The notes below the pieces were generated by a model, which worked only from the letters and a program-made list of their open reading frames with translations, made no database searches and had not been told where the DNA came from. Below are positions 1 through 57,205 of a stretch of 57,205 bases of DNA, piece after piece. Made by a program: the position numbers and the translations under genes. This DNA comes from Pseudomonadota bacterium (GTDB lineage Bacteria; Desulfobacterota; Desulfobacteria; Desulfobacterales; JBDRRP01): contig JBDRRP010000016.1 of assembly GCA_043825735.1 (NCBI GenBank), forward strand, positions 1-57,205, in the 5' to 3' direction. Position 1 is the first letter of the stretch, and the number at the start of each line of letters is the position of its first letter.

Positions 1-139
1 GCAGATAATACGCGGTGTTGGGAAAGCCCACCTTAGTGTCCGCATTGTGGGACGCCAAGGCCATCTGCAGCTTGCCTTCGACCTTGCTGACGATATTGTA
101 GCCGCCCTGAATGGCGGCAAATGCGACTAAACGAGACAT
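1..139 (-). CDS. acsB: Acetyl-CoA synthase (ACS) subunit, 5' end only; runs off the window edge
   Basis: ATG at 139 with SD GAAGGAGG. Translates MSRLVAFAAIQGGYNIVSKVEGKL...VGFPNTAYYL, a typical ACS N-terminus (FPNTAYYLP). Lies directly after cooS. Confidence 0.85.
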   Translation of the reverse strand, partial: MSRLVAFAAIQGGYNIVSKVEGKLQMALASHNADTKVGFPNTAYYL

Positions 140-174
140 GCTTCTTCCTCCTTCGTTGAGGATTTAGGTGGATA

Positions 175-2199
175 TTAGGCCTGGAGTTTCTGGCGATCAG
201 CCATGTCCATAAGCACGCGATCACGCGCCTTGTCGATCCCGAGCGCTTTTCGCTTGGCATCGATGTGGGCGATCATCATGTGAGCATGCTTGATGGGGTC
301 AGCTTCAAAATCCCACTTGCCGCCGTAAAGATTTTCCATCTCCTTGAAAAGGTAGTCCTGGAACACCGGAGCCCCGACCGTGGGGAAGTGGTAGCCAAAG
401 ACCGTATACACACCGGAGGTGACGAAGTACTGGCCGATGCTGATGGCCTTTTCGCTCATCCATTCGGGGGCACTGCCCGCTGCAGGAATGTCGCAAAGGT
501 CCTTACCCAGACCGCCGGCCTTGATGACCTCGGTGGCCGCCAGCAAAATCCGGCTGTTGTCCACACAGGAGCCCAAATGCAGCACCGGCGGGATACCAAC
601 GGTCTCGCAGACTTCGGCAAGCCCGGGACCGCAGAAGACCTGGGCCGTATCCGGCGTCAAAAGCCCTTCCATGGCGCAGGCGATGCCGTTGCAGCCCGTG
701 GTGAGCACCAGCACGTCGTTTTTGATCAGCTCCTTGACGATGGTGATGTGCGCTTCATTGTGACGGGTACGGGCGTTGTTGCAGCCCACAACACCGGCCA
801 GACCGCGGATACGGCCGTTGATGATGTTGTCGTTCAGGGTGTAGTAGCTGCCCCTGAAGGTGCCCCCCAGGTGGTACTGGATCGACTCCACGCTGAAACC
901 GGCGATCTGGGTGGCTTTCTGGGGCGGAATCATCACCTCGGCGCCCCGGTTCTGGAAGTTGTCGATGGCCATTTTCACGATACGCTTGGCGTCTTCCATG
1001 GCATGGTGCTCATCGAATTCGATGTGCTCCACATTGGCCTGCTCCATGCGCGCGATGGGATGGGTGGTGATCAGCTTGGTGTGAAAGCACTTGGCCACGT
1101 TGGCCAGGTTCTGGAATACGCACTGGATGTCAACGACCATGGCATCGCAGGCGCCGGTGATGATGGCCAATTCCTGCTGCAGATAAGTGCCTGCCGGCGG
1201 AACGCCGTGGCGCTGCAGGATCTCGTTGGCCGTGCAGCAGATGCCGCCCAGTTGAATCCCCTTGGCGCCCTTGGTCTTGGCGTAGTCCAGCATATCCTTG
1301 CTCTGGGCCGCGGCCACGATCATCTCGGAAAGCACCGGCTCGTGCCCGTGTACGATGATGTTCACGTGGTCTTCCTTCATGATCCCCAGGTTGGCCTCTG
1401 ACTGCAGCGGCGACGGGGTGCCGAAGAGCACGTCCTGAAGATCGGTGGCGAGCATGCTCCCGCCCCAACCGTCGGCCAGCGAGGCCCGGGCGCCCTGCTT
1501 CATCAGGTTCTTGTAGTCCTGATCCACGCCCATGTGGGTGCGGTGCATGATCTCAACGATTTCCCTGTCGATGTTGCGCGGCAGCACGCCCGCCTTTTTC
1601 CATTTTTCGTAAAGCGGCGCCGGAGCCCGCTTCAGGTAGAGCAATTCACCTTCGGCCTTGCCCCACTCGTTGAGGGCTTTTTCAGCCACTTCCAGCGCGA
1701 TTTCATCGATGTCGCGGTCCACTTCCTTACCATCGACCTCAACGGTGGTGGCCACCCCAAGGTGCGGCGCGACGGCTAAAAGCTTCACCGTGTCCTTGAT
1801 CTTGTAATCCTCGGTCTCCTTGCGGGCGGCGGACATGAACACCTCGGCCACGCTGCGACCGTGGTCGGAGTGGGCGGCCGCGCCGCCGGCAATCATCCGG
1901 ATGAAGTTTCTGGCGGCAATGGTGTTGGCCGTGGCGCCGCACAGCCCCTTGCGGGTGTCCTCGCCTTCAATGCCGCCTTTGGGCAAGGGCAGCCGGCAGG
2001 GGCCCATTGCGCAGTTCTTGCAGCAAATCCCCTGCATGCCAATGGCACAGGGCTTCATGGTCACGGCACGGTCAAATACCGTGTCGATGCCCAGTTCCTG
2101 GGCGCGTTTGATCATCAGCTGCGTAGCGACGTCGATGGAAGCAGCAACCGGATCCGCTACGGTGGCGGCCTTCTTCACGACTTTGGTTTCTTCTGACAT
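175..2199 (-). CDS. cooS: Anaerobic Ni-dependent carbon monoxide dehydrogenase catalytic subunit
   Basis: CCKNCAMGPC B/D-cluster motif. C-cluster ligand motifs HGHEP, ICCTANE, DIQC, VGCNN, TGC and GSCVDN. Start set at ATG 2199 (SD GAGGAGG) rather than the ORF-track start. Confidence 0.96.
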   Translation of the reverse strand: MSEETKVVKKAATVADPVAASIDVATQLMIKRAQELGIDTVFDRAVTMKPCAIGMQGICCKNCAMGPCRLPLPKGGIEGEDTRKGLCGATANTIAARNFIRMIAGGAAAHSDHGRSVAEVFMSAARKETEDYKIKDTVKLLAVAPHLGVATTVEVDGKEVDRDIDEIALEVAEKALNEWGKAEGELLYLKRAPAPLYEKWKKAGVLPRNIDREIVEIMHRTHMGVDQDYKNLMKQGARASLADGWGGSMLATDLQDVLFGTPSPLQSEANLGIMKEDHVNIIVHGHEPVLSEMIVAAAQSKDMLDYAKTKGAKGIQLGGICCTANEILQRHGVPPAGTYLQQELAIITGACDAMVVDIQCVFQNLANVAKCFHTKLITTHPIARMEQANVEHIEFDEHHAMEDAKRIVKMAIDNFQNRGAEVMIPPQKATQIAGFSVESIQYHLGGTFRGSYYTLNDNIINGRIRGLAGVVGCNNARTRHNEAHITIVKELIKNDVLVLTTGCNGIACAMEGLLTPDTAQVFCGPGLAEVCETVGIPPVLHLGSCVDNSRILLAATEVIKAGGLGKDLCDIPAAGSAPEWMSEKAISIGQYFVTSGVYTVFGYHFPTVGAPVFQDYLFKEMENLYGGKWDFEADPIKHAHMMIAHIDAKRKALGIDKARDRVLMDMADRQKLQA

Positions 2200-2257
2200 T
2201 AGAGGTTCCTCCTCATATTTTATTTTCCGGGGTGGGTATCCACCGCGGTTTATGTCT

Positions 2258-3817
2258 TTAGGATACCCGACGGTGAATGCGATCGAGTTGATAGAGCATC
2301 TTGTCAAGCGGACTCATCTGGTCGGCTGCGGCCGACATGGGAACCGTTTCATCCGCGGCGACCTTACGGCCCGCCTTGAATTTTTCACGTTCCGCCGCCC
2401 GCTTCTGGCGAAGTGCTTCGGCCTCGGCTTCGCGCTTGGCGTTGGCATCGGCGTCGGCTTTTGCTTTGGCGTCTGCTTCAGCCTTGACCTTGGCATCGGC
2501 ATCGGCCTTGGCTTTGGCTTCGGCGGCAGCCTTGGCGGTGGCGTCGGCGTCGGCTTTCGCTTTGGCGGCCGCTTCTGCCTTGGCTTTGGCCTCGGCGTCG
2601 GCTTTGGCCTTGGCCTCTGCATCTACGGCCGGCTTTGGAGCCGGTGCGGCAGCAGCGGGTGCCGGTTCAGCGGCCTTCTTGGGGGCGGCCTTCGGGGCCG
2701 GAGCGGCCTGAGGTGCTGCAGCGGCAGCCTTTTTCGGGGCAGCTTTCGCGGCCGGTGCGGCCTTCTTGGGCGCTTCGGCGATGGTCAGATCCGGTGCCGG
2801 TGCCAGTGCTGCCAGGTCGATGTCCACATCGTCGAGGCGCTTGGTGATGCCGGCGACTTTCTGGGCGGCGCCGCCATCGGCCATCAGGTCGATGTAGGCT
2901 TTCACCAGACGGATCGACTCGGGGTGACGCATGATGAGGATATTGCTGCCGGCATGCAGATAGGCCACCGCACCGACGGCTTCCATGATAATACCGCGTC
3001 GCTCGGGGTCTCCCAGGATGGGCGCTTCGGCGACGGACAGCTTGGCTTCCTTGCACTTCCAGATCTCGTTGCCGAGGTTGTTGATGAGCGGCTGCTGCAA
3101 CTTGTCGTCGCCCTGGGACAGGGCGGCTGCGCTGAGACGCTCCATGACGGAGTAGGAATACTCAAGGCCATAGCCCAGACCACCGGTGGTCGGATCGATG
3201 ATGACCTTGTCCATTTTTACGCCAAGGTTTTCCAGAAGAATGTTGACCTGCTTGGCGAGGTTGACATCGATGGGGGAAGAAGAAATGATCGTGTGGCCGT
3301 AACCCATGGCCGCCGCACCGATGCCCTTGTGGTTTTTGTCTTCCACGGGGCCCATCACCAGGTTGGCGCCCTGGTGGTCTTCGGCGATTTTTTTCAGGAC
3401 GGCTTCGTCTTTCTTGAAGTTGGCCACGCCCCAGATGATGAGCGGGACCTTGATCGCGCCGAGGACTTTCTTAACCGTTGCCGACGCCGCTTCCGGGCTG
3501 GCATCCGCGCCATTGGGATCGGTGCTTTTCAACTGAAGCACCACCATCTCGGCGCCATATTCCTCCACGCACTTCTTTGCCCACGCAGCCGGATCGGATA
3601 CCACATCCTTGAAGGGGCTCAGGGCAGCCTCGGGCCAATCTTCCGGTGCACTATCCCAGATTTCCATGGCGATCTTCGGCTTGTTGGCCATATCTCCTTC
3701 AAACGTGTAGAAAGGATAACAGGATTCCCCCCCCACGGTGATGGCGCTGTCGCCTTTGCCGATGGTAATCGGTTTGATGGTGCCGGAATACGATTCCTTA
3801 GTGAATTCGAAACCCAA
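2258..3817 (-). CDS. acsD: Corrinoid Fe-S protein small (delta) subunit with a long Ala/Lys-rich C-terminal extension
   Basis: [40 protein letters not shown] and ILIMRHP motifs. TTG start with SD AAGGAG. Confidence 0.93.
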
Positions 3818-4029
3818 TTTCTGTCTCCTTTGGCTGAGAATTAAGGTTCATCCAGCTACAGCTCTGGCGAAGTGTACTCCAGGCCGCTGCATAGCATAAG
3901 GGCCTGAATCTAATATGGATATACACCCCCTTTCTAAAAAGATATTTTATATCAGCACACCTTATACCGGAAGGTGTTATTTCCAATGGAAAAAATGGAG
4001 GGGAACGCCCGAATCACCAAGTATGTTCC

Positions 4030-4070
4030 TTTATATTAGGGGCTGGATGTTTGTCAATAGATCCAGCCCC
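4030..4070 (-). promoter_or_regulatory. Putative sigma70 promoter of acsD-cooS-acsB overlapping a 10-bp inverted repeat
   Basis: Minus strand TTGACA (4057-4052), N16, TATAAA (4035-4030). Arms GGGGCTGGAT 4039-4048 and ATCCAGCCCC 4061-4070. Confidence 0.55.
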
Positions 4071-4118
4071 CTGAACCGCAATCAGTATCTGCTGAGGGTT
4101 ACGGTTTTTGCAGCGGCG

Positions 4119-6068
4119 TTACCCGCCCGGCTTGCGGCGCTGCGCCAATCGGGATTTGAGCTTTGGAAACTGGTTCAGATCCGTGTGCGGCAGAAATAGC
4201 GCCGCCACGTAATTGTCCATGAAGGAGGAGGTCTCAGACAGCTCGAAATTGGTCATCATCCGGGTGACACCGACCACGTCCTGGCGAATCCGGTTGGTAA
4301 GGCAGCTCATGCGTGCGCCCAAGAGGGATCCGTTGCCAATGAACGTGACGCACCCGGCGTCGATCTCCGGCAGCAATCCGATGGTGATGGCCTTTTCCAG
4401 ATCCACGTAACTGCCAAAGCCGCCGGCAAGGATGATGCGTTCGATGTCGCTGATGTGCATGCCCACTTCTTCAAGCAGGGTCAGGCAGCCGCTGTAGATG
4501 GCGCCCTTGGCCCGGATCAGGTTGTCGATGTCCACCTCCGAAAGGGCGATGTCCCGGTCGATCTGGGTTTCTTCCTGCCAGGCCAGCACATACTCCCAGA
4601 TGCCGCGGCGCTCCCGGACGCGATCGGTGCCCAGGTCCCGGTTGAACTTGCCCTGATTGTTGATCACGCCCGTTTCAAAAAGGGTCGCCACCATGATGAT
4701 GAGTCCGGAGCCGCAGATCCCCCGGGGGCGGACGTTGCCGACGGTCATGAGCATGGGCTCCAAGGAGACGGGGTCGATGGAAAAATCCTCGATGGCCCCC
4801 TTGGCCGCACGCATGCCGAATTCGATCCCGCCCCCCTCGAAGGCAGGGCCGGCCGAGCACGCCGCACAGGCCATCCAATCCTTGTTGCCGATGACGATTT
4901 CCGCATTGGTGCCGATATCCATAAACAGCGTGAGCTTGTCGGTGCGGTAGAGGCCGGAGCCCATGACGCCGGCCACGATGTCGCCGCCGACATAACTGGA
5001 CACCTGGGGATAGACCAGGGCCGTGACGTGCTCGCCGAGGGCCATACCGATCTCCACAGCCTTAATGGGCGGATACAGGGTGGCGGCCGGAACGTAAGGG
5101 GACCGCCGGATATAGCGGGGGTTCACCGCCAGCAGGAGCTGGGTCATGGTGGTGTTGCCGGCCAGGGTGACCGTGGAGAGATCTTCAGGGTCGATGCCGG
5201 CGCCCTTGATGATTTTTCCCAGGATGGTATTGATGGTGGCGACCACCACCAGCTGGAGCCGCTGCAGTCCGTCGCCTTTTTCCGCGAACACGATTCTGGA
5301 GATGACATCCTCGCCGTAACTGATCTGCCCGTTGAAATCGCCCTGCTCGGCGAGCACCTCCCCGGAGGCCAGGTCGATGAGCTGGCCGTAGACGGTGGTG
5401 GTGCCCACATCGATCGCCACGGCATAGGACCGCTCGGTGGTATCGCCGGCCTGGACATTGATGATGCGGGTTTTGCCGCCCTGGCGCACGGGCCTGAGCA
5501 GCGTCGCCGTGATGCGGAAGTCGGCTTCGCGCATGACGTCGGGCAGCTTCCGGATGACGCCCAGATCCACTTCGAGCTGGGTCTCGCCGTAATTGGCCTT
5601 GAGAAAACTCACCAGGCGGGTGACGTCGGGCAGGTGGTCCTGGTGGTCGGGGGGAGTGATTTCCAGATACCGCTTTTCCACCGGGGGCATGAACAGCCCC
5701 TCCTCCTTGAGCGCCTCGAAATCAAAGGCGCGGATCTTCGCCATGCGTCGCGGTGTCACATGGGCCATCAACGCAGAGGTATCGATGTCCGATTCCACGG
5801 GAACCCGCACGGTCACATCCCCGGCCACCACGCTCAGACAGGCCAGCCGATAACCCCGATCCATGTCTTCCTGGCTCAACCGCTGGGACGCGCCACCAGT
5901 CACTGCGCCCGATTCGATAATGACCCGGCACTTGCCGCAAACCCCCTCACCACCGCAGGAGGCGTTGATGTGAACCCCGGCCTCCATGGCGGCGCGAATC
6001 AGGGTCTGGCCCTGCGGTACGCGGATCGATTTTCCGTGGGGAAGAAATGTTACGGTCGCATCACTCAT
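4119..6068 (-). CDS. acsV: ATP-dependent reductive activator of corrinoid proteins (RACo/AcsV type; [2Fe-2S] + ASKHA domains)
   Basis: N-terminal CGGEGVCGKC...LAC ferredoxin. DVGTTT, GEDVISRI, DIGTNAE, SAGPAFEG, GICGSG and LAGGFG motifs. Next to acsD. Start 6068 with SD GGAGG. Confidence 0.88.
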   Translation of the reverse strand: MSDATVTFLPHGKSIRVPQGQTLIRAAMEAGVHINASCGGEGVCGKCRVIIESGAVTGGASQRLSQEDMDRGYRLACLSVVAGDVTVRVPVESDIDTSALMAHVTPRRMAKIRAFDFEALKEEGLFMPPVEKRYLEITPPDHQDHLPDVTRLVSFLKANYGETQLEVDLGVIRKLPDVMREADFRITATLLRPVRQGGKTRIINVQAGDTTERSYAVAIDVGTTTVYGQLIDLASGEVLAEQGDFNGQISYGEDVISRIVFAEKGDGLQRLQLVVVATINTILGKIIKGAGIDPEDLSTVTLAGNTTMTQLLLAVNPRYIRRSPYVPAATLYPPIKAVEIGMALGEHVTALVYPQVSSYVGGDIVAGVMGSGLYRTDKLTLFMDIGTNAEIVIGNKDWMACAACSAGPAFEGGGIEFGMRAAKGAIEDFSIDPVSLEPMLMTVGNVRPRGICGSGLIIMVATLFETGVINNQGKFNRDLGTDRVRERRGIWEYVLAWQEETQIDRDIALSEVDIDNLIRAKGAIYSGCLTLLEEVGMHISDIERIILAGGFGSYVDLEKAITIGLLPEIDAGCVTFIGNGSLLGARMSCLTNRIRQDVVGVTRMMTNFELSETSSFMDNYVAALFLPHTDLNQFPKLKSRLAQRRKPGG

Positions 6069-6221
6069 ATATGGGGACCTCCACGCCGGTGCTGACACCG
6101 CCGGCATTGCGTTAAAAAAAATCTTTTTCGCTTATCCAGAAAGCTCAAGCCACAACCGAATGCCATTGCAATCGGAAAAAATCATATCACTGCAAAGTTC
6201 ACGCAGCACACGGGGGTTTTT

Positions 6222-6344
6222 TAACCCCAAAAAAATATTTCTCGCGCAGAGGCGCGGAGACGCAGAGAACTGCGGTAAATTGAATTGCGCGAGTGCTTTC
6301 CCCTGCGCCTCTGAGAGAAAATCGCTTATTTACAGGACTGTCAA
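6222..6344. repeat. REP/MITE-like imperfect palindromic intergenic element
   Basis: Arm TTTCTCGCGCAGAGGCGCGGAGACGCAGAG pairs with ...CCTGCGCCTCTGAGAGAAA. The right end TTATTTACAGGACTGTCAA resembles the ends of the elements at 11.8 and 23.4 kb. Confidence 0.65.
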
Positions 6345-6475
6345 GGTTGATGTCCCTGGAAGAAGACAATTTCTTCTCTTTGCTGTCATCCCGACAAAGG
6401 CCAGAAACCAGGCTGCTCATACATTTCAGGGCTGCCCCGGAAACCCGATGCTGCGCCCAGGCATAGACAAAGAGA

Positions 6476-8359
6476 CTAAGGGCTGTCCGGCGCTTCCTTA
6501 AAATAGCACCGCAGCTCGAGCATATCCCCGTCCAGGGTGTTACTGACCTTATAGGGCAAGGTTTTAAACAGGCGGATCATCCCCTGGTTGTGGGGTGCGG
6601 TGAAGGCGACCAGACCGTTGATCCCGTTGTCGCGGGCCGCCAGGGCCAGTTTCTGGATGAGAATTTTCCCCATCTTCTTTCCCTGCCAGTCCTTGCTCAC
6701 GGAAAAAGCCACCTCGGCGATGTTCTTGGACTCATCCAGAAGCGATTCCCCCACGGCGATCACCCGGCTGAATCCGATGTCCCCCACGGTGGCGATGACG
6801 GTAAGGTCCTTGAGATAATCGACCTGGCTGACCCCCTTGACATCCTTTTCCAGAAACGCCGTCTTTTCGTGGAAAAACCGCGACACCACATCGTCTTTGC
6901 TCAGTTGGTAGAAATGCTCCTGAATACGGCGCTGATCCACCGGTTTGGCTGGACGGATCGTCACCATCTCACCATCGATCTCCCGCACTTCCTCGAGATG
7001 AACGGGGTAAACGCCGTGCATGGCTTCAGAGAGCGTCTGCTGCTTGCCGAGCAGACCCATTTCCTTGGCCTTTGCAAACAGCCCATTGCGAAAATCCGGG
7101 TGGGCGAGACTGATCATGGCCATGGCCCGCTCCTTGAGGCTCTTGCCGAAAAGCCGGGCCATGCCGTACTCGGTCACCACGTAGTCCACGTCCCCCCGCG
7201 GGACCACAATCGCCATGTCGCTCAGCATGGGGACGATACGACTGGTCTTGCCCTGGTTTTCGGTGGACAGCAGCATGATCACCGACTTGCCACCGACGGA
7301 TCGGCTGGCGCCGCGGACAAAGTCGAGCATCCCCGTAACCCCTGAAAAATGGTTGTAGCTCAGGGCGTCGGCCGCCACCTGGCCGGTGAGGTCCATGGCC
7401 TCGGCCACGCACATGGCCACCATTTTATTATGACGCGAAATGATGGACGGGTCGTTGACGTAATCGGAAGGCTGGAAATCGATAGACGGGTTGTCGTTGA
7501 TAAATTCGTAGAGGTTTTTGCTCCCGATAGCGCCGCTGGCCACCACGCGCCCCTCCTTGTAGCCTTTGCGGCGGTTGGTGATAACCCCTTCGGAGACCAG
7601 CCGCATGATGCTGTCGGTGACGAATTCGGTGTGTACGCCAAGGTCTTTTTTTCCGCTCAGGGCCAGCAGGGTCGCCTCAGTGGTGGCACCGGGATCGATG
7701 TGTATGGTGGCACCGTCTTCGATGAGACGCGCCACGTTTTTGCCCACCATGTTGGCAGCGTCCATCTCTGGAGGCGAGGCCACCGTCAGCAGCGCTTCGT
7801 CGTACTCGACAATGACATCGACATCATTGACGTGGACAAAGCTTCTGCCCAGCACGCGGGGCATGTTCTGGTTTACCTGGGCGATCACCAAATCGGCCGA
7901 TTCTGCCGCTGCCAGGGTGATGTCCACCGACACCCCCAGGCTCATCCAGCCGAAATCATCGGGAGGCCCCACCTGGATCATGGCCACGTCGATGGGCAAC
8001 CGGCGGCTTTTGAACAGATGGGGCACCCGGCTCAGGTTGATGGGGGTGAGAAAGCGCATGTTCTGCGCGATGCCCTTGGGTCGCGCCGACCCGGAGTAGA
8101 ATGAACGGATATTGAAATTCTGGTCCTCGGTTTTACCGGCGATCAGCGACAGCGGGGTGCTCTCCAGGCTGAGCATCCGGATGATTTCCAGATCGGTGAA
8201 CTTGAGCGAAGCTTCTGCCAGCAACCGTACCAGGTGTTGAGGTTCTCCGCAGGAGGATCCGATGAACACCCGCTGCCCAGGCCGGATCAATTGGATGGCC
8301 TCCGCCCCTTGCTTTTTTTTTGCCACGTAATTGTCTGCCCAATAGATCGTCTTAGGCAT
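6476..8359 (-). CDS. Acetyl-CoA hydrolase/CoA-transferase family domain fused to a C-terminal GNAT acetyltransferase
   Basis: N-terminal CGEPQ, SLGVSVD, HTE and VVTEYG motifs. C-terminal EVAFSVSKDWQGKKMGKIL acetyl-CoA-binding GNAT motif. Confidence 0.85.
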   Translation of the reverse strand: MPKTIYWADNYVAKKKQGAEAIQLIRPGQRVFIGSSCGEPQHLVRLLAEASLKFTDLEIIRMLSLESTPLSLIAGKTEDQNFNIRSFYSGSARPKGIAQNMRFLTPINLSRVPHLFKSRRLPIDVAMIQVGPPDDFGWMSLGVSVDITLAAAESADLVIAQVNQNMPRVLGRSFVHVNDVDVIVEYDEALLTVASPPEMDAANMVGKNVARLIEDGATIHIDPGATTEATLLALSGKKDLGVHTEFVTDSIMRLVSEGVITNRRKGYKEGRVVASGAIGSKNLYEFINDNPSIDFQPSDYVNDPSIISRHNKMVAMCVAEAMDLTGQVAADALSYNHFSGVTGMLDFVRGASRSVGGKSVIMLLSTENQGKTSRIVPMLSDMAIVVPRGDVDYVVTEYGMARLFGKSLKERAMAMISLAHPDFRNGLFAKAKEMGLLGKQQTLSEAMHGVYPVHLEEVREIDGEMVTIRPAKPVDQRRIQEHFYQLSKDDVVSRFFHEKTAFLEKDVKGVSQVDYLKDLTVIATVGDIGFSRVIAVGESLLDESKNIAEVAFSVSKDWQGKKMGKILIQKLALAARDNGINGLVAFTAPHNQGMIRLFKTLPYKVSNTLDGDMLELRCYFKEAPDSP

Positions 8360-8592
8360 GCACCCACCTTTCCATGAATTGCTTTATAACCTACCTAAAA
8401 ATAGGTATATCGCCGTGTTAAAATAAACAGCGATCCCCTGCCCAAATCGCTTTCAGGAACAGGAAACCGAGGGCCCTACTGCCCCGCATGTGTAGCCTAA
8501 GAAATGGGCTTTAGCAAGGCATCTTGGCACATCAATCGCACCCGAAACGGCACCGGAGCAGGCGCTGCCGGCAAGCATCGGTGTTGCCCCCG

Positions 8593-10767
8593 TCACGACA
8601 TCCCTGCCTCACGCAGCCGCTCCCTCAGTCTGGTAAATCGCGTGTCGACCCCGATCTTGCCGATGCCTATTTTCACGGCACGCCGACTGCCGACCAGCAC
8701 GACCAGCTGACGGCCCCGGGTCACGGCCGTGTAGATGAGGTTTCGCTGGAGCATGACGTAATGCTGCGTCAACAGAGGGATCACCACCGCCGGGTACTCG
8801 GATCCCTGGGCCTTGTGAACGGAAACGGCATAGGCCAGTGTGATGTCGTCAAGATCACCGCCGTCGTAAACCACCGTTTGCCCGTCAAAAAGAACCCTGA
8901 TCTGCCGCGCGCCCTCATCAATGGCCGAAATTCTCCCCATGTCCCCGTTGAACACATCCTTGTCGTAGTTGTTGCGGATCTGCATGACCTTGTCACCGAT
9001 ACACAGCCGCCCCTCCCCTTTGGCGACACCATCGTTCCGGGGGTTGAGCGCCTGCTGCAGGGCAAGGTTCAAATGGGCGGCGCCCACCAACCCCTTGTGC
9101 ATCGGGGTGATGACCTGGATATCATCGACCGGATCCAGGCCGAAACGTCCGGGGATGCGATCGGCCACCAGTTTTAGAATCAGCTCCAGCGCCACGGCCG
9201 GATCTTCCTGTTCGATAAAGTAAAAATCCGAAAGGTCTTCTGCGGCGTCGGTAACCGGCATTCGCCCTGAATGGATGCGGTGGGCGTTGACCACAATGCG
9301 GCTTTGCTCCGACTGGCGGAAAATGTCTGAAAGCCGGGCCACGGCCACCCGCCCACTATCGATGATGTCGCCCAGCACGTTGCCGGCCCCCACCGACGGC
9401 AGTTGGTGGATATCGCCCACCATGACGAAGACACAGCCCGACGGCACCGCGGAGAGCAGAAAATACATGATCACGGTGTCGAGCATGGAAGCCTCATCCA
9501 CGATCATCACATCCGCCGAAAGCGGCCGCTGCCGGGTTCTCTGAAATCCGCCTTTTTGGGGGCTGTATTCGAGAAGCCGATGGATGGTACCGGCCGCCAG
9601 CCCCGTGGCCTCGCTTAGCCGCTTGGCGGCACGGCCGGTGGGCGCGCCCAGCATTACGCGAGCACCCGCGCGCCGGTAAATCTCCACGATGGCCCGAACG
9701 ATGGTGGTCTTTCCGGTGCCCGGCCCCCCCGTGATGACCGCCACGGTCTGCTCGAGCGCTGTCATCACCGCCAGCCGCTGCCCCTCTGACAGCGTAAACC
9801 GAAGCCGGCCGGCAACCCACTGGATGGCCCGTTCGGGGGTAGCCACCGTTTTTGCGCGCGGTGCCCGGATCAATGCCGTCAGATGGCTGGCGATGGCCGT
9901 CTCGCAGTGGTGAAAACGGGCCAGAAAGACGGCGTCGCCGCCGTCCCCCGGTTCAAGGACGATCTGCCGATCCCGGACGGCCGCTGATACGGCCCCGTCA
10001 ACCCGTTCCGGGGACACGCCGAGCAACTCTCCGACCCGCGCCGTCAGTCGCTCGCGAGGGCAATAGACATGCCCGTCGTCGGCTTCCTTCTCAAGAACGA
10101 AAACCAGCCCGGCCTGCACCCGCACCGGTGAATCCGGGGCAATTCCCAGGCTGGCAGCAATGCGATCGGCTTTCTGGAATCCGATACCGTGGATGTCGGC
10201 GGCCAGGCGGTAGGGATTGCTGCGGATCACCGCTGCGGCCCGCTCGCCATAGCGCTTGACGATCCGCAGGGCGAAATTGGTGCTCACGTCGTGGGCGCTC
10301 AGAAACACCATGACATCGCGAGTGCTCCGCTGATCGTTCCAGGCCTTGGTGATGCTGGCGATTCGTTTTTCACCGATACCGGGGATCTCGGCCAGACGCC
10401 CAGGATCGGCAGCGATGATATCCAGGGTGCGCTCCCCGAAGTGTTTGACGATGCGGCTGGCGGTCACCGGCCCCAACCCCGGTATGAGACCTGAACTCAA
10501 ATACTTCTCGATGCCTTCGCCGGTTGTGGGCTGCTCTGAGACACAGGCCTGAATCTGGAACTGGCGGCCGAAACGCGGATGCGCCACCCACATGCCGGTC
10601 ATGCGGATGTGCTCTCCCACCGTCGGCGCCGCCAGAATACCCACAACGGTGACCGGCTGGGCATACCCGCTCGCACGCACCTGTGCCACCGTGTAGCCGG
10701 TGTCCTCACGGGTATAGGTGACGCGCTCGAGCTGCCCCTCCAGCACGGTACTCGTCGCTGCGTCCAT
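8593..10767 (-). CDS. recD2: ATP-dependent RecD2-like SF1B DNA helicase
   Basis: N-terminal HhH repeats (GLGPVTA, GIGEKR). GGPGTGKT, DEASM, GDIHQL and HKAQGSE motifs. ATG overlaps the tsaA stop (TGATG). Confidence 0.93.
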   Translation of the reverse strand: MDAATSTVLEGQLERVTYTREDTGYTVAQVRASGYAQPVTVVGILAAPTVGEHIRMTGMWVAHPRFGRQFQIQACVSEQPTTGEGIEKYLSSGLIPGLGPVTASRIVKHFGERTLDIIAADPGRLAEIPGIGEKRIASITKAWNDQRSTRDVMVFLSAHDVSTNFALRIVKRYGERAAAVIRSNPYRLAADIHGIGFQKADRIAASLGIAPDSPVRVQAGLVFVLEKEADDGHVYCPRERLTARVGELLGVSPERVDGAVSAAVRDRQIVLEPGDGGDAVFLARFHHCETAIASHLTALIRAPRAKTVATPERAIQWVAGRLRFTLSEGQRLAVMTALEQTVAVITGGPGTGKTTIVRAIVEIYRRAGARVMLGAPTGRAAKRLSEATGLAAGTIHRLLEYSPQKGGFQRTRQRPLSADVMIVDEASMLDTVIMYFLLSAVPSGCVFVMVGDIHQLPSVGAGNVLGDIIDSGRVAVARLSDIFRQSEQSRIVVNAHRIHSGRMPVTDAAEDLSDFYFIEQEDPAVALELILKLVADRIPGRFGLDPVDDIQVITPMHKGLVGAAHLNLALQQALNPRNDGVAKGEGRLCIGDKVMQIRNNYDKDVFNGDMGRISAIDEGARQIRVLFDGQTVVYDGGDLDDITLAYAVSVHKAQGSEYPAVVIPLLTQHYVMLQRNLIYTAVTRGRQLVVLVGSRRAVKIGIGKIGVDTRFTRLRERLREAGMS

Positions 10768-11177
10768 CACACCCACGTCGGCACCGTGATCGCCTCCGGC
10801 GCCACGGAATACGGAATATAGCACTTGATGTCGATCACCGGACTGCCGTCTCGGGCATCCAAATCCGCCACGGCGATCCGGGTCCCCGAAATTTCAAGAA
10901 TGCGGCAAAGGGTCAATGCCAAAAGATTGGGACGCAAGGGGGAATGCGTTGCAAATACGCCGGTCAGGGGATTTTTGGAATCTTTGCGCGGGTGAACCTG
11001 CAACACGGCACGTTGGGACGGGGTGTCGTTTTCGTGAAACCAGTAAAGCACGTGAATGTGGGAAAAACCGTCAAGGCCCAGCAGGCCGTCTGCAAACGCC
11101 GGTTCAACGTCAATCCAGGTGCGCGCCTGCTGCCGGTGCACCCAGCCGATGGGCACCAGGGAAAAGGATTTGCTCAT
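10767..11177 (-). CDS. tsaA: tRNA t6A37 N6-methyltransferase TrmO/TsaA (short single-domain form)
   Basis: PIG, GLDGFSHI, GVFATHSPLRPN and DGSPVIDIK motifs. Confidence 0.88.
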   Translation of the reverse strand: MSKSFSLVPIGWVHRQQARTWIDVEPAFADGLLGLDGFSHIHVLYWFHENDTPSQRAVLQVHPRKDSKNPLTGVFATHSPLRPNLLALTLCRILEISGTRIAVADLDARDGSPVIDIKCYIPYSVAPEAITVPTWV

Positions 11178-11197
11178 GTTGCAGCCTCCTCTCAGTG

Positions 11198-11716
11198 TCA
11201 GGTGTCGCTAAACAGGCGCCGGTGCCGGGGAAGAATCTCCAGATAATCGTCGGCGGCCTCGTAAAATTTGGCCAGAGCGGCATCATCGAGGGGTTTTTTG
11301 ATCTGGGCCGGGATTCCGGCGACAAGGTACCCCGGCGGCACCTGCTGGCCGATACGCACCACCGATCCCACTGCTACCACCGCGCCGCGGCCGATGCGCG
11401 CACCGTTTTGCACCACGGCCCCCATGCCGATCAGGCACCCGTCTTCAAGGGTGCACCCGTGAATAACGGCATTATGACCCACCGTCACCCGGTTGCCGAT
11501 AACGACCGGAAAGCCGAAATCCGTATGAAGGGTACAGTTGTCCTGGATGTTGGAGGCCTCGCCGATGGTGATGCGCTCCATGTCACCGCGAAGCACGGCG
11601 CCGTAATAGACGCTTGAAGTGTCGCCAATGGTGACCGCACCGATCACCGTCGCCGTTGGAGCGACAAAGACCCCGCTGCCGATAACCGGCTCCCGGCCTT
11701 CATACGTTATAATCAT
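11198..11716 (-). CDS. Gamma carbonic anhydrase family (left-handed beta-helix) protein
   Basis: LRGD, NIQDNCTLH and VGHNAVIHGC Zn-ligand motifs; hexapeptide repeats. Confidence 0.9.
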   Translation of the reverse strand: MIITYEGREPVIGSGVFVAPTATVIGAVTIGDTSSVYYGAVLRGDMERITIGEASNIQDNCTLHTDFGFPVVIGNRVTVGHNAVIHGCTLEDGCLIGMGAVVQNGARIGRGAVVAVGSVVRIGQQVPPGYLVAGIPAQIKKPLDDAALAKFYEAADDYLEILPRHRRLFSDT

Positions 11717-11759
11717 GGTGTCTCCTGGATAAGTATCCGCTTATTTATGAAACTCAAGG

Positions 11760-11896
11760 TTGATGAAATCGTAAAAAGTGATTTTGAACCAAAGAGACCG
11801 CAGAGGACCGCAGAGAATATTATGAATAATAAAAAAGTTATCTCTGCGCTCTCTGCGCCCTCTGTGGTGATTTCAGACTTTTTACGAATTTGTCAA
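11760..11896. repeat. MITE/REP-like element with 20-bp terminal inverted repeats
   Basis: TTGATGAAATCGTAAAAAGT (11760-11779) matches the reverse complement of 11877-11896 at 17/20 positions. Inner arms ACCGCAGAGGACCGCAGAG and CTCTGCGCTCTCTGCGCCCTCTGTGGT surround an AT-rich loop. Confidence 0.75.
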
Positions 11897-11898
11897 TT

Positions 11899-12045
11899 TT
11901 AACAACCCTGTAAAAAAGTATTTTTCTCGCAAAGGCGCCAAGTACGCCAAGAAAAACATCAATGCGTTAGCTTTGCGATCTTTGCCCTTCGACTTCGCTC
12001 AGGGCCTTGAGCCTGTCGAACGGCGGCTTTGCGAGAGATTCAGTC
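11899..12045. repeat. Composite REP-like element with a nested hairpin insertion
   Basis: Arm CTCGCAAAGGCGCCAAGTACGCCAAG. The opposite arm is interrupted by CCTTCGACTTCGCTCAGGG...GTCGAACGGC. An inverted copy lies at 23323-23494. Confidence 0.75.
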
Positions 12046-12085
12046 CTCATTGCACTGCCGCCGGCGCCGGAAGCACGCCCCGCCG

Positions 12086-12838
12086 CTAGGGCAGGGGCTG
12101 CTCACGGCGGCGGCGTTTTTCGGCATGCGTGGTGTATATCCGATACAGGGGCATGTCATAAAACGCAGCGATGGCATAGACGCTCCGGCGCACCGGGGAG
12201 GTATCCACCTCCATGATGCGCACGTTTTCAGGTGCGCCGGACACCACCCACATGTGACCGTTTGATATGCCCGCATATGCCGGCACCCCGGCCGTCTCCA
12301 ACAGCGCCAGCAGCAGCAGAGACAGGTTTTTACAGTCCCCGCGACCACTGGCGATGGTCTCTGCCACATCCTGCCACGGTTGCGTTTCGTCCACATACTC
12401 AAAGCGGGAATGCACCAGGGTCAGCACATCATCGGCCGCTGACCCATCGCTACGGTCCGTTCCATACCGGTTTAGATAGCGCGCGGCAGCCTCAGCGTTG
12501 ATCAGCGCCTGCACCGGCGTACTGCCGGTGTCGGTATCCACGATATAGGCCGTGCCCTCGTAACGAGGCTGGTAGAGGCGGTTGATAAGGACGATGTTTT
12601 CCACCACCATCTCCCGGTAGGAGGCCAGGGCGTCCGGCTGCCCGGGGATCGCCCCGGGCTGATCAAGGACCGGGCGCGCCCTGACGGCACACCCCCAAGG
12701 CGCTGCAGCAAGAAGCATCCAGGCCAGCACAAACGGCCACCCTCGCCGACATACACCGATTGAAAGGTGCGCGCAGTGCCCCGGTATCCTCAGGAACGCC
12801 TCAAAAAACAAACCGGCATTTGCATCTGTTGAAATCAT
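12086..12838 (-). CDS. Transglutaminase-like Cys-protease-fold protein, possibly a lipoprotein (start uncertain)
   Basis: GRGDCKNLSLLLLALLE...GHMWV...VDTS resembles a Cys-His-Asp triad. Hydrophobic stretch ending in PWGC. Confidence 0.6.
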   Translation of the reverse strand: MISTDANAGLFFEAFLRIPGHCAHLSIGVCRRGWPFVLAWMLLAAAPWGCAVRARPVLDQPGAIPGQPDALASYREMVVENIVLINRLYQPRYEGTAYIVDTDTGSTPVQALINAEAAARYLNRYGTDRSDGSAADDVLTLVHSRFEYVDETQPWQDVAETIASGRGDCKNLSLLLLALLETAGVPAYAGISNGHMWVVSGAPENVRIMEVDTSPVRRSVYAIAAFYDMPLYRIYTTHAEKRRRREQPLP

Positions 12839-12892
12839 CGTTATTGTAGAAATATTATCACATCCGAGTCGGCCATAAAAGACGGAGAGACC

Positions 12893-13183
12893 ATGTCAGG
12901 CAACGTCATTGCCATTGAAGAACGCGACGGCCCCTTTCAGATTGTTTTCCAGCGTCTGCTGCGAATGGTTCCTGACCGGGAAAAAAGCAACAAGAATCTT
13001 CAGCGGTTGCTGGCGTTTCGTTTGAAAATCGATGGCGAGGCGGCAACCGCAGAGTACCTCGTGCGCAATATCCGGGACTACATCAAATGCGGCAATCACG
13101 GCAGTCTCTATGAATTTTTAAGAAACACCGGCGTAAGGGATCATTGTGCACCCCAGTTGGATCCGCCACCGGAAACCGCTTGA
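12893..13183 (+). CDS. Hypothetical protein (96 aa)
   Basis: SD GGAGA before the ATG; helical, protein-like composition; no recognised motif. Confidence 0.6.
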   Translation: MSGNVIAIEERDGPFQIVFQRLLRMVPDREKSNKNLQRLLAFRLKIDGEAATAEYLVRNIRDYIKCGNHGSLYEFLRNTGVRDHCAPQLDPPPETA

Positions 13184-13226
13184 ATGGCAGTTCCCCCTTA
13201 TAAGCACCCTAACCGGTTGAGACCTC

Positions 13227-13442
13227 ATGAAATTTTTCATTTCCGAAGGCAATCTTGGCAGCGAAGCAACGAAGGCGCAGGCCGAAATGGTTATCGCTGC
13301 GCTTCAGAAAAAGGGATGGGACGTAGCCTACGGCGCAGCTGAAAACAAGGCTACCGATATTTCCGAATTCGGCCAAGAAGAAACGATCCTGAACAATTTC
13401 ACGGACGACTTCATGGCCTGTCTCGACGCCATGGGGTTATAA
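13227..13442 (+). CDS. Hypothetical small acidic protein (71 aa)
   Basis: Protein-like composition and codon pattern, tandem with the previous ORF. Confidence 0.6.
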   Translation: MKFFISEGNLGSEATKAQAEMVIAALQKKGWDVAYGAAENKATDISEFGQEETILNNFTDDFMACLDAMGL

Positions 13443-13521
13443 TCGGGCAGCGCCGTTTTGCCGCCGCGTTCAGCAGAAATCGTTCTTGGCCGCCAGAGCG
13501 TCTTCCTCCCTTGAAACCGCA

Positions 13522-13550
13522 TTGACACCCCCCCCCGGCATCACTAATAT
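13522..13550 (+). promoter_or_regulatory. Sigma70 promoter with a C9 homopolymer in the spacer
   Basis: TTGACA 13522-13527, 17-nt spacer containing C9 (13528-13536), TAATAT 13545-13550; upstream of the TPR gene. Confidence 0.7.
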
Positions 13551-13588
13551 ACGATCATCTTCATCACGGAGACGGATGCACGGAAAGG

Positions 13589-14074
13589 GTGCCAGCGATG
13601 CCTGTCACAATGACCGCCCAGCAACTCTTTGAAGCCGGTATGATACTGTTCACCAACGGCAAATACCAGAACAGCATCCACCTGTTCACAGAGGCCTTGA
13701 TCCTCGATCCTGAATACGAGCCGGCCTACCTAAGTCGAGGATCCGCTTTTATGAGAGAAGCCCGGATGCCAGAGGCCATTGCTGATTTCACCAACGCTAT
13801 CGCACTCAATCCGCACCGTGAGCGCACCTTCAACCTGAGGGGGCTGGCGAGGGCCAATTTGGGCGATTATGAAAAGGCGGTGAGCGACTATACCCGCGCT
13901 ATCCAGATCAATCCCGAATTCAGTGCCGCCTACGTCAACCGCGAAAATGCCGTATGCGAACTGCAGCGCACCGGGCACCGCAGTGCCGGCATGCCCCAGG
14001 CGGCTGAAACCGCCCGACATTCGGCAGCCGTATTCCACCCGCTTCACCTGCCGTGGCAGACCAAGCGTCCGTAG
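13589..14074 (+). CDS. Tetratricopeptide repeat protein
   Basis: About three TPRs (AYLSRGSA...AIALNP, FNLRGLA...AIQINP). Start could be 13598 or 13610. Confidence 0.82.
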   Translation: MPAMPVTMTAQQLFEAGMILFTNGKYQNSIHLFTEALILDPEYEPAYLSRGSAFMREARMPEAIADFTNAIALNPHRERTFNLRGLARANLGDYEKAVSDYTRAIQINPEFSAAYVNRENAVCELQRTGHRSAGMPQAAETARHSAAVFHPLHLPWQTKRP

Positions 14075-14169
14075 CAAGGCTGTCAGCGCACCCCGTAAAC
14101 GTATGGAGTTTCACTTGAGTTGGGGCCATATATTTTCGGATCATCTTCCAAAGAGTCGGTCGATGAATA

Positions 14170-14400
14170 GGGGTCAAGGGTCCGAGGGTTGCGCCTATAC
14201 GGCTTAACAGCGACAAGGGGTCGAGTGAAAAACAACTAAGAAAACAGCAAAATACGTCTGCGGCTCGTAAAGCTTTGGGCCGGTTTCTTTGGGTGCGATT
14301 ATGGTCTCACCAGTAACATGGTGCCTGGATCGGCGCCCAGCCGCAAGAGTACTGTATAACGCCCAATGCCGTCACTTGAACCCTTGACCCCTCGAAACCT
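14170..14400. repeat. REP-like inverted arm pair with about 8-nt periodicity enclosing about 145 nt
   Basis: GGGTCAAGGGTCCGAGGG...CAAGGGGTCGAGTGA versus TCACTTGAACCCTTGACCCCTCGAAACC. Confidence 0.55.
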
Positions 14401-14495
14401 TTTCTCCAACTAAATGGGAGATGCCCCATATTTTATTGGCACACCGACATGATGCATGACAGCCCGGCATTGAACCGAGCCGATGGAGATCTCCC

Positions 14496-15536
14496 GTGGA
14501 TATTATAGACCTGCGCTCGGACACCCTGACCCGGCCCACATCGGAAATGCGTGAGGCCATGGCCTGCGCCGCCGTGGGAGATGACGTGTTCTGTGAAGAC
14601 CCGACGGTGAACCGGCTGGAAGCAATGGCCGCCGAGATCACCGGCAAATCGGCAGCGATGTTCGTCGCCAGCGGCACCATGGCCAACCTGGTGAGCGTTT
14701 TGACCCACTGCCAGCGGGGCGATGAAATGATTCTGGGCGACCAGGCCCACATCTTCTTTTACGAACAAGGCGGATCGGCCGCCCTCGGTGGCGTCCAGCC
14801 CCGCATCCTGCCCAACCGCCCTGACGGCACCATGGCACTGGAAGCCATCGCCGCGGCCGTGCGCCCCGACGATGTCCACTTTCCCACGTCGCGCCTCATC
14901 GCGCTCGAAAACACGCACAACCGGTGCATGGGTACGCCGCTGACGGCCGATTACACCCGTGCGGTGGCTGAATTGGCCCATGCCAACGGGATGTTTCTCC
15001 ATGTGGACGGCGCCAGGATTTTTAATGCCGCTGCGGCGCTCAATGTCACGGTCAAGGAACTGGCGGCCCCGGCCGATTCATTGAGTTTTTGCCTGAGCAA
15101 GGGCCTTGGGGCGCCAGTGGGTTCTCTGGTCTGCGGCGATGCGGCATTCATCCAAAGGGCCCGCCGCCTTCGCAAGGTCGTGGGCGGCGGCATGCGACAG
15201 GCCGGGGTTCTCGCCGCGGCGGGTATCGTGGCCCTCACCCATCATGTAAACCGGCTGGAAATCGATCACGCCAATGCCCGTCGCCTGGCAAAGGAAATCG
15301 CCGACATACCGGGACTGTCTATCGATGCGGATGCGGTGCGCACCAACATCGTTTTCTTCGATGTGACAGCGGAGGGTCTGTCCGCCGTCGATCTGGTGAA
15401 CCGCCTGGCCGCAGCCGGCGTCCGGATGCTGGCGCCCGGACCAAATCGCATTCGCGCGGTCACGCATCTGCACATCACCGAGGCCGACATCGAGCGCGTC
15501 ATCGAGATCATAACCCAGACACTCGGCGATCGATAG
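14496..15536 (+). CDS. ltaE: Low-specificity L-threonine aldolase
   Basis: DLRSDT, SGTMAN, ENTHN, HVDGARIFNA and CLSKGLGAP (PLP lysine) motifs. Confidence 0.95.
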   Translation: MDIIDLRSDTLTRPTSEMREAMACAAVGDDVFCEDPTVNRLEAMAAEITGKSAAMFVASGTMANLVSVLTHCQRGDEMILGDQAHIFFYEQGGSAALGGVQPRILPNRPDGTMALEAIAAAVRPDDVHFPTSRLIALENTHNRCMGTPLTADYTRAVAELAHANGMFLHVDGARIFNAAAALNVTVKELAAPADSLSFCLSKGLGAPVGSLVCGDAAFIQRARRLRKVVGGGMRQAGVLAAAGIVALTHHVNRLEIDHANARRLAKEIADIPGLSIDADAVRTNIVFFDVTAEGLSAVDLVNRLAAAGVRMLAPGPNRIRAVTHLHITEADIERVIEIITQTLGDR

Positions 15537-15553
15537 TGCCCATCCATGAATAT

Positions 15554-15660
15554 CCCGCCCCTGGCGGGAGGGGACAGTGGAGGGGGCCGGAAAAAGATTG
15601 TCTCTTGTTCTCGGAGGGTTGTCACCCTCACCCCAACCCCCTCCCATCAAGGGAGAGGGA
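15554..15660. repeat. REP-like C/G-rich palindromic doublet
   Basis: TCCCGCCCCTGGCGGGAGGGGACAGTGGAGGGG ... CACCCTCACCCCAACCCCCTCCCATCAAGGGAGAGGGA directly after ltaE. Confidence 0.6.
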
Positions 15661-15909
15661 GCAAGCGCTTTCCCATGGATAGACAATAGCTAATCGCTGG
15701 ATTTGAAATATACGAGACCTCAAAAATTGTTAACTCCCGTCGCTGCAAATCTTCAAAAATTGTAGGCTGGCGGGACCACCCATATATTTATCGACATATT
15801 GTGAGATTTGCAATCTATCGCAATCCTGGAAGAATGTTATATTTTTTCATTTATTACCAATGGTTATAGTCTTTTTAGCGAATTCCAGACACCTTGCCAC
15901 AGTGTGTTT

Positions 15910-15942
15910 CGGCTCGATATTTGCATAAAAATCAGGGGGTTG
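15910..15942 (+). promoter_or_regulatory. Putative sigma54 -24/-12 promoter plus IHF consensus site
   Basis: CGGCTCGATATTTGCA has GG-N10-GC spacing. AATCAGGGGGTTG (15930-15942) matches WATCARNNNNTTR. Confidence 0.45.
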
Positions 15943-16121
15943 TTTGTCATAATCGACTAATGCAGCGATGCCAGCAACCCTCAGACAAGCACCGCACCCT
16001 GCCGGCATAGAAAAACCGGCACCAGCGAACGCGGAGAGAGCACCTGCGTGCCACCTCTCCGATGACATATTGCAACCGATGGTCCGGCCCTGTGGCCGGG
16101 CAGCACCCATAGGAGGAAAAC

Positions 16122-17393
16122 ATGAAATCAGTAAAGATCATCTTTATTCTGGCCGTAGTTGCGCTGTTCATGGCCGGACCGGCCGCCGCCACCGGCAAGG
16201 TCAAGGGTGACAAGGGCAAGGGCCACAAGGACAAGGGGCACAAGTACGAAAGCTCCGCGGTGGTGCCCGCACTGCTGCTGTTTCCTGCCGACAGCCAGGA
16301 CACCGCTTTGAAAAAGAAATATTACATGGATTCGCTTTACAAAAAAAAGGGCGACCATCCTTTTCACGGCAGCGGGTACGTGGTCCCCGCGGGCCTGTTT
16401 GTCCTTGACATCTACAACCAGGGCACCGGCAACAGGGACGAAACCGCCTACGGCGTCAAACTGGTGGTGGCCCTCGACAATTCAGCGCTGTTTACATCGG
16501 CCGACATCACCGTTTCCAAAAATGGCGCTGTCCTCAAAAGTGAGCATCTGACAGAGACGTCCTTTACGACAGCGCCGGCCACCCCCCGGTTCGATGTCAG
16601 CGATAAAGCGTTTCCACGGCACGGGGTTTTCCCGGCGTATTACGCCGAGATTGGGGTCGGGGACATCGGCAAGGGTGAGACCGTCGCCGTAGATATCGAT
16701 GTCAAGGGAGACTCGGCGCTGCTCATCCACTTCGACGCCTATGGCCAGGGCACCCGCTACCTTTGCGACGATGACTGCCACGGGAACGACGGCAAAAAAG
16801 GCCATGGGAAAAAGGGTGATTGCGACGGCAAGGGCAAGCGTTACGGCAAGGACAAGCATGATAAGGACTGCTGCGAGAAAGACGGCCATGGCTGGCACCA
16901 TGATTGGGAAGCGTGCACCCAGACCTACGACATCCGCAACAAGCTCTCCCACGATGTTACGCAGGAGGGAGGCACGTCGGCAACGCAGAGTGTTACGTTC
17001 GTTGAATTTCCCGAGCTACCGGTAGCTCAAGGAGAATCGGCCAATTTCGGCTTCGAGTTGGTGGCATCGCCGGTTACCGTCACTGCGTTGATTTTGGATT
17101 CGACCGGGGTGCCGGTGGCAATTGTAGCACCAAGAACGTCGCTGCCGGCCGGTGATGTGTTTGTCTTAAATGTGCCCGACGCCAGAGATGCGGTTTTGGA
17201 CGGGAATACGGTCCAGTGGCTGGTGACGCCGGAAACCGTAGGCGTGCCCCCATACCCGTTCATCGTCACGCCCTCGAACATGGCGGATCATGCGCCACTG
17301 GGGATCTATATCCTAAAGATCTGCGTCCTGGGAGGCACCTCCATCAGCGATTGCAGCGAGATCCAGTTTGAGGTCGTAACAGGCCCGCAATAG
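16122..17393 (+). CDS. Secreted protein with Lys/His/Asp/Cys-rich inserts, possibly choice-of-anchor-N-like
   Basis: SD AGGAGG; signal peptide MKSVKIIFILAVVALFMAGPAAA; motifs HGVFPAYY, IHFDAY and LSHD. Confidence 0.7.
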   Translation: MKSVKIIFILAVVALFMAGPAAATGKVKGDKGKGHKDKGHKYESSAVVPALLLFPADSQDTALKKKYYMDSLYKKKGDHPFHGSGYVVPAGLFVLDIYNQGTGNRDETAYGVKLVVALDNSALFTSADITVSKNGAVLKSEHLTETSFTTAPATPRFDVSDKAFPRHGVFPAYYAEIGVGDIGKGETVAVDIDVKGDSALLIHFDAYGQGTRYLCDDDCHGNDGKKGHGKKGDCDGKGKRYGKDKHDKDCCEKDGHGWHHDWEACTQTYDIRNKLSHDVTQEGGTSATQSVTFVEFPELPVAQGESANFGFELVASPVTVTALILDSTGVPVAIVAPRTSLPAGDVFVLNVPDARDAVLDGNTVQWLVTPETVGVPPYPFIVTPSNMADHAPLGIYILKICVLGGTSISDCSEIQFEVVTGPQ

Positions 17394-17475
17394 CCCGCCG
17401 GGATTCTTCGGTTGGCGACCGTCAACAGCCGAAATCGGCAGGAAACCGGGGCGCCGCCCCCAAGCTGAAAATGAC

Positions 17476-17512
17476 AACAGCGCTTCGCCCGTCCGGGTGA
17501 AGCGCTGTTTTT
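17476..17512. terminator. Intrinsic terminator hairpin between convergent genes
   Basis: AACAGCGCTTCGCCC-gtcc-GGGTGAAGCGCTGTT followed by a T run. Confidence 0.8.
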
Positions 17513-17533
17513 ACGTCTGAGCGATGGCGCGGA

Positions 17534-18784
<1,251 letters not shown>

Positions 18785-18830
18785 ACTCCCTCCTTCACGC
18801 AAGGCCCTGCACCCTGCCGGGCGCCGGGAG

Positions 18831-19541
18831 TTATCGATAACAGGCGGCCACCGCATCCGCCGCCGTCCGCGATAGATAGTCTGAAATGGCCCCGTCGTAG
18901 GCCGCCGTGTGGGCAAAGGCTTTTTTAGCCAGCTCGAAACGCATCCCCAAATCCATGCGCCCGTTATTTTGCTTCAGCGCAGAAAGGATCTCCGGATAGT
19001 CCTGCGGGTTGACCACGGAAGCCACCCGGATAAAATTCTTTGCCGCCGCGCGGATCATGCAGGGCCCCCCGATATCGATATTACCCCGCGCGGCCTCGGG
19101 CGTCGTCCCGTCGCGGGCGATGGTTTCTTCAAAAGGGTAGAGATTGACCACCACCATGTCGATGGGAACCGCGCCGGTGCGCGCCAAATCTGAACCATGG
19201 GCCGGGTTGTAAGTCTCCGTCAGCAGACCGAGGTATATCTTGAAATCGAGCGTCTTGACCAACCCGCCCTGGGTTTCGGGCTGCCCGGTATAATCGGAAA
19301 CCTGGGTGAGCACGCCGGCGGCCCCATCGCCCAGAATATCGCGGATATGGGCATAGGTCCCGCCTGTGGAAAAAATGCGGATGCCCGGGTTGACGGCCAA
19401 CAGGCCGGGGATAAAACTGTCCAGGCCGCGTTTATCCGAAACACTGATCAGCACGTGCCGGAGTTCCACCCAATTGTCAATTTTCTCCACGATGTTGAGT
19501 GTCATGACGTCTTGCCGACAGCGGCTGTCCGACGCCGGCAA
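18831..19541 (-). CDS. purH: IMP cyclohydrolase / MGS-like domain (N-terminal half of split PurH)
   Basis: LISVSDK, STGGT, GLVKTL, VNLYPF, IDIGGP and HTAAYD motifs. Start is TTG 19541 (SD AAGGAGG) or ATG 19505. Confidence 0.85.
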   Translation of the reverse strand: MPASDSRCRQDVMTLNIVEKIDNWVELRHVLISVSDKRGLDSFIPGLLAVNPGIRIFSTGGTYAHIRDILGDGAAGVLTQVSDYTGQPETQGGLVKTLDFKIYLGLLTETYNPAHGSDLARTGAVPIDMVVVNLYPFEETIARDGTTPEAARGNIDIGGPCMIRAAAKNFIRVASVVNPQDYPEILSALKQNNGRMDLGMRFELAKKAFAHTAAYDGAISDYLSRTAADAVAACYR

Positions 19542-19953
19542 TGCCCTCCTTTCTCTTTCCGGTTCTCGACCCTGCAAGCGCAATGCCGACTCAAACGATG
19601 TCCGGACCCCATCCGGCATCGCCGCCTCGCGGCACGGCGCACTCAAACGGTGCAGTGGTCGTTGGGTTGTGTGAGATCATTCATGAATTAACGGTGCGGA
19701 TCCCCGCTCTCTTTATTAGGATAGACTATCGATGGGCGTCAAGCGCGTTTGTGTTGGCCACACCGGTGGATGCGCCGTGAAGCCCGGGGTTTCGGAAGTA
19801 CCGGAAAAACACACACCTCATTGACATTACAGCACTTATCAATTACGGTGGCATAATTTTACCAGTTGATGCGATGCTGCGCCGTTCGCCTCCGAAGCGC
19901 CGGCGGGAATGTGACCGCACCGCCGGATGATAAATGCCCAGCGGGGGAATGAC

Positions 19954-22900
19954 ATGAGCAACCCGGATCTCATCGCCATGGCCATGGACGCCATGGTCGC
20001 CATCAATGCAGCCATCCGCAACATCCGCCTTTACCCGGCCGGCAGTGCGATGGTCAAAAAATCCATCGAACGGGTTCTTCCTCCCATGAATGCCGTGCTC
20101 GAACAGCAGGGCTCTCTCTCCTATGCCGAATCCGAGAAGGCGCTTCTTGTTTTCAACGAACCCCTGAGCGAAAAAGAACTCAAAAAACCCCAGGCGGCCT
20201 CCTTTATCGAGCTGCTCCTGGATTTTGGCATTCGTGATATCACCTTCCGGCGGGGTGTCTCCACGGCCGAGCTCGAGGCTCTCTTTTCCCTGCTGAGCCA
20301 AAAACCCGAAGACATCAGCGCCCAGGGCGGTCTTCACCGACTGGTACAAAGCGCCGCCCTGCGGCACATCCTTTTGGACCACAAGGTCTATGTTGCGCTG
20401 GCCAAGGACCAGGTGATAACCAGCTCCGGCCAACCGGAAGAGCAAGCGCGAAAGGCCATGTCTGATGGTGAGACGCCCACCGATGGTTCCGGATCCGACA
20501 GCCGCGTGCAGCAGTTGGCTGCAGCGCCTCGGGACCTGGCAGAAGCCATCCATGGCGGCATTGCCAGTTTATCGGAACAGGGTGAGGGGGCGCCGGGAAG
20601 CGGTCTCTCGGAGACACTGGGGCAGATACTCTCCATGCTGGACAACCACGGCGATTCCCAGGAGAAGGAATCCCTTGGAAAGGAAGTGGCAACAGCGCTG
20701 GCAAAAATGGCGCCGGACGCCCTGGCACGCATCCTGGCCAGCGACGTGCCGGGCATCCAAACCAGCAGCGTCCTGACGGAACTGGGCGAACTGCTGGAAG
20801 AGGATGCCTTCAGCGCTGTGGCCGCCCGGCTGCAAGTGTCCCCACCGGGGCGCACGACGGCCGGACAGGCGGAGGCAGCGGCCGGCACCGGAAGTCTCTC
20901 TGTTTACGACAATTTGATGCGCACCGACAAAGGCCAGCGCCTGCAAGCCCGGGTGGACGCCCTGGGCATAGTGGAAAAACAGGCCCAGACGGTGCGATTG
21001 AAAGCCGGCATCGGCCGGATAATGAGCGGAGACATCGCCCCCCTGAATGACCCGGAGCTGGCTCAAGCGATTCCCCGCACCGTGGTCCAGCTCATGGGCA
21101 AGGGCAAGCAGCATACCGCAACCACCATGATGGAGCGCCTGCAGCAGGGGCTGCGCAGCAACGATGCCGCCACCCGCGCCAGCGCCGCGGCAGTGATGGC
21201 AGAAACCGGCTCCGGCCTTGTGGCTCAGGGTTATGGGGACGCGGCTGAGGGCGTCGCTGTCGATCTGGTGCGATGGCTGAAGACGGAATCGGCTGTCATA
21301 CCCGCACTGGAGGATGTCTACACAAAACTGCAACGTCTTGCGCAGACACTGCTCAGGCAGGGCGCCTACCGCCAGGCCAACCGGTTTCTGACCCCCCTCA
21401 GCCGCATCAAGCGGGGCGAGATCCCCAAGGAGCCCAGTGTCCAGACCATCTGCGACATGGCCCTGAGCAACATCGCCGACAAAGAGACCCTCGACCTTCT
21501 GCTGGCCGGGTGCTGGAACGAGGAGGGCGCCTGTGATCCCGAAGCGATGAAATCGCTGCAACTGCTGTGCCCGTATTCCGCCGCCTACCTGCTCGATGCC
21601 CTGGCAGAAACAGTAGACCGGTCGCAGCGCATCCGCATTCTCCGTCTCTACCCGGACCTGGGTGATTTCGGCGTGGCGGAACTGGCTGAACGGATCTCCA
21701 GCGGCGGCCCCTGGTATTATCTGCGAAACCTCGTGACGCTGATCGGGAAAATGGGCAAGCCCGTCCATATCGATCATCTGGAACCGCTCCTTCACCACTC
21801 CGAGCCGCGGCTCCAGCGAGAGGTACTCAACGCGATCTACGCCATCGGCGACGACCTCCGGGGCACGGTGCTCACCCGGTACCTGCCATCTGCCGACGAT
21901 CAGATTAAAGCCTCCGTTATCGCCCTGCTCGGCGCTCTCAAACACGCGCCGGCAATCCGTCCCCTCGTGGATTTACTGGATAGCAAGGCAGCCATTTCAT
22001 CGAAATTCAAAGATCCGATCCAGGTCAAGGTCTGCCAAGCCTTAGGGGCCATCGGCGCCGTCGAAGCGGAGCCGGCGCTGACGACCATCGTCACGCAAAA
22101 GGGCGTGCTTCTAAAAGCTTACGCCACGAGCGTTCAGGAGGCGGCGAAAAAGGCGCTGGCCGCCATTAAAAAAGCACAGGCTGGTGACACGGCGGCAAAA
22201 CCCGCTGCGCCGAGACCGCCGGCAGCCCCCCCCACGCCCGCTCCCGCGACATCGAAAGCCGCGCCCGATAATGACACGCGGGAAAAAGAGGTGGATGCCC
22301 TCGTGGCCGCCGGAAAGACCGAAGCCGCCGTCAAGCTGCTTTTCGAGCTGATCGTGGCGCAGGCCAAGCTTAAGAATTTCGCACGGGCTGAAGCGCTTCG
22401 CGACAAGTTGATGGCCGTCGACGACATGGCACTCATGGAAATCGTCAAGGCTGCCGAGATCATCGAGGAAGAAAAATCCGCCGCTCTCGACGGGGGGCAT
22501 GCCGAACTCTGGAAAAACCTCTACGACATCCTCTCCTCAGAAGAAGTCAACGCGCTGTTCTATGGCATGGAAACCGTCGATTTTGCCACCGATGCCGTGA
22601 TCCTCAAACAGGATCAAATCAACGATCGGCTTTTTTTCATCAACAAGGGAAAGGTCAAGGCCATCTATCGGGCCGAGGAGAATGAATCGCTGCTCAGAAC
22701 CTACGAAAAGGGAGAAGTGATCGGTCTCGATTCGTTCTTCGATATCAAGGTGTGCACGACTTCGCTGGTGGCCGAAACGCCGGTAACCGCCATGGTGTTA
22801 ACCCGCTCGACGCTGGCGGTGTGGAAGGAAACCCAGCCGGCACTGGAGCCGAAACTGGTCAACTATTTCCTCAAATACGTAAAAGAGTATGATCTTCTTA

Positions 22901-23271
22901 AAAAAGCCGGACTCAACCGACGGCGCTCCGACCGAATAAAAATCGATGGTAAACTGCTCATCCAGATCGTCGACGCCAAAAACACGCCGATAGGCAAACC
23001 GTTCAAAGGCGATTTATCGGATTTATCAGCCAGCGGTCTCAGTTTTTTCATAAAAACTTCCAAGACGGAAACAGCCCGCATGCTGCTGGGCCGGCGCTTC
23101 CGGATGGCGTTTGCCATCCCCGGTGGGGACGCCCCCATAAAAATCAACCAGACCGGCACGGTGCTCAGCGTGAACTATCTTCTCCACACCGACTACTCGG
23201 TCCATGTCCGATTTATCGAACAGCTCAAAGATTCTGAAATAACCGCACTGGAAAAGTTAAAAACCGAATAG
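19954..23271 (+). CDS. Large HEAT-repeat protein with C-terminal cyclic-nucleotide-binding and PilZ domains
   Basis: N-terminal IRLYP motif. HEAT repeats (WYYLRNLVTLIGKMG; VCQALGAIG). cNMP-like segment (ILKQDQINDRLFFINKGKV...GEVIG). PilZ motifs RRRSDR and DLSASG. Start 19954 or 19927. Confidence 0.75.
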   Translation: MSNPDLIAMAMDAMVAINAAIRNIRLYPAGSAMVKKSIERVLPPMNAVLEQQGSLSYAESEKALLVFNEPLSEKELKKPQAASFIELLLDFGIRDITFRRGVSTAELEALFSLLSQKPEDISAQGGLHRLVQSAALRHILLDHKVYVALAKDQVITSSGQPEEQARKAMSDGETPTDGSGSDSRVQQLAAAPRDLAEAIHGGIASLSEQGEGAPGSGLSETLGQILSMLDNHGDSQEKESLGKEVATALAKMAPDALARILASDVPGIQTSSVLTELGELLEEDAFSAVAARLQVSPPGRTTAGQAEAAAGTGSLSVYDNLMRTDKGQRLQARVDALGIVEKQAQTVRLKAGIGRIMSGDIAPLNDPELAQAIPRTVVQLMGKGKQHTATTMMERLQQGLRSNDAATRASAAAVMAETGSGLVAQGYGDAAEGVAVDLVRWLKTESAVIPALEDVYTKLQRLAQTLLRQGAYRQANRFLTPLSRIKRGEIPKEPSVQTICDMALSNIADKETLDLLLAGCWNEEGACDPEAMKSLQLLCPYSAAYLLDALAETVDRSQRIRILRLYPDLGDFGVAELAERISSGGPWYYLRNLVTLIGKMGKPVHIDHLEPLLHHSEPRLQREVLNAIYAIGDDLRGTVLTRYLPSADDQIKASVIALLGALKHAPAIRPLVDLLDSKAAISSKFKDPIQVKVCQALGAIGAVEAEPALTTIVTQKGVLLKAYATSVQEAAKKALAAIKKAQAGDTAAKPAAPRPPAAPPTPAPATSKAAPDNDTREKEVDALVAAGKTEAAVKLLFELIVAQAKLKNFARAEALRDKLMAVDDMALMEIVKAAEIIEEEKSAALDGGHAELWKNLYDILSSEEVNALFYGMETVDFATDAVILKQDQINDRLFFINKGKVKAIYRAEENESLLRTYEKGEVIGLDSFFDIKVCTTSLVAETPVTAMVLTRSTLAVWKETQPALEPKLVNYFLKYVKEYDLLKKAGLNRRRSDRIKIDGKLLIQIVDAKNTPIGKPFKGDLSDLSASGLSFFIKTSKTETARMLLGRRFRMAFAIPGGDAPIKINQTGTVLSVNYLLHTDYSVHVRFIEQLKDSEITALEKLKTE

Positions 23272-23322
23272 GCGTCGTCGCTGCGCTCCGGCAGTTTTTA
23301 TAGCAGAATGACTGCCAACGTT

Positions 23323-23494
23323 TTAATGGTCCCGTAAAAAGGCGGAATCTCTCGCAAAATCGCCATTCGGCAGACTCACGACCCTGAGCGAAGTCGAAAG
23401 GCAACGATCGCAAAGCAAACCCGTTGATATTAAATAAGTTTTCTTGGCGCGCTTGGCGTCTTTGCGAGAAAATTCCTTTTTTACGCGCTCGTCA
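23323..23494. repeat. Inverted copy of the composite REP-like element at 11899-12045
   Basis: CGTAAAAAGG...CTCTCGCAAA...CCCTGAGCGAAGTCGAAAGG...CTTGGCGCGCTTGGCGTCTTTGCGAGAAAA...CCTTTTTTACG. Confidence 0.75.
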
Positions 23495-23658
23495 CACTTG
23501 ATCCTCCTGCATCTCCGCAAAGACTTTCTTGAGATCGGTTCTAATTCCGTACGCCTCCCCCCGCTGCCAATTGACGCGACGTCGACAAGCCTTTATGGTG
23601 ATCGGCACCAGCGTTGCCTGCGCCGACACTCACCAACCAACAGAAAGGCGTTGCACCC

Positions 23659-24381
23659 ATGTCCGGCAGAAAACTCGCGGCCCTGATTATAGGGTGTGCC
23701 CTTCTGACCACCGTCGCCGAAGCCGCCTTTTACCGGTACCAGGACGCAGCGGGCCGAACCGTCTTTGTCGATGATCTCGACAAAGTACCCGAGGCCTTCA
23801 AAAACACTGTTCAGGTGTATCCCGAAGCCGTGGACACCATGACGGACAAGCAGCGAGAAGTATTTGACGCCGAGGATGCCCGCCGGCAGCACGACCAGCG
23901 GCAGCGGTATTTAGAGCACCTCAGGGAAATTGAGGCAAAATCCGATTCATCGGCCGCAGCAGAAAAAGATGCGCCGGTCACCACACGGGTGCGGGTCATC
24001 AACAACCAGGTACTCGTTCCTGTGAAAATGGGATACGGGGGGATGGAAACCGAGGCGGTGCTGCTGTTGGACACCGGTGCAAACATCACCACCATTCACC
24101 AGGAAGTGGCCACGCCCCTGGGGCTGCGATGGCCAAAGCGCGCCACCATGCAGGTGGTGGGCGGCCGGCGCATCCGGGCCGGCATGGCCACGCTGGAATA
24201 TATCACGCTGGGCACCCTGCGCCTCAAGAACATCGATATCGGCATCATCGAACACGAAGGCGCAAAGCTGCCCTTTGCCGGGCTGCTGGGGATGAACGTG
24301 CTGCGCCGTGTCGAATTTCAAGTGGACTTGAAAAATCAGCGCATCATCTGGAAACGCCGATCAGACAGCGATGCGAAGTAG
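23659..24381 (+). CDS. Exported DUF4124-like + retropepsin-like aspartyl protease
   Basis: Signal peptide; YRYQDAAGRTVFVD N-domain; LLDTGA catalytic motif; GLLGMN. Confidence 0.82.
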   Translation: MSGRKLAALIIGCALLTTVAEAAFYRYQDAAGRTVFVDDLDKVPEAFKNTVQVYPEAVDTMTDKQREVFDAEDARRQHDQRQRYLEHLREIEAKSDSSAAAEKDAPVTTRVRVINNQVLVPVKMGYGGMETEAVLLLDTGANITTIHQEVATPLGLRWPKRATMQVVGGRRIRAGMATLEYITLGTLRLKNIDIGIIEHEGAKLPFAGLLGMNVLRRVEFQVDLKNQRIIWKRRSDSDAK

Positions 24382-24386
24382 CAGCC

Positions 24387-25085
24387 TTACTCCAGTGACA
24401 TCACCCCCAGCCACCGGCGATAGCGCGTGTCGGTGGACAGCCCGCGGCGCGTCATCAAGGCAATCATGGGGGCGACATCGAACCGAAGATATGGATTGAC
24501 GCGGCGTTCGGCCCCCAGGGTGGACACCACATGGTACGGATCGTAAGCCGCCAGGTAGGATTCGATATCGGGGTTTTCGGGCTCCATCCGCCGCGCTGCC
24601 GCCATGGACTGCCGAACATAGTCGTGTCCGCCATAAATACGCGTATCGTCAGGAAATGCCAGCAGCCTCAGAATCGAATGATAAAACGCTTCAAGGTCAC
24701 CACTGAAACAGTTGCCCACCGTGCCGTTAAAGAGCGTGTCTCCGGTGACCAGCCAGTCTTCGGCGGCAAAACAGACCGCATCGTCTGTGTGACCCGGGGT
24801 GGGCATCACCTGAACCCGCATCCTGCCGACTTCCACGCTGGTATCGGCGCTCTGTCCGGAAAAATCAAGGTGCCGGGCGCCGGTTTCCCGGATCAGGTCA
24901 TCGGTGCCGGTGAGGTGATCCGGGTGTCGATGGGTATGGGTCACAGAAACAAGATTCAGTGCGGCTTCGGCGAGAAAACCGAGGATCGCTGAAACCGCCC
25001 CCCCGTCCACCGCCATGGCGTGTGTCCGGTCATGGATGACATATCCCAGATTGTCGGCATGATATCGAAACTGTTGAATCGGCAT
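24387..25085 (-). CDS. gloB: Hydroxyacylglutathione hydrolase family (metallo-beta-lactamase fold)
   Basis: THRHPDH, TPGHT, TGDTLF, GHDY and ERRVNPYLR motifs. Confidence 0.82.
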   Translation of the reverse strand: MPIQQFRYHADNLGYVIHDRTHAMAVDGGAVSAILGFLAEAALNLVSVTHTHRHPDHLTGTDDLIRETGARHLDFSGQSADTSVEVGRMRVQVMPTPGHTDDAVCFAAEDWLVTGDTLFNGTVGNCFSGDLEAFYHSILRLLAFPDDTRIYGGHDYVRQSMAAARRMEPENPDIESYLAAYDPYHVVSTLGAERRVNPYLRFDVAPMIALMTRRGLSTDTRYRRWLGVMSLE

Positions 25086-25259
25086 GGCTGTTTCCCCGCG
25101 TTCTGCAAATCCGCATCAGCCCCCTATATACCGACAGCGCTGCGAGATCAAACTGCTGCCGGCCACGCGCCAGCAGACAATCGATTTCCCTATTAAAAAA
25201 TCCGTTTCTCCACGAAGCCCAGTTTAACGTCAAAGACCGGTGTCCCCGATGACATTGTG

Positions 25260-25348
25260 ATCACCACAAAGTCCCGGAGAGCACGGAGAACTCAAAAGGT
25301 GCTGATATTGATTATAAAACCTCCGCATTCTCCGTGACTCCGTGGCTC
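25260..25348. repeat. REP-like palindromic doublet with AT-rich loop
   Basis: CCACAAAGTCCCGGAGAGCACGGAG versus CTCCGCATTCTCCGTGACTCCGTGG. Confidence 0.6.
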
Positions 25349-25504
25349 AGCATCACTGCGGGAAAAGGCCAACCGGCGCTTTCTGCATAAGTGCAACAAA
25401 TTTTCACAGACTCCACATTAATCCACCGATCGTTGAAATGAATTTATCGTTATTAACTAAAGAAAATTATTACAGATAACATATCTATGTTTTTCCTTTT
25501 TCTC

Positions 25505-25568
25505 TTGACAAATATTGTAGTTCAGGTAATTTGACCAATAATGTGGATAAAAGTGGAGATTATTGGGG
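25505..25568 (+). promoter_or_regulatory. dcw promoter and MraZ-binding direct repeats
   Basis: TTGACA (25505), N16, TAATTT. GTGGA/GTGGA/TTGGG boxes at 25543, 25553 and 25563 with a 10-nt period. Confidence 0.7.
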
Positions 25569-25571
25569 AAA

Positions 25572-26018
25572 ATGTTTAGGGGCAGCAGTTTCCACACTAT
25601 CGACGCCAAAGGGCGCATCATCGTACCGGCCCGGTTCCGCGAGGCCATTCATGCCGGCGGGACCGATCGGATCATGGTGTCTCAGATGGACCACTGCCTG
25701 GTGGCGTATCCCCTTGATGGATGGCGAAAAATTGAAGACCGTATCATGTCCATGGCCGAAAAGAGTGAAAGCATGCGACGCTTTCGGCGGGTGTTCATCG
25801 GCGGCGCCTACGAGTGCACCTTCGACCGTCAGGAGCGCATCCTCATCCCGCCGTCGCTCAGGCAGTACGCGGCCATGGAAAAACACATCGTCATGGTCGG
25901 AGTCCTGGATCACTTCGAAATATGGTCCAAAGCCAACTGGGACGACGAGTCCCAGCGTTTGGAAGATGACATGAAGATCGAGGAGGTCCGTAACGAAATT
26001 GCCAGATTAGGGCTGTAA
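25572..26018 (+). CDS. mraZ: Division/cell-wall cluster transcriptional repressor
   Basis: MFRGSSFHTIDAKGRIIVPARFR, DRQERILIP and GVLDHFEIW motifs; first gene of dcw. Confidence 0.95.
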   Translation: MFRGSSFHTIDAKGRIIVPARFREAIHAGGTDRIMVSQMDHCLVAYPLDGWRKIEDRIMSMAEKSESMRRFRRVFIGGAYECTFDRQERILIPPSLRQYAAMEKHIVMVGVLDHFEIWSKANWDDESQRLEDDMKIEEVRNEIARLGL

Positions 26019-26022
26019 TGCC

Positions 26023-26976
26023 ATGGCCTTTGAACATACATCCGCAATGCCCGAGGAGGTGGCGCGCCATCTGGCGTGCGCTCCCGGGATGACGGCTGTC
26101 GACGGCACGGTGGGCGGCGCGGGGCACGCTGCAGCCATCTGTCGACGAATATCACCCGGAGGCATCTTTATCGGTGTGGACAGAGACATCGACGCCATTA
26201 AGCACGCAAAAAATGTATTGGAAGCCTTTCAGGACGTCACGGTTCACCTCGTGCATGACACCTTTGCCAATCTCAAGACCATACTCCACCGCCTGGGCCT
26301 GACGCGCGTCGATCGTATTTTGCTGGATCTCGGGGTGTCACTGCACCAGCTTAAAGCAGGGGCACGCGGATTCAGTTTCACCGCCGACGAACCCCTGGAT
26401 ATGCGCATGGACGTGAGGCAGCCGTTGACGGCGGCCGACCTCGTCAACGATAGCAGCCAGGAGACGCTGGCAGACATCCTCTGGCGCTACGGCGAAGAAC
26501 GCCATTCCCGTCGTATCGCCCGGCAGATTGTCGAAAGCCGTTCCAGGGAGCCCATCACAACGGCGGCAGTCCTGGCCGACATTGTGTCGCGGGCGGCCCC
26601 CCGGCCGCGACAACAACAACGGCTGCACCCGGCCACCCGAACCTTCATGGCCCTTCGAATCGCGGTCAACGAGGAGCTGATCCAATTGGAGGGTTTCATG
26701 GACAGCGTCCCGGATGTTCTGCAAGCGGGTGGCCGGCTCTGCGTGCTGTCTTTTCACAGCCTTGAAGACCGCATCGTCAAACACGCGATGAAAACGCTGG
26801 CAAGGGCGTGTGTGTGCCCTCCGGAGCTGCCTCGGTGCACCTGCGGCGGCCGCGCGCAGTTTCGGCTGCTCACCCGCCGTACCGAGCGCCCGTCGGACGC
26901 GGAAATCCACAGCAACCCGGCTGCCCGCAGCACACGGCTCAGGGCCATCGAGCGGCTGTCAGATACCGAAGGGTGA
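26023..26976 (+). CDS. rsmH: 16S rRNA m4C1402 methyltransferase
   Basis: DGTVGGAGHA, DLGVS, RGFSF, PLDMRM, HPAT and FHSLEDRIVK motifs. Confidence 0.96.
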   Translation: MAFEHTSAMPEEVARHLACAPGMTAVDGTVGGAGHAAAICRRISPGGIFIGVDRDIDAIKHAKNVLEAFQDVTVHLVHDTFANLKTILHRLGLTRVDRILLDLGVSLHQLKAGARGFSFTADEPLDMRMDVRQPLTAADLVNDSSQETLADILWRYGEERHSRRIARQIVESRSREPITTAAVLADIVSRAAPRPRQQQRLHPATRTFMALRIAVNEELIQLEGFMDSVPDVLQAGGRLCVLSFHSLEDRIVKHAMKTLARACVCPPELPRCTCGGRAQFRLLTRRTERPSDAEIHSNPAARSTRLRAIERLSDTEG

Positions 26977-26979
26977 CCC

Positions 26980-27285
26980 ATGCGCGGAAATGTCAAAACC
27001 ACCGATGACCCCAAAAACGGCCGCGGCGCACTGTTTCATATGGGCATGTTGCTGCTGGCGGTATTTATCGGTGAGCTTTTTTTTTACACCTGGTGCCGTG
27101 TCCAGTGCACACAGATGGCGTATGCCATCTCCCATGAAGAAAGCCGTCACCAGAAACAGCGAACACTCCAAAGCGAACTTAAAACAGAGTTGGCGCGACT
27201 GACGTCGCCGGCGCTCATCGAATCCCGGGCGCGCCAGTTGGGCATGATCGCCCCTCACCCCAACCAGATTGTGACACTGCCATGA
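26980..27285 (+). CDS. ftsL: Cell division protein FtsL-like
   Basis: Single TM plus coiled coil ending LTSPALIESRARQLGM; lies between rsmH and ftsI. Confidence 0.8.
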   Translation: MRGNVKTTDDPKNGRGALFHMGMLLLAVFIGELFFYTWCRVQCTQMAYAISHEESRHQKQRTLQSELKTELARLTSPALIESRARQLGMIAPHPNQIVTLP

Positions 27286-29024
27286 GTGCTGCACACGATC
27301 GACGCATCCGTTTTCGTATCGTCTTTATCGGTGTGGTTTTCTCTTTTTTTCTGACCGTGATCGGGACAAAGGCCGTCTATCTCCAGGTGGTCCAGAGCCG
27401 GTGGTTGACCCAACGAGCAACCCATGAATACCAGCGCAGTTACCAGATCAGCGGCAACCGAGGCGGCATCTACGATACCAACGGCAACGAGCTTGCCATC
27501 AGCGGCGATGCCATCTCCATCGCTATCGATCCGGGCGCCGTCGAAAACCCTTCGGCATCGGTCGCCGTACTGGCCCGGGCGCTTGACCTCGACAGGGCCT
27601 TTGTGACCGATCGCATCAAAGACCCTGACCGATCTTTCGTGTGGTTGAAACGCCGCGTTTCCCCCGAGGAGGAAGCGCGCGTCAAGGCCACCGATATCAA
27701 AGGACTCCAATACGTCCGTGAGCGGTGCCGCTATTATCCCAAACGCGAACTGGCGGCCCATGTCCTCGGGTTCACCGGTTTGGACGGTACCGGACTGGAA
27801 GGGGTCGAATTCTACTACGACCAGATTTTGCAAGGCGACAGGAGCAAGTTGCAGGTACTGCGCGACGCCTTAGGACGCCGGTTCGATGCTGAAAAAGGGC
27901 TGGCGCCGAGCCGGGACGGCGGCAGCCATCTGGACCTGACCATCGATCAGACCATTCAACACATCGCAGAAAAAGAACTGGAGCGGGCGGTCGTCGACAG
28001 CAAGGCTTCTGCCGGCACCGTGGTGATCATGAACCCCCGTACCGGGGCTGTACTGGCCATGGCCAATTTCCCGAGTTTCAATGCCAATTCATATGGCGAT
28101 TATCCCAGCCGCGTCTGGCGAAACCGGGCTGTAACGGACCGCTTCGAACCGGGCTCCACCATGAAGATCTTCAGCGCCGCGGCCGCCATCGAAACCGGCG
28201 GCTACACCCCTTCAAGCGCTTTTTACTGTGAGAACGGGGCCTACCGCATCGGTCCCAACGTAATCCACGACACCAAGCCCCACGGCTGGCTCACACTCAG
28301 AGAGATCATAAAATATTCCAGCAATATCGGTGCGGTGAAGCTTGGCGAGAACATCGGGTCCCAGCCCCTCCACCACGTGCTGAGCCAATTCGGCTTCGGT
28401 GCAAAGACCGGGATCGATTTTCCGGGAGAAACCAGCGGCAAGCTGCTCTCGTATAAGGAATGGACACTGATCGACGCCGGGGCCATCGCCTTCGGGCACG
28501 GTGTGTCGGTGACGGCGCTCCAGCTCACGGCCGCCACCGCCGCCATCGCCAATGGCGGGGTCCTGATGAAGCCCTATGTGGTCAAGGCCATCAAGGACTC
28601 CCGCGGGCGCTTGATTCAGCAGTTTTCACCCCAGCCCGTGCGTCAGGTCGTGTCGGCCGAGACCGCCGGCGTCGTCATCGACATGATGCGTGCGGTGGTC
28701 GAGTCTGAAGGAACCGGCGTGAAGGCCAGCCTGATCGGCTACACGGCTGGAGGCAAGACCGGTACTGCACAGAAAGTCAACGACGACGGCAGCTACGCCA
28801 ACGACCGTTTCGTAGCGTCCTTTGTCGGGTTCGCCCCGGCATCACACCCGGCGGTGGTCATACTGGTGGTCATCGATGAACCCACCGAGAGTCATTACGG
28901 TGGCACGGTGGCCGCTCCGGCCTTCCGCGAGATGGCGCAGTCCATTCTGGACTATATGAACGTGCCTCCGGACGCCGAGAGAGACAACATGATCGTTTCC
29001 ATGAACAAAGAGGCCAGAGGATGA
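27282..29024 (+). CDS. ftsI: Penicillin-binding protein 3 (division transpeptidase)
   Basis: RGGIYD, EPGSTMK (SxxK), SSN (SxN) and KTGTAQK motifs. Confidence 0.94.
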   Translation: MSAAHDRRIRFRIVFIGVVFSFFLTVIGTKAVYLQVVQSRWLTQRATHEYQRSYQISGNRGGIYDTNGNELAISGDAISIAIDPGAVENPSASVAVLARALDLDRAFVTDRIKDPDRSFVWLKRRVSPEEEARVKATDIKGLQYVRERCRYYPKRELAAHVLGFTGLDGTGLEGVEFYYDQILQGDRSKLQVLRDALGRRFDAEKGLAPSRDGGSHLDLTIDQTIQHIAEKELERAVVDSKASAGTVVIMNPRTGAVLAMANFPSFNANSYGDYPSRVWRNRAVTDRFEPGSTMKIFSAAAAIETGGYTPSSAFYCENGAYRIGPNVIHDTKPHGWLTLREIIKYSSNIGAVKLGENIGSQPLHHVLSQFGFGAKTGIDFPGETSGKLLSYKEWTLIDAGAIAFGHGVSVTALQLTAATAAIANGGVLMKPYVVKAIKDSRGRLIQQFSPQPVRQVVSAETAGVVIDMMRAVVESEGTGVKASLIGYTAGGKTGTAQKVNDDGSYANDRFVASFVGFAPASHPAVVILVVIDEPTESHYGGTVAAPAFREMAQSILDYMNVPPDAERDNMIVSMNKEARG

Positions 29025-32020
29025 AGCTGAGCGAACTGGTCCGGCAACTCTCAGAGGTTGTCTCACGCCCAGCGACCGGCGGGGATCCAGACATCTGTCA
29101 GGTGACCTACAGATCCCAGGAGGTCGCGCAAGGTGCGCTGTTTGTGGCCGTTGCCGGCACGCGTGCCAACGGGCACGATTTCATCCGGGATGCTGAGAAA
29201 AAAGGCGCGGCGGCCATCATCGCCGAAAAACCGGTTCAAACGTCGGTTCCGCTCGTTGTGGTGACTGATTCTCGAAAGGCGCTGGCCGAAGCCGCCGCCG
29301 CATTCTACGAGGATCCCAGCGGAGCGTTGACCCTGGTGGGGATCACCGGCACCAACGGCAAGACCACCACGGCCCATATCGTGGAGCATCTTCTGGCCCG
29401 CGCCGGCCACGTGACCGGTGTTATCGGCACGCTGGGTTACCGGTTCGGCGGTGCGTCCTATCCCTTGCCGGTGACAACACCCGAAAGCCGGGATCTTCAG
29501 AAAATCCTCAGGCGCATGCTGGACGCCGGCGTCACCCATGTGGTCATGGAAGTCTCCAGTCATGCCATCGATCAGCACCGCATCTGGCGTTGCCGGTTCG
29601 ACGTGGGAATCTTTACCAACCTGAGCCATGACCACCTGGACTACCACGGTGACATGGCGGCCTACTGGGAATGCAAAAAGCAGTGGTTCACCGATATCCT
29701 GACCGCCACCACCAACCGTAAATCCGCCACGGCGGTCATCAACACCCGGGACAAGCGGGGCCGAGAACTGGCGGCCGATCTGCGGGGGCGCCGCCCCGCG
29801 CCGCGACTGCTGACCGTGGACCGTGCTTCGGGTGCCGACGTGGTGGGCTCCGGGGCGATTTTTCGCCAGGACGGGCTGACGGCGGCCATTGACACCCCGG
29901 CCGGTCCCATCACCCTGTCGTGCCCTTTGGTGGGAGGACATAATCTGGATAACGTGATGGGCGCGATCGGCGCCGCGTGCGCGCTGGGCATTGCGCCCGA
30001 GGTTATCGCGGCGGCCCTGACCGACACCCCCCAGGTGCCCGGCCGCCTTGAGGCTGTCCGGGCTACCGATGAGCGGTTCGTCTTCGTGGATTACGCCCAC
30101 ACGCCCGACGCACTGGAAAACGTTTTGACGACCCTGCGCGCGGTGGCTGACAAACGCCTGATCTGTGTATTCGGCTGCGGCGGGGACCGCGACAGGGGCA
30201 AACGCGCCGTCATGGGCGCCATCGCCGGCAGGCTGGCCGACCTGAGTGTCATCACCGCCGACAATCCGCGCACCGAGTCCACCGCCGCCATTCTCGACGA
30301 TATTGCTGCCGGCATGCGAACGATCACTGCGCACCGGTATTTGCCGTGGACGCCGCCGGATGGATTCACCCGTCCCGGCTATCTGATCGAACCCAATCGT
30401 CTGGCGGCCATTCAGCTGGCCCTGGCGGCCATGCGCGCCGGCGACGTGTTGCTCATCGCGGGAAAGGGGCACGAAACCTACCAAATCATCGGCAGCCATA
30501 CCATCGCATTCGACGATCGGCAGGCGGCAATCCAGTCACTGGCGGCACCGGCCGTGCCCGCACCGCAGGATCCGGACCGGCCACTGCCCTGGACGGGGGA
30601 CCGGCTCCTGGAAGCCGTGGGCGGCGCCTGGGTGCAGACATCGGCGCAACAGGCGCAAACCGCGCGCATCAGCACCGACACGCGCACCCTTTCCAGCACT
30701 GACTGCTTTCTGGCGCTGCACGGGGAGACCCATGACGGCCACGACTTCATTCCGGCAGCCCTGGCAGCCGGCGTCACGTCCATCATCTTCGCCGCACAGC
30801 GCACCGATGAAATCACGGCGCTGCTTCGCCGGCATCCCGCTGTGGACGCCATCGCCGTTGAAAGCCCTCTGGTGGCGCTGGGTCGGCTGGCAGCCTACCA
30901 CCGGGTGCGCACCGGCACTCCGGTAATCGCGGTAACCGGCTCCAACGGCAAGACCACCACACGAGCCATGATGGCCGCGGTGGTCTCCCAACGATTCGAC
31001 ACCCTGGCCACCCGAGGCAATCTGAACAATGAAATCGGTCTGCCCCTGACCCTGTTAGAGGCGGCCCCCCGGCACGCCTGGGCGGTATTGGAAATGGGAA
31101 TGAACCACCCCGGTGAGATCGGCCGCCTGGCGGCAATCTGCGCCCCGAGCGTCGGGGTCATCACCAACATCGGTCCGGCCCACCTCGAGTTTTTGGGAAC
31201 CCTGGAAGGGGTCATGCACGCCAAGGGCGAATTATTGGAGGCCATGGCAGCAGACGCCATGGCCGTTCTCAATGGTGACGATCCATTCACCGAGGCGCTG
31301 ATTCAAAAATGCGCCTGCCCGGTCACAACGTTCGGACTGGGCGCCCGTAACACTGTCAGGGCGGCGGATGTCCGCAGCACCACCAGCGGTATCGCCTTTA
31401 CCCTGGTGACACCCGAGGCCACCCTGCCCGTTCAGCTCCCGGTGTTCGGACGATTCATGGTACCCAACGCCCTGGCGGCAGCGGCGGTGGGATGGCACCT
31501 GGGGATTGCCCCCGAAGGCATCGCTGCAGGTCTTGAGTCCTTTACACCGGTGGGCGGCAGAATGCGGCGCATGCCCCTGGCCAATGGCGTCACCCTCATT
31601 GACGACACCTACAACGCCAATCCCGGATCCATGGCGGCCGCCATCGCGTGCCTCGCGGAAATGGCCGGCGGCGCCGCGACCCACCTGGTCATCGGCGACA
31701 TGCGCGAGCTCGGCGCGGCCTCAGATGCGCTTCACCGCGACATGGGCCGCACCGCAGCAGACTGCCGCATCGACTGTGTATACGCCACCGGCGAGCACGC
31801 CGCCGCCGTGGCCGATGGCGCCGTGGCCGGCGGCATGCCCAGAGGGCAGATCGCAACCGGTGACCAGTCCGATCTTCTTGAAGCCCTCTGCCGTCGGTTA
31901 ACGCGTGGCAGCTGGGTACTGCTCAAAGGCTCCCGCGCCATGGGCATGGAGAAGATGATCGCTGGGATCAGCGACCGGTGCGGGGCTGCGATGATACCCG
32001 ATGACGGGGAAAGGCGATAA
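29021..32020 (+). CDS. murE-murF: Fused MurE-MurF peptidoglycan ligase (999 aa)
   Basis: MurE half: GTNGKTT, DYAHTPD, DNPR, GKGHE. Pro/Ala linker at about 30540-30590. MurF half: TDTR, GSNGKTT, NNEIG, DTYNANP, KGSR. No internal stop. Confidence 0.92.
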
Positions 32021-32022
32021 CC

Positions 32023-33102
32023 ATGCTGCTCTATCTCTTATATCCACTCCACCAGAGCATCTCGGCGTTCAATGTGTTCCGGTACATCACCTTCCGGGCC
32101 ATCTACGCGAGCCTGACCGCCTTTCTCATCTGCTTTTTTCTCGGCCCCTGGGCCATTCGCATGCTCTCACGCCTGCAGATCGGACAGTACGTGCGCGACG
32201 ACGGCCCGCAAACCCATCTGCAAAAGGCCGGCACCCCCACCATGGGCGGTGTGCTCATCATCTTCTCCGTGACCGTGTCCACCCTGCTGTGGACCGATCT
32301 CACCAATGCCTACGTGTGGATCGCCCTGATGGTCACCGTGGCGTTTGCCGCCATCGGATTCACGGACGACTACCTCATGCAGGTCAAAAAACAGAGCAAG
32401 GGCCTCAGCGCCCGTCAAAAATTCCTGCTCCAGACAGTGGTCGCCCTGGCTATGGGCTGCCTGCTCTACTTTGGCACGGATTTCTCCACCCGGATCACCG
32501 TGCCCTTCTTCAAAAAGTTCACTCCGGAATTGGGCTGGGGCTACATCCCCTTTGCCGCGCTGATCATCGTGGGCAGCTCCAACGCCGTCAATCTAACCGA
32601 CGGGCTGGACGGGCTGGCCATCGGCCCCATCATCATCGCCGCCACGACCTATATGGTATTCGCCTATGTGGCCGGCCATGCCCGCATCGCCGACTACCTT
32701 CAGATCAATTTTGTATCCGGCAGCGGCGAGATCACGATCTTCTGCGGCGCCCTGGCTGGCGCCGGTCTCGGTTTTCTGTGGTTCAACGCCTACCCGGCCC
32801 AGGTGTTCATGGGCGATGTCGGCTCTCTTTCACTGGGCGGGGCCCTGGGCGCGGTGGCCGTCATCACCAAACAGGAAATCCTTCTGGTACTGGTGGGGGG
32901 GCTATTCGTGATGGAAACCCTGTCGGTGATCTTCCAGGTGGGATTTTTCAAACTGACACATGGCCGGCGTATTTTCAAGATGGCGCCGCTGCACCACCAT
33001 TTCGAACTCAAAGGTTGGCCGGAGCCCAAAGTGATCGTCCGATTCTGGATCATCGCCATCGCGCTGGCGCTCTTGTCCTTGAGCACATTGAAGCTGCGCT
33101 GA
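32023..33102 (+). CDS. mraY: Phospho-N-acetylmuramoyl-pentapeptide transferase
   Basis: [25 protein letters not shown] and APLHHHFE motifs. Confidence 0.97.
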
Positions 33103-33137
33103 AGCGGAATGTCGATAGCTAAAGGAGCAATGCGGTA

Positions 33138-34496
33138 ATGGATCTTTCCGGAAAACAGGTGCTCATCGTGGGACTGGGTCGCTCTGGGGTGGCCACGGCC
33201 CGGTTTGCTGCGGCCAGGGGCGCGCGGGTCACGGTGAACGACGCCGCTTCGCGCGAGGCACTGGAAGCGCCGATCCGGGAGATGGCCGCGCTGGAAATTG
33301 ACGTCATCAGCGGCGGCCATCCCGTCGAGGCCTTTACCGACTGCGATCTGGTGGTACTCAGTCCCGGTGTGCCACACACCATGGCGCCCGTTCAGGCCGC
33401 GGTCGCCGCTGGCATTCCGGTCATGGGCGAGATGGCGCTGGCCTGCCGTTTTACCGACACCCCCATGGTGGCGGTCACCGGTACCAACGGCAAGACAACC
33501 GTCACGACCATGATCGGCGAGATGCTCTCGCGTTCGGGCAAATCCGTCTTTGTCGGGGGCAACATCGGAACCCCCCTGATCGCTCACGTCGCCTCCGGAA
33601 AACGGGCCGACGTGCTCGTGGTGGAAGTCAGCAGTTTTCAATTGGATACGGCGCCGGGATTTCGACCGGCCGTCAGCGTCCTGTTAAACATCACCGAAGA
33701 CCACATGGACCGGTATGCCGATTTTCAGGCCTACGCCGTTTCCAAAGCCGGTATTTTCAAAAACCAGACAGATGGCGATATCGCCGTCTTCAACGGTGAC
33801 GATCCGGTCATCGCGCTGCTGACCGCCGGTCTGCGGGCCGTACCCCTGGCATTTTCCCGGCAAACCAACGGCTTCACCGCCGATGTGGGCGCTACGTTTA
33901 CCAGCGCAACCATCACGATAACCCTGCCCGATTCCGGCACCACGGCGTTCGACATCACCGATGCCCCGCTGGCGGGCGACCACAACCGGGAGAACATGTC
34001 CGCCGCCGTCCTGGCGGCCATGTCAGCCGGCGCCGATACCGAGGCCGTTCAGGCGGTGCTGTCTACGTTTCGAGGTCTGCCCCATCGCCTGGAGACGGTC
34101 GCCGAGCGCAGCGGGGTCAGCTATGTCAACGATTCGAAGGCCACTAACGTGGACGCCGTTCTTCGCGCCCTGCAGGCCTACTCCCAGCCGGTGATCCTCA
34201 TCATGGGTGGCCGTGACAAGGGGGGATCCTTTGAGGATCTGGCCGCCGCCGTCAGAGACCATGTGAAGCACCTGGTGGTGGTCGGCGAATCCCGCCACCG
34301 GATCGCCGAGGCGCTGGATCGGCATGCAGCCACCACGCTGGCCGACACCCTGGCCGATGGCGTCCAGGCGGCCCGCCGCCTTGCCGCTGCCGGCGACGTT
34401 GTGCTGCTTTCTCCCGGGTGCGCCAGTTTTGATGCATTTACCAGCTACGCCCACCGGGGCGCGTCATTTCGGCAATACGTGGAGGCACTCCCATGA
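33138..34496 (+). CDS. murD: UDP-MurNAc-L-Ala:D-Glu ligase
   Basis: GLGRSG, SPGV, GNIG, EVSSFQL, NDSKATN and SPGCASFD motifs. Confidence 0.96.
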   Translation: MDLSGKQVLIVGLGRSGVATARFAAARGARVTVNDAASREALEAPIREMAALEIDVISGGHPVEAFTDCDLVVLSPGVPHTMAPVQAAVAAGIPVMGEMALACRFTDTPMVAVTGTNGKTTVTTMIGEMLSRSGKSVFVGGNIGTPLIAHVASGKRADVLVVEVSSFQLDTAPGFRPAVSVLLNITEDHMDRYADFQAYAVSKAGIFKNQTDGDIAVFNGDDPVIALLTAGLRAVPLAFSRQTNGFTADVGATFTSATITITLPDSGTTAFDITDAPLAGDHNRENMSAAVLAAMSAGADTEAVQAVLSTFRGLPHRLETVAERSGVSYVNDSKATNVDAVLRALQAYSQPVILIMGGRDKGGSFEDLAAAVRDHVKHLVVVGESRHRIAEALDRHAATTLADTLADGVQAARRLAAAGDVVLLSPGCASFDAFTSYAHRGASFRQYVEALP

Positions 34497-35626
34497 GCGC
34501 GGCGCCCGTCTCACCGCAACGATCCGCATCGGCCGTCCCCTTCTACGACATCGGCCTGCTGTTTCCGGTGCTTTTCCTGGTGGGGATCGGGATCGTCATG
34601 GTCTACAGCGCCAGTTCTGCCATGGCCATCAAGCGGTTCGGCAGCGATTACTACTTTCTCAAAAAACAGGCGATGTTTTCCCTGGCGGGGGTCGTGGCGC
34701 TGGTGGCCTGCCGGCACATTCCGTACCGTTTGTACCGTCCCCTGAGCTATCCCCTGCTGCTGGTCGCCCTGTGCCTGCTGCTGGCCGTCCCCCTCACCGG
34801 TCTGGGGGTGAGCGTGGGCGGCGCCGCCCGTTGGCTGCGCATCGGACCTTTCAGCCTGCAACCGGCCGAAGCCGCCAGGGTCGCCATGGTGATCTACCTG
34901 TCGTATTCCATGAGCAAAAAAATCGATCGTCTGGACGAATTCACCATCGGGTTTGTGCCCCATGTCATCGTTCTGGGAATATTCACCGCCGTCATCAGCG
35001 CCCAGCCGGATTTCGGAGCCATCGTCATCCTCGCCGCCCTGACCTATATCATGCTGTTCATCGGCGGCGTTCGCACCTGGCACCTGATCGCATCGCTGTT
35101 GCTGCTGGCACCGATGGCGTACCTTTACATGATCAGCGCCGCCTACCGTATCAGCCGATTGGTGAGCTTTCTCAATCCCTGGGATTACGCCACCAAGGAA
35201 GGCTACCAGACCGTTCACAGCCTCATGGCTTTTGGCTCCGGCGGTCTCTGGGGTACCGGCATCGGCAAGGGCGTTCAAAAATTGTTCTACCTGCCGGAGC
35301 CGCATACCGATTTCATATTCTCCGTCATCGGCGAAGAGCTGGGCCTGGTGGGGGTGATGATCATATTGATTCTCTACGGACTGATCATCTGGCGCGGTCT
35401 TCATATCGCCAGCACGGCAAGGGATCATTTTGGATCGTTTCTGGCGTCCGGCCTGACTATCGGGCTGGCCTTGCAGATCTGTGTCAACATCGGCGTGACC
35501 ATGGGGTTGCTCCCCACCAAAGGGCTTACCTTGCCGTTTCTGAGCTACGGCGGCACGTCTCTGGTAGTGAGCATGGCCTGCATCGGCATCCTTCTCAACA
35601 TCGGCGCCGGCAGGCAGAAAGCGTAA
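34493..35626 (+). CDS. ftsW: Peptidoglycan polymerase FtsW (SEDS family)
   Basis: MVYSAS, QPAE, QPDFG, LPEPHTDFIF and PFLSYGG motifs. Confidence 0.95.
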   Translation: MSAAPVSPQRSASAVPFYDIGLLFPVLFLVGIGIVMVYSASSAMAIKRFGSDYYFLKKQAMFSLAGVVALVACRHIPYRLYRPLSYPLLLVALCLLLAVPLTGLGVSVGGAARWLRIGPFSLQPAEAARVAMVIYLSYSMSKKIDRLDEFTIGFVPHVIVLGIFTAVISAQPDFGAIVILAALTYIMLFIGGVRTWHLIASLLLLAPMAYLYMISAAYRISRLVSFLNPWDYATKEGYQTVHSLMAFGSGGLWGTGIGKGVQKLFYLPEPHTDFIFSVIGEELGLVGVMIILILYGLIIWRGLHIASTARDHFGSFLASGLTIGLALQICVNIGVTMGLLPTKGLTLPFLSYGGTSLVVSMACIGILLNIGAGRQKA

Positions 35627-35632
35627 GCGGCA

Positions 35633-36775
35633 ATGACTGCTGATCGTCACAACACACACCTGCTCATCGCCGGCGGCGGCACCGGCGGCCACCTGTTTCC
35701 GGGCGTGGCCGTGGCCGACGAGTGGCGTCGCCGATTCGGTGACGGCCGCGTACTGTTCGTGGGAACGGGACGCCCGTTTGAAAGGGACGTCCTTGACCGG
35801 GCGGGATACCCGCACCGCAGCATCACCGCATCGGGGATCAAGGGTCTGGGATGGTGGCGGAAGCTTAAGGCCATGGGGGCGGCAGTCATCGGTACGATGC
35901 AAAGCATGCTGATCATCTGGCAGTTTCGGCCTGTGGCGGTTGTTGCGGTGGGCGGCTACGCGTCTGGCCCGGTGGCTCTGGCGGCCTGGCTGCTTCGGAT
36001 TCCCGTTGTCCTTCACGAGCAAAACACCATCGCCGGAATCACCAATCGCCTGCTCGCGCCCCTGGCGCGGCGGGTGTACGTGTCCTTTCCGGGCACGCGG
36101 TTTCCGGCGCCGCCGGAAAAAGTTGTCCACACCGGAAACCCGGTCCGTCAGGGGTTCACCGGCTCAGCGCACCGCGCGCCCGACCGGAAGCGTCCCTTTA
36201 CCGTGCTGGTGATCGGCGGCAGCCAGGGAGCACGCGGCATCAATCAGGCCGTGGCCGACATGCTCCCCGATCTGCCCGACGCCCGCGCCTGGCGGTTCAT
36301 CCACCAGACCGGCGCCCCGGACGAGGACCGGATCCGAAAAGCCTATACCGAAGCCGGCATGTCCCACGAGGTGGCGGCGTTTTTCCATGACATGCCGACG
36401 CTGTTCAGGGAAGCGGATCTGGTAATCTGCCGCGCCGGGGCCACCACCATTGCCGAGCTTACCGCCATGGGCCGGGCGGCGATACTGGTGCCCTTTCCCC
36501 ATGCCGCCGACAACCACCAGGTGGTCAATGCCGGCGCCCTGGTCGCGGCGGGGGCTGCCGAGATGATCGAAGAGGCCGACCTGGACGCCGCGCGTCTGGC
36601 TGGACGTCTTACCCTGTACCGGTCGCAACCGGAAGCACTGGCGCGCCTTGGGGCCAATGCGGCGCGCCTGGGCAGACCGGCCGCGGCAAGCGCCATCGTG
36701 GATGACATCCTCGCGGTGATCGGGCACTCCGGCAACGCATCATCACATGAACGGGAAACGCAGCATGTATCGTAA
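35633..36775 (+). CDS. murG: Lipid II GlcNAc transferase
   Basis: GGGTGGH, HEQN, GNPVR, GGSQGA and RAGATT motifs. Confidence 0.96.
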
Positions 36776-38168
36776 GGCCTACCACATCCATTTTGTCGGC
36801 ATCGGGGGGATCGGCATGAGCGGGATCGCCGAGCTCCTGCTGAACCTGGGCTATCACGTGTCGGGATCGGACCTGCAGTCCTCCGACATCACCCGGCGCC
36901 TGGCTGGGCTGGGCGGTCGCATTCATCAGGGGCATGCGGCCGAAAATGTTCAAAAGGCCGACGTTGTGGTCGTCTCTTCGGCCATCGACGCCGACAACCC
37001 CGAGATCGCCGCCGCACTGGCCGCTGCCATCCCGGTCATCCCGCGCGCCGAAATGCTGGCCGAACTCATGCGACTGAAGTACTCCGTCGCCATCGCCGGG
37101 GCGCACGGGAAGACCTCCACCACCTCACTGGTGGCGGGGATCCTGGCTGAAGGCGGTCTCGACCCGACAGTGGTCATCGGAGGTAAGCTTAAAAGCCTGG
37201 GCCGTAACGCCGTTCTGGGTCAGGGCGACTTCATCGTAGCCGAGGCCGATGAAAGCGACGGCAGCTTTCTGAAATATTCCCCGGCCATCGCCGTGGTCAC
37301 CAACATCGACTGTGAGCATCTCGATTTCTATCGGGACCTCGAGCACATCAAAGATACGTTCCTGACCTTTATCGATCGCATTCCCTTCTACGGACTGGCC
37401 ATTTTGTGCCTGGACAACGCATCGGTGCAGGACCTGCTGCCGCGGGTGAAAAAACGCTTCGTGACCTACGGACTCTCCTCCCAGGCAGACTACCGCGCAC
37501 GGAACATAACCTTCAGCGGGCTGCAAAGCGACTTCGAGGTGTCCTTCGGCACAGCGGTCCTGGGCCGCATCCGTCTCAATCTGCCCGGCATACACAATGT
37601 GACCAACGCACTGGCCAGTATCGCTGTCGGCATGGAGCTGGACATCGCGTTCAGCGTCATTAAAAAATCCCTGGAAACCGCCCAAGGCGTCCAGCGCCGG
37701 CTGGAAATCAAAGGCGAGGCCGCAGGCATCACCGTGGTGGACGATTACGGCCACCATCCTACGGAAATCAAGGCAACCCTCCAGGCGGCCCGGGAATCCT
37801 GGCCGGATCGCCGACTGGTGGTCGTGTTTCAACCCCACCGTTACAGCCGCACCCAGGCGCTGTTTGACGACTTCACCCGGAGTTTCTACCAGTCCGACAC
37901 GTTGCTGGTGATGCCTATCTACGCTGCCAGCGAGAAACCGATTCCCGGCGTGGCCGCCGATGCACTGTGTGAAAGCATCCGGTCCCACGGCCACAAGGAC
38001 GTCCACTTTGCGGCCGGCCCTGCGGAGTCGCTCGCGTGTCTCACCCGGAAGCTGACGCCCGGAGACGTGCTGCTGACCTTGGGCGCTGGGGATGTCTACA
38101 AAGTGGGTGAGTCGGTAGTGGAATGGCTGGCTTCGGCGGCGGCGGCCGGAATGGGAAAAACGCCATGA
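36765..38168 (+). CDS. murC: UDP-MurNAc:L-Ala ligase
   Basis: [36 protein letters not shown] and FQPHRYSR motifs. Confidence 0.96.
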
Positions 38169-39037
38169 CGCGCGAGAAGCGACATATCCGGAAAAACACG
38201 AGCAAAACGGCCACGTCGGCACGACAGTTGCGCTGGCGCACCGCAGCCGGCCGCATCCTGACGGTGGTGGCCATCGCCGCAACGCTTCCCACGGTGGCGC
38301 TGGGCTGTATCCTGGCCCACGATCTCATTACCCAGGGGGCGTACACGCGCATTCGCCACACGGAGATTTCCGGAACGCACCGTTTGTCGCACCAGGACAT
38401 CATCCGCCAGGCGGCTATTCCGGAGGCACTCAATCTGCTGGGGGTAAACCTCCGAGTCATCCGCCAGCGCCTCATGGCCCACCCCTGGATTGCGGAGGCG
38501 TCCGTGTCTCGACACTTTCCCGATCGGCTGGTCATACACATCCGCGAGCAGCAGCCGGTAGCCCAGGTGGTGATGGAAGACCAGTGGTACCTGGCCAATG
38601 CCGCCGGTACGTTTTTCATCGCTGGCGAAAACCTGCAGCCCGGTATACCGGTAGTGACGGGCATCACCACCGCCGACCTGGATACCGATGGCCGGCTGCC
38701 CGGGGCCATATGGCAGACGCTCATGACGGCAATACGCTACGACGCCCCGAACGGAAACGGTTCCCGCGGCGCGCTTGAAACGCACATCGCCTATGATCGC
38801 GATATCGGTGTGAGCGTCCTGGCAACGCCGCTGCTGGGCACCATCCATCTCGGCACCCCTCCGGCCGCCGATGCGTTCGTGCTGGCCGAACGCATCGCCG
38901 CCTACCTGTCATTATCGGGCTATGCAACCGGCTTTTCCGCCATCGACATGCGCAATCCCAACCGTATCGTGGTGGCGCCATCGCCAATGGCCGAGCGCCG
39001 GGAGAAGACCCATGAGGAGAACAAAAATGCAGCCTAA
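38165..39037 (+). CDS. ftsQ: Cell division protein FtsQ/DivIB
   Basis: TM plus POTRA domain ([23 protein letters not shown]); C-terminal IDMR; ATGA overlap with murC. Confidence 0.8.
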
Positions 39038-40253
39038 ATCTGAGATCATCGTCGGCCTCGATGTGGGGACAACCAAAATTTGCGCCGTGGTCGGTGAATA
39101 CACCGGCAGTGATATCAACATTATCGGCATCGGCACCCACCCGTCCATCGGCCTGCGCAAGGGCGTGGTGGTCAATATCGAATCAACTGTGGAAAGCATC
39201 AAAAAGGCCGTCGAAGAAGCCGAGCTGATGGCGGGCTGTGAAATCTCATCGGTCTATGCCGGTATCGCCGGTGGGCATATCACCGGATTCAACAGCCGCG
39301 GAATCATTGCCATCAAGGGGCCGGAGATCACCGAGGGCGATGTGGAACGGGTCATTGACGCTGCCCGGGCCGTGGCGATTCCCATGGACCGGGAAGTGAT
39401 CCATGTCCTGCCTCAGGAATTCATTGTCGACGACCAGACCGGCATTCAGAATCCCGTGGGCATGGCGGGGGTACGCCTGGAAGCCAAGATTCACATCGTC
39501 ACGGGCGCGGTCACCTCGGCACACAACATCGTCAAATGCGCCAACCGCTCAGGACTCGATGTCTGTGACATCGTGCTCGAATCGCTGGCCTCCGGAGAGG
39601 CAGTGCTCACCGGCGAGGAACGCGAGTTGGGGACCGCGCTCATCGACCTTGGCGGCGGCACCAGTGATCTGGCGATTTTCTCGGGCAACAACATCCGGCA
39701 CACCTTCGTACTGGCGCTGGGCGGCAACAACATCACCAACGATATCGCCGTGGGACTCAGGGCCCCCATCGCCGAGGCCGAAAAAATCAAGAAAAAATAC
39801 GGTTCCTGCCTCACCGAACGCATCAGCAGCGAGGAAACCGTCGAAGTACCGGGAATGGGAGGGCGCCCCGCCCGGAAACTGCCGCGTCAGATTCTGGGTG
39901 AAATCCTGGAGCCCCGCATGGAGGAGATCTTTACCCTGATCAAACGGGAAATCCACCGGGCCGGCATGGAGAACCTGACATCTTCGGGCGTCGTGCTCAC
40001 CGGGGGGTCATCGCTGCTGGACGGGTGTGTTGAAATCGCCGAATCGGTGTTCAATCTGCCCACCCGCATGGGCGCCCCCCAGGGTATCGGCGGACTGGTG
40101 GACGTGGTCAACAACCCCATGTACGCCACCGGCGTGGGGCTGGTCATGTACGGGGCCAAAAACCAGAGCACCAAGAAGTTCCGCATCCGGGACGTGAACA
40201 TCTTTAACCGGGTGATGTCTCAAATGAAACGATGGTTTAAAGAAGTAATATAG
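39027..40253 (+). CDS. ftsA: Cell division protein FtsA
   Basis: GLDVGTTK, DLGGGTSD, AEKIK and VLTGG motifs; SD GAGGAG. Confidence 0.96.
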   Translation: MQPKSEIIVGLDVGTTKICAVVGEYTGSDINIIGIGTHPSIGLRKGVVVNIESTVESIKKAVEEAELMAGCEISSVYAGIAGGHITGFNSRGIIAIKGPEITEGDVERVIDAARAVAIPMDREVIHVLPQEFIVDDQTGIQNPVGMAGVRLEAKIHIVTGAVTSAHNIVKCANRSGLDVCDIVLESLASGEAVLTGEERELGTALIDLGGGTSDLAIFSGNNIRHTFVLALGGNNITNDIAVGLRAPIAEAEKIKKKYGSCLTERISSEETVEVPGMGGRPARKLPRQILGEILEPRMEEIFTLIKREIHRAGMENLTSSGVVLTGGSSLLDGCVEIAESVFNLPTRMGAPQGIGGLVDVVNNPMYATGVGLVMYGAKNQSTKKFRIRDVNIFNRVMSQMKRWFKEVI

Positions 40254-40341
40254 GAAAGCGGCCATGCAAAGACAGCTCAGCCTTTTTGAGGCGGCAGACG
40301 CTTTGGTGGCTAAAGAACCACAACACGAGGAGGTGGGGGAA

Positions 40342-41514
40342 ATGACATTTACGTTCGTGGAAAACGAGGGATCGGCAAAAATCAAGGTCATTGGCGTCGG
40401 GGGGGCCGGCGGTAACGCAGTGAACAACATGATCGACTCGAACCTGCAGGGGGTTCGGTTCATTGCGGCCAACACCGATTCCCAGGCACTGGAGCGCTCC
40501 AAGGCCGAGGTGAAAATCCAGATCGGCGAGCATCTCACCGAAGGGCTGGGCGCCGGCGCCAACCCGCAGGTCGGCCGGGAGGCGGCCCTGGAAAACCTGG
40601 ACCAGCTCAAATCCATCATCCAGGACAGCCACATGGTCTTTATCACAGCCGGTTTCGGCGGGGGTACCGGCACAGGCGCCGCACCGGTCATCGCCCAATT
40701 GTGCAAAGATCTTGGGATTCTCACCGTAGCGGTCGTTTCCAAGCCGTTCAGCTTTGAGGGGCGAAAGCGACTGCGCCAGGCCGAGGACGGCATCAACCAG
40801 CTCAAAGAAGTCGCCGACACCGTCATCACCATTCCCAACGACCGCCTGCGGGGGCTGGCCTCCAAAAACGCCCGCATGGTGGACATGTTCAAAAAAGCCG
40901 ATGAAATCCTGCTGCACTCGGTGAAGGGGATCTCGGATCTCATCATGATCCCGGGTCTGGTCAACCTGGATTTTGCCGATGTGAAAACCACCATGAGCAA
41001 GGCGGGTCTTGCCATCATGGGCATCGGCATCGCCAGCGGTGAGAACCGGGCTGTCGAGGCTGCCGAGCGGGCCATCTCTCACCCGCTGCTGGAAGATATC
41101 TCCGTAGCCGGCGCTCAGGGCGTGCTCATGAACATCACCTCCACCAGTGACATCACCCTGGAGGAAATGACCGAGGCCTCTGACCGCATCTACCAGGAAG
41201 TCGGCGAGGATGCTGAAATCATCTGGGGACAGACCATCGACGAATCCCTGGGCGATGAGATCCGCGTCACCGTCATCGCCACCGGCATCGGCAATAAAAA
41301 GGCGTCCAAAGCCGAGCCCCGCACCCGCGGCGTCGTGCGCGACATTACCCCTGAGGACCTCCAGGTGGCAACCAACCTGGAAGAGCCGGCCTTCATTCGC
41401 CACAAAGAGGCGGTGGGGGAATCGTCAAGAGCCACTTACCACGGGTTCAAGGGGCTTGTCATCGACGGCGATGATCTGGACGTGCCGACATTTCTTCGCC
41501 GCCAGGCTGATTGA
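40342..41514 (+). CDS. ftsZ: Cell division protein FtsZ (alternative in-frame upstream ATG at 40264)
   Basis: GGGTGTG signature, NLDFAD and C-terminal DVPTFLR; strong SD GAGGAGG before 40342. Confidence 0.97.
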   Translation: MTFTFVENEGSAKIKVIGVGGAGGNAVNNMIDSNLQGVRFIAANTDSQALERSKAEVKIQIGEHLTEGLGAGANPQVGREAALENLDQLKSIIQDSHMVFITAGFGGGTGTGAAPVIAQLCKDLGILTVAVVSKPFSFEGRKRLRQAEDGINQLKEVADTVITIPNDRLRGLASKNARMVDMFKKADEILLHSVKGISDLIMIPGLVNLDFADVKTTMSKAGLAIMGIGIASGENRAVEAAERAISHPLLEDISVAGAQGVLMNITSTSDITLEEMTEASDRIYQEVGEDAEIIWGQTIDESLGDEIRVTVIATGIGNKKASKAEPRTRGVVRDITPEDLQVATNLEEPAFIRHKEAVGESSRATYHGFKGLVIDGDDLDVPTFLRRQAD

Positions 41515-41598
41515 TCGTTTTAAACGGCCGCTGCCCATCACCGTTGGTCGGCGGTGCACGGCGGCGGCCCCGGACCGCTCCATCCGTGAAGGGTGTCC

Positions 41599-43305
41599 AT
41601 GGCCAGGCGTTCTCATCGTGAAACAAGGCCACCATCGCCCGTTGAGCATGGCGCCGTCCGGAAACCGTGGGCGCGATGTCTGCGCATTGCATTGGTCTAT
41701 CCCAATGTCTATCGCCTCGGCATGTCCAACCTTGGTTTCCAGACGGTTTACCGACTGCTTAACGCCATGGAGGGGGTGCTGTGCGAGCGGGTTTTTCTGC
41801 CGGAGCCCTCGGCGGGAATGCCCCTCAGTGTCGAATCGTCACAACCGCTGGACCGGTTTCACGTTGTCGCGTTCAGCATTTCCTTTGAAAATGATTTCCC
41901 CGGGATGCTTCACATCCTGGAGCGTGCAGGCCTCCCCCTGGCGTCGGCGCAACGAGGGTCCCCCCACCCCCTTGTCGTCGCCGGGGGAGTCGCCTGCTGG
42001 CTGAACCCGGAGCCCATCGCCGCGTTTATCGACGTTTTCCTGCTGGGAGAAGCCGAAGTCTTCATCACCGATTTCGTCGCCGCCGTGGACACCACCGCGA
42101 CCCGCAGCGACCTGCTGCTGCGCATCGCACAAACCGTCCCCGGCGCCTACGTGCCTGGATTCTACGAGACGGCCTACCTTCCCCACGGCCCGATCGGTCG
42201 TTTCACACCCACAGCCGACGTTCCTGATCGGATTCGACCGCCGTGGGTTGCCGACCTGAACAATCACCCGACCCGGTCTGCCATTGTCTCCGACCAAAGC
42301 GCCTTCGATGACACCTATCTTGTTGAAATCGGACGGGGCTGCCCCCATGGATGCCGATTCTGCAGCGCAGGCTTTCTCTACCGCCCGCCACGTTTCAGGG
42401 ATACCGGCGTGCTGGCTGAAACCATATCCGCCGGTACGCAATGGACCCGCCGCATCGGGTTGGTGGGCGCGGCGGTCTCTGACCTGCCGGGGCTGGGCGC
42501 CCTGTGTCAATTGCCGTCGCTCTCGGGGCTGCGGCTGTCCTTCAGTTCGCTGCGGGCGGACGCCCTGACGCCGACGTTGATTGACATCCTCCGGAAAAAC
42601 CGTGTCAAGACCGCCACCATCGCCCCGGACGCCGGCAGCGAGCGAATGCGCCGCGTCATCAACAAGGGAATCACCGAGTCTGAGATTCTCACCGCGGCCG
42701 GCGATCTGGTCGCCGGCGGTATCCCCAATCTCAAGCTCTACTTCATGATCGGGCTTCCCACGGAAACCGCCGAAGATGTGACGGCCATCATCGATCTGTG
42801 CGCAAAGATCCGGGAGTGCTGGCTGGCGGCCAGCCGGCGTGTAGGCCACATCGGCACCATCCAGGTCAGCGTCAATAGCTTCGTTCCCAAACCGGTGACA
42901 CCATTTCAGTGGGTCGGAATGGATGACAAAAAAAATCTGAAGCAGAAAATCAAAATGCTGCGAGAAGCGCTGCAGCCCGTGCCCAATGTCCGTTTGAAGG
43001 TGGAAAGCCTGAACGAATCAGTGATCCAGGCCATACTCTCCCGGGGTGATCGTCGTTTGTCTCACGTTTTACGCCGCATCAGCGCCGGCACACCCTGGGC
43101 GTCCGCGTTGAGCGCCGAAGGGCTCGATTCAGACTTCTATGCCACTCGGCAGCGTCCCACCGATGAATTACTGCCATGGCACTTCATCGATCACGGGCTC
43201 AGTTCCGGTTTTTTGCAGCACGAATACACCCGCGCGCTGTCGGCCAAACCCAGCCCCCCCTGCCCCATAGTCAACTGTAGCCGCTGCGGCGTCTGCCCGT
43301 CATAG
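41599..43305 (+). CDS. Radical SAM protein with N-terminal B12-binding-like domain
   Basis: YPNVYRLGMSNLG, EIGRGCPHGCRFC (CxxxCxxC), YFMIGLP and a C-terminal Cys cluster CSRCGVC. Confidence 0.85.
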   Translation: MARRSHRETRPPSPVEHGAVRKPWARCLRIALVYPNVYRLGMSNLGFQTVYRLLNAMEGVLCERVFLPEPSAGMPLSVESSQPLDRFHVVAFSISFENDFPGMLHILERAGLPLASAQRGSPHPLVVAGGVACWLNPEPIAAFIDVFLLGEAEVFITDFVAAVDTTATRSDLLLRIAQTVPGAYVPGFYETAYLPHGPIGRFTPTADVPDRIRPPWVADLNNHPTRSAIVSDQSAFDDTYLVEIGRGCPHGCRFCSAGFLYRPPRFRDTGVLAETISAGTQWTRRIGLVGAAVSDLPGLGALCQLPSLSGLRLSFSSLRADALTPTLIDILRKNRVKTATIAPDAGSERMRRVINKGITESEILTAAGDLVAGGIPNLKLYFMIGLPTETAEDVTAIIDLCAKIRECWLAASRRVGHIGTIQVSVNSFVPKPVTPFQWVGMDDKKNLKQKIKMLREALQPVPNVRLKVESLNESVIQAILSRGDRRLSHVLRRISAGTPWASALSAEGLDSDFYATRQRPTDELLPWHFIDHGLSSGFLQHEYTRALSAKPSPPCPIVNCSRCGVCPS

Positions 43306-43581
43306 CACCACCGTTTTCCGGCCAGCGAAAACTGACACCCGGCAGCCGCGCCGCCCCCTTGCCACAAGAATTTGCAGGGCCGGCGCATCACCCGGCGCCG
43401 TGAACACCGGGCCAGTGGACGCGGTCTTCGGCGAATACCGAAATAGCTATTATTTATAGTAGTATAGGCGATTTGCCGCGGGCAAAAATGACTTGCAAGC
43501 CGCTGACCGTTATGATAGTCGTCCCATGGTTTACAATCACCCCGCTATTACAGCTGCCACACTGAAAGGATCACTGCGCCC

Positions 43582-44025
43582 ATGACATCGAACACGCATC
43601 TCCAGATCGCGTATCGGCTGGCCATAGTGTTATTGGTGATAGGTGTTTTGAGCTACGCTGCATTTCCTGCCAAAGGGCCTGACACACCGGTCCGTCTCGT
43701 CTACAAAACCATGGCCGGAAAAGTTTACTTCGACCATAAAACCCACTTGGCCGATAAGGGATACGGCCTTGCCTGCCTCGACTGTCATCACCACCCGACC
43801 GATGACAGTGACGCGGCGCTTCAGATCGCCAATTGCGGCACGTGCCACGCCAAACCGGAACAAATGGAAAACACTGCCAAAGCCTGCAACGAATGCCACG
43901 ACAGCAGTGACTACGATCTCTCGGAAATGCTGGTCAGAGCCGACGCTTTTCACAACCAGTGTATCAGCTGCCACAAGGAATTCGGCAAAGGTCCGGCCGC
44001 TTGCGCCGGGTGCCACGTACTTTAA
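43582..44025 (+). CDS. Class III (cytochrome c3-type) multiheme cytochrome with 5 CxxCH motifs
   Basis: N-terminal hydrophobic segment; VYFDHKTH; CLDCH, CGTCH, CNECH, CISCH and CAGCH. Confidence 0.88.
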   Translation: MTSNTHLQIAYRLAIVLLVIGVLSYAAFPAKGPDTPVRLVYKTMAGKVYFDHKTHLADKGYGLACLDCHHHPTDDSDAALQIANCGTCHAKPEQMENTAKACNECHDSSDYDLSEMLVRADAFHNQCISCHKEFGKGPAACAGCHVL

Positions 44026-44093
44026 TCCTGATCCGCTCTGGTTGAAACGATGGCGACACCTGTGAAACGCCGTAACCCCGTAAAGGTCATGCC

Positions 44094-45377
44094 ATGATGA
44101 AGAAACCTTTTTTTGGATGGTCCAAGCCACAATTTCCCCTGCTGCGCCCCACCGAGACCCTTGCACCGGTCCTGCGTATCGACGCCCCCAAGCACCTTTC
44201 CCTGTATTGTGAGCTGTCGGCAGGCGATGACGCCGCGCCACCGCTTAAAAAGGGGGATGCCGTGACATCGGGGCAGCGCCTGCTGGCCGGCGGCTCACCG
44301 GCGGCTTATGTGATTGCACCGGCGGGCGGCACCATCACCGCAGTGACTGCGGTCGCCGGCGATTTTGGGCGGCGCTTTGTGCAAGTGGAGATCGAAACGG
44401 ATGTTGCGGCAGCCTCAGATGACCAGTTCGCCGCCGCCGTCGAAGCGCTCACCATAAATACCCTGACTGGTTTTCTTCAGCAGGTCCCGGGCAAACCGCC
44501 GCTATCGCTGTTGAGCGACCCGCAGCACCCCATCAAGACCATCGTTGTCTCCGGCGTGGATGAAGACCTTCTGTGCGCCACCCGGCAGTATATTATCGGC
44601 GAAAAACCCGAATACATCGAAAAAGGCGTGGCCGTGCTGAAAACGGCGACCGGCGTCACCGACATCGTTCTGGTCGTTGCCCGCGATACCATCCAGTCCA
44701 TCGGCGGCATGGGGGTCAGGGCGGTTTCTGTCCCCGGCGCCTACCCCGCCGGGCTGCCGCAGCTGATGATCAAAAGTGCCCTTGGCGTCGAATTGCCGGC
44801 CGGCAGCCGCCCTGAGGAAATGGGGATCTGCATCATCAGCGTCGAAGCGGTGGCCGCCATCGGGCAGGCATTCGCGGAAAAACGGATCCCGACGCGCAAG
44901 ACCTTTTCGCTTATCAACAAAGCCGGCGGGGTCCGAATGGTAGAGGCCCCCATCGGCACCCCCATCGGCGACGTCTTGGCGGCCGGCGGCATCACGGTCA
45001 ACGACCAGGATCGCATCATACTGGGCGGGCCCATGCGCGGCAGCGCGGTGTGGTCCCTGGCAGCGTCCATCATGGCCGACACCGACGCCCTGATGGTGCA
45101 GGATCGACAGGATCTGCCGGTCATTTCATCCTATCCCTGCATCAACTGTGGAGACTGCATCGGCGTGTGCCCGGCGCACATTCCCGTCAGTATGCTGGTC
45201 CGGTTCCTGGAGGCCGGACAATACCAGGATGCCGTCGACGCCTACGATCTGCTTTCCTGCGTGGAATGCGGTCTGTGCAGCTTCTACTGTGTCGCCCAGA
45301 TTCCCATCTTCCAGTATATCCGTCTGGCGAAATACGAAATTGCACGCATTCAGCAGATGGAGGAAGCCAATGTTTAG
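44094..45377 (+). CDS. rnfC: RnfC-like subunit with degenerate NADH/FMN motifs
   Basis: KKGDAVTSGQ, YPAG, SLBB segment (PIGTPI...GGPMRG) and two 4Fe-4S motifs CINCGDC...CP and CVECGLC; operon position. Confidence 0.85.
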   Translation: MMKKPFFGWSKPQFPLLRPTETLAPVLRIDAPKHLSLYCELSAGDDAAPPLKKGDAVTSGQRLLAGGSPAAYVIAPAGGTITAVTAVAGDFGRRFVQVEIETDVAAASDDQFAAAVEALTINTLTGFLQQVPGKPPLSLLSDPQHPIKTIVVSGVDEDLLCATRQYIIGEKPEYIEKGVAVLKTATGVTDIVLVVARDTIQSIGGMGVRAVSVPGAYPAGLPQLMIKSALGVELPAGSRPEEMGICIISVEAVAAIGQAFAEKRIPTRKTFSLINKAGGVRMVEAPIGTPIGDVLAAGGITVNDQDRIILGGPMRGSAVWSLAASIMADTDALMVQDRQDLPVISSYPCINCGDCIGVCPAHIPVSMLVRFLEAGQYQDAVDAYDLLSCVECGLCSFYCVAQIPIFQYIRLAKYEIARIQQMEEANV

Positions 45378-46332
45378 CTCTCAGAAGAAATTCGTCGTCT
45401 CGCACGCCCCCTTCTGGCACTGCGGCAGCAACCTGCGGGAGAGAAGCTATACGACGCTGCTGGCCACACTGCCGGCGGTCGTCTTCGGCATCCTCCAATA
45501 CGGCATTCCCGCCATCGCAGTCGTCTGCCTTAGCGTGTCCACGGCCATTTTATGGGAAACGCTGATGAACCGCCTCATGAAGCGCCCGGATACCGTCGGT
45601 GACGGCAATGCGGCGCTGATCGGCATCGTCCTGGCCATGCTCATGCCGGCGCCGACCCCCTGGTGGATCGTCATCACCGGCACCTTCATCGCCATCGTCA
45701 TCGCCAAACAGATCTTCGGCGGCATCGGCAGCAACCCCTTTAACCCGGCCGCGCTGGCCATGGCCATTCTCATGGTGAGCTGGGCGGACTTCTTCGATTT
45801 CGATCAGGCGCTGCGAAACTATGATTTCGGGTTTATCGCCGCCTACCCGCTGGCCACCCTGAAACACTTCGGCGTAGATGCCATCAACGGATACAGCCTC
45901 CGGGGCCTTCTCCTGGGCCAGCAGGCCGGTGGCATCGGGGCGACATTCGGCATCGGGCTGATCGTCGGCGGACTGTATCTCATCGCCCGCGGATTCATCC
46001 GTCTGGAAATCGCCTTCTCCTATCTGGCCGGTGTTTTTATCACCGCGATGCTGTTCAACATTACAAACCCGGCCGCCTATGCCGGGCCGTTCTTTCATAT
46101 CTTTACCGGATACACCCTGATCGCCGCCTTTTTTCTCATGCCGGAAGATTCCTCGTCCCCGGTCAACCCGGTACCCATGATTCTATATGGGCTGCTCGGC
46201 GGCATCATGACCGTCTTGATTCGCAACATCGGCGCCTATGTCGACGGCGCCATTTTCGCCGTTCTGGTGGCCAATCTGGTGAATCCCCTGCTCGACAAGA
46301 TTCGCCCCAAAGCGCTGGGAAAGGTGATGTGA
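45370..46332 (+). CDS. rnfD: RnfD membrane subunit
   Basis: SHAPF, AKQIFGGIGSNPFNPA and FAVLVAN motifs. Confidence 0.9.
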   Translation: MFSSQKKFVVSHAPFWHCGSNLRERSYTTLLATLPAVVFGILQYGIPAIAVVCLSVSTAILWETLMNRLMKRPDTVGDGNAALIGIVLAMLMPAPTPWWIVITGTFIAIVIAKQIFGGIGSNPFNPAALAMAILMVSWADFFDFDQALRNYDFGFIAAYPLATLKHFGVDAINGYSLRGLLLGQQAGGIGATFGIGLIVGGLYLIARGFIRLEIAFSYLAGVFITAMLFNITNPAAYAGPFFHIFTGYTLIAAFFLMPEDSSSPVNPVPMILYGLLGGIMTVLIRNIGAYVDGAIFAVLVANLVNPLLDKIRPKALGKVM

Positions 46333-46333
46333 C

Positions 46334-46927
46334 ATGCGTGAGATGATCAATATGGTAGTGGTCCTGACCGTGCTGAGCGCCTTTTCCGGAGGATTGCTGG
46401 CGGCGCTGAAAGACGGCACCAAGGAACGCATCGAAAACCAGGAATTGAGCCTCGTTAAAGGCCCTGCCGTCATGAATCTGCTCAAGGGGGCCAGCAACGA
46501 TCCGTTGACGGATCGTTTCAAGATGAAGGTCGGTGAGGCCGAGAAAAGCTTCTTCGTGGGTGTATTCGACGGGAAACCCAACTCCGTCGCCTTCGAAGTC
46601 CCCGGAAAGGGGTTTGCCGACAACATCGGGCTGATGGTGGGGTTTAACGTCGATACCGACAAACTCATCGGCGTCAATGTCACCACTATCAAGGACACCC
46701 CCGGACTTGGCGCCAATGCCAAGGAAGATCCGAAATGGGCGGCCCAGTTCAGCGGCAAATCCGTTGATGAAACGTTTAAAGTCACTGCTGACGGCGGTGA
46801 TATCAACGCCATCAGCGGCGCCACCATCACCTCCCAGGGTGTTTGCAACGCGGCCAACGATGCCGCGAATATCTATAAGGAAATCAAACCGGAGTTGCTC
46901 ACCAAACTCAAGGAAGTCAAACCATAG
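46334..46927 (+). CDS. rnfG: RnfG FMN-binding subunit
   Basis: N-terminal TM, DTPGLG and ISGATITS flavinylation motif. Confidence 0.92.
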   Translation: MREMINMVVVLTVLSAFSGGLLAALKDGTKERIENQELSLVKGPAVMNLLKGASNDPLTDRFKMKVGEAEKSFFVGVFDGKPNSVAFEVPGKGFADNIGLMVGFNVDTDKLIGVNVTTIKDTPGLGANAKEDPKWAAQFSGKSVDETFKVTADGGDINAISGATITSQGVCNAANDAANIYKEIKPELLTKLKEVKP

Positions 46928-46939
46928 GGAGTTTTTCCG

Positions 46940-47554
46940 ATGGCCAAATCGCTTACGCAAGAGTTCGTTAAAGGCCTGTGGCAGGAAATTCCACCGTTTC
47001 GACTGGTGCTGGGCCTGTGCCCGACGCTCGGTGTGACCACCAGCATGAAAAACGGCATCGGTATGGGTGTGGCAACAGCCTTCGTTCTGATTTGCGGCAA
47101 CATCCTGGTGTCCATGCTACGCAAGATTATCCCTTCGAAGGTGCGCATCGCCTGCTATATCATTATCATCGCCACTTTCGTCATCGTCGTGGAACTGCTC
47201 ATGCAGGCATTCGCCTACGAATTGTTCCAGGCCCTGGGGGTATTTATCCCGCTCATCGTCGTCAACTGCATCCTGCTCGGCCGAGCGGAAGCTTTTGCAT
47301 CCAAAAACGGGATACTGCCTTCCTTTGCCGACGGGTTGGGTATTGGCATCGGTTTCACCTTGTCACTGGCAACACTGGGCGGCATTCGCGAAATCATCGG
47401 CAAGGGGACGCTGACCTTTTGGGGCGACCCTTTGTTCAACATTGCCCATGCCTTCCCCGGCTTTCAGCCCTTCGGGTTTGCGGTCCAGGCACCGGGCGCC
47501 TTTATTTTCCTTGGCCTCATGCTCTGCTTTATGAACCTCGCGGGCAGCAAATAG
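46940..47554 (+). CDS. rnfE: RnfE membrane subunit
   Basis: LGLCPTLGVT, PLIVVNCILLGRAE and APGAF motifs. Confidence 0.93.
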   Translation: MAKSLTQEFVKGLWQEIPPFRLVLGLCPTLGVTTSMKNGIGMGVATAFVLICGNILVSMLRKIIPSKVRIACYIIIIATFVIVVELLMQAFAYELFQALGVFIPLIVVNCILLGRAEAFASKNGILPSFADGLGIGIGFTLSLATLGGIREIIGKGTLTFWGDPLFNIAHAFPGFQPFGFAVQAPGAFIFLGLMLCFMNLAGSK

Positions 47555-47564
47555 GAGATAACCG

Positions 47565-48140
47565 ATGGGCGATCTGATCGTTCTTGCCATCAGCTGTATT
47601 TTTGTCAACAATATCCTTTTGGCGCAGTTTCTGGGCAACTGCCCCTTTTTAGGCACGTCTAAAAAGATGGAAACCGCCATTGGCATGGCCATGGCGGTCA
47701 TCTTTGTTCTTGTGATGGCCGGCGTCATCACCTGGCTGGTCCAGTATTATCTGTTGGTCCCCTTCGGCCTGGTCTACCTTCGCACCATCGCCTTTATCCT
47801 CGTGATCGCTGCGCTGGTGCAGTTTGTCGAAATGTTTTTAAAAAAAAGCATTCCTGCATTATATGCCGGCCTGGGCATTTTTCTGCCGCTGATTACGACC
47901 AACTGCGCCGTCATGGGCGTTTGCGTCATCAACATCGACAAAGAATACACCTTCATCCAAACGGTTGTCACATCGTTTACTTACGCGGCCGGTTTTGGCC
48001 TTGCGCTGGTCCTGTTTGCCGGCGTGCGCGAACGGATCCTGCTGGCGCGCGTTCCCAAACCGCTTCAAGATACATCCATCGCACTGGTCACGGCAGGTAT
48101 TTTGTCCCTGACCTTTTTCGCCTTTCGCGGCATGGTCTGA
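47565..48140 (+). CDS. rnfA: RnfA membrane subunit
   Basis: NNILLAQFLGNCP, LPLITTNCAVMG and GVRER motifs. Confidence 0.93.
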   Translation: MGDLIVLAISCIFVNNILLAQFLGNCPFLGTSKKMETAIGMAMAVIFVLVMAGVITWLVQYYLLVPFGLVYLRTIAFILVIAALVQFVEMFLKKSIPALYAGLGIFLPLITTNCAVMGVCVINIDKEYTFIQTVVTSFTYAAGFGLALVLFAGVRERILLARVPKPLQDTSIALVTAGILSLTFFAFRGMV

Positions 48141-48271
48141 TCCGTCGGACTTTCACAGTGAAAGGACCAGTGGAGACGCACCGGAGCAGTAACGAGATCG
48201 TCCTGCGGCTGAACGAACTACAGCCGGCCGCTTTCCGGGTCTAACCGTTTGCCATCTTCGGAGGTTGCATC

Positions 48272-50359
48272 GTGTTATCAGCCATCATCGTCCTCCTCAG
48301 CATCGGCGCTACCTGTGGCATTATCCTGAGTGTGGCTTCCAAAGTCTTCTACGTCTGGGAAGACCCGCGCATCGCTGAAATCGAAGGCAATCTCGCCGGC
48401 GCCAACTGCGGCGGGTGCGGGTTCGCCGGCTGCTCGGCCGCCGCGGTGGCAGTCGTGGGCGGCAAGGCAACGCCCAGTGTGTGCGTAGTGGCCGGCCCTG
48501 AAACCGCCGTCGCCGTCGCCGGAATCATGGGCATCGATCCGGGCACTGCCGAACCGCTCAAATCGAAAAATTTCTGCGACGGCGGAGATCGCGCCGAAAA
48601 CCGATTCCATTATATGGGTGTTTCCACCTGCAACGCCCTGGCCGCTTTCTACGGCGGCAAACGGGTGTGCCATGTGGGTTGCCTTGGCCAAGGTGACTGC
48701 GTGCGCTCCTGCAAGTTCAACGCGATCCACATGGGTCCCAACGGTTTTCCGGTGGTCGACGAGACGGCCTGTGTCGGCTGCGGGGCCTGCGAAAAGGCGT
48801 GTCCCAAGCACATCCTCACCGTCCGGACCATGAGCCAGCGGCTGCTGCATTTCAACCAGACCGAAGATGCGCTGGCTCCGTGTGCGCAAACGTGCCCGGC
48901 CGAAATCGACATTCCCCGCTATATCGCCCAGATCCATGACGGCGACTACGCCGGCGCAGTGCACACCATCCGAGAACGAAACCCGCTGCTGCTGGCCTGC
49001 GGACGCGTGTGCCCGCATCCCTGCGAGAATTTCTGCCGTCGCGGCATCGAAGACGATGCGGTTTCCATCAACCAGTTGAAACGGTTTGTGGCCGATTACG
49101 AAATGAAGTCGGGCGCCCGCCTGCCGGTGGCGTGTGCGCCGGATACCGGCAAAAAGGTAGCCGTCGTTGGCGGCGGCCCCGCCGGTTTGAGTTGTGCCTT
49201 CTTTCTGCGGCGCCTGGGTCATGCGGTGACCATTTTCGATATGATGCCCGAGCTCGGCGGTATGATCCGCTACGGCATTCCCGAATACCGCCTGCCCAAG
49301 GCCGTCCTCAAGTGGGAGACCGACGGGATACTCAACCTGGGCATTGACGCAAAGACCGGTGTGCGCTTTGGCAAAGACGTCACCGTCGCCTCGCTGCAGG
49401 AAGACGGATACGATGCCATCTTCCTCGGCATCGGCGCCTGGAAAGACTACAGCTTGAACGTGCCGGGCGAAGATCTTGACGGCTGCTACACGGGCATCAA
49501 CTTTCTCACCCGCTTTGCCGAAGACCAGCAGTCTGCAGCCCCCAAGGGCTTTCCCATCGGCAAAAAATGCGCGGTGATCGGCGGCGGCAACACTGCCATC
49601 GACTGCGTGCGGACGCTGGTGCGGTTGGGCGCCGATGAGGTCAATCTGGTGTACCGGCGCACCCGAACCGAAATGCCGGCCAACGATGTCGAAATCGTGG
49701 CGGCTGAACACGAAGGGATCAGATTCACGTTTCTGGCAGCTCCCGTGCGGGTCGTCGGCGATGACAACGGCAAGGTCACCGGGCTTGAAATCCAGATGAT
49801 GGCTCTCGGGGAGCCGGACGCCAGTGGCCGCCGCCGACCCGTTCCCGTCGAAGGTTCGGAGGTTGTCATTGAAGCCGACATGGTCGTCACCGCCATCGGC
49901 CAGGGGCCCGATGTCTCCTTCAAAAACGCCGACCGCAAGCTTGGCGAACTTCAGATCACCCGGTGGAATACCATCGACAATGATCCTGAAATACTTCAGT
50001 CCAATATTCCCTTCGTATTCACGGCAGGCGATGCCGCCACCGGCGCCAGCCTGGTCGTGGAGGCCATCGGCGGCGGTCGCCGGGCGGCGCGCTCCATCCA
50101 TCGCTTTCTCATGGAAGAGGAAGTAACGCCGGTCCCGCAATCGCTGCGAAAGAAACACATTCCCGAGTCGCTATTTGAAACGGTCCCGGGCGTTGAGAAA
50201 AAGACCAGGACCCCCATGCCGGAGATGCCGGTGGCCGAGCGGATCAAATCTTTTGATGAAGCCGATCTGGTCATCAGCGAAGATGCCGCCCGGCATGAAT
50301 CCGGCCGGTGCCTCTCCTGCTGCCGGATCTGCTACAACCCCGACACAAAAGCCGCATAA
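48272..50359 (+). CDS. rnfB: RnfB fused to a GltD/NfnB-like FAD/NAD(P)H oxidoreductase
   Basis: RnfB part: TM, GANCGGCG, two ferredoxin motifs. Then PCAQTCP, CGRVCPHPCE..C, GGGPAG, YGIPEYRLP, GGGNTAID, YRR and AGD. GTG start with SD GGAGG. Confidence 0.88.
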   Translation: MLSAIIVLLSIGATCGIILSVASKVFYVWEDPRIAEIEGNLAGANCGGCGFAGCSAAAVAVVGGKATPSVCVVAGPETAVAVAGIMGIDPGTAEPLKSKNFCDGGDRAENRFHYMGVSTCNALAAFYGGKRVCHVGCLGQGDCVRSCKFNAIHMGPNGFPVVDETACVGCGACEKACPKHILTVRTMSQRLLHFNQTEDALAPCAQTCPAEIDIPRYIAQIHDGDYAGAVHTIRERNPLLLACGRVCPHPCENFCRRGIEDDAVSINQLKRFVADYEMKSGARLPVACAPDTGKKVAVVGGGPAGLSCAFFLRRLGHAVTIFDMMPELGGMIRYGIPEYRLPKAVLKWETDGILNLGIDAKTGVRFGKDVTVASLQEDGYDAIFLGIGAWKDYSLNVPGEDLDGCYTGINFLTRFAEDQQSAAPKGFPIGKKCAVIGGGNTAIDCVRTLVRLGADEVNLVYRRTRTEMPANDVEIVAAEHEGIRFTFLAAPVRVVGDDNGKVTGLEIQMMALGEPDASGRRRPVPVEGSEVVIEADMVVTAIGQGPDVSFKNADRKLGELQITRWNTIDNDPEILQSNIPFVFTAGDAATGASLVVEAIGGGRRAARSIHRFLMEEEVTPVPQSLRKKHIPESLFETVPGVEKKTRTPMPEMPVAERIKSFDEADLVISEDAARHESGRCLSCCRICYNPDTKAA

Positions 50360-50362
50360 ATC

Positions 50363-50408
50363 ATAAATCAAGAGGCCGCCGACAACGCCGGCGGCCTCTT
50401 GATTTATA
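50363..50408. terminator. Hairpin terminator after rnfB (probably bidirectional)
   Basis: ATAAATCAAGAGGCCGCCG-acaacgc-CGGCGGCCTCTTGATTTAT. Confidence 0.8.
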
Positions 50409-50529
50409 TATTAAAACCTACCTGTTTACGCACTATTCTCCAATTAATGGACAGGCGCTGTTTGTGCAAATAAAATTCGTCATTGCACAGAAGCGCCCAC
50501 CGCTGCATTCCATATTGTGGCGCCGGGGG

Positions 50530-51555
50530 TCACGCAATCGTGTAGGGTGCGGGGTTTATCCCCGCCCGGGATTGGTGAACAAGATAGGCGTCGCGTCCGC
50601 TCATCCACCAGATTGCCCTGATCATGTCCACCGGCAGCGGTGACTTGAATCTCATGACATCACCGCTCACCGGGTGGATGAACGACAACCGCCAGGCATG
50701 GAGCATCTGACGCGTAACGGCTCTCAGGCGAATTGCCGCCGGGGTTGCCGGGCGCCCTCCTGCCCCGGGCGGCTTTCGGTTGCCATAGACGGGATCTCCG
50801 ACGATGGGGTGTCCTTCGGCCGCACAGTGAACGCGGATCTGGTGGGTGCGGCCCGTCTTTAAATCGACTTCCAGCAGCGTTCCGTCCGGGTAGGTTTTTC
50901 GCGCGCGCCACAGGGTTTCTGCAGAACGGGCCGATTTACTGAAAATCGACATCTTTTTACGGTCGACCGGATGGCGCCCAATGGGCTGATCAATCCGTCC
51001 GCAGGGGGTTGGAAAATGCCCCCATATCAAGGCGAGATAGGTTTTCCCTATGGTTCTTTCCTTGAACTGAGCACACAGGTGTTCATGGGCAGTCGCAGAC
51101 TTGGCCACCACCATGGTGCCGGAGGTATCCCTGTCGAGCCTGTGAACGATCCCCGGCCGAAGAACACCGCCGATGGGAGAAAGATCGGTGCAGTGATGCA
51201 GCAGTCCATTAACGAGGGTGGCCCGCGCATGCCCTGGGCCGGGGTGAACGACGAGACCGGCGGGCTTGTTGAGGACGAGAAGATCGGAGTCCTCATACAG
51301 GATGTCCAAATCCATGGGCTCGGGGCGGTAGTCGGCGTCCGCGGGTTCTGGGATCTGCACCCAGATCTTGTCGCCTTCATGCACCTTCTGGCTCGGTTTC
51401 CCGAGCTTGCCTTCAACACGAATGTTGCCTGATCGGATCAGGGTCGATAGAAACGATCTGGAATGGTCCGGGCAGATCAGCGCAGCGAACTGATCAAGAC
51501 GCAGACCATCTGCGGTGGGATAAACCTCGTAAAATGAGATGCCCTCTGATGGCAT
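50530..51555 (-). CDS. rluD: RluA/RluD family 23S rRNA pseudouridine synthase
   Basis: S4 domain RLDQF; NKPAGLVVHP, HRLDRDTSG, TGRTHQIRVH and GDPVYG motifs. Confidence 0.92.
   Translation of the reverse strand: MPSEGISFYEVYPTADGLRLDQFAALICPDHSRSFLSTLIRSGNIRVEGKLGKPSQKVHEGDKIWVQIPEPADADYRPEPMDLDILYEDSDLLVLNKPAGLVVHPGPGHARATLVNGLLHHCTDLSPIGGVLRPGIVHRLDRDTSGTMVVAKSATAHEHLCAQFKERTIGKTYLALIWGHFPTPCGRIDQPIGRHPVDRKKMSIFSKSARSAETLWRARKTYPDGTLLEVDLKTGRTHQIRVHCAAEGHPIVGDPVYGNRKPPGAGGRPATPAAIRLRAVTRQMLHAWRLSFIHPVSGDVMRFKSPLPVDMIRAIWWMSGRDAYLVHQSRAGINPAPYTIA
50542..50567 (+). repeat. GTAG-type REP-like palindrome within the rluD 3' end
   Basis: GTAGGGTGCGGGGTTTATCCCCGCCC. Confidence 0.55.
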
Positions 51556-51570
51556 GTCCGAAAAGCGGGC

Positions 51571-52155
51571 TTAAACGCCGCCGTCGGCTTCGGCATCGGC
51601 GTCCGATTGGATGGCAAAGAGCGCGATGAGTTCTTCTTCGATCGCGCTTTCATCCATTTTACGTGCCGTCGACAGCTCCTTGACGAGTAGCACCTGGGCG
51701 GTATCGTAGAGCTTGCGCTCCCCAAATGAAAGATCCTTGGTGGTTTTGAGCAGGGACAGATCACGATAGACTTCGGCGACATCGAATAGTGAGCCGGTCT
51801 TGATCTTATCCATGTATTCCCGGTATCGTCGGTTCCAGGTCTGGCTTTCCGACGCGCCGGTGCCGCGTCTTGCCTTCATCACATCATAGACTTTGGGGAT
51901 GTCTTTTTCGCCGATAATATCCCTGAGTCCCACTGAATCCACGTTATCGGTGGGAATCATGATGACCATGCCGTTTTCAAGCACCTTCATGATATAAAAA
52001 TCATGGGTCTCGCCGTTAACGGCGCGGCTTTCAATGGCCTCAATGCGCCCCACGCCATGTGCGGGATAAACTGCGAGGTCGCCGACGGTGAACACCCGCA
52101 TTGCGGTTGGAGTCACTACGGGCGCCGCTTCTTTTGTCTTTTTTTTGTCCGCCAT
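51571..52155 (-). CDS. carD: CarD/CdnL family RNA polymerase-binding regulator
   Basis: FTVGDLAVYPAHGVG, WNRRYREY and LSFGERK motifs. Confidence 0.92.
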   Translation of the reverse strand: MADKKKTKEAAPVVTPTAMRVFTVGDLAVYPAHGVGRIEAIESRAVNGETHDFYIMKVLENGMVIMIPTDNVDSVGLRDIIGEKDIPKVYDVMKARRGTGASESQTWNRRYREYMDKIKTGSLFDVAEVYRDLSLLKTTKDLSFGERKLYDTAQVLLVKELSTARKMDESAIEEELIALFAIQSDADAEADGGV

Positions 52156-52332
52156 GTGGTTACCGACTGTTTGACCGATAGCCACCCCTGAGGGGGGGCT
52201 GATGTGCGGTCCGTAATGGCCTTTCAAAATCACCCTGCTGGATGATCAATGGACGGCAGGATTATCAGGAAGCCTTAGAAATTCAAAAACTTAACACGGG
52301 GATAGTATCACAGGCGCAAAGAACAAGCAAAC

Positions 52333-52365
52333 AAAAAAGGATTGGCGCCCGAAGGCGCCAATCCT
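52333..52365 (-). terminator. Intrinsic terminator of hppA
   Basis: AGGATTGGCGCC-cgaa-GGCGCCAATCCT with an A run, which is the U tract on the minus strand. Confidence 0.85.
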
Positions 52366-52401
52366 GGTATTGCCTAGATCGTGAAACTGTCGTTGCGCTG
52401 A

Positions 52402-54417
52402 TTACAGCAGGAACGGCACCATCAGAAGCGCCACAACGTTCAGGATCTTGATCATCGGGTTGACGGCCGGGCCGGCAGTATCTTTGTAGGGGTCGCCGAC
52501 GGTGTCGCCGGTAACCGCAGCTTTATGGGCATCGGAGCCCTTGCCACCCAGGTTGCCGTCTTCGATGTATTTCTTGGCGTTGTCCCATGCGGCACCACCG
52601 GTGGTCATGGACAGGGCCACGAACACGCCGGTAACGATGGAGCCGATGAGCAGACCACCCAGCGCCACCGGGCCCAGAATGAAGCCCACCACCAGCGGAG
52701 CGATGACCGGCAGCAGCGCCGGGACCATCATCTCTTTGAGGGCGAACTTGGTGACGATGTCCACACAGGCCGCGTAGTCGGGCTTGCCGGTGCCTTCCAT
52801 GATGCCCGGGATTTCGCGGAACTGACGACGCACTTCCTCGACCACCGCGGCGCCGGCGTTACCGACCGCCTTCATGGCGATGGAGGCGAACAGGTAGGGC
52901 AGCAGGCCGCCGATGAAAAGGCCAAGGATGACATTGACGTCGGACAGGTCAAAACGCATGGCGACCACATCTTTACCGCTCTGGATGTTGAACTCCTGCA
53001 CGTAGGCGGCAAAAAGCACCAGCGCTGCGAGACCGGCGGAACCGATGGCGTAGCCCTTGGTGACGGCCTTGGTGGTGTTGCCGACCGCGTCCAGCGGATC
53101 GGTGACGGCGCGGACCGATTCGTCCATACCGGCCATTTCGGCGATGCCGCCGGCATTGTCGGTGATGGGGCCGTAGGCGTCAATGGCGATGACCATACCG
53201 GTCATGGAAAGCATGGACATGGCGGCCATGGCGATGCCGTAAAGCCCGCCGAACTTGAAGGCCAGAAAAATGCTCAGACAGATGGCCAGAACGGGCGCGG
53301 CGGTCGCCTGCATGGAGACGGCCAGACCGGCGATGATGTTGGTGCCGTGGCCGGTGGTGGAAGCTTCGGCGACCGAAATCACTGGGCCGTACTTTCCGGT
53401 GTAGTACTCGGTGATGATGACGATGACGACCGTCAGCATCAGCCCGATCAGGGTGCAGTAGTAGATGTGCATCGGGCTCAAGTTGCCCACGCCCACCATC
53501 AGCTTCATGGTGGCATAGTAGAAGGCGATGGCGGCGATGATAGCCGAGCCGAACATGCCCTTATAGAGCGCGCCCATGATGTAGGTGCCGCCGCCCAGTC
53601 GCACCATAAACATGCCTGCGATGGAGGCGAAGATGGAAATGGCGCCCAGAACCAGCGGGAACTCGGTGGCCATAGGGGCCTTGGGGAACAGCAAATGGCC
53701 GATGAGCATGGCCGCAACGGCCGTTACCGCATAGGTCTCGAACAGGTCGGCCGCCATACCGGCGCAGTCGCCGACGTTGTCGCCCACGTTGTCGGCGATG
53801 ACGGCAGGGTTTCTCGGATCGTCTTCGGGAATACCGGCTTCGACCTTGCCTACCAGGTCGGCACCGACGTCGGCGCCCTTGGTGAAGATGCCGCCGCCGA
53901 GACGTGCGAAGATGGAGATGAGGCTGCCGCCGAAACCGAGGGCGACCAGCGCCATGATGTCATGGGTGAACATGTAGAAGCCGGCAACAGAGGTCAGCGC
54001 CAGGCCGGCAACCATCATACCGGTCACTGAACCGCCCTTGAATGCCAGGGACAGACCGGCGGCCAGGCCCTTTTTGGACGCTTCGGCCGTACGGACGTTG
54101 GCAATGACGGAAACCCGCATGCCGATGTAGCCCGCCATGAAAGAGGCCACTGCGCCCAGGGCAAAACCGATGGCGGTTTTGGGGCCCAGGGTGGCGAAGA
54201 TAACCCCAAAAATGATGATACCGGTGATGCCCATGGACTTCATCTGACGATTCAGGTAGGCAACCGCGCCTTCCTTGATCGCGCTGGCGATTTTCTGCAT
54301 CTTCTCATCGCCCGCGGGGGCACTTTTAACAATGGTTGCCATAATCAGCGCGTAGGCAACACCCACCAGACCGACCAGCGTACAAGTCAACGGAATGTTA
54401 TTCAATACTGCGTTCAT
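52402..54417 (-). CDS. hppA: Membrane-bound pyrophosphatase, K+-independent H+-PPase type
   Basis: [26 protein letters not shown] and [10 protein letters not shown] motifs. GNTTK carries the Lys that marks the K+-independent subfamily. Confidence 0.93.
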
Positions 54418-54438
54418 TCTCTCCTCCATAATGAAGCT

Positions 54439-55035
54439 TTAAGAATTGTCGGAACTCCTTCGGTTATACCGATTCATTGCCACTTCTGCGCCCTCACAGA
54501 GTACGGCAATGGCGGCATCCCTCACCGTGTCGATGATGCCACCCAGCGCGGCGGTTTCATGCTCATCGAAACCCCCGAGCACATGGTCCACGGCATCAGC
54601 GTCGGATGCGGAACGCCCGATGCCCACACGGATCCGGCAAAACCGGTCATCACCGCAGGCATCGACCAACGATCGTATTCCTCTGTGTCCGCCATCCCCC
54701 CCTTTCGTTTTAATTTTTATTCTTCCAAATGTCAGGTCCATATCATCGTGAATGACGATCATTTCCCTGCATGTAAGACCCCACTGTGTCAGAAGAGAAC
54801 CGGTGGGTACGCCGCTCCGGTTCATGTAAGTCATGGGCTTGATCAGCGCAACGCTGTGCCCGCAGATTCTGCCGATACCGAAGGCAGCCCCATCTCGGTG
54901 CGTGTCCATCTCGATACGGCAACCCGCGCCAATCGCATCGACCGCCCTGAAACCGATGCTGTGGCGCGTTAACGCATACGCTGCTCCAGGGTTTCCAAGA
55001 CCGACGATCAGTCGATCCGGCAGTAATTGAGCCAT
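54439..55035 (-). CDS. pth: Peptidyl-tRNA hydrolase
   Basis: VGLGNPG, KPMTYMNRSG, HDDMDL and RIRVGIG motifs. Confidence 0.92.
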   Translation of the reverse strand: MAQLLPDRLIVGLGNPGAAYALTRHSIGFRAVDAIGAGCRIEMDTHRDGAAFGIGRICGHSVALIKPMTYMNRSGVPTGSLLTQWGLTCREMIVIHDDMDLTFGRIKIKTKGGDGGHRGIRSLVDACGDDRFCRIRVGIGRSASDADAVDHVLGGFDEHETAALGGIIDTVRDAAIAVLCEGAEVAMNRYNRRSSDNS

Positions 55036-55096
55036 TGACAACGCACGATCCCATCACAGGCCGCTCGACACAGGCACTCGGCCGGCCAGTGGCGCG

Positions 55097-55732
55097 TTAT
55101 TCTTCGGTCACGGCGACTTTGGCGGCATCTTCATCTTCGCCTTCGTCGTCTTCTTCGTCGGCCACGTCCTTCTTCGGACTCAAGACCGTTATTACCGTAA
55201 AATTGACGTCATGGGGAATCTCAACCCCATCGGCCAACTGAATATCCTCGACATGAATGGCCTCGCCGACCCCCAGTTCCGTGATGTCCAGTTCGATGGC
55301 TGCCGGAATATTCGACGGCAGGCAAGAGACTTCCAATTCGCGGCGAATCACCTGCAGCAGGCCGCCGAACTCAACGCCCTTGCATTTGCCCACAGTGTGC
55401 ACGGGGATTTTAACCGTCAGTTTGCGGTTCATGTCGATCTCATAGAAGTCGACATGAACCAGTTGTGCGCTCACCGGATCACGCTGCAGCTCTTTCACGA
55501 TCGCCAATCGCTTGCCACCGTCATGGCCCTCAATCGTCAGGTTGAAAAAGGCCATGGTGCCACCGCCGCGTTTCAAGCTCAGTTCAAAATCGTGGGTATG
55601 GATGGACATCATGACGGGCTCGGCTTTCGCCCCGTAAAGAATGGCCGGGCAGCGCCCTTCAACACGCAGACGGCGGGCCGGACCATTTCCTGTTTCTGTT
55701 CTCGTTGATGCACTCAGTTCTAGATACTCCAA
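55097..55732 (-). CDS. rplY: 50S ribosomal protein L25/Ctc
   Basis: ARRLR...PAILYG, HVDFY and GVEFGG motifs; acidic tail. Confidence 0.93.
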   Translation of the reverse strand: MEYLELSASTRTETGNGPARRLRVEGRCPAILYGAKAEPVMMSIHTHDFELSLKRGGGTMAFFNLTIEGHDGGKRLAIVKELQRDPVSAQLVHVDFYEIDMNRKLTVKIPVHTVGKCKGVEFGGLLQVIRRELEVSCLPSNIPAAIELDITELGVGEAIHVEDIQLADGVEIPHDVNFTVITVLSPKKDVADEEDDEGEDEDAAKVAVTEE

Positions 55733-55753
55733 GGTTAAGCCTCCTTCAAAATA

Positions 55754-56731
55754 TTATACAAACAAAGAAGTCACGGAATCACCGGTATGACTGCGGATGA
55801 TGGCTTCGCCAAAGAGTCCTGCCGTGGAAAGGGCAATAATCTTACCGCAGGCAACTGCGCTGGCGTCCAAAGGGATGGTGTCCATGACAATTAAACTCTT
55901 TAAAGCGGAATTGGCAATGCGCTCCACGGCAGGACCGGACAATACCGGATGGCTGCAAACAGCATGCACCTCCACGGCGCCATGGGCGTCAAGGGCGTTT
56001 GCCGCCTCGGTAAGGGTGCCGGCAGTATCCACCATGTCATCGAGTATGACGGCACACTTGCCTTTCACCTCGCCGATGACGGACATGGCCTTTGCCTTGT
56101 TGGGTCCTGAGCGGCGCTTGTCGATAATGGCCAGATCGGAGCCCAGGCGTTTGGCGATGGCCCGGGCTCTTTCGGCGCCGCCGGCGTCCGGAGAGACCAT
56201 GACGACATTTTCGGTAAAGCGCTCCTTCATATAGCGAAGCGTCACCGGCGCGGCAAAAAGGTGATCCACCGGGATGTTGAAAAAGCCCTGGATCTGCCCT
56301 GCATGCAGATCCATCGTAATGACCCGGTTCGCCCCGGCGGTGGTGATCAGATCGGCCACAAGCTTTGCGCTGATGGGCACCCGAGGCGCCACTTTCCTAT
56401 CCTGTCGCGCGTAGCCGTAATACGGGATCACGACAGTGATGCGCTTTGCCGAGGATCGTTTGAATGCGTCGATCAGCAGCAACAGCTCCACAAGGTTGTC
56501 GTTGACCGGGCGACAGGTCGACTGCACGATGAAAATGTCCTTCATTCGGACATTTTCAGTGATTTCGATCAGAATTTCACCGTCACTGAAGGATTTCACC
56601 TTTGCGCCGCCGAGCGGGACACGCAGGTAATCGCAGATCTGCTGTGCCAGCACGGGATTCGAGTTGCCGGTGAATATGACAAAGTCGTTGCTGACCGATC
56701 CGTTCCGGTGACTGTTTTCTGAAATGCTCAT
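55754..56731 (-). CDS. prs: Ribose-phosphate pyrophosphokinase
   Basis: [27 protein letters not shown] and DDMVDTAGT motifs. Start moved downstream of the tRNA. Confidence 0.94.
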
Positions 56732-56748
56732 ATCAAAGCTCAACAATG

Positions 56749-56823
56749 TGGCTGGGGCGGGAGGATTCGAACCTCCGAATGCAGGAACCAAAATCCTGTG
56801 TCTTACCGCTTGACGACGCCCCA
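56749..56823 (-). tRNA. tRNA-Gln (anticodon TTG)
   Basis: TGGGGCG acceptor stem, CAGGA-TTTTGGT-TCCTG anticodon arm, GGTTCGAATCC T-arm, encoded CCA; usual ispE-tRNA-Gln-prs position. Confidence 0.96.
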
Positions 56824-56911
56824 TGATTAGAGTCCCCGAAAAAGCCGGCAGAAAAAAACGCAGCGACTGGTTTGCAGGCAATGCTCGGCCCGCGCTCTCT
56901 CTGCGTTTACG

Positions 56912-57205
56912 TCAACCGGGAGTCCCGGGTGTATAAATGTATCCATCCGTCAGCAGCGGCGCGGTGTAAACGCTCCAGGAAGGGTTACTGGATAGTTCCA
57001 GCCGCGCAGTATCAGCGCTGTGCAGATCACCAAACAGTCCAAACACACACGATCCACTGCCGGTCATCAAGGCGCCCAGAGCTCCGTTTTGCACAAGCGC
57101 ACGTTTCACTTCGACGAGCGCAGGGTAGCGCGGCAAGATCGCTGCCTCCAGATCGTTAGACAGATAGCGCTCCGGCGGACCATTTCTGACCTTTAAAAGA
57201 AGGGA
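56912..57205 (-). CDS. ispE: 4-diphosphocytidyl-2-C-methyl-D-erythritol kinase, 3' part (truncated by window edge)
   Basis: NDLE and MTGSGSCVFG motifs; upstream of tRNA-Gln and prs. Confidence 0.88.
   Translation of the reverse strand, partial: SLLLKVRNGPPERYLSNDLEAAILPRYPALVEVKRALVQNGALGALMTGSGSCVFGLFGDLHSADTARLELSSNPSWSVYTAPLLTDGYIYTPGTPG

Follow-up and report, generated by a model that had tools for sequence, protein, structure and literature searches.

Coupling between DNA replication and cell division is partly understood in bacteria, and the known links (SlmA, Noc, MatP-ZapB, CcrZ and others) are lineage-specific adaptor proteins. Noc is a DNA-bound nucleoid occlusion factor that acts on FtsZ. 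Hda, a non-polymerase regulator, is a DnaA-related AAA+ protein with a clamp-binding motif of the six-residue type; its activity is limited to sites with DNA-loaded clamps, and a cell-cycle step is thereby coupled to ongoing replication. Among clamp-binding peptides, QLSLF, QLDLF and QLGLF are the textbook high-affinity forms. SlmA is described as a DNA-bound factor whose action on FtsZ makes division respect the chromosome (PMC6374313). In a clamp review, the clamp-binding motif is defined as Q-phi-x-[L/M]-[F/L] with QLxLF as the high-affinity form, and its profile has a critical Q, a tolerant position 2, a free position 3 and an L-F anchor (PMC11139829). Examples given there are QLGLF of Pol II, QLNLF of Pol V and the consensus QL[S/D]LF of Dalrymple 2001, together with E. 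coli Hda, whose motif lies in a disordered N-terminus (PMC11139829). CrfC of E. coli is reported as a self-assembling dynamin-like GTPase with the clamp-binding sequence 41-QLALP near its N-terminus; at mid-cell, oligomeric CrfC binds several of the clamps on nascent DNA (PMC6374313). For FtsZ of filamentous cyanobacteria, a conserved N-terminal peptide is described that affects polymerisation and the interaction with SepF (PMC6175996). FtsZ was mentioned 0 times in the text of the clamp review consulted (PMC11139829), and our literature search found no paper linking FtsZ with a clamp-binding motif. The locus analyzed here hints, from its sequence, that in a sulfate-reducer-like bacterium and a few of its relatives cell division is linked directly to DNA copying, in a way not described so far.

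In the window, which is the whole 57,205-nt stretch of DNA analyzed, FtsZ is encoded after ftsA in a dcw cluster with the order ftsQ-ftsA-ftsZ; the features given below are all on the plus strand. Based on the ORF list, ftsA was placed at 39027..40253, with a likely start and the stop codon TAG at 40251-40253. The usual reading of ftsZ (40342..41514) encodes 390 aa. This protein (P0001) has precomputed Pfam assignments to the GTPase and C-terminal domains (PF00091 and PF12327) and shares 66-91% identity with most FtsZ of the order. After a TAA at 40246-40248 the ftsZ frame is open from 40249, and no stop codon occurs until the usual ATG at 40342-40344. An upstream in-frame ATG, the proposed start of a long FtsZ, was found at 40264..40266, 10 nt past the ftsA stop, and is followed by CAA AGA CAG CTC AGC CTT TTT. 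The long reading (40264-41514, 416 aa) adds MQRQLSLFEAADALVAKEPQHEEVGE to the N-terminus. This agreed with the sequence-only reading of this DNA, which had described the same extension, in frame with ftsZ without an intervening stop, and a QLSLF motif within it. The codons of this candidate beta-clamp-binding motif are located at 40273..40287 and encode residues 4-8 of the long form, and QLSLF fits the definition of the clamp-binding motif. A linker of 18 codons (EAADALVAKEPQHEEVGE) follows at 40288..40341, and its 3' part is also the ribosome-binding site of the usual start. The database protein of the window itself was called in the short form, while P0002, P0003 and P0006 from relatives were called in the long form. 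Gene callers annotate such starts inconsistently, and the choice of the ftsZ start codon could hide a functional isoform.

The two starts differ in their initiation signals. A weak Shine-Dalgarno-like AGGA (40252..40255) lies 8 nt 5' of the upstream ATG, and a strong Shine-Dalgarno sequence, GAGGAGGTG (40327..40335), lies 6 nt 5' of the usual ATG. Paired with a generic anti-SD, the upstream start gave a duplex energy of -4.2 kcal/mol and the usual start one of -13.1 kcal/mol, in line with the weak and strong sites that had been assigned to them before. Across the loci compared, upstream starts had weak SDs or none (+0.1 to -6.2 kcal/mol), and usual starts scored -10.8 to -13.3 kcal/mol. The SD element of the usual start, which reads QEVGE-M when translated, has been retained by many families in which a stop codon lies shortly 5' of it. 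Because the upstream ribosome-binding site is weak, any long form is probably a minor product, which fits the minor isoform proposed earlier. The position of ATG 40264 close behind the ftsA stop would make translational coupling possible there; in G001, the other genome of the same genus, the upstream ATG overlaps the ftsA stop (TAATG). A promoter and terminator scan of 39800-40600 gave no hit that resembled a promoter, and the spacer itself contained no hit. None of the RNA sequencing runs listed covered 39800-40800.

Conservation of the extension was evaluated in relatives, whose ftsA ends were located with the last 80-120 residues of the window's ftsA. G001 reads MMADDSNNAIQRQLGLF...EEVGE-MTFTY in frame and has kept the motif as QRQLGLF. 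Between the window's genome (G000) and G001, the motif codons had five synonymous changes and one non-synonymous change, compared to two and 14 in the linker (Fisher p=0.0043), so the predicted conserved frame with QLxLF and synonymous changes was indeed found. Nine of the first 13 linker residues differed between the two genomes, and the last 15 nt of the linker were identical. When six random substitutions were simulated in the 21 nt of the motif, QLxLF survived in 1.8% of trials and at least 6 of the 7 residues were kept in 0.28%. In ftsZ itself, 147 of the 354 codons for identical residues differed, indicating that synonymous sites of G000 and G001 are well diverged. The metagenomic relatives P0002 (91% identity) and P0006 (84%) have long forms beginning with MQRQLTLF and MQQQLDLF; both are known as gene-caller proteins only, and the DNA comparison within the window's clade consists of two sequences. 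P0002 was also the only match when residues 1-40 were used as a protein query. P0004 and P0005, short-form database relatives with 91-92% identity, were left out of the comparison of the upstream frame.

Beyond this clade, the long forms of P0009, P0013 and P0089 carry ..KQMNLF, MSLKQIQLF and MQQLRLF, respectively. QIQLF or QMNLF is the form seen in the sister group of Olavius Delta4 symbionts; QLRLF occurs in one additional family. Two loci of the Delta4 type share an identical stretch that runs from the ATG to the end of QIQLF-SP, with differences on both flanks. In an alignment of seven long forms the invariant positions of the extension were Q4, L7, F8 and G25; motif position 3 was S, T, G, D, N, Q or R. 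The long-form orthologues keep Q, the L of position 4 and the final F, and position 3 varies as the motif definition expects. In the FtsZ tree (FastTree, with local support only) QLxLF was present in all four members of the window's clade, within which FtsZ identity falls as low as 84% and the linker is scrambled, but the motif is retained. As judged from these comparisons, the motif shows peptide-level conservation, and no constraint acts on the linker. Frame, motif and peptide-level conservation are shown at the level of sequence, and such conservation shows selection without naming the partner.

The feature is patchy. The expectation that motif and frame would recur in close relatives was borne out in G001, P0002 and P0006 but not in several others: the feature is absent from G002, the only other genome of the GTDB family, from two of the three genomes of the sister genus (G013, which has a frame-shifted remnant, and G148), and from P0007 and G018. 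This distribution suggests that the long-form motif is dispensable or was gained several times. Carriers of the tag fall into three or four separate lineages of the Desulfobacterales whose linkers are unrelated, namely the window's clade, the Delta4 symbionts, G088 and perhaps G034, and the tag may therefore have arisen more than once.

A chance motif in a commonly open upstream frame, kept in close relatives by shared descent alone, was also considered. In many spacers the ftsZ frame stays open over tens of codons without containing the motif. When 401 sampled genomes of the order were searched by pattern, the motif adjoined ftsZ six times and was in frame five times. Eight of the 14 order-level matches of the pattern and both phylum-level matches lie away from ftsZ, and in a further 400 genomes sampled from the phylum a stricter pattern never lay beside ftsZ. 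Among 270 distinct Desulfobacterales ftsA-ftsZ spacers (26,850 nt), Q[AVLI]x[LM][FL] occurred five times in frame, compared to twice in the other five frames together, that is, about 0.4 per other frame. These counts include kin, which are not independent, and the five in-frame cases represent three or four lineages; off-frame matches do occur (QLCLF in L084, QLFML in L258 and QFYLF in G173). All five in-frame spacer motifs are open to ftsZ and have an upstream ATG, which lies 2-12 codons 5' of the motif in these five loci and in L022. Several other candidates were not counted: QFYLF of G173, which adjoins ftsZ but is out of frame with stops; L016 and L303 (NLNLF), which have neither Gln nor a start codon; and the six-residue QLxLxL type (QLLLKL in L007 and QLSLIL in L028), which was in frame twice compared to three times elsewhere and in L028 also lacks a start codon before the motif. 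From a single sequence chance would have been possible, but the comparison with relatives indicates that the motif is more than chance. The in-frame excess, the recurrent ATG, the synonymous pattern, the rare survival in simulations and the persistence of the motif beside a scrambled linker together make a chance origin very improbable.

The spacer also contains a small hairpin, GCCUU-UUU-GAGGC (40280..40292), which overlaps the L-F codons and could be a rival or an additional feature. It had been named earlier as an alternative to the peptide, and a conserved RNA or DNA element would imply that translation does not start at 40264 and that the amino-acid motif is a by-product. The hairpin might then stabilise or process the ftsZ message or mask its ribosome-binding site. 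Several observations are in line with such a role: the L-F codons make up the 5' arm in G000 and G001 alike, the change of CTT to CTC turns a U-G pair into a C-G pair, the sister genus has a spacer hairpin with compensatory changes (CGGAC/GTCCG versus CCGGGC/GCCCGG), and the upstream ribosome-binding sites are weak. In G001 the hairpin at the same place has nine pairs, with a spacer z of -2.6 and two of 200 shuffles as good. The hairpin of G000 (GCCUU/GAGGC) does exist but has five pairs and was no more stable than shuffles, with z=-0.29 for a 37-nt piece and z=-0.95 for the whole spacer. In the Delta4 group the hairpin lies 3' of the motif, and inspection of G088 and G034 by eye showed no hairpin that matches, yet Q-phi-x-L-F, an upstream ATG and an open frame are present there. 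An RNA element also leaves unexplained the synonymous swaps AGA/CGG and CAG/CAA, which lie outside the hairpin, the excess of motifs in frame and the ever-present ATG. We regard it as quite unlikely, though conceivable for this genus.

Complex prediction was carried out with the DnaN of this genome and residues 1-40 of the long form, using our own alignments. The score was 0.64, and the best of three controls scored 0.00; of the solved complexes, 116 of 157 attained that mark, and of the mismatched pairs 2 of 215. The runs shared at least 55% of contacts. FtsZ residues 1-8 were placed against DnaN residues 175, 177-180, 247, 249, 252, 323, 325, 365 and 367-371. Mapped by offset and conserved residues, these contacts correspond approximately to the E. 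coli pocket T172, G174-L177, P242, V247, N320, V360 and M362-R365, as listed in the clamp review (PMC11139829). Pocket residues were invariant in 33 DnaN sequences. In the predicted pose subsite II, assigned by offset, is occupied by Q4, which lies against DnaN 325 and 369; subsite I takes L7 and F8, placed against 175-180, 247, 252 and 365-367. The motif segment, at the extreme N-terminus with a low pLDDT of 43-44 and followed by a freely evolving linker, is probably disordered. Docking of the motif on DnaN, whose subsite I/II pocket lies between domains II and III, is predicted in silico only, and the positive score could stem from memorised clamp-peptide complexes, of which many have been solved.

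Such a memory effect would also be compatible with an extension that is translated and selected, but whose Q-phi-x-L-F peptide serves a purpose other than DnaN binding. Its role might be to modulate FtsZ polymerisation, to dock a partner in division or to mark the protein for degradation or localisation. Conservation leaves the partner open, and the N-terminal peptide of cyanobacterial FtsZ, as described in PMC6175996, is a precedent. However, the conserved positions are exactly those that define clamp motifs and the variable ones exactly those that are free there, and the predicted pose puts Q4 and L7/F8 into the two subsites. A purpose other than clamp binding appears unlikely to us.

The best explanation in our view, and one that we consider just about probable, is an FtsZ with two starts whose long form docks on the clamp. 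Most ribosomes would use the usual ATG 40342 with its strong ribosome-binding site, and a minority would start at ATG 40264, possibly re-initiating after the end of ftsA 10 nt 5'. The long FtsZ would have a floppy 26-residue N-terminal tail opening with M-QR-QLSLF, and this motif would dock on DnaN rings that stay behind on freshly replicated DNA, in their peptide pocket. FtsZ filaments would thus be tethered to replicating DNA through some of their subunits, and the timing or placing of the division ring would become sensitive to replication. We infer that the upstream start is used, that the long form is of minor abundance and that it acts in the cell cycle. The earlier proposal of a long isoform tethered to the clamp gained from the conserved motif and its predicted placement in the pocket and lost from the absence of the motif in several close relatives. 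Somewhat doubtful, though possible, is the wider proposal that a fraction of FtsZ is hooked through its N-terminal motif onto DNA-loaded clamps, as a direct link from replisome to divisome that gives the Z ring a 'replication in progress' signal.

If true, a clamp tag on FtsZ itself would be the shortest possible link between replication and division, and a core division protein would join the clients of the sliding clamp. Docking of the motif is cheaply testable with a 12-residue peptide, such as the synthetic peptide MQRQLSLFEAAD, and purified DnaN. Compared to the clamp clients Pol II and Pol V, QLSLF and the QLGLF, QLDLF, QLTLF, QLRLF, QIQLF and QMNLF of relatives belong to the same sequence class, in a similarly terminal, low-confidence segment with a like position-by-position conservation profile, and the predicted pose of the FtsZ tail uses their two-subsite pocket. 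In contrast to these clients, the carrier is the division protein FtsZ, and the motif would be present only on an alternative, probably minor, putative product. Hda likewise has an N-terminal clamp-binding motif but regulates initiation, not division. CrfC is alike as a self-assembling GTPase with a clamp motif near its N-terminus, but belongs to another protein family, has a role in sister-fork colocalisation and carries its motif constitutively instead of on one isoform. The extension of cyanobacterial FtsZ, compared here by its description in PMC6175996, is similarly lineage-specific, precedes the core and depends in annotation on the choice of start codon, whereas it has 20 to >80 residues, is always part of the protein and has no clamp motif reported in that description. 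SlmA and Noc are functional analogues of the proposed clamp-tagged FtsZ; they are separate DNA-binding proteins with specific sites, whereas in the proposed arrangement the tag would sit on FtsZ itself, with the replication clamp as the mark on the DNA.

The ftsZ reading frame was open from 40249 (+), just ahead of the ftsA stop codon TAG at 40251-40253 (+). An upstream in-frame ATG at 40264 (+) is followed by CAA AGA CAG CTC AGC CTT TTT, in which the QLSLF codons occupy 40273-40287 (+), and from there the usual ftsZ ATG at 40342 (+) is reached via 18 codons. When the sequence was re-read, the layout claimed in the sequence-only reading was recovered in full, with the ATG in frame, QLSLF, AGGA 8 nt upstream (40252-40255, +) and no stop codon before 40342. 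The usual ATG is preceded at a distance of 6 nt by GAGGAGGTG (40327-40335, +). Duplex energies computed with a generic anti-SD sequence were -4.2 kcal/mol for the upstream start and -13.1 kcal/mol for the usual start, in agreement with the weak and strong Shine-Dalgarno sequences assigned earlier. As the upstream start is weak, the sequence suggests that long FtsZ would be a minor isoform. The ribosome-binding region CAGGAGGTGGGGGAAATG (read as QEVGE-M, 40324-40344) was near-identical in many families of the order, and this region and its equivalents were conserved far above the remaining spacer between ftsA and ftsZ. In the same cluster, the ftsQ ORF (38123-39037, +) extends into the long open frame that holds ftsA (38871-40253, +); the likely ftsA start at about 39027 would leave an overlap of ~11 nt with the ftsQ end. 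Directly 3' of ftsZ, a 570-aa ORF (41593-43305, +) has a CxxxCxxC motif (GCPHGCRFCSAG) of the kind typically seen in radical SAM enzymes.

The window corresponds to contig C16 of G000, a genome of 6.8 Mb, and those FtsZ relatives that carry names in the databases are Desulfobacterales. Besides G000, the genome collection contained a single congeneric species (G001, FtsZ 91% identical) and a single further species of the family (G002). In G001, the in-frame extension reads MMADDSNNAIQRQLGLFGNGEASAAVEQQQEEVGE-MTFTY; the first ATG of this extension and the ftsA stop codon share bases (TAATG). The codons for Q-R-Q-L-[S/G]-L-F are CAA CGG CAA CTC GGC CTC TTC in G001 and differ from those of G000 at six bases; five of these differences are synonymous, and the single non-synonymous one falls at the free position of the motif. 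In contrast, nine residues were changed in the 13 codons after the motif, with 2 synonymous and 14 non-synonymous base changes (5/1 vs 2/14, Fisher's test, p=0.0043). The final 15 nt of the spacer, containing the ribosome-binding site, were unchanged. When six random substitutions were placed in the 21 nt of these seven motif codons (200,000 trials), QLxLF was retained in 1.8% and at least 6 of the 7 motif residues in 0.28%. Silent sites are well diverged between the two genomes, since the codon differs at 147 of 354 identical-residue positions of ftsZ. The expectation that a relative would keep the frame and QLxLF with synonymous changes was thus borne out in G001. In G002, the upstream frame was open over a long stretch, yet it lacked the motif.

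Loci with an ftsZ start and upstream DNA were collected from relatives (30), metagenomes (80) and named genomes (80), with a further 29 loci and 100 short regions from a 401-genome sample of the order, 389 of which had FtsZ at E<=1e-100. The FtsZ N-terminal match began at query residue 12 or earlier in 304 of 320 loci, 277 of them distinct, and 270 spacers (26,850 nt) were used after removal of those with <62% identity or a spacer <15 nt. The motif as defined in a clamp review, Q[AVLI]x[LM][FL] (PMC11139829), had five matches in the ftsZ frame: QLSLF in G000, QLGLF in G001, QIQLF in two loci of the type found in the Olavius algarvensis Delta4 symbiont group, and QLRLF in G088. All five were open as far as ftsZ, with an ATG 2-12 codons 5' of each, and the other five frames combined gave two matches. 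These five loci represent three or four lineages, kin not being independent. A looser pattern gave six matches in frame (QFSLF of G034 added) against three in the other frames, and hexamer motifs showed no in-frame excess in these spacers (2 vs 3). A search of the 401 whole genomes for the motif followed after 84-114 nt by G-[VI]-G-G-[AG]-G codons found 14 places, against 5 in the backwards control. Of these, six adjoined ftsZ, with G000, G001, G096, G088 and G034 in the ftsZ frame and G173 in another; the other eight were located away from ftsZ. A stricter pattern in 400 other genomes of the phylum found two places, neither at ftsZ. Because of these controls, pure chance is unlikely. In G173 (locus L334), QFYLF adjoins ftsZ out of frame and behind stop codons, an off-frame look-alike that provides a natural negative example.

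Long forms were also present among database proteins. From the best 120 FtsZ matches, 21 of at least 400 aa were retrieved, the other 99 being mostly short-form calls. The motif was N-terminal in six: P0002 (MQRQLTLFGETTALVATEPQHEEVGE-M), P0003 (same as G001), P0006 (MQQQLDLFGKDKPLLVDNPKEEEVGD-M), P0009 (VKREYKQMNLFLPDDGPTTAASHGRTVQEGGD-M), P0013 (MSLKQIQLFSPDLDPTTAASGGRTVQEGGD-M) and P0089 (MQQLRLFHMETGNDVTMEKGGE-M). P0066 had the hexamer-like QLLLKL alone, the extensions of 10 of the 21 lacked the motif, and four were long for other reasons. In an alignment of seven long forms, Q4, L7, F8 and G25 were the invariant extension positions.

A FastTree phylogeny with local support only was built from 153 FtsZ rows, omitting 601-nt regions, loci <2.5 kb, rows <70% identity and duplicates. 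G000, P0002, G001 and P0006 formed one clade (support 99), with QLxLF in 4/4. The sister clade (support 96) held the Delta4 group (Q[IM]xLF, five rows) together with G013, G148 and P0007, these three without the motif. G088 fell inside the same 19-row clade (support 97) and G034 elsewhere. The Delta4 linkers between motif and usual ATG are unrelated to those of the window's clade, and the spacers measure 174-177 nt vs 88-104 nt, so the motif was either gained once, with later losses, or gained several times. Two Delta4-type loci were identical from the ATG through QIQLF-SP, with different flanks on both sides. The G013 spacer (L003) contained a frame-shifted remnant of a Delta4-type linker (..DHGPTTAA..) and a stop directly before the ribosome-binding site, and looks like a decayed extension. 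Only a few lineages, most of them uncultured, carry the feature, and their close kin do without it.

The spacer might instead be conserved as an RNA element, without translation of the extension, and some observations favour this. Of the hairpin proposed earlier, the GCCUU/GAGGC pairing is present, but its stability was no better than that of shuffled sequences (z=-0.29 for a 37-nt piece, z=-0.95 for the whole spacer). The L-F codons form one hairpin arm in both genomes of the genus, with 9 pairs in G001 (spacer z=-2.6). The sister genus has a hairpin just 5' of the ftsZ ribosome-binding site, with CGGAC-TTCG-GTCCG in G096 (L111, oriented locus, ~1430-1445), CGGAC-CACG-GTCCG in G013 (L003) and CCGGGC-TGCG-GCCCGG in G148 (L193). 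It is kept with compensatory changes, and these spacers may hold a conserved RNA element. However, hairpin position relative to the motif varies among motif-bearing lineages, and RNA alone leaves the upstream ATG, the open frame, the in-frame excess and the synonymous swaps outside the stem unexplained; we consider it quite improbable. Judged from these comparisons, the extension is a real feature under peptide-level selection and, in sequence, has all the hallmarks expected of a clamp-binding motif.

The beta sliding clamp DnaN of G000 is encoded on a different contig (371-aa reading), and its pocket residues T175, G177, R179, L180, P247, N325 and M367-R370 were invariant in 33 aligned clamps. 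A controlled complex prediction, combining a DnaN alignment with long-form residues 1-40 (seven-row alignment), scored 0.64 against 0.00 for the best of three controls, which supports binding and does not show it; among 157 solved complexes 116 scored this high, as did 2 among 215 mismatched pairs. At least 55% of contacts agreed between runs, with a partner pLDDT of 43-44. The confident predicted interface joined FtsZ 1-8 to DnaN 175, 177-180, 247, 249, 252, 282-285, 323, 325, 351, 365 and 367-371, with Q4 contacting 325 and 369, and L7 contacting 175-180, 247, 252 and 365-367. Since clamp-peptide structures have been solved very often, the predictor may have passed the pair by remembering them. 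The prediction expresses likeness to known complexes, and binding of this copy stays a model. A translated peptide with a partner other than DnaN is a less likely alternative. Clamp binding and a cell-cycle role are named here as candidate functions of the long form.

Among the papers listed by full-text searching, as judged by titles and abstract openings, no clamp motif on FtsZ was described, and FtsZ is absent from the 2024 clamp review (PMC11139829). Most predicted contacts correspond to residues that this review assigns to subsites I and II of the E. coli clamp (mapped by offset +3, then +5, and by conserved residues), and the predicted pose is the canonical clamp-peptide pose. On other contigs of G000 (L337:1459-2661, +, and L338:1360-2661, +), a DinB-like polymerase carries QASLFD ~45 residues from its C-terminus, and a second, possibly ImuB-like, Y-family protein carries QQALFAED. 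These two peptides are probably clamp motifs native to G000, and each matches the consensus more poorly than QLSLFE of FtsZ.

What the first reader, a model, noticed from the sequence alone, without database searches (positions are those of the whole stretch)
43582..50359. Apparently rewired Rnf complex: cytochrome c3 and an NADP(H) module may replace the RnfC/RnfD NADH arm
Seen: RnfC lacks the usual FMN/NADH motifs, RnfD lacks its flavinylated Thr, and RnfB carries a whole GltD/NfnB-like flavoprotein. A 5-heme periplasmic cytochrome heads the operon. RnfG SGAT and all four RnfA/RnfE membrane Fe-S cysteines are intact. Known: canonical Rnf runs ferredoxin-RnfB-RnfA/E-RnfG-RnfD-RnfC-NAD+, and cytochrome-associated Rnf clusters exist in sulfate reducers and Methanosarcina. 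Inference: the coordinated losses suggest a different circuit, NADP(H)/ferredoxin to RnfB fusion to RnfA/E to RnfG to cytochrome c3. This would be a transmembrane electron conduit linking cytoplasmic NADP(H) to the periplasmic heme pool, with C/D mainly structural or ion-conducting. I cannot tell how much of this variant is already described.
Basis: partly seen in the sequence, partly recalled or inferred. Interest (0 to 1): 0.85.

Follow-up and report, generated by a model that had tools for sequence, protein, structure and literature searches.

The report
Cytochrome-linked Rnf2 complex of sulfate reducers
This is a real copy of a membrane redox pump variant ("Rnf2") described in sulfate-reducing bacteria since 2016 but never tested biochemically; the sequence suggests it passes electrons one way between cytoplasmic NADPH and a cytochrome docked on its outer face.

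Summary
The cluster is cytochrome c-rnfC-D-G-E-A-B. RnfC lacks its FMN/NADH motifs but keeps eight Fe-S cysteines. RnfD has Tyr159 at the flavinylated Thr. RnfB carries a GltD/StnC-type NADP(H) module.

The type is known. It is the Desulfobacula toluolica-type "Rnf2" (long RnfB, RnfC without NADH domain, small cytochrome; PMC5109826). A cytochrome-to-NAD(P)H/ferredoxin link is also already hypothesised (PMC4287179). This scan found it before in other genomes.

Not found in the papers searched:
(1) The whole RnfD FMN pocket is lost (Thr, Arg, Glu) in one clade, which includes 79 of 86 Desulfovibrionaceae Rnf loci examined.
(2) A model docks the cytochrome on RnfD's flavin linker (score 0.71, best control 0.00).

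The RnfC cysteines are invariant (232 of 232). In D. alaskensis the operon cytochrome is dispensable.

Best reading (0.5): a one-way NADP(H)-RnfB-RnfA/E-RnfG-cytochrome conduit with Na+ moving through RnfA/E, and RnfD as the cytochrome's scaffold.

The parts
43582..44025 (+). Class III cytochrome c, 147 aa, 5 CxxCH, conserved N-terminal hydrophobic helix followed by a PxR motif (probable uncleaved anchor)
   Evidence: predicted to dock on RnfD
44094..45377 (+). RnfC-type subunit, 427 aa; FMN/NADH motifs lost, two 4Fe-4S motifs kept
   Evidence: (below TIGR01945 cut-off, 175.6 vs 245.95)
45370..46332 (+). RnfD, 320 aa; Y159 at the FMN threonine, M131 and A191 at the conserved pocket Arg and Glu; riboflavin-site N125 kept, Asp changed to E259
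   Evidence: fold matches RnfD, Z 38.5, rmsd 2.1, 298 aligned to 8ahx_D
46334..46927 (+). RnfG, 197 aa, SGAT flavinylation motif (T164); passes the cut-off of the DVU2794-type RnfG model
   Evidence: (NF045876, 242.3 vs 205)
46940..47554 (+). RnfE, 204 aa; C27, C110 and Na+-site residues R69, L105, V108, N109, E117
47565..48140 (+). RnfA, 191 aa; C26, C114, Q86, T111, T112, N113 kept; F106 where A. woodii has Y105
48272..50359 (+). RnfB fused to a GltD/StnC-type FAD/NADP(H) module, 695 aa; K270, GGGNTA at 437, YRR at 461
50364..50406 (.). 20-bp hairpin directly after rnfB, likely terminator (listed on the - strand by the scan)
   Evidence: consensus match only

Best explanation
An Rnf2 (D. toluolica Tol2-type) complex that uses only half of the usual Rnf loop. 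NADP(H) reacts at the FAD of the module fused to RnfB. Electrons pass along the RnfB iron-sulfur chain to the membrane 2Fe-2S centre of RnfA/E and on to the FMN of RnfG. They then go to the operon's cytochrome, which is anchored on RnfD at the linker that once carried FMN, or to another periplasmic cytochrome c3. Na+ moves with the electron through RnfA/E. Charge separation is completed when other complexes (Qrc, Tmc, Hmc) carry the electrons back inward. The more likely direction in this heterotroph-type sulfate reducer is NADPH to periplasm, and it may be reversible. Shown from sequence: which cofactor motifs are present or absent. Modelled: cytochrome on RnfD. Inferred: NADP(H) specificity, the RnfG-to-haem step, direction and ion coupling.
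For: RnfD pocket residues change together: Arg131 in 79 of 80 canonical vs 0 of 232 clade loci; Thr/Ser159 in 80 of 80 vs 20 of 232; Glu191 in 79 of 80 vs 7 of 232. The same Thr-to-Tyr change in V. cholerae NqrB removes the FMN and disrupts electron flow (PMC12901251 passages). The other arm is intact: RnfA cysteines 206 of 206, RnfE 223 of 223, RnfG Thr/Ser 235 of 235, Na+-site residues kept. Constraint on C and D is relaxed: at 60-69% RnfA+E identity, RnfC identity is 0.28 in the clade vs 0.53 in canonical loci and RnfD 0.39 vs 0.56. A cytochrome lies directly before rnfC in 31 of 46 scorable clade loci and 0 of 50 canonical ones. D+G+cytochrome model: score 0.71, best of 3 controls 0.00 (mark reached by 116 of 157 solved complexes and 2 of 215 mismatched pairs; runs agree in at least 76% of contacts; partner pLDDT at least 73). 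The interface includes RnfD 143-167 and cytochrome 142-147, the last haem motif, and the score falls to 0.00 when RnfD is replaced. The RnfB module is closest to 9bov, 9n5u and StnC 8oh5, with Lys at the StnC K170 position in 88 of 100 fused RnfB. PMC5109826 and PMC11887813 (passages) note that Qrc-type complexes are abundant in Desulfobacteraceae without the usual periplasmic donors, which this conduit would explain.
Against: RnfC keeps both 4Fe-4S motifs in 232 of 232 loci. RnfD keeps an acid at 259 in 230 of 232 and N125 in 145 of 232, which suggests a working cytoplasmic redox chain. In D. alaskensis G20 the rnfCDGEABF genes matter for growth but the operon cytochrome dhcA does not, bar one experiment (PMC4215793); I could not retrieve that operon to confirm its class. 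15 of 46 scorable clade loci in the phylum sample have no adjacent cytochrome, including early-branching ones (deep nodes weakly supported). The model lists no confident RnfG residue at the interface, used my own alignments with non-covalent haems, and is not a measurement. A non-covalent flavin in RnfD cannot be excluded from sequence.
Confidence: 0.5

Rival explanations
1. The loop is kept but its ends are swapped. NADP(H) reacts at RnfB and a one-electron partner (ferredoxin, or an Hdr/DsrC-linked protein) reacts at RnfC's Fe-S clusters. The gap left by the RnfD FMN is bridged by a non-covalent flavin, by RnfG's own FMN entering the pocket, or by a haem.
For: RnfC cysteines are invariant and the riboflavin-site residues largely kept. 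rnfC and rnfD matter while dhcA does not in D. alaskensis. PMC10979944 proposes that an RnfG-like flavin samples the pocket of an unflavinylated RnfD-like protein in another complex. PMC5109826 calls for an RnfC partner other than NAD(H).
Against: The pocket Arg is replaced by Trp or another hydrophobic residue in 240 of 241 loci, Ser in 1, which suggests a filled pocket. N125 is often Cys or Ser in Desulfovibrionaceae (N in 34 of 108). The model places the cytochrome over the linker.
Confidence: 0.25
2. A branched enzyme. The conduit to the cytochrome exists, and RnfC clusters plus RnfD riboflavin form a separate short arm that passes electrons from RnfB to menaquinone, as riboflavin does to quinone in Nqr.
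For: It explains why both the RnfC clusters and the riboflavin site are kept when the link to RnfG is cut. Riboflavin reduces quinone directly in Nqr (PMC12174285).
Against: No quinone site was tested. The RnfB module has the non-bifurcating StnC-type Lys. This genome already has an Nqr, whose NqrA also keeps two such Cys motifs, so retention need not mean redox use.
Confidence: 0.15
3. An ordinary ferredoxin:NAD+ Rnf whose motifs have merely drifted.
For: All six subunits are present in the usual CDGEAB order and five pass or approach Rnf family cut-offs. Papers on Desulfovibrio assume this activity.
Against: The motifs are invariant in 80 of 80 canonical loci and absent in all 232 clade loci. 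RnfC falls below the TIGR01945 cut-off.
Confidence: 0.04

Closest known systems
Rnf2 / Desulfobacula toluolica Tol2-type Rnf of Desulfobacteraceae (PMC5109826, PMC11887813)
   Same: RnfB of about 700 aa with nucleotide-binding sites, RnfC without NADH domain, small (about 15 kDa) cytochrome in the cluster, near-universal in the group (93 of 101 genomes of the order have a close RnfD); like D. toluolica, this genome also has an Nqr.
   Different: No difference of kind found. The loss of the RnfD FMN site and cytochrome docking on RnfD are not in the passages I read; the Sci Adv supplement and the 2016 D. toluolica paper were not readable.
Desulfovibrio dhcA-rnfCDGEABF (D. alaskensis, D. gigas, D. 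piger)
   Same: Same gene order, same cytochrome N-terminal anchor, same clade in the RnfA+E tree, same C and D losses (79 of 86 family loci; named D. piger ATCC 29098 locus L157).
   Different: Usually 5-10 haems; RnfB is fused in 31 and short in 28 of 59 scorable loci. Published work treats it as a ferredoxin:NAD+ enzyme or groups it with Rnf1.
Canonical Rnf (A. woodii 9ERI, C. tetanomorphum 7ZC6, A. vinelandii 8AHX)
   Same: Six subunits, folds, RnfA/E cysteines and Na+ site, RnfG flavinylation motif, RnfC Fe-S motifs.
   Different: No RnfC FMN/NADH motifs, no RnfD FMN threonine, fused NADP(H) module, extra cytochrome.
Methanosarcina acetivorans Rnf with MmcA (PMC4023990)
   Same: Does not use NAD(H) at RnfC; RnfG proposed to hand electrons to an operon cytochrome c.
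   Different: Ferredoxin donor and methanophenazine acceptor. Its C and D motifs were not examined here.
StnC (8OH5), NfnA of 9N5U, NfnB (5JCA, 4YLF)
   Same: GltD-like FAD/NADP(H) fold of the RnfB extension.
   Different: Lys270 matches non-bifurcating StnC rather than the Glu of NfnB; no NfnA-type or StnAB partner in the operon.

Membership tests
Rnf2 (Tol2-type) | RnfB of about 700 aa with added nucleotide-binding module | tested here: met
   695 aa, Pyr_redox_2 and Fer4_20; feature from PMC5109826
Rnf2 (Tol2-type) | RnfC lacking the NADH-binding features | tested here: met
Rnf2 (Tol2-type) | Small cytochrome c gene in the cluster | tested here: met
   147 aa, 16 kDa, five CxxCH
Rnf2 (Tol2-type) | Direct orthology to the named D. 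toluolica or D. multivorans proteins | tested here: inconclusive
   Scans returned Desulfobacterales/Desulfobacteraceae genomes at 58-84% RnfD identity but no locus of those two species among the rows kept (80 of 521)
Canonical ferredoxin:NAD+ Rnf | Six subunits A, B, C, D, E, G | tested here: met
Canonical ferredoxin:NAD+ Rnf | RnfC FMN/NADH motifs | tested here: not met
   80 of 80 canonical vs 0 of 232 clade
Canonical ferredoxin:NAD+ Rnf | RnfD threonine for covalent FMN | tested here: not met
   Y159; pocket Arg and Glu also lost
Canonical ferredoxin:NAD+ Rnf | RnfD riboflavin-site Asn and Asp | tested here: inconclusive
   N125 kept; Asp changed to E259
Canonical ferredoxin:NAD+ Rnf | RnfG FMN threonine, RnfA/E cysteines and Na+-site residues | tested here: met
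   one change, A. woodii Y105 to F106, also common in canonical loci; ApbE present in the genome
Canonical ferredoxin:NAD+ Rnf | Ferredoxin:NAD+ activity with ion pumping | not testable with these tools
   needs biochemistry
Bifurcating NfnB | Glu ligand on the FAD-proximal 4Fe-4S cluster | tested here: not met
   K270 here; K in 88 and E in 8 of 100 fused RnfB
M. acetivorans Rnf-MmcA | Homology of cytochrome and C/D motif state | not tested
   no Methanosarcina locus was fetched

The most novel reading that the evidence does not exclude
Most Rnf complexes of sulfate reducers, including the Desulfovibrio ones modelled as ferredoxin:NAD+ pumps, are not NAD+ reductases. They are one-way Na+/electron conduits in which RnfD has turned from a flavin relay into the docking site for a seventh, cytochrome subunit. 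They would be the missing feed between cytoplasmic NADPH or ferredoxin and the periplasmic cytochrome c3 pool.
Probability: 0.4. Interest if true: 0.75.

Novelty: new member of a known kind. Interest (0 to 1): 0.45.

Why it matters
Rnf2 is in the core genome of Desulfobacteraceae and abundantly formed (PMC11887813), yet its reaction is unknown. The RnfD result narrows the options: the published return path through RnfD is cut at its first cofactor. The same holds for most Desulfovibrionaceae Rnf loci, so energy models that assign them ferredoxin:NAD+ activity may need revising. Existing Desulfovibrio mutants and a simple flavin-fluorescence gel make this directly testable.

Tried and rejected
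1) Inter-protein covariation (MI-APC, 168 paired RnfD/cytochrome sequences, Neff about 110): 0 of the top 30 pairs lay at the modelled interface; too shallow to decide. 2) Fetching the D. alaskensis operon with a published primer: 50 stretches, none titled D. alaskensis, so its class is inferred from gene order and family, not read. 3) The Sci Adv 2025 supplement (fig. S18 on Rnf2) was too large to read. Pereira et al. 2011 was not held under the id tried nor listed by search. Woehlbrand et al. 2016 was not listed. Any of these could mention RnfD. 4) Promoter scan gave chance-level counts, 5 vs 3.3 +/- 1.9; a recalled palindrome pattern gave 13 matches vs 15.3 expected. 5) Electron bifurcation at RnfB: rejected as unlikely because of the StnC-type Lys. 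6) Strict coupling of fusion, cytochrome and C/D loss: rejected. 7) A flavinylation-like pattern elsewhere in RnfD matched 5 of 232 clade loci, all outside the Thr column; 5 other loci keep Thr at the column without the usual context or pocket residues.
Full report
Anatomy. The region holds seven co-oriented genes: a 147-aa class III cytochrome c, rnfC, rnfD, rnfG, rnfE, rnfA and a 695-aa rnfB, followed by a 20-bp hairpin. The host is a dsrA-bearing sulfate reducer whose close relatives are titled Desulfobacterales. A PF03116 search found two RnfD/NqrB genes in the genome: this one and an Nqr operon on contig C40. ApbE, [NiFe] hydrogenases, five NrfD-type proteins and several class III cytochromes are present.

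Observation check. Against solved structures, RnfC has QQVP in place of the GxGGAxFP loop and SGVDEDLL in place of NGAECEPY, with both Fe-S motifs kept. RnfD Y159 aligns to A. woodii T156 and C. tetanomorphum T153, the flavinylated residues (PMC11889175 passages; PMC9588780 section 9). The RnfD model matches RnfD structures (Z 38.5, rmsd 2.1, 298 aligned). RnfA and RnfE keep the four cysteines and the Na+-site residues mapped in A. woodii, except Y105 to F. The RnfB extension best matches 9bov, 9n5u and StnC 8oh5, and has Lys270 where StnC has the K170 cluster ligand of its non-bifurcating NADPH module (PMC10482914 passages).

What is in print. PMC5109826 (passages) describes the D. toluolica Tol2-type Rnf2: RnfB of about 700 aa with nucleotide-binding sites, RnfC without the NADH domain, and a 15 kDa cytochrome in the cluster, with a different mode of action awaiting test. 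PMC11887813 (passages) puts Rnf2 in the Desulfobacteraceae core genome; its supplement could not be read. PMC4287179 (passages) states that the operon cytochrome is hypothesised to link the periplasmic cytochrome pool to cytoplasmic NAD(P)H/ferredoxin. PMC4023990 (passages) proposes RnfG-to-cytochrome transfer in M. acetivorans. I found no statement that RnfD of these complexes lacks its FMN site in ten searches (two were on other topics). The library lacks most subscription papers. I also read passages of PMC12174285, PMC10979944, PMC8238504, PMC4841214, PMC4215793, PMC2702500 and PMC12901251.

Co-occurrence. In a phylum sample, 123 of 301 genomes had an RnfD/NqrB match. I fetched 140 of the 148 listed places outside this genome; 8 high-scoring ones and 16 unlisted ones were left out. 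They were 30 Nqr and 110 Rnf loci: 53 with canonical RnfC, 47 with degenerate RnfC in CDGEAB order (called the clade here), 9 with degenerate RnfC but intact RnfD (picked by hand; GEABCD order where seen), and 1 without RnfC in view. A cytochrome lay directly before rnfC in 31 of 46 scorable clade loci, 0 of 50 canonical and 0 of 9 of the third kind; three canonical loci had a multihaem ORF elsewhere in the region (L076, L152, L154). RnfB was fused in 22 of 38 scorable clade loci and 0 of 47 canonical. In a Desulfovibrionaceae sample (78 of 121 genomes matched; 90 of 96 places examined), 79 of 86 Rnf loci were of the clade, 6 canonical and 1 unscorable; 73 of 78 had the cytochrome and 31 of 59 the fusion. 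The named D. piger ATCC 29098 locus L157 is of the clade, with short RnfB and a ten-haem cytochrome. A FastTree of RnfA+RnfE (169 loci) puts all 60 clade members in one group with support 1.0, apart from the third kind. So the C/D loss is one event. Fusion without cytochrome occurs in early branches and short RnfB in two nested groups, but the deep nodes are weak.

RnfD pocket. Over all loci after removing duplicates (80 canonical, 232 clade), Arg131 is kept in 79 vs 0, Thr/Ser159 in 80 vs 20 and Glu191 in 79 vs 7. Arg is mostly replaced by Trp or another hydrophobic residue. The riboflavin-side acid at 259 is kept in 230 of 232 and N125 in 145 of 232. RnfC keeps both Fe-S motifs in 232 of 232. 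Outside that domain C and D diverge faster than in canonical loci. The engineered V. cholerae NqrB-T236Y mutant, the same change, lacks the FMN and has disrupted electron flow (PMC12901251).

Complex model. RnfD, RnfG and the cytochrome were folded with four haems riding along. Score 0.71, best of 3 controls 0.00; the mark was reached by 116 of 157 solved complexes and 2 of 215 mismatched pairs, counts that hold only roughly here. Runs agree in at least 76% of contacts and the partner pLDDT is at least 73. The cytochrome's N-terminal helix (6-25) packs on RnfD 46-64. Its residues 32-53 and 142-147 touch RnfD 143-167, the linker that carries FMN and contacts RnfG in canonical Rnf. Replacing RnfD drops the score to 0.00, and no RnfG residue is listed. 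The model supports binding; it does not show it. The anchor with its PxR motif is found in 172 of 193 clade cytochromes, including Desulfovibrio ones.

Mechanism. The intact arm is RnfB-RnfA/E-RnfG. In A. woodii, Na+ moves with the electron through RnfA/E and RnfD only carries electrons (PMC11889175), so a half loop could still move Na+. With RnfD's FMN gone and a cytochrome modelled at that site, the simplest circuit is NADP(H) to periplasmic haem (0.5). By inference the outward step alone is electroneutral, and Qrc/Tmc-type complexes complete the charge separation. The main objections are the invariant RnfC clusters and the D. alaskensis fitness data, where rnfCDGEABF matter and dhcA does not (PMC4215793). 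Other cytochromes c3 could substitute for dhcA, but a retained loop with swapped ends (0.25) or a branch to menaquinone (0.15) remain open.

Verdict. A further member of a known but untested type. Earlier notes of this scan reached the same label on other genomes; they are not counted as support. The added value here is the full RnfD pocket loss, its extension to Desulfovibrionaceae, and a testable docking model. Interest 0.45.

Noticed in passing
L060, L062, L063, L067, L068 (rnfE; e.g. L060 5255-5581, - strand): In five genomes of one genus rnfE has an in-frame TGA exactly at the second 2Fe-2S cysteine, and the frame continues for 92 codons. This suggests a selenocysteine ligand of the membrane cluster. 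SECIS and Sec machinery were not checked; these split genes were left out of the RnfE cysteine count.
   Followed up: partly
L056, L057, L078, L080, L086, L099, L101, L102, L114: A second, separate Rnf variant (GEABCD order where seen): RnfC has lost the Gly loop but RnfD keeps its Thr, Arg and Glu; short RnfB, no cytochrome; its own clade in the RnfA+E tree.
   Followed up: partly
G000:C40 about 165346-171252 (L001): The genome's Nqr operon has an NqrA that still carries two CxxCxxCxxxC motifs, whereas V. cholerae NqrA has no cofactor.
   Followed up: no
L060, L094, L048, L119: In one short-RnfB subgroup the upstream tetrahaem cytochrome has a different N-terminus that looks like a cleavable signal peptide, possibly a separate acquisition.
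   Followed up: no
L016, L032, L033, L035, L043, L122: Fused-RnfB, cytochrome-less clade operons all sit behind a response regulator and a hybrid sensor kinase; five keep Thr at the RnfD column without the pocket Arg or Glu.
   Followed up: partly
L076, L081, L097, L103, L105, L107: Canonical-C loci with long RnfA ORFs (about 310-340 aa) whose RnfE appears to lack the second Fe-S cysteine.
   Followed up: no
G000, several contigs: The genome has 18 Fer4_20 matches, many in GltD-like proteins of about 700 aa or more, so this NADP(H) module is used repeatedly.
   Followed up: no
window 41593-43305 and 52402-54429: Neighbours: a TIGR03960-like B12 radical SAM gene upstream and an ORF that looks like a membrane pyrophosphatase downstream (recognised from memory, no search run).
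   Followed up: no
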